Virus record (IMG/VR): IMGVR_UViG_3300011337_000467
Location: 1 to 31,722 of that record
DNA: 31,722 bases
Source: a virus
Lineage: Duplodnaviria; Heunggongvirae; Uroviricota; Caudoviricetes
Direction: 5' to 3' (one strand)
Both the position numbers and the translations under genes were made by a program. Below, piece by piece: positions 1-31,722 of the stretch; the stretch's first letter is position 1; every line of letters starts with the position of its first letter. The notes under the pieces were generated by a model, which worked only from the letters and a program-made list of their open reading frames with translations, was not told the origin of the DNA and ran no database searches.

Positions 1-52
1 ATTCCCAAAATGCTATAATAGGAACATATTGTAACAAAAGGAGTTCAAAATG
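1..52 (+). promoter_or_regulatory. Early promoter/RBS cassette repeat, copy 1 (-35 box cut off by the window edge)
   Basis: 1-21 is identical to 332-352; TGcTATAAT (TATAAT 14-19); AAAGGAGTTCAAAATG RBS box. Confidence 0.85.
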
Positions 53-325
53 AAAGCACTGCAAGCCTACATTGATCGTCAAAACAAATACCAGGCCTTG
101 TTCCGGGGTCAGCGTACAGAACCCTTGTATGAAATTCAAACTGCGGCTGGGCGTAAGCGAGTGGCTGAAATGATTGACTGCGCTCTCAGTCCTGAAAACC
201 TTTCCTGTGATGGTGAACTGCCTCGTGCAGAAGTCAATCGACGCTACCGCGAGCTTAATGCGGCCGCAACTGCCCTGATCAAACTGGATCCTAGCATGGC
301 CCAGTACATGTGTGAATTCGGTTGA
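50..325 (+). CDS. Hypothetical early phage protein (SPENLSCDGE motif)
   Basis: 91-aa ORF with strong RBS directly after a promoter. Confidence 0.85.
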   Translation: MKALQAYIDRQNKYQALFRGQRTEPLYEIQTAAGRKRVAEMIDCALSPENLSCDGELPRAEVNRRYRELNAAATALIKLDPSMAQYMCEFG

Positions 326-383
326 CCAATAATTCCCAAAATGCTATAATAGAGACTAGTTTAACACAAAGGAGTCCAAAATG
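319..383 (+). promoter_or_regulatory. sigma70 early promoter/RBS cassette repeat, copy 2
   Basis: TTGACC 322-327, 17-bp spacer, TG-n-TATAAT 345-350, AAAGGAGTCCAAAATG. Confidence 0.9.
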
Positions 384-875
384 GGTACACGTTCAAGAAT
401 TGGTGTCATGCACGGTGACAAAGTCAAATCAATTTACTGCCATTGGGACGGCTATCTAGAGCACAATGGTCAGATCCTGCAAAATCACTATGATAGTGCT
501 CGTGCCAATCACTTGGTGGCGCTGGGCGACATGTCAAGCCTGGGTCCAGTGATAGGTCAAGCACATCCGTTCTCCCAGTTTGAGATCAAAGAAGATGACT
601 CCGAGCGTGAAGCCAAATTGGCCTTGATGGAACTGGTCAAGAGCGAAGGCTGGTGCACCTTTTACGGTCGAGATCGCGGCGAATTGTCCAGCTGGAAAGT
701 TGCCAACACCTTTGAAGAATTCCTGGAGCAAGCAGACGGCTGTTGCGCTGAGTTCTACTACATCATGAAAGATGGTGTGTGGTATGTTGGTACCACATAC
801 GAAAACACTCACCCTCTCAGCAAGAGGTTGACTCTGTTGAGCGAGGCTCTGCAAGCAGAAACGGTTGACCAATAA
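381..875 (+). CDS. Conserved phage hypothetical protein (MGTRSRIG...IYCHWDGY type)
   Basis: 164-aa ORF, strong RBS; N-terminal motif recalled from phage hypothetical proteins. Confidence 0.85.
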   Translation: MGTRSRIGVMHGDKVKSIYCHWDGYLEHNGQILQNHYDSARANHLVALGDMSSLGPVIGQAHPFSQFEIKEDDSEREAKLALMELVKSEGWCTFYGRDRGELSSWKVANTFEEFLEQADGCCAEFYYIMKDGVWYVGTTYENTHPLSKRLTLLSEALQAETVDQ

Positions 876-927
876 TTGCCAAAATGCTATAATATGGACA
901 TGTTAACGCAAAAAGGAGTTCAAAATG
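862..927 (+). promoter_or_regulatory. sigma70 early promoter/RBS cassette repeat, copy 3
   Basis: 862-894 matches 319-351 at 32/33 nt; TTGACC 865-870, TATAAT 888-893; AAAGGAGTTCAAAATG. Confidence 0.9.
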
Positions 928-1164
928 GAAATTGAATACACATTGACTGGTGCTGTTGAAGACTATGGCATGTTTACAGAACTTGGCAACGCCGCAGTTC
1001 ATGCCTTGGTTGTGTCGGCTCGTGAGAACAAATTAACGTGGCCCCAGACCTATCGTGCTCTGTGTGCATTGGGCGAAGAAAAAGGCTTTGGCGAAGCTGG
1101 TGACACTGCTGTTCGCGAATGTGTGTACTCCGCTCTGGGATTCCGCACACCTTTTTATTGCTAA
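925..1164 (+). CDS. Hypothetical early protein
   Basis: 79-aa ORF after the cassette RBS. Confidence 0.8.
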   Translation: MEIEYTLTGAVEDYGMFTELGNAAVHALVVSARENKLTWPQTYRALCALGEEKGFGEAGDTAVRECVYSALGFRTPFYC

Positions 1165-1174
1165 GGAGCCAAAC

Positions 1175-1951
1175 ATGCCTGGATTTGTTGATGTGTCAAA
1201 TATGACTGCTTTGGAAGTTAAACGCCTGGGACAAATGGATGACCATGACGAGGTGTCTTATCATACCTGGCAACCCAAGCCCAAGCCTGCTATGGTTGGT
1301 CATCCTGGTTATGCTGTAGCAGATGTGTGGGGTGCGGCCTGTGCCGCTCAACGCATCAACGGTGAGTACCTCAAAGAAGGTCGCAACATCATGGGCGAGC
1401 AAGGCGAAGTGCTGAGTACCACGCCACGCAACCGTGATGTCATGTTGCAATTCCTACATCACCCTGAATGCCTGTTGCCAGAAGATATTGCAGAAGGTGC
1501 GGAGTGCCAGAATTTCCTGCGCAATGATCTTACCTTCCGTGCGCTCAAGGGTCAGCTGAATGACTTTGATCAAGCCACTAGTCAGGTACTGGCAGTGACG
1601 GATCGTTTCTTTCCGCAGAAACACAAATACGAGCTGGCAGTGATTGCCTGCTTGCCCCAAAGCCGTCTGCGCAGTATGGCTCGTCAAGAATCACAGGCCC
1701 GCATAAAGAAAGCCACCGGTGGCACCTTTGGCTCTGTAGGCGACAAGGTAGGCATGGATGTAGAAGTGGTGAGTGCCAGTTACAGCCAGAACTTCAACAT
1801 CCACTGGATCAATGCTGTGAATGACGCTGACCAGCCTGTGTTCTTCAGCTATCGCAATCCACTCACAGCAGGTGTGCGACTCACTATTACTGGCACAGTA
1901 AAAGGCCACCGCGATGGTAAAACTCAACTCAACCGTGTTAAAATTGTCTAA
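1175..1951 (+). CDS. Hypothetical protein with probable C-terminal OB-fold
   Basis: AAGGAG RBS supports ATG 1175 rather than 1055; beta-rich C-terminus ...TITGTVKGHRDGKTQLNRVK. Confidence 0.75.
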   Translation: MPGFVDVSNMTALEVKRLGQMDDHDEVSYHTWQPKPKPAMVGHPGYAVADVWGAACAAQRINGEYLKEGRNIMGEQGEVLSTTPRNRDVMLQFLHHPECLLPEDIAEGAECQNFLRNDLTFRALKGQLNDFDQATSQVLAVTDRFFPQKHKYELAVIACLPQSRLRSMARQESQARIKKATGGTFGSVGDKVGMDVEVVSASYSQNFNIHWINAVNDADQPVFFSYRNPLTAGVRLTITGTVKGHRDGKTQLNRVKIV

Positions 1952-1960
1952 GGAGACACT

Positions 1961-2086
1961 ATGAAAACTCTCATTGCAATCACCCTCACACTGGCGCTGT
2001 CTGCCTGCCATACTGCATCTGGCCTTGTACAAGGTGCCGGCAAGGATTTGTCTGCCGCAGGCAAGTGGATTGAACCCAGTAAGTAA
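1961..2086 (+). CDS. Entericidin EcnA/B-like small lipoprotein (absent from ORF track)
   Basis: Hand translation MKTLIAITLTLALSACHTASGLVQGAGKDLSAAGKWIEPSK; AAGGAG RBS; lipobox LSAC; GAGKDL motif. Confidence 0.75.
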   Translation: MKTLIAITLTLALSACHTASGLVQGAGKDLSAAGKWIEPSK

Positions 2087-2102
2087 CAAATAAGGAACTA
2101 TC

Positions 2103-2231
2103 ATGAGCAAACTCATAATCGGATTCATCTTAGGTGTGGTGGTCAGTGCCGTCGGCTTTTCGGGCATTGCTCGAATGTTTGACAAGGGTGTGCAAACCAT
2201 CCAAGACCAAAGCAAGGAATTGGCCCAGTGA
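2103..2231 (+). CDS. Small single-TM membrane protein (absent from ORF track)
   Basis: MSKLIIGFILGVVVSAVGFSGIARMFDKGVQTIQDQSKELAQ; TAAGGA RBS. Confidence 0.7.
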   Translation: MSKLIIGFILGVVVSAVGFSGIARMFDKGVQTIQDQSKELAQ

Positions 2232-2267
2232 TTCGGGCAAACCAAATCAAAATTATTGCAAAAGTGG

Positions 2268-2296
2268 TTGACCATAAAATGCTCTTTTGCTATAAT
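2268..2296 (+). promoter_or_regulatory. sigma70 promoter with extended -10
   Basis: TTGACC-17bp-TATAAT with TG; shares GGTTGACCA and TGCTATAATA with the cassette repeat. Confidence 0.85.
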
Positions 2297-2364
2297 ATTG
2301 ATATGTTGAGCAGTAATGCAAAACATTTTTTAAACTCTGTAAGTAAACTTTGAAAGGCAACATT

Positions 2365-2721
2365 ATGTCCGCAACTGAAAAAACTTTTACCGTGGCTGGT
2401 ACCGCAATCAACGCCGATGGCACCGTTAAGGCTCGTTTTGCAAACGACCTGGTAGCCCGTATCAAGATTCTAAACAAGTCTGGATGCACTGAAATTAACT
2501 TGGTAGAATTGCCCCGTGCAATGACCAAGATGGAAGCTCTGCAACACTTGCAGGGTCTGGGTATCACCGAAGGTGATGCTGGTTACGTGGTAGCCAACAA
2601 GCTGGCTGAACGTGCCAAGGTCGCCAAGAAAGGCGAAGTCAAAGTGTCTGCTACTGGCGTCAAAGCCAAGGCCAAGGCCACTGTTACTCCCGAGCAATTG
2701 GTCGAGGCAGCAAAGGCCTGA
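2365..2721 (+). CDS. Conserved phage hypothetical protein with basic Lys/Ala-rich tail
   Basis: FTVAG...KARFAND...IKIL...ELP..MTK pattern; has its own promoter and terminator; ATG 2365 preferred over TTG 2350. Confidence 0.8.
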   Translation: MSATEKTFTVAGTAINADGTVKARFANDLVARIKILNKSGCTEINLVELPRAMTKMEALQHLQGLGITEGDAGYVVANKLAERAKVAKKGEVKVSATGVKAKAKATVTPEQLVEAAKA

Positions 2722-2742
2722 TTGGTAACTTTGCACACAAAC

Positions 2743-2766
2743 AAGGCGACTTCGGTCGCCTTTTTG
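2743..2766 (+). terminator. Rho-independent terminator with C(UUCG)G tetraloop
   Basis: AAGGCGAC-TTCG-GTCGCCTT followed by T run. Confidence 0.9.
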
Positions 2767-2797
2767 TTGATTATTTTGCCAGAATCATAATTAATAT

Positions 2798-3052
2798 ATG
2801 CAAGAAACAGATCCATTGTATGAATATGTGCGTACAGTAATGCTAGAGGTCATGGCAGTTTTGTATGCCAACGGTCAACGACACCTCCATGTGGGTGCCA
2901 TGATGCGCCTAATTGGTGTGGATGAAGAACGGGCCGCTCTGCACGATGATGATCGTATTGATATAGATGAAAGTTTTGCTGAGCTGGCAAATGACGTAAA
3001 TATCAAGTATCTACTGCAATCCAGAATCCCCGATGGGGCCACAATCCACTAA
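2798..3052 (+). CDS. Hypothetical protein
   Basis: 84-aa ORF packed against the next gene. Confidence 0.7.
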   Translation: MQETDPLYEYVRTVMLEVMAVLYANGQRHLHVGAMMRLIGVDEERAALHDDDRIDIDESFAELANDVNIKYLLQSRIPDGATIH

Positions 3053-3295
3053 ATGAGTATTTCTAATTTTCGTACAGCCGAACCTCTGTACATTGTAATC
3101 CTGCGCAGTCAGCAGGCCGAATCACAGTTGAAGACTTGGATTCGCACACACAAGATAGAACATGCATCAGTGTCGGGTAACAAATTGATGATACATCATC
3201 AACAGGCTTTTGAGAATTTTAGATTGACGTGGACACACGACTGGGACTTGGTCACAGTATGGGACACCTGGAACAAGCGACACATATACCTTTAG
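3053..3295 (+). CDS. Hypothetical protein
   Basis: 80-aa ORF adjacent to the previous stop. Confidence 0.7.
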   Translation: MSISNFRTAEPLYIVILRSQQAESQLKTWIRTHKIEHASVSGNKLMIHHQQAFENFRLTWTHDWDLVTVWDTWNKRHIYL

Positions 3296-3324
3296 GGTGG
3301 AGTGCCAAATGCCAGGTTTTTTGC

Positions 3325-3353
3325 TTGACATTGTGAACAACACAGTGTATAAT
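3325..3353 (+). promoter_or_regulatory. Consensus sigma70 promoter
   Basis: TTGACA-17bp-TATAAT. Confidence 0.9.
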
Positions 3354-3376
3354 TATTACTTTACAAAGGAAACATC

Positions 3377-3562
3377 ATGACACAACATGAACAAATCGTC
3401 GCCGCTTACGAAGCTTACATTTCAGAAAATGAAAAATTCACAACCAAAGGTGTCAAAGCCGCTGCCGCTCGTGCCCGCAAGGCCCTGCAAGAAATGAGCA
3501 AAGGCATCAAGGAACGCCGCAAAGAGATCACTGCTGAGAAAGAAGCACTAGCCGCAAAATGA
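3377..3562 (+). CDS. Histone H1-like (Hc1-family) small basic protein
   Basis: KGVKAAAARARKAL...KERRKEI motif; AAAGGA RBS. Confidence 0.75.
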   Translation: MTQHEQIVAAYEAYISENEKFTTKGVKAAAARARKALQEMSKGIKERRKEITAEKEALAAK

Positions 3563-3744
3563 TCCAGGATCGAGAACAGCAATCACATAAACACCACGAA
3601 GAATCATGGCCATTGTTTATGTCCCGGGAACAGCGAGAGCAATTGATCCGAAACAAGTTTGCTCGCGCCGCCCAGCATTTTAAATTTCATGGAGAAAACT
3701 ATGTTCGAAGCAACCCTACAGGAAACATCTTACAGAACCGCTGA
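3559..3744 (+). CDS. Possible hypothetical protein
   Basis: ATGA coupling to upstream gene, but overlaps the YccA gene by 44 nt. Confidence 0.35.
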   Translation: MIQDREQQSHKHHEESWPLFMSREQREQLIRNKFARAAQHFKFHGENYVRSNPTGNILQNR

Positions 3745-4396
3745 TCAAGTCAACTCAGCCATGTTGCGTGTGTACAATCACATGCTGATGGCCATTGTAA
3801 CTTCAGCAGTGGTAGCAGGATTGGTAGCATCCAGTCCGGCCGCAATGGCATTCTTTTTCACTGGAGTGATGAAGTGGATCACGCTGTTCTTGCCACTAGT
3901 GGCAATATTTGGAGTGAGCTATGCACTGGCCAACAACCCACCACACCCAGTGGCTGTGGGCCTGTTGCATGGATTTGCAGGCATCATGGGCATTAGCCTA
4001 GGGGCCATTGTGCATGTTTATACCACAGGTAGCTTGGTAATGGCGTTTGCGTCAAGTGCCATTCTGTTTGCTACCATGAGCTTTTACGGATACTTTACCA
4101 AACGCAGTTTGGAGAGTATGGGACAGTTCTTGATTGTGGGACTGATTGCAATCATCATTGCAAGTATTGTAAACATCTTCATTGGCAGTTCGGTGATGAC
4201 CATGGTTATCTCTGCCATTGCAATTGTGATATTCTTGGGCCTCACAGCCTACGACACACAGCAAATCCGTGAAATGGTCAGTGTAGACAATCCAGATACA
4301 CCTGCAGAAATCCTAGGTGCGCTTACCCTGTACATGGACTTCATTAACATTTTTGTGAACCTACTGCAACTGTTTGGCACTAAGAATGACAACTAA
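3701..4396 (+). CDS. yccA: Bax inhibitor-1/YccA family membrane protein
   Basis: About 7 hydrophobic segments; LTAYDTQQIR and ALTLYMDFINIF motifs; GGAG RBS before ATG 3701. Confidence 0.92.
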   Translation: MFEATLQETSYRTADQVNSAMLRVYNHMLMAIVTSAVVAGLVASSPAAMAFFFTGVMKWITLFLPLVAIFGVSYALANNPPHPVAVGLLHGFAGIMGISLGAIVHVYTTGSLVMAFASSAILFATMSFYGYFTKRSLESMGQFLIVGLIAIIIASIVNIFIGSSVMTMVISAIAIVIFLGLTAYDTQQIREMVSVDNPDTPAEILGALTLYMDFINIFVNLLQLFGTKNDN

Positions 4397-4562
4397 GATT
4401 GTACAGGTAATTGAGGATCCCAACAACCCCGAAGAACTGTTGTTGGATCTTGGCACTGAATTGTGTGAAGAGCTAGGCTGGAAAGCAGGCGACACAGTTC
4501 AGTGGATTGACAACAAAGACGGAACATGGCAGATAATCAAATCGACTGGACAAACAATCTAA
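4386..4562 (+). CDS. AbrB/MazE/SpoVT-like DNA-binding protein
   Basis: LLLDLG.ELCEELGWKAGDTVQW pattern. Confidence 0.65.
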   Translation: MTTKIVQVIEDPNNPEELLLDLGTELCEELGWKAGDTVQWIDNKDGTWQIIKSTGQTI

Positions 4563-5032
4563 CAGCAGATTCTTCTTATGGCGCTGTTCCCACGCTAACT
4601 GTTAGCAACGGCGGTGTGGGATATCAAACAGATACCATATCAACTATATCTCTCACTAATACCACTGGCATTGGTGGATACACCATTGGTGGACTCAACG
4701 GTGCTACCGGTTCCAACACTGTTTGGACCACAAACACCATAGGTGCAGGCAGTTATCGTATTAACGATTCTGCTGCCGTACTTGGCGCCAACGGAGGGCT
4801 AGAATTAAAAGGCGACGGTGCAGATCTTACCATCAATGGCAAGAGTCTCAAAGGTTGGATGGAAAAGGTTGAAGAACGACTGAACATTCTTACACCAAAC
4901 CCCGAACTGGAACGAGAGTGGGACGAACTGCGCCGACTGGGCGAACGCTATCGCAAACTGGAAAAGAAATGCCAAGAAAAAGCAGAAGTATGGAACAAAC
5001 TGAAGTCAATGCCCAAGCCGGTGGTAAAATGA
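4526..5032 (+). CDS. Hypothetical protein (Thr/Gly-rich N-terminus, coiled-coil C-terminus)
   Basis: 168-aa ORF; ATGA coupling with nadE. Confidence 0.75.
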   Translation: MADNQIDWTNNLTADSSYGAVPTLTVSNGGVGYQTDTISTISLTNTTGIGGYTIGGLNGATGSNTVWTTNTIGAGSYRINDSAAVLGANGGLELKGDGADLTINGKSLKGWMEKVEERLNILTPNPELEREWDELRRLGERYRKLEKKCQEKAEVWNKLKSMPKPVVK

Positions 5033-5841
5033 TAACACCAAAGCAACGCATCCGGCATATTGTGAAGTGGATCAAACAATACGCAACAAAAAACAAGATC
5101 TCTACACTAGTTGTGGGTATCTCGGGCGGGATTGACTCGTCAGTTGTGAGCGCCTTATGCGCCGAAACTGGACTCACAACCATTGTGGTGCAGATGCCCA
5201 TTCGCCAAAACAAGACCTTGAACAATCGCAGTTCAATGCAGGCCACTTGGTTGATGGAACGCTACCCAAATGTCACACACATGAGCATGGACCTGACGTC
5301 TGTGTTTTCTGCGTTTGAAAAGAAAACTGCGCCGTTTTGTGATGCAGAAAATGCATCACAAGTTGAACTGGCTTTTGCAAACAGTCGCGCACGTTTGCGT
5401 ATGATGACACTGTATCAAATTGCACAATGCCATGGCGCTATTGTGGTGGGCACAGGCAACCGAGTGGAAGACTTTGGTGTGGGCTTCTTTACCAAGTATG
5501 GTGATGGTGGTGTGGATATTTCACCTATCGGCGACTGCATGAAAACAGAAGTGTGGGACATGGGCAGAGAGTTTGGTCTGCCACAAGAAATCATTGATGC
5601 TGCACCCACCGATGGCCTGTGGGACGATGACCGCACTGACGAAGGACAACTGGGCATGAGCTATCCAGATCTTGAGCGCATGATGGCCTTGGACTTTTTG
5701 CAACGATGCAAAGCTGTGGATTCTGACATGCCCGGGAGTGCCAAATTGTCAGCAGACGATAGAAAAAAGCTCAAACAGTACCAAGCGACTCGAGCTAGAA
5801 ACATGCACAAGATGCTGCCAATACCGGTCTGTAAGTTTTGA
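5029..5841 (+). CDS. nadE: NH3-dependent NAD+ synthetase
   Basis: VVGISGGIDSSV P-loop, NSRARLRM, VGTGN..E...GFFTKYGDGGVD, K.EVW, PTDGLW..DRTDE..LG. Confidence 0.95.
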   Translation: MITPKQRIRHIVKWIKQYATKNKISTLVVGISGGIDSSVVSALCAETGLTTIVVQMPIRQNKTLNNRSSMQATWLMERYPNVTHMSMDLTSVFSAFEKKTAPFCDAENASQVELAFANSRARLRMMTLYQIAQCHGAIVVGTGNRVEDFGVGFFTKYGDGGVDISPIGDCMKTEVWDMGREFGLPQEIIDAAPTDGLWDDDRTDEGQLGMSYPDLERMMALDFLQRCKAVDSDMPGSAKLSADDRKKLKQYQATRARNMHKMLPIPVCKF

Positions 5842-5928
5842 TAGATAACTGCGCTGTTTACTCCAAAACGGCACCTTTTTGGCCCGGTCTTAACCGGATC
5901 TCTAACCATCTGAGTAAGTAAAACTACC

Positions 5929-6501
5929 ATGAAAACACAAGTAAACTATATCAGTGATCGACTTGCTACCTGGAGCTCACGTTTGTTTAAAGTCGCAGGA
6001 CTTTGGGCAATTGCGTTGGTTGTAATAGCAGTGTGTAATCACAAATTAAATGAACTTCGCTCAGGCGTAGAATCAATGCCAGCTGGGTATGTAACAGCTC
6101 AAGAAAAAATCCGCCAACTTGACTGCTTGACTCGCAACATCTATTGGGAGGCAGCGTCGGAGCCTTTTGAAGGCAAAGTAGCAGTGGCTCAAGTCACAAT
6201 GAACAGAGTGCAAGACGGACGTTTTGGCGATAGTGTCTGCGGGGTGATCTATCAGAAAAACATTTTCTACGAAAAAGTAATTTGTCAGTTCAGTTGGGTG
6301 TGTGAAACCACACACAAAACTCGACCAGTGTACCCGCCCTTGTGGGCCGAATCTGAACTGGTGGCCAAAAAGGTCCTGTTGGAAAACTTCCGTTTGCCCG
6401 GATTGAAAGAAGCACTTTACTACCATGCGGACTATGTTAGCCCGGGCTGGAAAAAGCCCAAAATTGACAAAATTGGTCGTCACATTTTCTACGGAGCATA
6501 A
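5929..6501 (+). CDS. SleB-like cell wall hydrolase (Hydrolase_2)
   Basis: CL..NIYWEA..E...GK.AVAQV..NRV, CQFSW, YYHADYV.P.W, IG.HIFY; N-terminal hydrophobic anchor. Confidence 0.92.
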   Translation: MKTQVNYISDRLATWSSRLFKVAGLWAIALVVIAVCNHKLNELRSGVESMPAGYVTAQEKIRQLDCLTRNIYWEAASEPFEGKVAVAQVTMNRVQDGRFGDSVCGVIYQKNIFYEKVICQFSWVCETTHKTRPVYPPLWAESELVAKKVLLENFRLPGLKEALYYHADYVSPGWKKPKIDKIGRHIFYGA

Positions 6502-6503
6502 TC

Positions 6504-6818
6504 ATGCCTTTTAAGTTTCCCATAACAATTGTTGCCATTCGCGAATACCTTAAAAACAGTTTAGCAACACTTTCAGCAGATACCTTGGGCTGGTTGGCAG
6601 CCATTGTGTTACATTGTGCAACCTTGCCCACTTTTTTGGCCTTGATGACTGGATTGTCAGATCGAACCCCGGGTCTGGACATGATTTTGTTCTTGTGGGG
6701 CGGTTTGGTCTTGCTGTTCTTGCGGGCAGTGGTACTAAAAGACATGCTCAACATCATCACAATTGGCTTTGGTTTTATACTGCAAGCAGGGTGCATGGCC
6801 TTAATACTTTTTAAGTAA
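6504..6818 (+). CDS. Small multi-TM membrane protein
   Basis: 104 aa with about 3 hydrophobic segments. Confidence 0.7.
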   Translation: MPFKFPITIVAIREYLKNSLATLSADTLGWLAAIVLHCATLPTFLALMTGLSDRTPGLDMILFLWGGLVLLFLRAVVLKDMLNIITIGFGFILQAGCMALILFK

Positions 6819-6847
6819 TTGACAAATAATCCCAATCATGCTATAAT
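6819..6847 (+). promoter_or_regulatory. sigma70 promoter with extended -10, probably leaderless transcript
   Basis: TTGACA-17bp-TATAAT; spacer resembles the cassette repeat; ATG follows at 6854. Confidence 0.85.
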
Positions 6848-6853
6848 CAACGC

Positions 6854-7078
6854 ATGTTTAAGATAAGTCGACCTCACAAAACACTGCGTCAACGTGACCC
6901 AGATTTTACGTTCTCGCCCGACGGCATCAAAATAGTGCCACGTGCTAGTTTTGAGATCAGTTCAGGGTGTCCTTACAACTATCGAGAAATCATTCAAGAA
7001 TGCATTAGTCACGGTTGGCTCAAGCCTGTGGCCCACATGCGCGATGTTGAATACACCATGGAGTTACTACGCAAATGA
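6854..7078 (+). CDS. Hypothetical protein
   Basis: 74-aa ORF directly after a promoter. Confidence 0.7.
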   Translation: MFKISRPHKTLRQRDPDFTFSPDGIKIVPRASFEISSGCPYNYREIIQECISHGWLKPVAHMRDVEYTMELLRK

Positions 7079-7227
7079 TTGATGACGAAAAAGACACTGC
7101 ATATTCTGCGGAGTATGACGCCTACTACAATCCAGTAACCAATGAATGGATTGACACCAAGTGTGACGATCCCACTTGTGAGTTTTGTTCTACCCGCCCT
7201 GCACAACCTTTGAAAGACCTACCATGA
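7075..7227 (+). CDS. Small acidic Cys-containing protein (absent from ORF track)
   Basis: MIDDEKDTAYSAEYDAYYNPVTNEWIDTKCDDPTCEFCSTRPAQPLKDLP; ATGA overlaps at both ends. Confidence 0.75.
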   Translation: MIDDEKDTAYSAEYDAYYNPVTNEWIDTKCDDPTCEFCSTRPAQPLKDLP

Positions 7228-7622
7228 GCATGCATTTACACCACCCCAGTCTCAGTCTTGGCGGCAAGCGTAAAGGCAAGGTAAAATTCCGCAATGCCGA
7301 AGAAGCAAAAAAAGCCCGCGAGCTTGATGCTTCATGGAAAGAACTGCAAAAAAAGTGGGAAGTGGATGCTGATGACAAACGCCGCAGTCGTGCTATGAAA
7401 GCACCTGCACTGGACTACAAATTGAGCACACCCATAGGCCGCCCTAGTGGACATGCAATTCCCAGCCGTGCTGACTCTGTGTTGGGTCCTGTGTCCAGCA
7501 AGGCAATCCCACAGTACACTGGCACCAAGATGATTGGTGTGGGCACCATGCACAAGTCCAATGCTGTGCCCATCTTCTCAAACGAAGAAGCACATGACAT
7601 AGCAACCATGCGCCGTGGCTAA
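7224..7622 (+). CDS. Conserved T4-like phage hypothetical protein (G.GTMHKSNAVP motif)
   Basis: C-terminal YTG.KMIG.GTMHKSNAVPIF motif; ATG 7224 overlaps the upstream stop. Confidence 0.8.
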   Translation: MSMHLHHPSLSLGGKRKGKVKFRNAEEAKKARELDASWKELQKKWEVDADDKRRSRAMKAPALDYKLSTPIGRPSGHAIPSRADSVLGPVSSKAIPQYTGTKMIGVGTMHKSNAVPIFSNEEAHDIATMRRG

Positions 7623-7881
7623 CAACGACTTGTATTCAACACCAGAAGCCAGACTAGACACTGTTCTAGGTGATGCCGGCTTCTGGGTACGAATGCAAAA
7701 GTGTCGACTGTCAGAAGAAGGCAAAAAGCATTGTAAGACTGACCTAGATACAAGGGCATGGTTCCAGGACACATACGGTATCCGGTTGTTGCCTTCGGAC
7801 ACACACATGATTGGATACAATCGAGAAGTTGAGATTGTGGATGAGCAAAAGTACATGATATTTTTATTAAAATGGTCATGA
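7615..7881 (+). CDS. Hypothetical protein
   Basis: 88-aa ORF overlapping neighbours by a few nt. Confidence 0.65.
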   Translation: MANNDLYSTPEARLDTVLGDAGFWVRMQKCRLSEEGKKHCKTDLDTRAWFQDTYGIRLLPSDTHMIGYNREVEIVDEQKYMIFLLKWS

Positions 7882-7919
7882 AGAAAAAACGTTTACTAAC
7901 TTATAGAGGAGAACACCAA

Positions 7920-8339
7920 ATGGAAATGACTACATGGGAAAAACAAGAAGTGGTACGACTACTCAAAGGAGCACCGGGCACACAGTACCAAGAAGCAGAT
8001 GACGAAACCCGGCATATCATGCGTGACTGGGTCAGGAGTTTGTTGGACAAACAACCTATCACAGTGACATTTGTCAAGGCAGATGGTACAGATCGCACCA
8101 TGAGATGCACACTGAATTGGAGTCTGATTCCGGAAAAACTCCCACTGGCGGTTATGTCACACAGTGCTTCCATTGTAGGACGTGTGGACGGGCTAGTAAC
8201 CGAATCCGCTAAACCCCAAAAGCAACCAAAAGAACCTGATCCTGCTGTGATCAAAGTGTACGATTTGGACGCCGCAGCCTGGCGCAGTTTTCGAATGGAC
8301 CGACTGAAGAAGGTTACTGCTGAGTTGGACTTCAACTAA
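7920..8339 (+). CDS. WYL_2/SH3 beta-barrel-like protein
   Basis: VTFVKADGT.RTMRCTL ... VYDLDAAAWRSFR; GAGGAG RBS before ATG 7920. Confidence 0.75.
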   Translation: MEMTTWEKQEVVRLLKGAPGTQYQEADDETRHIMRDWVRSLLDKQPITVTFVKADGTDRTMRCTLNWSLIPEKLPLAVMSHSASIVGRVDGLVTESAKPQKQPKEPDPAVIKVYDLDAAAWRSFRMDRLKKVTAELDFN

Positions 8340-8351
8340 GTAACTGCTTAT

Positions 8352-8573
8352 ATGGCCAAACACGAAGATATTATAAACATGGAGGGCAAAGTGGAAGAAG
8401 TGCTGCCTGGCGCCATGTTTCGGGTGAAACTAACCGACATTGAAAATTTAATTTTAGCACACTTGTCCGGACGTATGCGCAAGAACAACATCAAAGTCCT
8501 GTTGGGAGATCGAGTAGAAATGGAAATCAGCCCGTATGATCTCTCCAAAGGACGTATCACTCGTCGCAAATAA
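8352..8573 (+). CDS. infA: Translation initiation factor IF-1
   Basis: [22 protein letters not shown]...[30 protein letters not shown]. Confidence 0.97.
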
Positions 8574-8580
8574 ATACAAG

Positions 8581-9129
8581 ATGGAAATACGCGATCACAT
8601 CAATCTTGTAGAAGCAAGCACCCGTCCAGCAAAACTGGAAACCACCCCTCTCCCTTACGGCCCAAAAGATCTTGAGCCTGTAATGAGCAGAGCCACAATA
8701 GACTATCACTTTGACCATCTAGCCAAAGGCTATGCAAAGCGTTACAATGCAGGAGAAGGCAATGCGGATTTTAATCGTGCTGGCAGTTTTTTACACAATA
8801 AGTTCTTCCCTCAGCTTCGGGCTCCTAAAGCCACCAACCGCCCCCGCGGCGCAGTACTCACGCTGATTGAAGACAACTTTAAAACCTGGGAAGATTTCAA
8901 AGAACAGTTTAAAGAAACTGCAATGAAGATTCAAGGATCAGGTTGGGTATACCTGAGCACTGGTGGCTCAATCAAGACCATTGCCAATCATGCAGTACGC
9001 ACAGACATCTGCTGTTTGGTAGACTGGTGGGAGCATGCCTGGGCGTTAGATTATCAAGCAGACAAAGAAGCATATCTCAACAACATGTGGAAGATAATCA
9101 ACTGGGACGTTTGCAACGAAAGACTATAA
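8581..9129 (+). CDS. sod: Fe/Mn superoxide dismutase with N-terminal extension
   Basis: PLPY...LEP, IDYH, LHN.FF, QGSGW, DWWEHAW metal-ligand motifs. Confidence 0.92.
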
Positions 9130-9449
9130 TGAACTTAACTACATCAGCAACAGACAAACTCAAAGATATTCTTGCAGAAGAAAATAACCCCAACATCAAA
9201 CTGCGTGTGTTTGTGCAAGGTGGTGGATGTTCAGGATTCAGTTACGGCTTTACACTAGACGAAGTTCAGGCCGAAGATGATTTTGACTTTGCCTACGGCG
9301 ATATCAAAGTTCTTGTGGACAGCATGAGTATGCAGTACTTACAAGGTTCAGAAATTGATTATAAAGAAGACACCATGACATCCAGCTTTGTAATCAACAA
9401 TCCGCAAGCAGTATCAACCTGCGGATGTGGGTCAAGTTTCTCAGTTTAA
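9129..9449 (+). CDS. erpA: A-type Fe-S carrier (ErpA/IscA, HesB family)
   Basis: [17 protein letters not shown] ... [13 protein letters not shown]; TAATG coupling with SOD. Confidence 0.93.
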
Positions 9450-10525
9450 CTGTAGAAACTCAGCGTGAATATTTTCCATTCTCCGTTTTGATAAATTTCT
9501 GGATAGTTTTCAGTGGTGTTATACACCATGTCACCATTTTGTGGCGACAAACTATTAATTTGAAGTTGTGTTAAATTAGGCAATCTAAATGCACTACTAG
9601 TACCAGTAGTGATTACGGTGTTGGCAATCACAGTGTCAACAATTAAAGTATTAGAAGTTGTTATATTTCCCGCAGCGGAAATTGTACCATTGGTGGTGAT
9701 ATTACCACTTATAATATTGCCACCTATAATATTGCCTGTGGCTGAGACAATGCCGCCAGTTGTGATATTGCCACCAGTGACATTACCAGTAGTACTAACT
9801 GCACCGCCAGCTGGGGGAATTACATTACCAATAAAATTTGCACCAATTACATTACCTGTAGCCGAAACAATACCACTTGTTAATACATTGCCACCAGTAA
9901 TATTGCCAGTAGTATTAACTGCACTGCCTGCAGGTGAGATTACGTTACCAATAAAATTTGCACCAATTACATTACCTGTAGCCGAAACAATACCACCTGT
10001 TAATACATTGCCGCCAGTGATATTGCCAGTAGTACTAACTGCACCACCAGCTGGGGGAATTACATTACCAATAAAATTTGCACCAATTACATTACCTGTA
10101 GTAGACACAGTGCCTGTAAATACTGGATTAATTTTTTGAGCTTGCACAAATGCAGTAGTAGCCAATTGAGTGTTATTGGTACCATTAACAGGTGTAGGAG
10201 CAGTAGGAGTTCCTGTAAATGCTGGACTGTTTTTTTGAGCTTGAACATAATCTTGACTGGCTATCGGAGTCCAGGTATTAGAGCTGTTATAAGCACTCAA
10301 GAGATCAGTTCCATTGTTGTACCAAAGTTGTCCGGTTATTGGAAGTAGTGGCGCTGTGGTATTACAGAAATTTTCCAGAATTACCACATAGTTTTCGTTT
10401 TCCGCAAGACCATAGCTGGTAACTCCGCGTCCTACCAAATTAACGGATGTAGCGGTGGTGTTTATTGTGCCATCAGGTACTACCGCTACAATGTTACCTC
10501 TGCTGTTATTGATTACATAACTCAT
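9446..10525 (-). CDS. Virion structural/tail-fibre-like protein with 40-aa repeats
   Basis: MSYVINN...DGTINTT...LENF...P.TGQLWY N-terminus; [12 protein letters not shown]...[10 protein letters not shown] fibre motif; GGAG RBS before ATG 10525. Confidence 0.85.
9721..10100. repeat. Coding tandem repeat, 120-nt period, about 3 copies
   Basis: Lines beginning at 9721, 9841, 9961 and 10081 align; unit [40 protein letters not shown]. Confidence 0.9.
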
Positions 10526-10544
10526 CGATTGCTCCAGTTTGATG

Positions 10545-10584
10545 TATTTAGTAGCTAAACACAAGCCAACTCATTTGGTAAATA
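10545..10584. promoter_or_regulatory. Divergent pair of T4-late-like TAAATA promoters
   Basis: TATTTA 10545-10550 (minus strand) and TAAATA 10579-10584 (plus strand) between divergent structural genes. Confidence 0.7.
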
Positions 10585-10605
10585 CAACAATAGGACCAAA
10601 ACCGT

Positions 10606-12213
10606 ATGACCCAGCAAATAATCAATGTAGGAACCGTGGCCAATGACGGGCAGGGAGATAGCCTGCGCACCGCCTTCATTAAAACAAACGACAACTTTAG
10701 CGAACTTTACAGTGATACGTTTACTATTCCTACTATTTTAAACGGCAATTCTAATGTATGTGTAAATGCCAATTCCAACATTACTTTTGCTGTGGCTGGA
10801 ATATCAAATGTGATGGTTGTAAGTTCCGCTGCGGTGTCAATCGCTGGTGATTTAACTGTGTCTGGGAATACTAATATCACTGGCAACGTTGTGGGCACTT
10901 CAATCTCCAATGGCAACACAAGCATGTCCATTCCAGCAATCGGTGGCAATGCTTCGGTATCTGTTGCAAATGTAGCTAATATAGCTGTTTGGAGCACAAC
11001 CGGACAATTTGTTTCTGGTCAAATGTCAGTGACTGGAAATATCAATGGCGCCAACTTAAATGCCGCTGGAATGATAAATGCAGGTACTTCTATTGTGGGT
11101 GCTACACTAAGCTCAACTGGCAACGTGATCACTGTGGGCATTGTTGGCACAGGTGATTTTTCGACTACAGGCAACGTTACAGCTGGAAATATTGTGGGCA
11201 CCTTGGTTACATCAAGTGTCAGCATAAGTGGTAACGTCACTGGTGGCAACATCTTAACTGGCGGACTGATATCAGCCACTGGAAATATCACAGCTGGTAA
11301 TTTAAATGCTGCTGGGCTAAGTTTGAGTTCAAATGTTGTGTCGGCAATAAATTCAACCAGCAACATCACAACCACTGCTAACATATCTGGCGGTAATATA
11401 CTTGGCACAGTAATTGGTAATTTAACTGGTGCTACAATTTCATCAAGTGGTAACATTACTGGTGGAAATCTACTAAGCGATGGATTGATTTCCAGTACTG
11501 GTGACATCACCGCAGCCAACTATTTAACTAGTGGATTGATTTCAGCCACTGGCAACATCACCGGCGGTAATATATTAGGTGGTGCTAATGTTAACGCAAC
11601 CACACATACAGGTACTACAGTTTCTGTAACTGGTACCATCACAGGTGCATCGGTAGTTGGTGGCGTAATAACTGGTAGCAGTGTTAGTGTGTCAGGTACA
11701 GTGATTGGTGGAGGAATTACCGGATCCAGTTTAACAGTGTCAACTGGTAGCATCACTGGTGGCAATATTATAAATGGCAACGGAAACGGTATTGGCAATA
11801 TTGGTAGCTCGAGTACGTATTTTAACACTGTGTTCGCTATGGCCACATCAGCACAATACGCTGACTTGGCAGAAAAATATCTTGCTGATGCTGAATACGA
11901 AATTGGTACTGTGCTTGCGGTGGGTGGCAACCTTGAAGTCACCGCTTGTGTAATAGGCGATCGTGCAATCGGTGCTGTGAGTGAAAATCCTGCGTACAAG
12001 ATGAACGATGGTCTTGCCAATGGTACGTATGTTGCACTCAAAGGACGAGTACCTGTTAAGGTGATTGGTCCTGTGCGCAAAGGACAACGACTGGTGGCGC
12101 ACAACAATGGATGTGCTGTAGCTGGCGAACCTCACACCAATGATGTTTTTGCTGTGGCACTTGAAAGCAACGATAGCATTGATGTTAAATTAATTGAAGC
12201 AGTGATTTTATAA
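10606..12213 (+). CDS. Tail fibre/baseplate-attached protein with C-terminal intramolecular chaperone (Peptidase_G2-like)
   Basis: T4 gp9/gp10-like N-terminus QQIINVGTVANDGQGDSLRTAF.K.NDNF.ELY; GNITGGN repeats; ADLAEKY...GRVPVKV.G.V.KG. Confidence 0.85.
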   Translation: MTQQIINVGTVANDGQGDSLRTAFIKTNDNFSELYSDTFTIPTILNGNSNVCVNANSNITFAVAGISNVMVVSSAAVSIAGDLTVSGNTNITGNVVGTSISNGNTSMSIPAIGGNASVSVANVANIAVWSTTGQFVSGQMSVTGNINGANLNAAGMINAGTSIVGATLSSTGNVITVGIVGTGDFSTTGNVTAGNIVGTLVTSSVSISGNVTGGNILTGGLISATGNITAGNLNAAGLSLSSNVVSAINSTSNITTTANISGGNILGTVIGNLTGATISSSGNITGGNLLSDGLISSTGDITAANYLTSGLISATGNITGGNILGGANVNATTHTGTTVSVTGTITGASVVGGVITGSSVSVSGTVIGGGITGSSLTVSTGSITGGNIINGNGNGIGNIGSSSTYFNTVFAMATSAQYADLAEKYLADAEYEIGTVLAVGGNLEVTACVIGDRAIGAVSENPAYKMNDGLANGTYVALKGRVPVKVIGPVRKGQRLVAHNNGCAVAGEPHTNDVFAVALESNDSIDVKLIEAVIL

Positions 12214-15200
12214 ATGACACAACCTGTTTGGATTACCCCTGCTGGAAGCCTTGGTGTAATACCAGTTGGCGTATTTTTCCAGATCACATTGCTAGGTGAA
12301 TTGCCCGGAGAACCAGCAGCACAAATTTATTATACTATCATAGCTGGTAAATTGCCCGACGGCATGCAATGTTCTGCCAATGGTGTAATTTCTGGAACTC
12401 CAGATGCTGTGGCCAGTTTGCAAGGTGTTCCGCTTGAAGTGGCTCGAGATACCACAAGTAAATTTACTGTGAGAATATATCCTGAGGAAGATCCGACTAA
12501 CATTCGAGATCGTACATTCACTCTCACTATTGCTGTAATACCCGAACCCACTTGGATTACCCCTGCTGGACAGATAGGATCATACTACGACAGTGATTTA
12601 GTGGATTTTCAATTTGAATTTAATGAAGTGTTCACCCCAGACACCACTGTGATCACACTGGTTGCTGGCGCACTACCCGGCGGATTGCGCTTGGGGCTGG
12701 ATGGATTGCTTACCGGTTATATACAACCTGCACAAAATTTAGATGCTGTGCCTGGATATGATATCACTTCGCAAGACGTTGATCCGTACGATTTCTTAAG
12801 TCAAAGCATTAGTAAAAATTATCAATTTACACTGCAAGTCAGTAACGGCCAGTCGTCCAACATAAGAACATTTGAAATCTTTGTGTACAGTCGCAGTCAA
12901 ATGCAGGCCAGTGATGCAGTGCTAATTGACAATACTACCTTTGTCACCGCAGACGAAACACCATATCAAGCACCATTCTTGACCAACACTATTCCAAGTA
13001 ATTTGGGAACATTTAGAAGCAGCAATTATTTTGCCTATCAATTTATAGGTGAAAACTATATAAATCAGCCTATCACTTATGCTATATCAGTAAATGAAGG
13101 TGCGGGATTTGCACCTGGATTGGTATTGGATCCCACTTCAGGTTGGTACTATGGTTATATTCCTGATCAAGGAACTACCGAAATTGAATACAGTTTTAAC
13201 GTTGTTGTGTATCAAAATGAATACATTACTCCTGCAATATTAATAACACAAACTGTGGCAGCCACAGGATACATCACAGCCAATTACATTACCAGTCAAC
13301 TGCAAGAAGGATTGCCCATCAGGTTGGTCAGTAACTTTGGTGGGCTTGCTGCTGGAACTTTGTATTATATTGACGGCATTATCAGTGAGACTGCCATTTG
13401 GAATTCCACACTTGATCAAATAGTTTCATACAACACAGTGTTCACAGTAATACAAGCCGATAGTTCGGTACCGCCATTGACCAATGCCACCGGAGCGGTA
13501 GACGCCACACTGGTCATTGAATGCACTGGCACAACCACTGGCACCAATCGCATATTATGCTCTAGCACTGCAAATCTAGGAGTGGGCCAACCATTGATAT
13601 TTACTGGCACAGCATTTGGAGGAATTACTGCGGCTGCTCAAACCATTTATTATGTGATTGAAATTGTCAGTCCTACTGAATTCAAAGTAAGTGATCATCC
13701 TTATTCAACAACATCAGTCAATACGTCAGTCACCCTGACCACTGCTTCTGGGTCAATGATTGCCAACATGATTTTGGCCAGCGCAGCGTATCCATTTTCC
13801 ATGACCATTGCTGGTGCAATAGACGCTGAAGTCACGTGGGACACTCCTGCAGACTTGGGCAGCATTGTAAATGGCTCAACAAGCATGCTCAAGGTGCAAG
13901 CAACCAATCGTGGTGGCCGCACTATGAGTTATCGTCTCAAAAGCGGCGCATATAATTCGTTGCCGCAAGGCCTGCAACTCCTATCATCCGGTGATATCGT
14001 AGGACGTGTGAGTTTTGACACATTTGCTTTGGATCTTGGTGCTACCACGTTTGATCAAAGTTTTGCTATCAACAGAAACTTGGCCAGTCTTGGTACCACA
14101 TTTGATCAGACCTTTGTGTTTACTGTTAATGCCTATGCCGAAGATACCAACCAAACCATTTACGAAGTTGCCAGCATACAAGTAAACAACGGCGGTTCAG
14201 GATATAGTAATTTAAACAAACCTACCATTGCAATAGGTTCACCAGTTGGCGCCAGTGCTGTGCCTGCTGTGGCTGGTGTTGTTTCGGTGTCAGGTGGTGC
14301 TATTACCCAGGTGCTATTGTCTGAAAATGGCAATGGTTATACTTCTGTGCCGACGGTCACAATTACACAAGGGTTTGGAGGGTCAGGGGCTAGTCTTACT
14401 GCTGTGATGGCAGCAACTGGCAGTCAAGATGTGATTAGTGTTAACAAAACTTTTACTTTGAAACTAATTCGAGAATACAATCGACCCTATCAAAATCTTT
14501 ATGTACGTGCCATGCCACCACCTGCAGATCGTGCGTTAATTCGTAATCTACTAGACAATGAAGAAATTTTTCCGCTAGACTACTTGTACCGTGCTGATGA
14601 TGTTAATTTTGGTAAAAGCACTCAAGTGACTTACGCCCATGCATTTGGACTAGCACCAGACACACTAGAACGGTATGTGTCTAGCTTGTACGAAAATCAC
14701 TATTGGAAAAATCTTATCTTGGGCGAAATAGCCACAGCACAAGCTATTGATCCTGTCAGCGGCGAAGTCGTGTATGAAGTTGTTTACAGCAAAATCATTG
14801 ACAATCTTGTGAACGCTGATGGCGAAAGTGTAAACAAGATTATAACACTACCTTATGCCATTGTTGATCCTGCAGACGGCAGCACCATAATCACTTCGGC
14901 ATATCCCAACAGCTTGATCAACATGCGAGATCAAGTGATTGACGTGGTAGGTCAAATTTCAACCAAGTTGCCGCTTTGGATGACTTCAAAACAACCCAAT
15001 GGACGGGTGTTGGGGTTTACTCCGGCTTGGGTAATAGCTTATGTGAATCCAGGGCGGGCCAAAGAAGTAGCATACTTTATTCAAACATATTTTGCTCAGC
15101 AACTCAATTCAGTTGATTTCAAAGTTGATCGTTATATTTTAGATAGACTGTTGAGCAAAAACTGGGATACAGACGCTCAACATTGGGTTCCACGTCCGCC

Positions 15201-15870
15201 CACACTGACCACATTTGATCGATTCAGCACTGGCGGCAAAGTGTTTATTGGTACTGTGGATATTTGTACCAGCTTGGCTTGGTCAGATGTTAACAATAGA
15301 TCACTTGCTTACATCAATAATTTGGGCGGGCTAGATGGTACTATAAATGATGTAGAAGGTAAAACTATAATTTTTGCCAATCAACAAGAATACAACGGTC
15401 CGCCGGGCAGTAGCTATCCCACAGCAGATGCTGGGTGGCAAAATTGGTTGGCACCATTTGGTGGGGTTACGGGCATACCTGATACGTATTTTGACACGTT
15501 AGGGCTGGATTATTCCACCACAGTGCCAGGTGATGATTTGAGCACGCTCAATGAGCGTATGGCCATATATACCATAAACATCAATCCATTGTCAGGGTGT
15601 TTGAATTTAACACTGACCACACAAACCCAAATTGATGATTATGTGCAAATTTTAGAAGGTAACTTTTATAGAAGTGCATTATTGTACTATCCTACTACGC
15701 CTGGTGAAGGACTTACAGAAATCAGCTGGTTGTTCCTGCTTGCGATTGTTACAGACGAAACTATATTTGACGAAAACAGTTTGAAATTTATCGCACCAGT
15801 GGATATGTACGATCCAACAGATACCTATGATAAATATCTAGTATTCCCCAAGAGCAATATCTTGGTCTAA
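12214..15870 (+). CDS. Large baseplate/virion structural protein with putative Ig-like repeats
   Basis: 1218 aa; repeated P.W.TPAG.LG and G.LP.GL.L...G..G.P...FT segments; GSGY..PTVTI motifs. Confidence 0.8.
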   Translation: MTQPVWITPAGSLGVIPVGVFFQITLLGELPGEPAAQIYYTIIAGKLPDGMQCSANGVISGTPDAVASLQGVPLEVARDTTSKFTVRIYPEEDPTNIRDRTFTLTIAVIPEPTWITPAGQIGSYYDSDLVDFQFEFNEVFTPDTTVITLVAGALPGGLRLGLDGLLTGYIQPAQNLDAVPGYDITSQDVDPYDFLSQSISKNYQFTLQVSNGQSSNIRTFEIFVYSRSQMQASDAVLIDNTTFVTADETPYQAPFLTNTIPSNLGTFRSSNYFAYQFIGENYINQPITYAISVNEGAGFAPGLVLDPTSGWYYGYIPDQGTTEIEYSFNVVVYQNEYITPAILITQTVAATGYITANYITSQLQEGLPIRLVSNFGGLAAGTLYYIDGIISETAIWNSTLDQIVSYNTVFTVIQADSSVPPLTNATGAVDATLVIECTGTTTGTNRILCSSTANLGVGQPLIFTGTAFGGITAAAQTIYYVIEIVSPTEFKVSDHPYSTTSVNTSVTLTTASGSMIANMILASAAYPFSMTIAGAIDAEVTWDTPADLGSIVNGSTSMLKVQATNRGGRTMSYRLKSGAYNSLPQGLQLLSSGDIVGRVSFDTFALDLGATTFDQSFAINRNLASLGTTFDQTFVFTVNAYAEDTNQTIYEVASIQVNNGGSGYSNLNKPTIAIGSPVGASAVPAVAGVVSVSGGAITQVLLSENGNGYTSVPTVTITQGFGGSGASLTAVMAATGSQDVISVNKTFTLKLIREYNRPYQNLYVRAMPPPADRALIRNLLDNEEIFPLDYLYRADDVNFGKSTQVTYAHAFGLAPDTLERYVSSLYENHYWKNLILGEIATAQAIDPVSGEVVYEVVYSKIIDNLVNADGESVNKIITLPYAIVDPADGSTIITSAYPNSLINMRDQVIDVVGQISTKLPLWMTSKQPNGRVLGFTPAWVIAYVNPGRAKEVAYFIQTYFAQQLNSVDFKVDRYILDRLLSKNWDTDAQHWVPRPPTLTTFDRFSTGGKVFIGTVDICTSLAWSDVNNRSLAYINNLGGLDGTINDVEGKTIIFANQQEYNGPPGSSYPTADAGWQNWLAPFGGVTGIPDTYFDTLGLDYSTTVPGDDLSTLNERMAIYTININPLSGCLNLTLTTQTQIDDYVQILEGNFYRSALLYYPTTPGEGLTEISWLFLLAIVTDETIFDENSLKFIAPVDMYDPTDTYDKYLVFPKSNILV

Positions 15871-15882
15871 CAAGGACAAAAA

Positions 15883-16782
15883 ATGGCAAGTAATATTAAC
15901 CCAAACAACATTGACGGATCATATCCAGTAGCTGGACAAGACAACAACAGTCAAGGTTTCCGTGACAACTTTACCAACATCAAGGTAAATTTTCAGTATG
16001 CCGAAGAAGAAATCAATGATTTAGAAACCAATTCTATTCTCAAGGCAGCTCTTACAGGATCAACGCTTGACAACAACATGGGCAACAATACCATTTATGC
16101 TGTTAACTTAAATGATATCAGTACCACACGAATTGCTGCTACAGGAACTTCAGGCACTATCACACTGAACTATGCATCTGGACAATACCAAACAGTTGCA
16201 CCCAGTACAGGTTCAATTACTCTTGCCTTTACTAACTTCCCCGCTGCTGGTTATTTTGGTAGTTTGCGTGTGGCCATTGTGGTTACAAATATCACTCACA
16301 CAGTCACACTGCCAGCCGCAGTCACACTGGGCACAACCGGGTTGCAAGGCTATTCAGGTGGCGTGATTACATTTAACACCACTGGTACATTTGTGTTTGA
16401 TTTTTCAACATCAGACGGTGGAACAACAATTACCATCAATGATGTGACTCGTGCCAACAATGTGTTGACCAATCCCTTGTTCCTCACAGTGAGTGAAGAT
16501 CTTGCTGCATCAGCAGCAGCCAGTTTGACCAAGACCACCAGTTACTTTACCACAGCAGCCGCAGAAACTGCTACTCTGGCCGCAGGCGCTGAAGGACAAA
16601 TCAAAGTGTTTTCGGCAGTTAGTATTGCATCTGGTAGCATGGTGATCACTGTGACCAATGCTGGTTGGAAATCATCCGGAACTGGTACTGCTACATTTGC
16701 CGCACTTGGTGCCAGTTGTACACTACAGTACACCAATGCCAAATGGTACTGCATTGGCAACAATGGCGTGACATTTGCTTGA
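15883..16782 (+). CDS. Virion structural protein
   Basis: MASNIN...ID..YPVAGQDN.SQGFRDNF..IK N-terminus; beta-rich Thr/Ala body; AAGGA RBS; TAAATA at 15831. Confidence 0.8.
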   Translation: MASNINPNNIDGSYPVAGQDNNSQGFRDNFTNIKVNFQYAEEEINDLETNSILKAALTGSTLDNNMGNNTIYAVNLNDISTTRIAATGTSGTITLNYASGQYQTVAPSTGSITLAFTNFPAAGYFGSLRVAIVVTNITHTVTLPAAVTLGTTGLQGYSGGVITFNTTGTFVFDFSTSDGGTTITINDVTRANNVLTNPLFLTVSEDLAASAAASLTKTTSYFTTAAAETATLAAGAEGQIKVFSAVSIASGSMVITVTNAGWKSSGTGTATFAALGASCTLQYTNAKWYCIGNNGVTFA

Positions 16783-16791
16783 TCAAAAGCA

Positions 16792-16820
16792 TTGACCAGG
16801 CGTAAAAATCCTGCTACAAT
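16792..16820 (+). promoter_or_regulatory. sigma70 promoter, probably leaderless transcript
   Basis: TTGACC-17bp-TACAAT with TG; ATG at 16826. Confidence 0.75.
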
Positions 16821-16825
16821 GCACT

Positions 16826-17056
16826 ATGGAACATCCACTCATTGGCGATCTCAGCAACCTAACCATAGATGCGTTAGGCGAAAAGATTGCCGATCTTAAT
16901 CGAAAACTATCAATGGCCATGCGCACCGGAAACGGGCACTTGTGCAATCAAATACGCATGGCTATCGAAAGCCATAATGTCAAGTATCAAGAAAAATTAC
17001 AAGAATCATACAAGAAATCCGACGCAAACTTTGACAACAAAATCGACATCCAATGA
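16826..17056 (+). CDS. Hypothetical helical protein
   Basis: 76-aa ORF, ATGA-coupled to the next gene. Confidence 0.75.
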   Translation: MEHPLIGDLSNLTIDALGEKIADLNRKLSMAMRTGNGHLCNQIRMAIESHNVKYQEKLQESYKKSDANFDNKIDIQ

Positions 17057-17670
17057 ATGTAAGACTACAATACGATTTAGAATTCCTAGCAGGCATCTAC
17101 TACGAAGATCAGTTGCAATTTAACAGTTATTCAATCAGTGTGAGTTTGTTAACTCAAACTGCGGATGCTGCCAGCAGTAATATTGCACTAGAAAGACTCA
17201 AATGCTTTGTGTATCACGACTTGGCCAATACTGTGTTCTTTGGTCCGTCGGATCATGACAAAGCAGAAATGTTTCAAATGCTAGGCACTAATGTTACCAC
17301 ATTGCCCGAAGCACCGGTTGACCAGATTGTTGGCATGATGTTATACTGCAAACTCAATGCTATCATGGAAGGTCGAATGACTGTGACCAGTTTGGATATC
17401 TCTAGTGTGTTGGGTGATTCTGTTTGGTACTCGCATGACGACGAAGACAATCTTGGTGTGTTTGCACACTGGCCAGTGGCAGAAGATGCTTGGTGGTACA
17501 ATCCTTCTGTTCAACACCATACTTTGGAAACAGAATCAACTCCCGACAACGTGGTCAAAGTCACACCAAATGTCTGGCACGAATATGGCCTCATGTGGCC
17601 AGAAGATCGCATTGAACCTACTGGCAATACTGTAATCTATCCCAACTTTCGCAAGCATGAAGCAAAATAA
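17053..17670 (+). CDS. Conserved hypothetical protein (possible degenerate T-fold)
   Basis: 205-aa ORF overlapping the DnaE-fragment gene. Confidence 0.75.
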   Translation: MNVRLQYDLEFLAGIYYEDQLQFNSYSISVSLLTQTADAASSNIALERLKCFVYHDLANTVFFGPSDHDKAEMFQMLGTNVTTLPEAPVDQIVGMMLYCKLNAIMEGRMTVTSLDISSVLGDSVWYSHDDEDNLGVFAHWPVAEDAWWYNPSVQHHTLETESTPDNVVKVTPNVWHEYGLMWPEDRIEPTGNTVIYPNFRKHEAK

Positions 17671-18175
17671 TCACGGTGAACTGATATTCAACGAAGCAGA
17701 TCTGGTTGACTTGATCCTGCGTGGATTTGACCCATCTGGGTTTGATGGCATGATTGTGGATTCATCAGTGGACTTGGAAACAGCCGCACTGATGTTGGAC
17801 AACGTGCCCCGCCTGATTGCATATAATGACTTGATGGAAACCATGCCCACGGAGGAATATGACCGTCAGTGTCAAAGTCGTTGGTACATGAGTGATCAAT
17901 ATCAACAGATGGACATAGCAGAACATGTGCTGAGTCTATGTACCACAGATGCTGAACTACAGCGATGTGGTGAAGAATTACTGTTGTTTCAAGAACGTGA
18001 CTTGTTCAATCTGTTACGTTATCTCAAATACCTTGTGGATGTGATGACACAGAACAATTTGATTTGGGGCGTAGGGCGTGGATCTAGCACAGCAAGTTTT
18101 GTACTGTACAAATTGGGTGTGCATCAAATCAACAGCATGTATTATGAATTAGATCCCGCGGAATTTTTACGTTAA
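17657..18175 (+). CDS. dnaE: DNA polymerase III alpha (DnaE) fragment, apparent split family-C polymerase subunit
   Basis: L.YLVD.M....IWGVGRGSS.ASFVLY.LGVH.I....Y.LD..EFLR corresponds to the DnaE GRGS region; stops before the catalytic PDID.D motif. Confidence 0.8.
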   Translation: MKQNNHGELIFNEADLVDLILRGFDPSGFDGMIVDSSVDLETAALMLDNVPRLIAYNDLMETMPTEEYDRQCQSRWYMSDQYQQMDIAEHVLSLCTTDAELQRCGEELLLFQERDLFNLLRYLKYLVDVMTQNNLIWGVGRGSSTASFVLYKLGVHQINSMYYELDPAEFLR

Positions 18176-18191
18176 ATATTGTTTTAAGGAG

Positions 18192-18413
18192 ATGATCATG
18201 GCAGGAAATGTATACAAAACAGCCAGTGGTAAAACATTGGATATGCGCAGTTTGGCACTGAAAAACGAACAGGTTCGAGCAGTTGGCAACATGAAGGTCA
18301 ATGCCCGTGGAGATGTTATTGATGATGCTGGCTTGGTTACTCATGCCAAACCTCAACAGCTTCACAAGCAATACAGTCAACAGGTTCAAATAAGAAAAGG
18401 AAAAGAAGGATGA
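18192..18413 (+). CDS. Conserved hypothetical protein (RAVGNMKVNARGD)
   Basis: AAGGAG RBS; TAAATA at 18173. Confidence 0.75.
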   Translation: MIMAGNVYKTASGKTLDMRSLALKNEQVRAVGNMKVNARGDVIDDAGLVTHAKPQQLHKQYSQQVQIRKGKEG

Positions 18414-18808
18414 AACTAGCGTACAGCGCACACCGATTTGACAAACATCAAATCCATCCACTGAATGATTCGGTCATTGTGACTGACATGACGTTTGACG
18501 AACGCTTTACCACAGGTGGTATCGTGTTGCTCAATGACAATGGCAAAAGTACAGGCATCCGACCAAGATGGGGACAGGTATATGCTGTTGGCCCTGACCA
18601 ACAGGATGTTCAAGTGGGACAATGGGTGTGTGTGGCGCATGGTCGATGGACCAGGGGCATTGAAGTGGAAGATGAGACTGGCAAAAAAACTCTGCGTAGA
18701 GTTGATCCTAAAGATCTACTAATTGTGAGCGATGAACAGCCACAAGACGAAACATTCTCAGAAGCCATTCACATAGAAGCCAAACCCACTCACATGCAAC
18801 ACAACTGA
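18410..18808 (+). CDS. groES: GroES-like co-chaperonin
   Basis: PL.D.VIV...E..T.GGIVL...G.VYAVGP...DV.VG..V. Confidence 0.85.
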   Translation: MKLAYSAHRFDKHQIHPLNDSVIVTDMTFDERFTTGGIVLLNDNGKSTGIRPRWGQVYAVGPDQQDVQVGQWVCVAHGRWTRGIEVEDETGKKTLRRVDPKDLLIVSDEQPQDETFSEAIHIEAKPTHMQHN

Positions 18809-19041
18809 TGACAAAAGATTGGAACGTTGAACGAGTTATTTCAGACTGTCAACGAATGTACTACGGTGCCAACGATCCGTATGTTACAGGCTGGAACAAC
18901 TGGCCTTGCAAACAAGACCTATATCGTGTGAAATTTGCAGTGGAAGAGATGCTGAAGAACACCGCCACTTTTGCTGGTGAACAAGAATGGCTGGAACAAC
19001 AACAAAAAGAAAAAATGTGGAAAGTGTTGAGTGACAAATAA
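18808..19041 (+). CDS. Hypothetical protein
   Basis: 77-aa ORF, TGATG overlap with the upstream gene. Confidence 0.7.
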   Translation: MTKDWNVERVISDCQRMYYGANDPYVTGWNNWPCKQDLYRVKFAVEEMLKNTATFAGEQEWLEQQQKEKMWKVLSDK

Positions 19042-19056
19042 TCAAAAAAATTCTCT

Positions 19057-20670
19057 ATGAAAATCTGTATTATAGGAAGTGGTTTCACTGGAATGTTAGC
19101 GGCCGCTGCAATCAAACGCAACTATCCCCACTATAATGTTGTGATGATTGCCAGTGGGCAAGAGATGAAGTTGCCCGGACTTGGATTAAGTTGTCCGCCA
19201 GGGTTTGTTAAATGGATTGCTGACTTGTTAAAAGTTCCAGCTGATACTGCTCTTGTGACAGACATTTTAACCCACACTAACTCTGTTGCCAAAACTAACA
19301 TGAAGTGGCAAAACTTTCAGTCAGCAGCTGACACAGGATTTTTTAGTGGGTTTCCGGTTGTGCCGGCTGCCGATGTTCTATTAGATCCCGGACATACCAG
19401 TCTTAATCTGTTGCCCGAATATCAATTGCCAGGTGCTGACAAATATATGTTGACTGATCTTTGGTACGAACTGTATCTAGCAGGACGCAGAACATTAGAT
19501 GATTTTGGCCCAGACATCAATCAGTTCTATTGGTATGCAAGTCAACATCGAATCTTACCTCATCACATTTGCAGTGAATGGACAATGCCATCGCTACAAA
19601 TCAACAGCTGGTCATTTGGTGAATGGTTAAAACAACGGTATCAATCACAGTTGGATCAGGTGTATGACAGCGAAGTAAAAGAAATTAAAAAAACAAATTT
19701 TGGGGGGATTCTATCTGTAACGTTAGCATCAGGCAAAGAAATAACTGCTGATTTTTATTTAGACTGTACTGGATTCAGTAGACTACTTGGCAAAGAATTT
19801 GATCTTGCATATTCCCGGCCTCCTACAGAAATCTATCATGATACCACTGTGGTTGTGGGCAATGGTTATACCGAAAATGTTGATCAAGAAATGATGCCAT
19901 ATACCACTGGTTATGGCATGGATTATGGATGGACATTTGCTATCAGCATGCAACATTGCAAAAGTTTTGGTTACAATTTTGACAGTAGTTTTATCACGCC
20001 AGACCAGGCATTGGAAGAACTAGACTCACTGAGTGATCCACACACACGCACAGTGGATCCTGTGATCATGCGATGGACTCCAGGCAGTTATCAGACTGCT
20101 CTAAATAAAAATTTTGCTTTGTTGGGTCTTGCATCAGGGTTTCTTGATCCGTTTGATGCCAACTCAGTTGCACTGCAAATTCGACAAATACAAACTCTTA
20201 TTGAACTGTTTCAATCTCCGGCAAATATTAACAGTTCTGTAAATGTCTACAATAAACGAACTAATAATTTTTATAACAGTGTGGCCGAAAGACTGGAATT
20301 CCATCAGGCATTGGCACCAAGAAATACTAGTGAATACTGGCGTAGAAATCACAACATTGCTCAAAAACGAAAACTTGAAGATTTGATATTTGCTGCCTTG
20401 GCTGATCCTGATCACTACACTCCAGCTCGTTTTGCAGGAACTTATAGACCGTACCCAATGCATTTATATCTCAGTGAGAGTTTGTATTATGGATTGGACA
20501 TGTCCAGACGCTGTAGACAAAGCAGTACAGCCATGCTACAATTAGCAGATGAATACTTTCAATCATTCAACAAATTAAATCAACATCGTGCGCAACTTGC
20601 GCCTACACAACGAGAATGGTATGCCGCACATGGCGTAGATCTCAACAACAGCGTGACATTTAGGAAATAA
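19057..20670 (+). CDS. Tryptophan-halogenase-family flavoprotein (divergent)
   Basis: KICIIGSGFTG FAD motif, DFYLDCTGFSRLL, GW.F.I, GLASGFLDP. Confidence 0.85.
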   Translation: MKICIIGSGFTGMLAAAAIKRNYPHYNVVMIASGQEMKLPGLGLSCPPGFVKWIADLLKVPADTALVTDILTHTNSVAKTNMKWQNFQSAADTGFFSGFPVVPAADVLLDPGHTSLNLLPEYQLPGADKYMLTDLWYELYLAGRRTLDDFGPDINQFYWYASQHRILPHHICSEWTMPSLQINSWSFGEWLKQRYQSQLDQVYDSEVKEIKKTNFGGILSVTLASGKEITADFYLDCTGFSRLLGKEFDLAYSRPPTEIYHDTTVVVGNGYTENVDQEMMPYTTGYGMDYGWTFAISMQHCKSFGYNFDSSFITPDQALEELDSLSDPHTRTVDPVIMRWTPGSYQTALNKNFALLGLASGFLDPFDANSVALQIRQIQTLIELFQSPANINSSVNVYNKRTNNFYNSVAERLEFHQALAPRNTSEYWRRNHNIAQKRKLEDLIFAALADPDHYTPARFAGTYRPYPMHLYLSESLYYGLDMSRRCRQSSTAMLQLADEYFQSFNKLNQHRAQLAPTQREWYAAHGVDLNNSVTFRK

Positions 20671-20671
20671 C

Positions 20672-21595
20672 ATGAAAGAATTATGGGTAGAGAAGTATCG
20701 TCCTAACAAAGTAGACGGTTATGTGTTTGTGGACGAAACACAAAAGGAACAAGTACAGGCCTGGATTCGTGACAGATCAATTCCACACTTGATGTTGAGC
20801 GGCCCAGCAGGCACAGGCAAGACCACTCTGGCCAAACTGTTGATCAATGAGCTGGGCATAGATGAATTTGATGTTATGTATGCTAATGGATCTAAGGAAG
20901 CTCGCAAGATTGATTGGGTGGATAAACTGATTTCGTTCTGTCAAACCATGCCATTTGGTCGATTCAAGGTTGTGTTAATTGATGAAGCTGACTATTTGGG
21001 ATTACACACAGTTCAGCCAGCCCTGCGCAACTTGATGGAAGATTACAGTCAAACTGTTAGGTTTATTTTGACTTGCAATTACCCTAGCAAAATTATTGCA
21101 CCCTTACACAGTCGATGCCAAACATTTCAAATTACCAAAACTGATCACACAGAGTTCACAGCCAGAGTGGCCACTGTGTTGGTTACCGAAGGAGTGGAGT
21201 TTGAATTAGATACGCTAGACACCTATGTCAAAGCCACTTATCCTGATCTACGCAAATGTTTGAATCTAGTACAACCCAACAGTCAAACTGGAAGATTGTT
21301 GCCGCCATCCGCCAGCGATAAAAGTGTAAAAGACTGGAAACTGGACTGTGTGGGCTTGTTCAAAACTGGCCGTGTGAGAGAAGCTCGCGCTTTGTTATGT
21401 CAAAGTGCAGACTCTGAAGAATCCAACGACGTGTTTCGTTGGATGTATGACAACCTAGACTTGTGGGCTGACACAGTAGAAAAGCAAGATCAAGCTATCA
21501 TAATCATTCGCAATGGTGTAGCTAACATTGCGCTGGTGGCAGATCAAGAAATCAACCTGAGTGCTACTTTAATTGAACTAAGCCAAATCACATGA
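20672..21595 (+). CDS. Sliding-clamp loader small subunit (T4 gp44/RFC-like AAA+)
   Basis: LWVEKYRP, GPAGTGKTT Walker A, LIDEAD Walker B, PLHSRC. Confidence 0.93.
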   Translation: MKELWVEKYRPNKVDGYVFVDETQKEQVQAWIRDRSIPHLMLSGPAGTGKTTLAKLLINELGIDEFDVMYANGSKEARKIDWVDKLISFCQTMPFGRFKVVLIDEADYLGLHTVQPALRNLMEDYSQTVRFILTCNYPSKIIAPLHSRCQTFQITKTDHTEFTARVATVLVTEGVEFELDTLDTYVKATYPDLRKCLNLVQPNSQTGRLLPPSASDKSVKDWKLDCVGLFKTGRVREARALLCQSADSEESNDVFRWMYDNLDLWADTVEKQDQAIIIIRNGVANIALVADQEINLSATLIELSQIT

Positions 21596-22350
21596 AAGTC
21601 TGTTTTAACGGATGTAGTCTTACAGTAGGTGAAGGTTTTCCTGAACAGGAAAGAGACCAGTACATCTATGACAGACTGTTAACTAAACAGTTTGAATTTG
21701 ATTCTACAAACGTTGCTGTAGGCGGATCCAGTAATCATGTCATTTTTATGCGATCTGCTAGAGAAATATTATCAAACAAGTACGATTTGGTAATCACTCA
21801 ATGGTCTGCATTAAATAGAATTTGGTTATATCCAGGACCCGATACTGTGTTTAGTGTAAACGATCAAAAATTTCCTGATTACAAATATAGAAATTTATAT
21901 TTAAATGCAAGCGAAAAGAAAACTTTTTGCAATACACTTTTGTTAATGAATCATGACTATAACAACATTATAGAACTGATAGACTACTGCAATATATTAT
22001 CTACGTTGGCCAACAATACTTCGACCAAAGTTATTTTTGTCAATGGCCTACTGCATTGGCAACGTGATCTTACACGTCCATTGTTGCATGATCTTGGTCA
22101 GTCGCTTAGTGACTACACTAAATCTATACTGGATTTTGATCATCGGTCCGACGACGAAATTGTAGAATTTTTTACAAAATTGCAAACTAAATTTCAAGAC
22201 TTAGATCAATCAAAGTGGAGTAATTTATTTACTTCCTTTATGAGTGCTACCACTGACACTGGTCCACAAGGTCACCACCCTGGACCAATCAGCCATAAAT
22301 GGATGGCTAACAACATTTCTGACTACTTAACTAAAAATTTAATGCTATGA
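21592..22350 (+). CDS. SGNH-hydrolase-like protein
   Basis: FNGCSLT.G block I, N.AVGGSSN, QWS...R, C-terminal GHHPGP.SH. Confidence 0.65.
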   Translation: MKVCFNGCSLTVGEGFPEQERDQYIYDRLLTKQFEFDSTNVAVGGSSNHVIFMRSAREILSNKYDLVITQWSALNRIWLYPGPDTVFSVNDQKFPDYKYRNLYLNASEKKTFCNTLLLMNHDYNNIIELIDYCNILSTLANNTSTKVIFVNGLLHWQRDLTRPLLHDLGQSLSDYTKSILDFDHRSDDEIVEFFTKLQTKFQDLDQSKWSNLFTSFMSATTDTGPQGHHPGPISHKWMANNISDYLTKNLML

Positions 22351-22655
22351 GATATCTAATCCTAACTTACTACAAAAAACCCACAGGTCAAATTGACGAA
22401 GTGATGGCAGTGGCCAAAAACCTAAAAACAAGAGACCATGCTACTGCCAATGTTATACTTGACTTCAAGGAGTTAAAAGTGTTAAAATGTAGCATGGGCG
22501 GTGTTCAAGTGCCCAGAGACTTTGATAGAATTGTAGAGTACTACATGGAACACTACGAATCTACCATTACCCGATTGTTTAATGAAAATGGATACACAGT
22601 TGAATACCGCAAAAAAGACGCAGAAGCACAACCCGCAGAGCCTAATCCTAGTTGA
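22347..22655 (+). CDS. Hypothetical protein
   Basis: 102-aa ORF, ATGA coupling. Confidence 0.75.
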   Translation: MRYLILTYYKKPTGQIDEVMAVAKNLKTRDHATANVILDFKELKVLKCSMGGVQVPRDFDRIVEYYMEHYESTITRLFNENGYTVEYRKKDAEAQPAEPNPS

Positions 22656-23211
22656 TGCGGACGGTGTACTCCTTAACTGGGAGTATGCCTTTGCCATCTG
22701 GATGGAACAGCACGGTCACGAAAAGCAACCTGGCTCTGAATTTATATACGACATTGGCGAACGCTATGGCATCAGTCGAGACCAGGGTCGCAAGCTGATC
22801 AAACTGTTTAATGAGTCAGCAGCCATTGGATTTTTGCCACCGCTACGTGATGCCATGTACTATGTGAAACGACTGCATGAAGAACATGGCTACGTGTTTC
22901 ACTGTATTACCAGCCTGTCAACTGATGTAAACGCCAAGCGACTGAGAGAAATGAATCTCAGCAAACTGTTTGGAGACACAGCGTTTGAACTTGTGACTTG
23001 TTTGGAAACTGGTGCAGATAAGAATGAGGCCTTGGAGCCCTATCGTGATAGTGGCTGTTGGTGGGTGGAAGACAAGCCCGAGAATGCAGAAGTTGGGATT
23101 GAATTAGGATTACGCAGTATATTAATGGAACACGGGCACAACATGAATCATGAGTGCCCGTATCCGGTCGTCAAAAATTGGCGGGAAATTTACGCGATAA
23201 TCACCTCCTAA
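22582..23211 (+). CDS. HAD-family 5'-nucleotidase-like protein (start uncertain)
   Basis: ILVDADGVL motif I, ITS motif II, K and WVEDK motif IV. Confidence 0.85.
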   Translation: MKMDTQLNTAKKTQKHNPQSLILVDADGVLLNWEYAFAIWMEQHGHEKQPGSEFIYDIGERYGISRDQGRKLIKLFNESAAIGFLPPLRDAMYYVKRLHEEHGYVFHCITSLSTDVNAKRLREMNLSKLFGDTAFELVTCLETGADKNEALEPYRDSGCWWVEDKPENAEVGIELGLRSILMEHGHNMNHECPYPVVKNWREIYAIITS

Positions 23212-23945
23212 TCTGCGTACAATTTCAACACTGACCCAATGATGCTGTGGCGTTGAATATCTCTGCCTTCTAGAGCACACACAGCAATACCTGCAACAGG
23301 CGTGGCCTGTAATCGTTCACACAGATCCATCAAACCGTTGTCGCCTCTATTGCGATCAGCTTGCTCAATGTCACCTGTGACAACAATCTTGCTACCAGAA
23401 CCTATGCGGGTCATCAGCATCTTGACCTGGGCCGGAGTTGCATTTTGCATTTCGTCGGCTATAATCCATGAGTTTTTAAAGGTGCGGCCTCGCATGTATG
23501 CCAGCGGCGAGATCTCCACTACCTGATCTTCTATCATGGCCAAGATGTCTGCTGGGCGATAATACTCTCGCATGACGTCCAACAGAGGTCTGGTCCATGG
23601 TTCCATTTTGGCAACCAAATTGCCCGGAAGGAAACCATGACTTTCTCCCTCTACCCCCACTGCTGGGCGGGTCATTACTATCCTATCACATGTGCCTTCT
23701 CTCAGTGCTCGTATGGCCGCTAACATTGCTAGATAAGTTTTGCCTGTTCCTGCAGGACCCACTGTTACTACTATGTCAGCGTCAGGGTTTTGTAATGCCA
23801 TTACCAATCGTTCCTGGTTTCGTGTGCGAGGGACCAAGTCAATTCTACGCGGTTGTGGGCGTAGAGTTTGATTGAAGTGTATGGTATTTTCCACAGCCTG
23901 ATTCATCTTTTTTTGTTGTGCTTTTAGGGCGCGATTTCTGCTCAA
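23208..23945 (-). CDS. phoH: PhoH-family ATPase (probable TTG start at 23945)
   Basis: GPAGTGKT, TRPAV, GFLPG, PLAYMRGRTF, DEMQN, TRIG.GS...VTGD..Q.D; AGGAG RBS; TAAATA on minus strand at 23982-23987. Confidence 0.93.
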   Translation of the reverse strand: MSRNRALKAQQKKMNQAVENTIHFNQTLRPQPRRIDLVPRTRNQERLVMALQNPDADIVVTVGPAGTGKTYLAMLAAIRALREGTCDRIVMTRPAVGVEGESHGFLPGNLVAKMEPWTRPLLDVMREYYRPADILAMIEDQVVEISPLAYMRGRTFKNSWIIADEMQNATPAQVKMLMTRIGSGSKIVVTGDIEQADRNRGDNGLMDLCERLQATPVAGIAVCALEGRDIQRHSIIGSVLKLYAD

Positions 23946-24106
23946 AGTTTCTATACTCCTTTTGTCCTTGATGGACAATGATATTTACGGTGCAGAAATC
24001 TTCAAGATATGTGGACAGATTTGGCTGACATATTGGACTAAGTATTTGGCTTTGCTCCAGAATCTCAATCTGCTGGCCAGACGCCACTCGCCATAAATAA
24101 ATTACC

Positions 24107-24730
24107 ATGCAGACACATAACAAATTTGGCATCAACGACAAAGAAATCTTCAAGAATCACGAAGATTACTGGCAGGTGGCCGACAACATCAAAGACCTAT
24201 ACATGAGCGACGGCAGTATTGCCACGCTATTAGACATGGAACGTGTGCTGGATGAACTAGACGTATACGCATTTCGCAACTGGGAAATTGGTGAATTAGT
24301 AGCCGGTCCTGAAGTGGGCAAGTATCGTGTGTCAGCCATATTCATGTGGCCCAAGAACTTGATGCCTGATCCACGTGGCGGCAAACGACTGTTGCCATTT
24401 GACTGCGAAGTTGTATACAAAAAACAAAAAATCAAAATACCTGTTAAGATTGAAACCCCCTCAGACTATCAACCTGGCGGCCATGCAGCACGAATGACTG
24501 AAAAAGAAGTTTGGCTGGTGTCAATTACCATGCCCAAAGCCTTAATGAGTGATATCAAAACAGGTTCAATCGAAATGGAAGATCAGGACATTGATCTTGA
24601 TGATTTGGATCGTGCATACGAGCAGGATCTAGATAAAGAAGCCAATCAAAGTGATCAACAGGCCCAAGATGCACAACAAACCCTACAACAAAACCCCCAA
24701 CCAGGAGCAGCCGGTGCGCCCCTTGCATGA
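24107..24730 (+). CDS. Conserved large-phage hypothetical late protein
   Basis: 207 aa; TAAATA 7 nt upstream of ATG. Confidence 0.8.
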   Translation: MQTHNKFGINDKEIFKNHEDYWQVADNIKDLYMSDGSIATLLDMERVLDELDVYAFRNWEIGELVAGPEVGKYRVSAIFMWPKNLMPDPRGGKRLLPFDCEVVYKKQKIKIPVKIETPSDYQPGGHAARMTEKEVWLVSITMPKALMSDIKTGSIEMEDQDIDLDDLDRAYEQDLDKEANQSDQQAQDAQQTLQQNPQPGAAGAPLA

Positions 24731-25247
24731 AGGTCTCCAGTATCGTGATTTAGATGGGCTCATGAAGCCCACTGTTCATGTGGATGAATTCTCAAGCAAA
24801 ATGGGCGATGACGCTGACATTATTGTGCTCAGCTTCTTTGTGCGTGACAAAGCCGCTGCAAAAGATCTAGTAAGCTGGTTTGAAAAAGGCTATGATTTTG
24901 TGCTGGACGCAGATCGTTCGCCTGGTGAAATCAAACCCAATCGTTATCTAGTGTACGTGGAAATGCGCAGACGCTCAGCCGCGCCTGGCAATATCACAGA
25001 AATGCTGGAAGACCTAGAAACCCTAACTGAATACGACGCTGCTGACTGGCAATGGCATTACGACGGTAAGAAATATGACTGGGACCCAGAACTGTTTGCC
25101 AAAACAGTGCCACTCACACCCAACGACTACACACGCACACACGAGAGTGATCTAAATGAAATGCGCACAGCAGCTGGCCTGCCTGTTCGAAAGATCTACC
25201 AACCCGACCCTGAATTAAAGAGCTGGCAAAGCGCCGCTGGTATATAA
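24669..25247 (+). CDS. Conserved hypothetical protein, possibly head-associated (start uncertain)
   Basis: PLHEG near N-terminus; LNEMRTAAGL and WQSAAGI at C-terminus. Confidence 0.7.
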   Translation: MHNKPYNKTPNQEQPVRPLHEGLQYRDLDGLMKPTVHVDEFSSKMGDDADIIVLSFFVRDKAAAKDLVSWFEKGYDFVLDADRSPGEIKPNRYLVYVEMRRRSAAPGNITEMLEDLETLTEYDAADWQWHYDGKKYDWDPELFAKTVPLTPNDYTRTHESDLNEMRTAAGLPVRKIYQPDPELKSWQSAAGI

Positions 25248-25253
25248 TTCACA

Positions 25254-25910
25254 ATGAAATTAAAGAGTTTTGGCTGCTCCTTTATTTGGGGCAGTGATTT
25301 GCCTGATGACGGTCGCAATTTTCCTCGCGCAACTGCCAGTCGATTAACCTGGCCTGCACTATTGGCCCAAGATCTTGAATATGAATATGAGTGTCATGCA
25401 CGGCCAGGCGCTGGTAATTTGCAAATTACAGAACGTTTATTAAATCAAATCTGCAAAGACGAACACAGCTTGTTTGTTATAGGATGGACCTGGATTGACA
25501 GATTTGACTACAACCAAGACAAAACGCACTGCTGGAACACTGTCATGCCTATTGACACTGATCATCGGGCAACTGTTTATTACAGGGACCTGCACTCGCA
25601 GTACAGAGACAAATTAACCACGTTGATCAATATTAAATTGGCCATTGATACATTAAAACAAAAAAATTGCCCATTCATAATGACCTACATGGACGAATTG
25701 ATTTTTGAAACCAAATGGCATGCCACGCCGTCAATTTTATTTCTGCAAGACTATGTTAGACCTTACATGACCAAGTTTAACGGGTTGACTTTTTTGGATT
25801 GGAGTAAAAAGAATAATTTTGAAATATCTCCCACCCTGCACCCACTGGAGCCTGCACACCAAGCTGGGTTTGAATTGATCAAAAGTTATAATTTAACACA
25901 AGCAAAATAA
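25254..25910 (+). CDS. SGNH-hydrolase-like protein
   Basis: FGCSFIWG block I, A.PGAGN, IGWT.IDR, LHP...AH. Confidence 0.65.
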   Translation: MKLKSFGCSFIWGSDLPDDGRNFPRATASRLTWPALLAQDLEYEYECHARPGAGNLQITERLLNQICKDEHSLFVIGWTWIDRFDYNQDKTHCWNTVMPIDTDHRATVYYRDLHSQYRDKLTTLINIKLAIDTLKQKNCPFIMTYMDELIFETKWHATPSILFLQDYVRPYMTKFNGLTFLDWSKKNNFEISPTLHPLEPAHQAGFELIKSYNLTQAK

Positions 25911-25955
25911 ACACACCCAACACATTGAATTCTTAAATAGACTAAAGGAAACTGC

Positions 25956-26750
25956 ATGACACAACGCATCTTAATCATGGGCCTGCCAGGCTCGGGTAAA
26001 ACCACACTGGCACGAGAATTAAAAGCACAACTTGAATCAGCCGGCAAGGTGGTGGGTTGGCTTAACGCAGACGAAATACGCGAACAGTACAATGACTGGG
26101 ACTTTTCCGAAACAGGACGTATTCGTCAAGCCAAACGCATGAGAGAACTAGCAGACAAACTGCCTGCATATGACTACATGATTGCGGACTTTGTGGCACC
26201 ACTGGTGGAAATGCGCAATGTATTCAAAGCAGACTGGACAATCTGGGTAGACACCATCCGTGAAGGTCGCTACGCTGATACCAATGCCATGTTCGTGGAA
26301 CCTGACATATACGACTTCCGTGTGCCTGAACAAAACTGTGAAAAATGGGCGGACTTTATTAAGGAGCACATTATCGACAATCGTCGTCGTCCTGTATTTG
26401 ATTTCAAACGCGAAACTGTGCAAATGCTGGGTCGTTGGCAGCCCTGGCATGATGGACATCGTGCGTTATTTGAGCGATTATTACAGCGCACAGGGCAAGT
26501 GGTAATTCAAGTGCGTGATGTGCAGGGTTGGCAGGGGTCAAATCCTTTTGAAGTGGAGCGAGTGAAATCATTTATACGCAGAGACTTAGATCCGCTATAT
26601 CAAGGCCAATACGAAATACAAGTTGTGCCCAACATTGTGCATATTGGTTGGGGTCGCGGCGTGGGTTATTCAGCAGGCGAAGAAACATTTGATGATGCTA
26701 TCACCGATATTTCAGCCACAAAAATTCGAAAAGAATTAGGATTAAAATGA
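25956..26750 (+). CDS. Fusion of CysC/APS-kinase-like P-loop kinase and HxGH nucleotidyltransferase
   Basis: GLPGSGKTT, LNADEIR, WDFS..GR.RQ..RM; C-terminal MLGRWQPWHDGH. Confidence 0.85.
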   Translation: MTQRILIMGLPGSGKTTLARELKAQLESAGKVVGWLNADEIREQYNDWDFSETGRIRQAKRMRELADKLPAYDYMIADFVAPLVEMRNVFKADWTIWVDTIREGRYADTNAMFVEPDIYDFRVPEQNCEKWADFIKEHIIDNRRRPVFDFKRETVQMLGRWQPWHDGHRALFERLLQRTGQVVIQVRDVQGWQGSNPFEVERVKSFIRRDLDPLYQGQYEIQVVPNIVHIGWGRGVGYSAGEETFDDAITDISATKIRKELGLK

Positions 26751-26971
26751 ACAAATACCACATTAGATTCAACACCAAGCACAATGGCAGCAATCTAGTG
26801 TGGCGTGTGTTTGAAAACGGCCAGGAACATCTGGCGTCGGATGTGCGACTCATAGGCGAAACATACACTGAATGCACTGAAGAATATGGCGAAACCAAGT
26901 GGAACATTGCCTGCTACGGCCGCTTGGTGTGGGTAGATCAAACAGCCGTTATTGTGACAGGTAAAGACTAA
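26747..26971 (+). CDS. Hypothetical protein
   Basis: 74-aa ORF, ATGA coupling. Confidence 0.75.
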   Translation: MNKYHIRFNTKHNGSNLVWRVFENGQEHLASDVRLIGETYTECTEEYGETKWNIACYGRLVWVDQTAVIVTGKD

Positions 26972-26995
26972 AATCACTGCCAGCTAAATACTGGC

Positions 26996-27454
26996 ATGTG
27001 GATTTTGCACTTTCTTCCTGACGCCTTAATTTTATGGTTTTGCAACATCTTGTTGCTGACAGGTGTTGTGCTGACTGCGGCAGGATTTTTTGCGCATCGT
27101 ATTCCCGTTATATGGCAATATCAGTTGCCCTTCAAGTTCCTGGGCATTGCACTTTTGGTCTTGGGCGTGTACTTTCGCGGCGGTTATGCTGTGGAAGCAG
27201 AATGGCGTGAGCGTGTGGCCGAAGTTGAAGCAAAATTAAAAGTTGCCGAAGAAAAAAGCGCAGCAGCCAACACAAAAATAGATACTGTGGCACAGGAAAA
27301 GATTCGCGTGATTCGTGGACAAACACAAATTGTGCGACAGTATATAGATAGAGAAGTTGTGAAGTACGACACAAAATTTCTACCAGGTGGGCAGTGTGAA
27401 ATTCCACAGGAATTCATTCAAGCACATAACAAATCAGCGGAGCGAACCAAATGA
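26996..27454 (+). CDS. Putative inner-membrane spanin (Rz-like)
   Basis: N-terminal TM segments, coiled coil AEVEAKLKVAEEKS, C-terminal QCEIP.EFI.AHN.SA. Confidence 0.7.
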   Translation: MWILHFLPDALILWFCNILLLTGVVLTAAGFFAHRIPVIWQYQLPFKFLGIALLVLGVYFRGGYAVEAEWRERVAEVEAKLKVAEEKSAAANTKIDTVAQEKIRVIRGQTQIVRQYIDREVVKYDTKFLPGGQCEIPQEFIQAHNKSAERTK

Positions 27455-28527
27455 AAATTACGGACGTCATTCTAGAAGCAGCTAACTCTGCTCAACAAGC
27501 AGCCAAGGCTATTGCCATGAAAAAGGCTGGAAAGAAGCCCAAACAAGGCGTGGCGGAAGGCTCTGAGTCAGATGCTTACGGTAACACTGGTGAAAAGCAT
27601 GAATGTGGTTCTTGCGATGGCACTGGAATAGTTTCATATGATGAACTTGCGAAGGCTGCGGAATACGATGATGTGTGCCCAGAATGCGGTGGCAAAGGCT
27701 GGGTAAGAGATAAGGAATCATTGAAGAAGAAAGGCATGGCGGAGGGCTCGGGCGAATCATACATGATTATAAGAACTGATGCTGAAGGCAAGAAGGATGT
27801 GTTTGCTGGTAACTTTGACACGTATGAACAAGCACAAAAAGAATTAGATGATTGTTTGGCACACCCATTGCATACCAAGTACAAGCAAAAGTTTGAAATC
27901 AAAAGAAAAGGTGGAGAGCAAGGCATGGCGGAGGAGGCTAGTCCAATGATTAAACCACCTGCCAATAGATTTGATAACAAACAAGAAGCATTTGATTACG
28001 CTAAAGAACATGGCGGCAAAGTTTTTAAGAGCACATATATTGATCCCAATACCGGAATTAAAAACATAATTTTTGTTGTTAAAAAAGAACAAGGTGTGGC
28101 GGAACACACAGAACTTGCTGAAGAATTTGATTTAATTGAATCAATTGTTGAAATGATTGCTGAACACAATGGTGTGGATGCTGATGTAGTATGGGCGGAT
28201 TTAGAAAGTCTCACAGAAGATGAACTGTATGTGTTTGCTGTGACTTCTGACCCACTGATGGAAGACTGGCAAAAGGCCAACAAGCGTGATAAAACAGATG
28301 GCATGAGTCAAAAGGCTGTGAATGCCTATCGCAGAGAGAATCCAGGTTCAAAGCTAAAAACTGCTGTGACCACCAAGCCTTCTAAACTAAAGAAGGGCGG
28401 CAAGGCCTCCAAGCGTAGAAAGAGCTACTGCTCACGCAGCCGCGGACAAATGAAAATGCACAGCATCTCATGTGCCAAGACTCCGGACAAGGCCATTTGC
28501 AAAGCACGTAGACGTTGGAACTGCTGA
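27451..28527 (+). CDS. Modular putative head/internal polyprotein with (Q/K)G(V/M)AE linkers, CxxCxGxG zinc finger and basic C-terminal domain
   Basis: Leader MKITDVILE; four linker repeats; C-terminal AY.RENPGS.LK...RRKS.C.R...ARRRWNC resembles DUF6321-type domains (recalled, not searched). Confidence 0.75.
   Translation: MKITDVILEAANSAQQAAKAIAMKKAGKKPKQGVAEGSESDAYGNTGEKHECGSCDGTGIVSYDELAKAAEYDDVCPECGGKGWVRDKESLKKKGMAEGSGESYMIIRTDAEGKKDVFAGNFDTYEQAQKELDDCLAHPLHTKYKQKFEIKRKGGEQGMAEEASPMIKPPANRFDNKQEAFDYAKEHGGKVFKSTYIDPNTGIKNIIFVVKKEQGVAEHTELAEEFDLIESIVEMIAEHNGVDADVVWADLESLTEDELYVFAVTSDPLMEDWQKANKRDKTDGMSQKAVNAYRRENPGSKLKTAVTTKPSKLKKGGKASKRRKSYCSRSRGQMKMHSISCAKTPDKAICKARRRWNC
27544..28106 (+). 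repeat. Four dispersed in-frame copies of AAGGYRTGGCGGAR
   Basis: caaggcgtggcggaagg 27544, aaaggcatggcggaggg 27730, caaggcatggcggagga 27919, caaggtgtggcggaaca 28090; spacings 186, 189, 171 nt. Confidence 0.9.
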
Positions 28528-28528
28528 C

Positions 28529-28840
28529 ATGAAACACCATCGTGATCAAGGTCGGGTGTCCACTCTTATTGTCATTGTGTTAATGCTAATGGTTGTGATA
28601 GCCCTGTCTGCTTGTTCCACAGTAGTACCTGTCACTGCACGATTCCCAGCGCCACCAGGGCAGTCATACTTGCAGGCCTGTCCCAATCTGCAGAAACTAA
28701 AAGATCAACCACAACTGAGTGATGTCAGTCGAACCATCAACATAAACTACAGCACCTACTATGAGTGTGCTGTGAAACTGGATGCTTGGATACAGTGGTA
28801 TTCAGCACAAAAACTCATATTTGAAAGTGCAGGAAAGTAA
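28529..28840 (+). CDS. Putative outer-membrane spanin lipoprotein (Rz1-like)
   Basis: Signal peptide with lipobox LSAC; Pro-rich FPAPP; CP.L...N...Y.EC..K..AWI.WY. Confidence 0.75.
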   Translation: MKHHRDQGRVSTLIVIVLMLMVVIALSACSTVVPVTARFPAPPGQSYLQACPNLQKLKDQPQLSDVSRTININYSTYYECAVKLDAWIQWYSAQKLIFESAGK

Positions 28841-28842
28841 GC

Positions 28843-29751
28843 ATGGGATTGACCATTTCAGGTGGATTGACAATTACTGGCGGAATAAGGTTGGCCACTC
28901 CGCCACAAACTGCATCTACTGATTTCTTGCTGGTAGGTGGTGGTGGCGGAGGTGGTGGTCGTAGGGGTGGGGGTGGCGGAGCTGGAGGCTACACTGCGTA
29001 CACTGCCCAAACTTTAACTAGGAAAATAACATATACTTTTACTGTGGGAACAGGCGGAACAGCAGGTGGTGGTGCAGGTGATCCTGCCGGCGGGACCGGC
29101 GGCACATCTAGTTTGTCTGGGCCCGACATCACAACTCTCACAGTTAATGGCGGAGGTGGCGGAGGATCCAGCACAAGCGCAACTGCCGGCAACGCTGGCG
29201 TAGGTGGAGGATCTGGCGGTGGATCAGGCGGTGGAACTACCGCTGCTGGTGGATCAGGAACTGGTGGACAAGGCAACAATGGCGGCGCAGGTTCTGGAGG
29301 CACTAACCGTGGTGGTGGCGGAGGTGGTGGTGCAGGTGCTGTTGGTGGCAATGGTGCAACAACACCAACTCCTTCACCTGCAGGCACAGGCGGTAACGGA
29401 GCAACTTGGCTGGATGGCGTTACTCGCGGCGGCGGAGGCGGCGGCGGCGGTTATTTTCCTGGCGGAAACTCTAGAGCAGCAAGCGGTGGGTCTGGTGGCG
29501 GCGGTGCTGGCGGAGAAGTGATCAATACAGGCCTCGGCACAGCAGGCACCAATGCTCTGGGTGGTGGAGGCGGTGGAGGCGGGGCCGGTACTGCAACAGG
29601 TGGTGCCGGAGGCTCGGGCGTTTTTGTGTTGCGTTACGAAGACACGTTGTCTGACATACAATCAATAACCTGCGCTGATTTTACAGGTCCCACACTGTCG
29701 GGTGGATACAAATACTACACATTTCGAGCATCAGGAAGTTTTGTATTTTAA
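28843..29751 (+). CDS. Glycine-rich domain virion-associated protein
   Basis: FLLVGGGGGGG...GGGGAGG start and GG.GGSGVFVLRY end of the Gly-rich domain; N-terminal GLTISGGLTITGGI. Confidence 0.8.
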   Translation: MGLTISGGLTITGGIRLATPPQTASTDFLLVGGGGGGGGRRGGGGGAGGYTAYTAQTLTRKITYTFTVGTGGTAGGGAGDPAGGTGGTSSLSGPDITTLTVNGGGGGGSSTSATAGNAGVGGGSGGGSGGGTTAAGGSGTGGQGNNGGAGSGGTNRGGGGGGGAGAVGGNGATTPTPSPAGTGGNGATWLDGVTRGGGGGGGGYFPGGNSRAASGGSGGGGAGGEVINTGLGTAGTNALGGGGGGGGAGTATGGAGGSGVFVLRYEDTLSDIQSITCADFTGPTLSGGYKYYTFRASGSFVF

Positions 29752-29768
29752 ATTATAAAGGAAATAAA

Positions 29769-30383
29769 ATGAGCATACTATCACTCGAACAACTAAAACA
29801 AATGATAAAGAATCCTCACGTTGAACACTGGCACGAAGCACTGGATCAACTGTTGGATGACTACGAAATCAACACTCCACTACGTGTGGCACATTTTGTT
29901 GCACAATGCGCTCATGAGTCAGGAAATTTTGTTTTTATCAAAGAAAATCTCAATTACAAGGCAGCCAGCTTACAAAAGATTTTTGGTAAGTATTTTCCCA
30001 CTCCTGAATTGGCAGCTCAATACGCCAACAAGCCCGAACGCATTGCCAACAGAATATATGCCAACAGAATGGGCAACGGACCAGAAACATCAGGTGATGG
30101 TTTTAGATACTGCGGTCGTGGTCTAATTCAGTTGACAGGCAAGGACAACTACACATTCTTTGCAGGCAGCTTGAATATACCTGTAGAAGAAGCGTCAGAT
30201 TATCTGGCCACATTTGAAGGTGCCGCACAGTCAGCCTGTTGGTTCTGGGAACAGAACAATCTCAATAGATTTGCTGATGCCAACGATGTCAAGGGACTCA
30301 CACGGGCCATCAATGGTGGCTACATTGGTTTAGAAGATAGAATCAAGCACACAGAACATGCATTACACGTACTAGGAGCATGA
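29769..30383 (+). CDS. Glycoside hydrolase family 19 endolysin
   Basis: AHF.AQCAHESG.F...ENLNY, YANRMGN, GDG.RY.GRGLIQLTGK.NY, SA.WFW, TRAINGG.IGL.DR. Confidence 0.93.
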   Translation: MSILSLEQLKQMIKNPHVEHWHEALDQLLDDYEINTPLRVAHFVAQCAHESGNFVFIKENLNYKAASLQKIFGKYFPTPELAAQYANKPERIANRIYANRMGNGPETSGDGFRYCGRGLIQLTGKDNYTFFAGSLNIPVEEASDYLATFEGAAQSACWFWEQNNLNRFADANDVKGLTRAINGGYIGLEDRIKHTEHALHVLGA

Positions 30384-30384
30384 C

Positions 30385-30696
30385 ATGGCAATAGAAATTG
30401 GATCAGGAATCACAATTGGTGGTGGAATTTTTATGGGCACAGGCACCCCTCCCGGAGGTCCTTTGGTCATTCCCCTTAGCGATACAGGTGGGCTGACAGG
30501 TTGGAGTCCAACAGCCGCAGGAATACCATACAGCGCCACAGTGATTGCTACATATCCTATAGGTAGCACAATCACTTTCCAGGATGGGTCTACATCAACT
30601 ATTGCTGGGTGGGATGATTATGGTCCTACTTACATTGATATTTTCTGGGTTGGGAACAAAACTGGCAATATATTCCCAATCACACTATCAACTTGA
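30385..30696 (+). CDS. Small protein with N-terminal I.IG.GI.IGGGI motif
   Basis: 103-aa ORF; N-terminus resembles that of the 28843 protein. Confidence 0.7.
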   Translation: MAIEIGSGITIGGGIFMGTGTPPGGPLVIPLSDTGGLTGWSPTAAGIPYSATVIATYPIGSTITFQDGSTSTIAGWDDYGPTYIDIFWVGNKTGNIFPITLST

Positions 30697-30765
30697 TAAG
30701 GAAAAGATATGGCCAAAACAGAGTCGGGAGTTAACTAAATATTTGATTACACCTAGGACCACAAA

Positions 30766-31722
30766 TTGTCATCAAACATCATAACCAATAGCGATTACTC
30801 AATTAACCTGAATTCAGGTGCCAACACGTTGACTTTAACGTGCTTGTTGTCACTCACAGGCAACCTTAGTACTGGCGGCAACTTGACAGTTGCAAATAAC
30901 GCAGTGATCAATGGAAACTTGCTGGTCAACGGTAACACTACATTTATCAATACCAATGTTATCACAACCAATGACAAGTCAATCACCTTGGCCAACAATC
31001 AATCCACAGCAGCCAATGTGGACGGCGCTGGTATTGACATTGGCGTGCCCACCGTGGTTTATTGGCAGTTTAATAACGCCACTACTTCTTGGCAAACCAA
31101 CGTAAACATAACACCAGCATCCAGTAACAGTTTGAACTTGGGCGGCACCGCCAATTACTGGAATACCGCATACATTAACACAGTCAGCTTTACGACTGCA
31201 AACGTCACTGGCAATATCACAGGTGGCAACCTTTTGACTGGTGGGTTGATCAGTGCAACTGGTAATATAACTGGAAACAACATTAGTGCAGGCGGCCTGG
31301 TCAGCGTAGTAGGCAACATTACCAGCGGCAATGTTAGCACCACATCACTCACAGGAACCACAATATCAGCAAGCGCAAATATAGATGCTGGCAATTTGTT
31401 AACAAGTGGATTGATATCTGCAACTGGGAACATTGACGCTAGTAATGTAAATGCAGTCACTGGGATAGGCACTAGTACTTTGACAATGTCTGGTAATTTT
31501 ATTACCACAGGAAATATTTTTCAAACTAATTCGTTTGGGTTTATTAGTACTACTGGAAATATCGTTGGCGGTAATTTAACCATTGGAAGTGGCTTTACTG
31601 GTAATATTTCTGCTATTGGCAACATACGTGGTGGCAACATCTTAACTGCCGGTTTGATTTCAGCAACTGGTAACATTACTGGTGGCAACGTGACCACAGC
31701 AGGATTGACCAACACAGCAAGT
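30766..31722 (+). CDS. Tail-fibre-like protein, 3'-partial (absent from ORF track)
   Basis: TTG start with AGGA RBS and TAAATA at 30736; frame read open to the window end; GNLLVNGNTTFINT..I..NDK.I.L and TGNITGGN repeats. Confidence 0.85.
   Translation, partial: MSSNIITNSDYSINLNSGANTLTLTCLLSLTGNLSTGGNLTVANNAVINGNLLVNGNTTFINTNVITTNDKSITLANNQSTAANVDGAGIDIGVPTVVYWQFNNATTSWQTNVNITPASSNSLNLGGTANYWNTAYINTVSFTTANVTGNITGGNLLTGGLISATGNITGNNISAGGLVSVVGNITSGNVSTTSLTGTTISASANIDAGNLLTSGLISATGNIDASNVNAVTGIGTSTLTMSGNFITTGNIFQTNSFGFISTTGNIVGGNLTIGSGFTGNISAIGNIRGGNILTAGLISATGNITGGNVTTAGLTNTAS

Follow-up and report, generated by a model that had tools for sequence, protein, structure and literature searches.

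An in-frame linker repeat joins exchangeable cassettes in a putative cargo polyprotein of a T4-related jumbo phage

What kind of protein does a phage gene encode when the same short DNA element recurs in frame between modules that have nothing in common? The gene considered here lies in a 31.7-kb window (the whole stretch of DNA that was analysed, 31,722 nucleotides) of an uncultured freshwater giant (jumbo) phage related to T4. An initial annotation had read it as a capsid polyprotein, in which a repeated linker serves both as the point where cassettes are recombined and as a site of proteolytic maturation. Translation of the open reading frame bears out the leader MKITDVILE and four linkers of the form [QK]G[VM]AE (QGVAE at aa 32-36, KGMAE at 94-98, QGMAE at 157-161, and QGVAE at 214-218). 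A scan of the window for the DNA pattern AAGGYRTGGCGGAR found it four times (27545-27558, 27731-27744, 27920-27933, and 28091-28104), always inside this reading frame, while 0.07 occurrences would be expected by chance and four were reached in none of 100 shuffles. The layout of the gene and its neighbours is given in Table 1.

Table 1. Polyprotein gene, its modules, and the adjoining lysis genes (positions in the window).
Feature	Position	Strand	Basis or remark
i-spanin-like gene, 152 aa, N-terminal membrane segments and coiled coil	26996..27454	+	phrog_4952, E 1.4e-7
Polyprotein gene P0001, 358 aa	27451..28527	+	ORF open; reads as given in the initial annotation
Leader MKITDVILE, aa 1-9	27451..27477	+	Resembles T4 capsid-targeting sequence; predicted cut after E9
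Basic helical small segment AANSAQQAAKAIAMKKAGKKPK, aa 10-36, ending in linker 1 QGVAE (27544-27558)	27478..27558	+	
Cassette 1, CxxCxGxG x2 zinc-finger module, aa 37-98, ending in linker 2 KGMAE (27730-27744)	27559..27744	+	
Cassette 2, small beta-beta-alpha-beta module, aa 99-161, ending in linker 3 QGMAE (27919-27933)	27745..27933	+	AlphaFold
Cassette 3, EASPMIKPP... module, aa 162-218, ending in linker 4 QGVAE (28090-28104)	27934..28104	+	
Acidic helical block, aa 219-271, ending in PLME	28105..28263	+	Charge count, predicted helices
DUF6321 domain, aa 272-358, and stop codon	28264..28527	+	Pfam PF19846
o-spanin, Rz1/LysC-like lipoprotein, lipobox LSAC	28530..28840	+	Pfam LysC 28.9 bits vs 27 cut-off; phrog_456 Rz-like spanin
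GH19-type endolysin, same lysis cassette	29769..30383	+	phrog_181 endolysin, E 2.5e-76

Five dissimilar modules are contained in the protein. Three of them lie between linkers and measure 62, 63, and 57 aa; the similar length noted earlier turned out to be peculiar to the window copy, since cassette length in homologues varies between 36 and 253 aa, with a median of 91. Scans of the cassettes against Pfam and PHROGs gave almost no matches, and among the cassettes of homologues the Pfam matches were limited to an M48 peptidase, Tat signals, and a cytidylyltransferase-like domain. The zinc-finger assignment of cassette 1 held in part: CxxCxGxG is present twice, but the module reaches only 21.6 bits against Pfam DnaJ_CXXCXGXG (PF00684), below the 32.7-bit cut-off. 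Of the two small alpha/beta domains that had been proposed, one was modelled confidently by AlphaFold as a beta-beta-alpha-beta fold (cassette 2, residues 103-153, pLDDT about 80 for 101-150), whereas the alpha-beta-beta arrangement of cassette 3 (residues 177-211) has low confidence, which leaves the pair a weak assignment overall; the full-length model has a mean pLDDT of 44.7 and is usable for cassette 2 only. Upstream of these cassettes, the basic segment (aa 10-36) was found in 76 of the 172 unique homologues examined. The acidic helical block was confirmed, as its 52 aa hold no Lys or Arg, 15-16 Asp and Glu, and six [LIVM]-x-E motifs, and three helices were predicted (pLDDT 70-84); in some homologues it adjoins the leader directly. 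The basic, Cys-containing C-terminal domain could be identified as DUF6321 (35.7 bits against a 28.5-bit cut-off, residues 279-356 on profile positions 2-72 of 72), which is very basic (about 27 Lys and Arg) and has Cys at positions 327, 341, 350, and 358.

The linker is an element of about 18 nt, CAA GGT/C GTG/ATG GCG GAA/G GGC, which encodes QG[VM]AE-G in frame. Its conservation at the DNA level, noted earlier from the Ala codon GCG in all four copies of the window, extends to a wider set of 56 linkers, in which Ala is GCG in 51 (8% in the background) and Val is GTG in 40 of 43 (35% in the background). This synonymous conservation could partly reflect recent shared descent and not selection for recombination. 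The 347-kb genome of a relative (G003) contains [QKE]G[VM]AE at no more than two places, each within a leader-bearing gene; this restriction to leader-bearing genes led to the rejection of a Chi-like, genome-wide recombination hotspot. A comparison of linker halves, to see whether they travel with the upstream or the downstream cassette, showed GAG for Glu in all five linkers that precede the EASP cassette and a varying 5' half, which is suggestive in a sample too small for a conclusion.

Several small proteins could also be produced from such a gene by initiation and not by proteolysis, if the linker were an internal translation start. GTG or ATG stands at the Val/Met position in 53 of the 56 linkers, with AAGG before it, and gene callers began truncated contigs at linker ATGs (P0018-P0020). 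However, only 1 nt separates AAGG from the start codon, much less than a functional Shine-Dalgarno sequence needs, while the real start of the gene has GGAG 8 nt upstream; GCG and GGC are equally conserved though irrelevant to initiation; and initiation would neither remove the upstream parts nor explain the Glu-ended joints of distant homologues. We consider this explanation very improbable.

It is at the linker that cassettes are swapped, dropped, duplicated, and transferred, both from phage to phage and from one cargo gene to another. Among 8000 scored candidates, more than 7080 homologues were detected at E<=0.001, which are metagenomic proteins of 205-614 aa; the best 120 all have DUF6321. 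The homologues have the leader and the C-terminus in common and differ in the cassettes between them, which number from none to six or more per protein. The 204 cassettes of 264 proteins fell into 90 families (Chao1 lower bound about 179), 136 proteins gave 88 different cassette strings, and 27 families were seen with more than one pair of neighbours. Internal ends of BLASTP alignments lay within 6 aa of a linker in 51% of cases, versus 8% for random positions. When the window was aligned at the DNA level with relatives L091-L098, blocks started or stopped within a few bases of linkers, with identities of 97-99% in cassettes, 80-85% in the leader, and 87-95% in the C-terminus. Cassette 1 is 97-98% identical in L093, L094, L096, and L098, where it stands elsewhere in the array order; cassette 2 is 99% identical in L092 and 90% in L091; cassette 3 is 96-99% identical in L092 (two copies), L093, L094, and L095.

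Aligned orthologues show modules gained, lost, and swapped at the repeat, and the same modules were found elsewhere with the repeat at their flanks: in a second gene of this genome (46988-48208), the joints are GMAE and GVAE, and two cassettes are shared with homologues of the polyprotein gene. Lake-metagenome contigs from other studies diverge into other cassettes at 27562, 27737, 27747, 27915, 28091, and 28260, and in one of these contigs 27918 is followed directly by 28090, so that cassette 3 is missing exactly from linker to linker. The earlier proposal of recombination or insertion at the repeat is thus supported by the differing content of orthologues, the breaks of homology at linkers, the synonymous conservation, and the branching of contigs from other lakes. 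The exchange is likely to proceed by homologous or microhomology recombination, with the reading frame always kept, and it yields a population-wide library of at least 90 cassette families.

That this mosaic is an assembly artefact (chimeric contigs formed at shared repeats), or the repeat a product of chance, is hardly credible. All homologues do come from short-read metagenome assemblies, and shared cassettes of 170-190 nt could let assemblers switch strains, but the repeat is present four times against the 0.07 expected, and the 18-nt linker is far shorter than assembly k-mers, so that every cassette-linker-cassette junction is spanned by real reads. Variants also turned up in assemblies of ENA, JGI, and Logan that come from many samples. 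The exact arrangement of the window, which likewise argues against an artefact, was recovered in runs of three studies; all 12 such runs are possible sources of the window DNA and are therefore not independent support.

The polyprotein gene is located between two spanin genes and not in a head module. Its start overlaps the i-spanin stop (ATGA), and the o-spanin start follows 2 nt after its stop codon, the o-spanin gene being directly downstream in relatives too. The i-spanin-like gene (88-95% aa identity) is directly upstream of the DUF6321 gene in L091, L093, L096, L097, and L011, and the endolysin has 85-95% aa identity in relatives with the same synteny; the order of i-spanin, polyprotein gene, o-spanin, and endolysin is kept, with flanking genes 93-95% identical and cassettes different. 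The same genome also encodes a classic polyvalent protein of 1668 aa, located 10 kb downstream. The window has no copy of the T4 late-promoter consensus TATAAATA, which leaves the timing of expression unsupported; CTAAATA stands 5 nt upstream of the i-spanin start and is not enriched (5 found, 3.1 expected). As the gene belongs to a lysis cassette and no module is a capsid protein, the label of capsid polyprotein was too strong.

According to this position, the product might belong to the lysis system, with the cationic DUF6321 or the cassettes acting on the envelope or regulating lysis. Phage-encoded cationic peptides are known that disrupt the outer membrane during lysis. Throughout the clade this slot is kept, with a spanin gene on either side and the endolysin and holin genes downstream; the pelagiphage HTVC100P has a stand-alone DUF6321 gene about 1 kb downstream of a peptidase M15 gene; and some cassettes bear Tat signals or membrane segments. 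However, most cassettes have no export signal, and T4 internal protein genes are placed likewise, ipII and ipIII adjoining the endolysin gene e. In G003, the spanin slot holds a different leader-bearing gene without DUF6321, and the DUF6321 gene follows a polyvalent protein outside this slot, so the domain is not tied to spanins. In cyanomyoviruses, terS and terL flank the DUF6321 gene, whose product has been detected in virions. A role in lysis is therefore improbable in our judgement.

DUF6321 is a family without described function, and a literature search found no paper that mentions it. It occurs in at least 500 cultured aquatic phage records and once per genome in the near-complete relatives. 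Across 42 aligned homologues most columns are invariant, and the joint to the domain reads [LIVM]-x-E↓DWQKAN, in some ...E[ST]E↓AWQKAN (the arrow marks the joint or cut). In CsCl-purified virions of cyanophage S-CREM2, its DUF6321 protein ORF137 was identified from 4 peptides, at 4.1% coverage (PMC10665884 Table 3). The cyanophage homologues have no leader, and the domain is also present in T7-like podoviruses and pelagiphages. No T4-type protease is known from either of these groups. DUF6321 can therefore be associated with virions without processing by a capsid-targeting sequence (CTS) and gp21. A model of the last 140 aa (pLDDT 69.5) matched nothing in PDB by Foldseek at E<=0.001, and the top matches in BFVD were, by name, other DUF6321 proteins, so no fold could be assigned. 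The S-SCSM1 'Virion protein' in BFVD, matched at E 0.72 only, was not used as support.

Although the gene is not in a head module, its leader suggests a destination in the capsid. The T4 CTS is MKTYQEFIAE, and gp21 cuts after L/I-X-E (PMC8442874, PMC9026906). An Asp at position 10 of this CTS prevents its processing in T4 (PMC9026906). MKITDVILE↓A is likewise a leader of about 10 aa ending in hydrophobic-x-Glu, as in T4 IPII/IPIII (MKTYQEFIAE↓A) and IPI (...ITE↓A). Leaders such as MRAQEFLAE, MRASEFLIE, and MKITDIITE stand on several tandem genes of relatives (tandem leader-bearing genes in G001-G005), and G003 has this kind of leader on six ORFs, where an estimated 0.13 or so would be expected by chance. 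Peptidase_S77 and gp23 were found in all five related genomes of 317-357 kb, four of which are at least 98% complete; the G003 protease, encoded at 204405-205052, is 35% identical to T4 gp21, with GEVDHP and GVSSRG aligned to T4 GELNHP and GVSSRG, and the capsid proteins of relatives contain ...YL[KA]E↓N/S just ahead of the conserved core. A gp23 is also present in G007, which has the same spanin-slot synteny. Judged by the capsid protein, PA5oct and Serratia phage BF are among the cultured relatives. The genome of the window and that of G003 are collinear, with matches for 84 of 135 ORFs at a median aa identity of 63%. Searches of its own record matched neither S77 nor gp23; this record is a 27%-complete fragment, in which absence is uninformative, and we therefore infer the protease from the relatives. 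The motifs [VM]-A-E, I-L-E, and L-M-E of the polyprotein are compatible with cutting by a T4-type protease. Since the repeat looks like a head-protease site, the modules are probably released within the capsid; the case for targeting and cleavage, to which the virion detection of S-CREM2 ORF137 also belongs, is circumstantial.

The product might instead be an uncleaved protein of the beads-on-a-string type, in the virion or elsewhere, with QG[VM]AE acting as a flexible linker and recombination joint and its likeness to a protease site being coincidental. The evidence of recombination fits equally well with such a protein, the 27%-complete record has no protease gene, and AlphaFold predicted no structure for the linkers, at low confidence. 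The P3 residue of the linker is V or M, against L or I in the T4 consensus. Depletion of [LIVM]xE inside cassettes is also marginal (z -1.6 to -1.8; 88 observed vs 104 expected at z -1.8, p about 0.03), and cassettes retain about one such motif per 100 aa. The mild under-representation itself, next to an over-representation of [LIVM]xD and [LIVM]xK inside cassettes, speaks on the side of cleavage. We nevertheless regard this explanation as rather unlikely, because the CTS-like leader is common to several tandem genes, and distant homologues without QGVAE still have joints ending in [LIVM]-x-E. Six [LIVM]xE motifs within the acidic block of 52 aa much resemble the T4 core proteins that are cut into many pieces. 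Moreover, Tat signals occur directly after joints, where they would be buried without cleavage: one homologue has such a signal above the Pfam cut-off at internal residues 119-139, directly after ELDE, and those of other homologues come after QGVAE or SVDE.

The reading that we prefer, and hold to be reasonably likely though far from assured, takes the gene product to be a polyprotein of modular cargo from a T4-related jumbo phage, with a constant frame, a variable middle exchanged at the linker, and processing in the prohead. The frame consists of the CTS-like N-terminal leader and of the C-terminal acidic helical block followed by the very basic DUF6321, and the middle is an array of unrelated small cassettes, each ending in the same in-frame element. 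The leader may take the precursor into the prohead core, and a T4-type S77 prohead protease would cut after the Glu of the leader and of each linker and at the [LIVM]-x-E sites of the acidic block. Cassettes and the DNA-binding-like DUF6321 would then stay in the head as separate small proteins and could enter the next host along with the DNA. Until its removal by cleavage, the acidic block may keep DUF6321 neutralised.

A bolder version, offered tentatively and with less confidence, assigns two purposes to the 18-nt linker, which would be a DNA-level in-frame crossover site (integron-like, but inside coding sequence) and a prohead-protease site at once. Well over a hundred small injected proteins would thereby be available to the jumbo-phage population as a common pool, some of them Tat-addressed to the host periplasm once cleavage exposes the signal, and any combination would be translatable, packageable, and separable. 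If the proposed steps hold, this is a natural plug-and-play loading of varied small proteins into a phage head, in which one leader addresses the whole chain and one joint provides for both in-frame swap and separation by protease. It could account for a much quicker diversification of first-strike proteins (candidate anti-defence or host-takeover factors) than of genomes in abundant freshwater jumbo phages, given that cassettes 97-99% identical are found across backbones 80-95% identical. It would also supply a large catalogue of candidate injected effectors without known family, a testable role for DUF6321, and a design rule for engineering multi-cargo phage capsids. Even with cleavage wrong, in-frame cassette exchange at a synonymously conserved linker is a clear and unusual mode of protein evolution.

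The initial annotation knew of no description of such a system. A literature search likewise found no paper on cassette polyproteins, but the ingredients are known, namely CTS-targeted hypervariable internal proteins, polyvalent proteins, and motif-mediated shuffling in T4-type phages. The internal proteins IPI, IPII, IPIII, and Alt of T4 share with the present system a short leader ending in hydrophobic-x-Glu (in relatives here, for example, MRAQEFLAE↓N), a hypervariable, non-structural cargo, and, for ipII and ipIII, a gene beside the endolysin gene; the relatives here also encode a T4-type S77 protease and gp23. More than 30 IP variants have been described, and IP loci are shuffled at conserved flanking sequences (PMC2839356). 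Each of the T4 proteins has a gene and a leader to itself and undergoes a single cut, whereas many modules are here joined in one ORF with one leader and an internal site that recurs; the recombination joint lies in frame within coding sequence and not between genes, P3 of the linker is V or M, and the system is known here from sequence alone. BLASTP against T4 IPI-III, gp67, gp68, and gp22 gave nothing better than E 0.4, with no similarity to IPI-III beyond the leader.

In the polyvalent proteins of phages and conjugative elements, recognisable enzyme domains follow one another in a long chain (Iyer, Burroughs, Anand, de Souza, Aravind 2017; PMC5512222), and packaging and delivery with the DNA as well as processing by embedded metallopeptidase domains were proposed for them; the word 'linker' does not occur in that paper, and 'prohead' occurs once (PMC5512222). 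Polyvalent proteins resemble the present protein in joining unrelated domains in one phage polypeptide of variable architecture (here 88 architectures in 136 homologues). However, the modules here are small (36-253 aa), mostly without Pfam family, and delimited by one DNA-conserved linker in a single-copy gene with fixed ends; none of the characteristic polyvalent effector domains (MPTase, ParB-like, GNAT, ART, lysozyme, and others) was found in P0001, which matches only DUF6321 and a sub-threshold zinc finger. The DUF6321 proteins of cyanomyoviruses are similar in that the domain ends longer variable proteins at the same ...NE↓DWQKAN junction, whereas neither the leader nor the QGVAE cassettes are present in the cyanophage proteins, and the HTVC100P protein consists of the domain by itself.

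As to the mode of exchange, PeSL cassettes of T4-type phages are intergenic elements with promoter and stem-loop that move whole ORFs (PMC2839356, PMC4122927), and the glycine-rich motifs of the gp38 adhesin are in-frame coding sequences between hypervariable segments (PMC3157838). Both have in common with the linker that short conserved sequences flank variable segments exchanged among related phages. The repeat described here differs from PeSL elements in being an in-frame coding sequence inside one ORF, so that the principle alone is shared, and from the gp38 motifs, which form the structural core of a single domain in fixed order and number. In contrast to both, whole modules vary in number here, and the motif that joins them also resembles a protease site.

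The open reading frame at 27451..28527 (+) is open throughout and its 358-aa product is the protein as first quoted. Four copies of AAGGYRTGGCGGAR occur in the 31.7-kb window, all of them within this ORF (chance expectation 0.07), and the encoded linkers are, in order, QGVAE, KGMAE, QGMAE and QGVAE. The initial annotation had described dissimilar modules bounded by these linkers, which holds for four repeats and three unrelated cassettes (Table), while the similar module length that it had also pointed out proved to be peculiar to the window copy.

Table. Coordinates of the polyprotein gene, its modules and its surroundings, including leader-bearing genes beyond the window in the same record (G000).
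Feature	Position	Length	Description
Halogenase-like ORF	window 19057-20670	537 aa	phrog_2928 'tryptophan halogenase', E 9e-59; directly 5' of clamp-loader gene
Fusion gene	window 25956-26750		APS-kinase-like P-loop kinase (N-terminal) and cytidylyltransferase-like part (C-terminal); phrog_10255 'kinase'
CTAAATA	window 26984-26990; again at 30735		first copy 5 nt 5' of i-spanin start codon
i-spanin-like gene			directly 5' of polyprotein gene; stop overlaps its start
Polyprotein gene	window 27451..28527 (+)	358 aa
Cassette 1		62 aa	CxxCxGxG x2 zinc-finger module; Pfam score under cut-off
Cassette 2		63 aa	small beta-beta-alpha-beta module
Cassette 3		57 aa	alpha-beta-beta predicted, low confidence
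Acidic helical block	3' of cassettes		K+R = 0, D+E = 15-16
C-terminal domain		87 aa	very basic; Pfam DUF6321
o-spanin gene	begins 2 nt past polyprotein stop		LysC-type lipoprotein
o-spanin-endolysin interval	window 28843-29751		one glycine-rich (Gly_rich_2) protein
Glycine-rich protein, then GH19 endolysin	downstream of o-spanin gene
Three leader-bearing genes in a row	G000 41631-48711 (+)
First leader gene		1668 aa	polyvalent protein, MHITE|L...; basic NFADG... tail at end
Second leader gene	G000 46988-48208		MIITDLFE|S...; GMAE and GVAE joints
Third leader gene	G000 48208-48711		MRISDIVTE|N...; its module in L002 fused to acidic block and DUF6321

A homologue search of 5.8 billion proteins (8000 candidates scored, 7080 with E<=0.001) showed how variable the middle of this protein is. 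The best 120 homologues listed (205-614 aa) all carry DUF6321. Common to them are the leader MKITD[IV]ITEAA..KKAGKKPKQGVAE at the N-terminus and the last 140 aa, and their middle consists of very different modules, each with QG[VM]AE at its end. An exhaustive search with the C-terminal 140 aa only yielded 2340 representatives of clusters formed at 50% identity; within the matched stretch, the top 150 of these show 63-99% identity to the query (at least 70% for all except three), and they form separate clusters because the remainder of the protein differs. When only segments with G[VM]AE at both flanks were counted, 204 cassettes fell into 90 families, including 55 singletons, with a Chao1 lower bound of ~179. 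Among 136 proteins there were 88 distinct cassette strings, and 27 families occurred between at least two different pairs of neighbours. In the metagenomic homologue P0024, which lacks the usual leader, a cytidylyltransferase-like enzyme of ~190 aa is joined by QGVAE to the zinc-finger cassette, acidic block and DUF6321, and may represent a neighbouring gene captured into the cassette array.

The expectation that modules are gained, lost or shuffled at the repeat was borne out, since protein alignments, DNA blocks and lake contigs all place breakpoints at linkers. In high-identity protein alignments, 51% of internal ends lie <=6 aa from a linker, versus 8% for random positions. DNA alignments of the window gene with ten relatives begin and end a few bases from linkers, and blocks 94-293, 281-654 and 466-654 (window-gene numbering) correspond to whole cassettes plus both linkers. 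Cassettes are 97-99% identical to those of relatives at the DNA level, versus 80-85% for the leader and 87-95% for the C-terminus, which indicates recent cassette transfer between diverged backbones. Lake and freshwater metagenome contigs from other studies leave the window at 27562, 27737, 27747, 27915, 28091 or 28260 and enter other known cassettes; one joins 27918 to 28090, so that cassette 3 is missing exactly from linker to linker, and another reads zinc-finger cassette, linker, DWQKAN. The exact window arrangement was found in runs of three studies, all 12 of which are possible sources of the window DNA and therefore not independent. In-frame cassette exchange at the linker is well supported. 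In three independent data sets, lake contigs over window:27300-28700 had a summed depth of 1000-2000 on the DUF6321 part versus 20-200 on the cassettes (~10-50x); this excess would fit many co-occurring variants with a common constant end, summed contig depth being a poor measure.

The conservation of the linker as DNA with Ala as GCG, which had been noted for the window, extends to most linkers of homologues. In 56 linkers drawn from 64 distinct coding sequences, Ala is GCG in 51 of 56 (8% elsewhere in the same genes), Val is GTG in 40 of 43 (35% elsewhere), and Gly is GGT or GGC in all 56 (75% elsewhere); the Gly often found after the linker is nearly always GGC, giving the core CAA GGT/C GTG/ATG GCG GAA/G GGC. 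Such codon bias goes beyond what protein-level selection can explain and points to exchange or homogenisation of the DNA itself. Any one upstream or downstream cassette may be found with both GGT GTG and GGC ATG, and the Glu codon before the downstream EASP cassette was GAG in 5/5 linkers; together this hints, in a small sample, at crossovers within the linker. A general hotspot role of the linker was ruled out, as the motif is confined to a few leader-bearing genes: in the 95.7-kb record, [QK]G[VM]AE is limited to the window gene and gene 46988-48208, which has two cassettes in common with homologues of the window gene, and both [QKE]G[VM]AE sites of the related 347-kb genome G003 lie in leader-bearing genes. 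The inter-spanin slot of G003 holds a different leader-bearing gene (43329-43901) without DUF6321, whose last module also occurs in gene 46988-48208 of the window's record, after QGVAE|DQLAE|, and the G003 DUF6321 gene is positioned after a polyvalent protein. The two layouts therefore indicate that modules, including the C-terminal domain, move among the leader-bearing genes of one genome and between phages.

The window makes up the first third of the 95.7-kb IMG/VR record (completeness 27%), which is collinear with the complete jumbo-phage genome G003 (84/135 ORFs match, median amino acid identity 63%). The polyprotein gene is located in the lysis cassette, and its order relative to the spanin, glycine-rich and endolysin genes is the same in close relatives, with a holin-like gene next in three of them (L092, L097, L098). 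The o-spanin-endolysin slot varies, also in L096; in L091 it is filled by three ORFs of ~310 aa each, and L095 has a LamG-like protein there and a second LamG-like gene 3' of the endolysin. Relatives keep the kinase/cytidylyltransferase-like fusion gene two genes 5' of the i-spanin gene; kinases and cytidylyltransferases recur in cyanophage virion proteomes (PMC10665884). The halogenase-like ORF is an unusual auxiliary gene within a phage replication module. The CTAAATA motif, likened to a late-promoter core, shows no enrichment in the window (5 versus 3.1 expected).

The polyprotein most likely functions as cargo that is packaged in the capsid and processed by the head protease, a probable reading based on comparison with T4. 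T4 internal proteins carry the 10-residue capsid-targeting sequence MKTYQEFIAE, which is taken off by the prohead protease gp21 after L/I-X-E; foreign proteins fused to it are packaged, and the internal proteins are a hypervariable injected set that counters defences (PMC8442874, PMC9026906, PMC3012670, PMC2839356). In the T4 gene sequences, IPII and IPIII start MKTYQEFIAE|A, and ...ITE|A is present in IPI; the corresponding start is MKITDVILE|A in the window protein and MKITDIITE|A in its homologues. Among complete genomes of more distant relatives, the DUF6321 gene lies within a run of genes all starting M[KR]xxEF[LI]xE (MRAQEFLAE, MRASEFLIE), and six ORFs of G003 fit the leader, versus an estimated ~0.13 by chance. 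All five related homologue-bearing genomes (317-357 kb, four with completeness >=98%) encode a prohead protease of the T4 type (Peptidase_S77) along with a gp23 capsid protein. The G003 enzyme shares 35% identity with T4 gp21, with GEVDHP / GVSSRG aligned to GELNHP / GVSSRG. Capsid proteins of relatives, whose closest cultured counterparts (62-67% identity) are those of Vibrio phage 2.275.O, Pseudomonas phage PA5oct and Serratia phage BF, have YL[KA]E|N/S immediately ahead of the conserved core. Cyanophage S-CREM2 ORF137, present in CsCl-purified virions (PMC10665884), ends in DUF6321 with the junction ...MNE|DWQKAN as in the window family, and distant homologues without QGVAE read [LIVM]-x-E|DWQKAN or ...E[ST]E|AWQKAN at the joint of acidic block and DUF6321. 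The lysis-gene neighbourhood is in itself no objection to a cargo role, because T4 ipII and ipIII adjoin the endolysin gene e.

Against this reading count the absence of the protease gene from the window's own 95.7-kb fragment (27% complete), the V or M at P3 of the linker, the lack of a leader in cyanophage DUF6321 homologues, and the [LIVM]xE motifs that persist inside cassettes at ~1 per 100 aa (88 observed versus 104 expected, a weak depletion, with [LIVM]xD and [LIVM]xK enriched). In its favour, some cassettes open with a Tat signal right at the joint, one of them above the Pfam cut-off (residues 119-139, just after ELDE); a signal in this place is easiest to understand if whatever precedes it is cut away. 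Polyproteins with a Tat signal directly after a Glu-ended joint include L059:3402-4616, L004:5200-6429 (there followed by an M48 metallopeptidase module), P0002, P0005 and P0011, which suggests that part of the cargo is re-addressed to the periplasm once processed.

DUF6321 is also found in T7-like cyanopodoviruses and pelagiphages, stand-alone in HTVC100P, suggesting that it has a function independent of T4-type processing. Across 42 aligned homologues most DUF6321 columns are invariant and the preceding acidic block is variable. The AlphaFold model of the C-terminal part, which had no counterpart of similar fold in a PDB search, runs from three acidic helices through a partly disordered basic stretch to a helical hairpin; the acidic block might mask a DNA-binding basic DUF6321 domain until the block is cut up. 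Many distant DUF6321 genes (e.g. L007, L021, L055, L075) are strings of basic 25-40-aa modules with two Cys each (WSQKYKSSINC..AHCAG, KCWKGKHKEG..NNCVPNE, GPKNCWPGHRK..NDCE), many terminating in NE, NES or xE, and no Pfam family covers these modules.

Our literature search turned up no paper describing DUF6321 or cassette polyproteins of this kind. Exchange at short conserved motifs is an already-known principle, as in PeSL cassettes and the glycine-rich motifs of gp38. The window polyprotein resembles polyvalent proteins, and its likeness to the T4 internal-protein system lies in the way of working. Unlike both, it places many small cargo modules behind a single leader, uses a single repeated joint conserved as DNA, and is encoded by a single-copy gene whose ends are fixed and whose middle is free.
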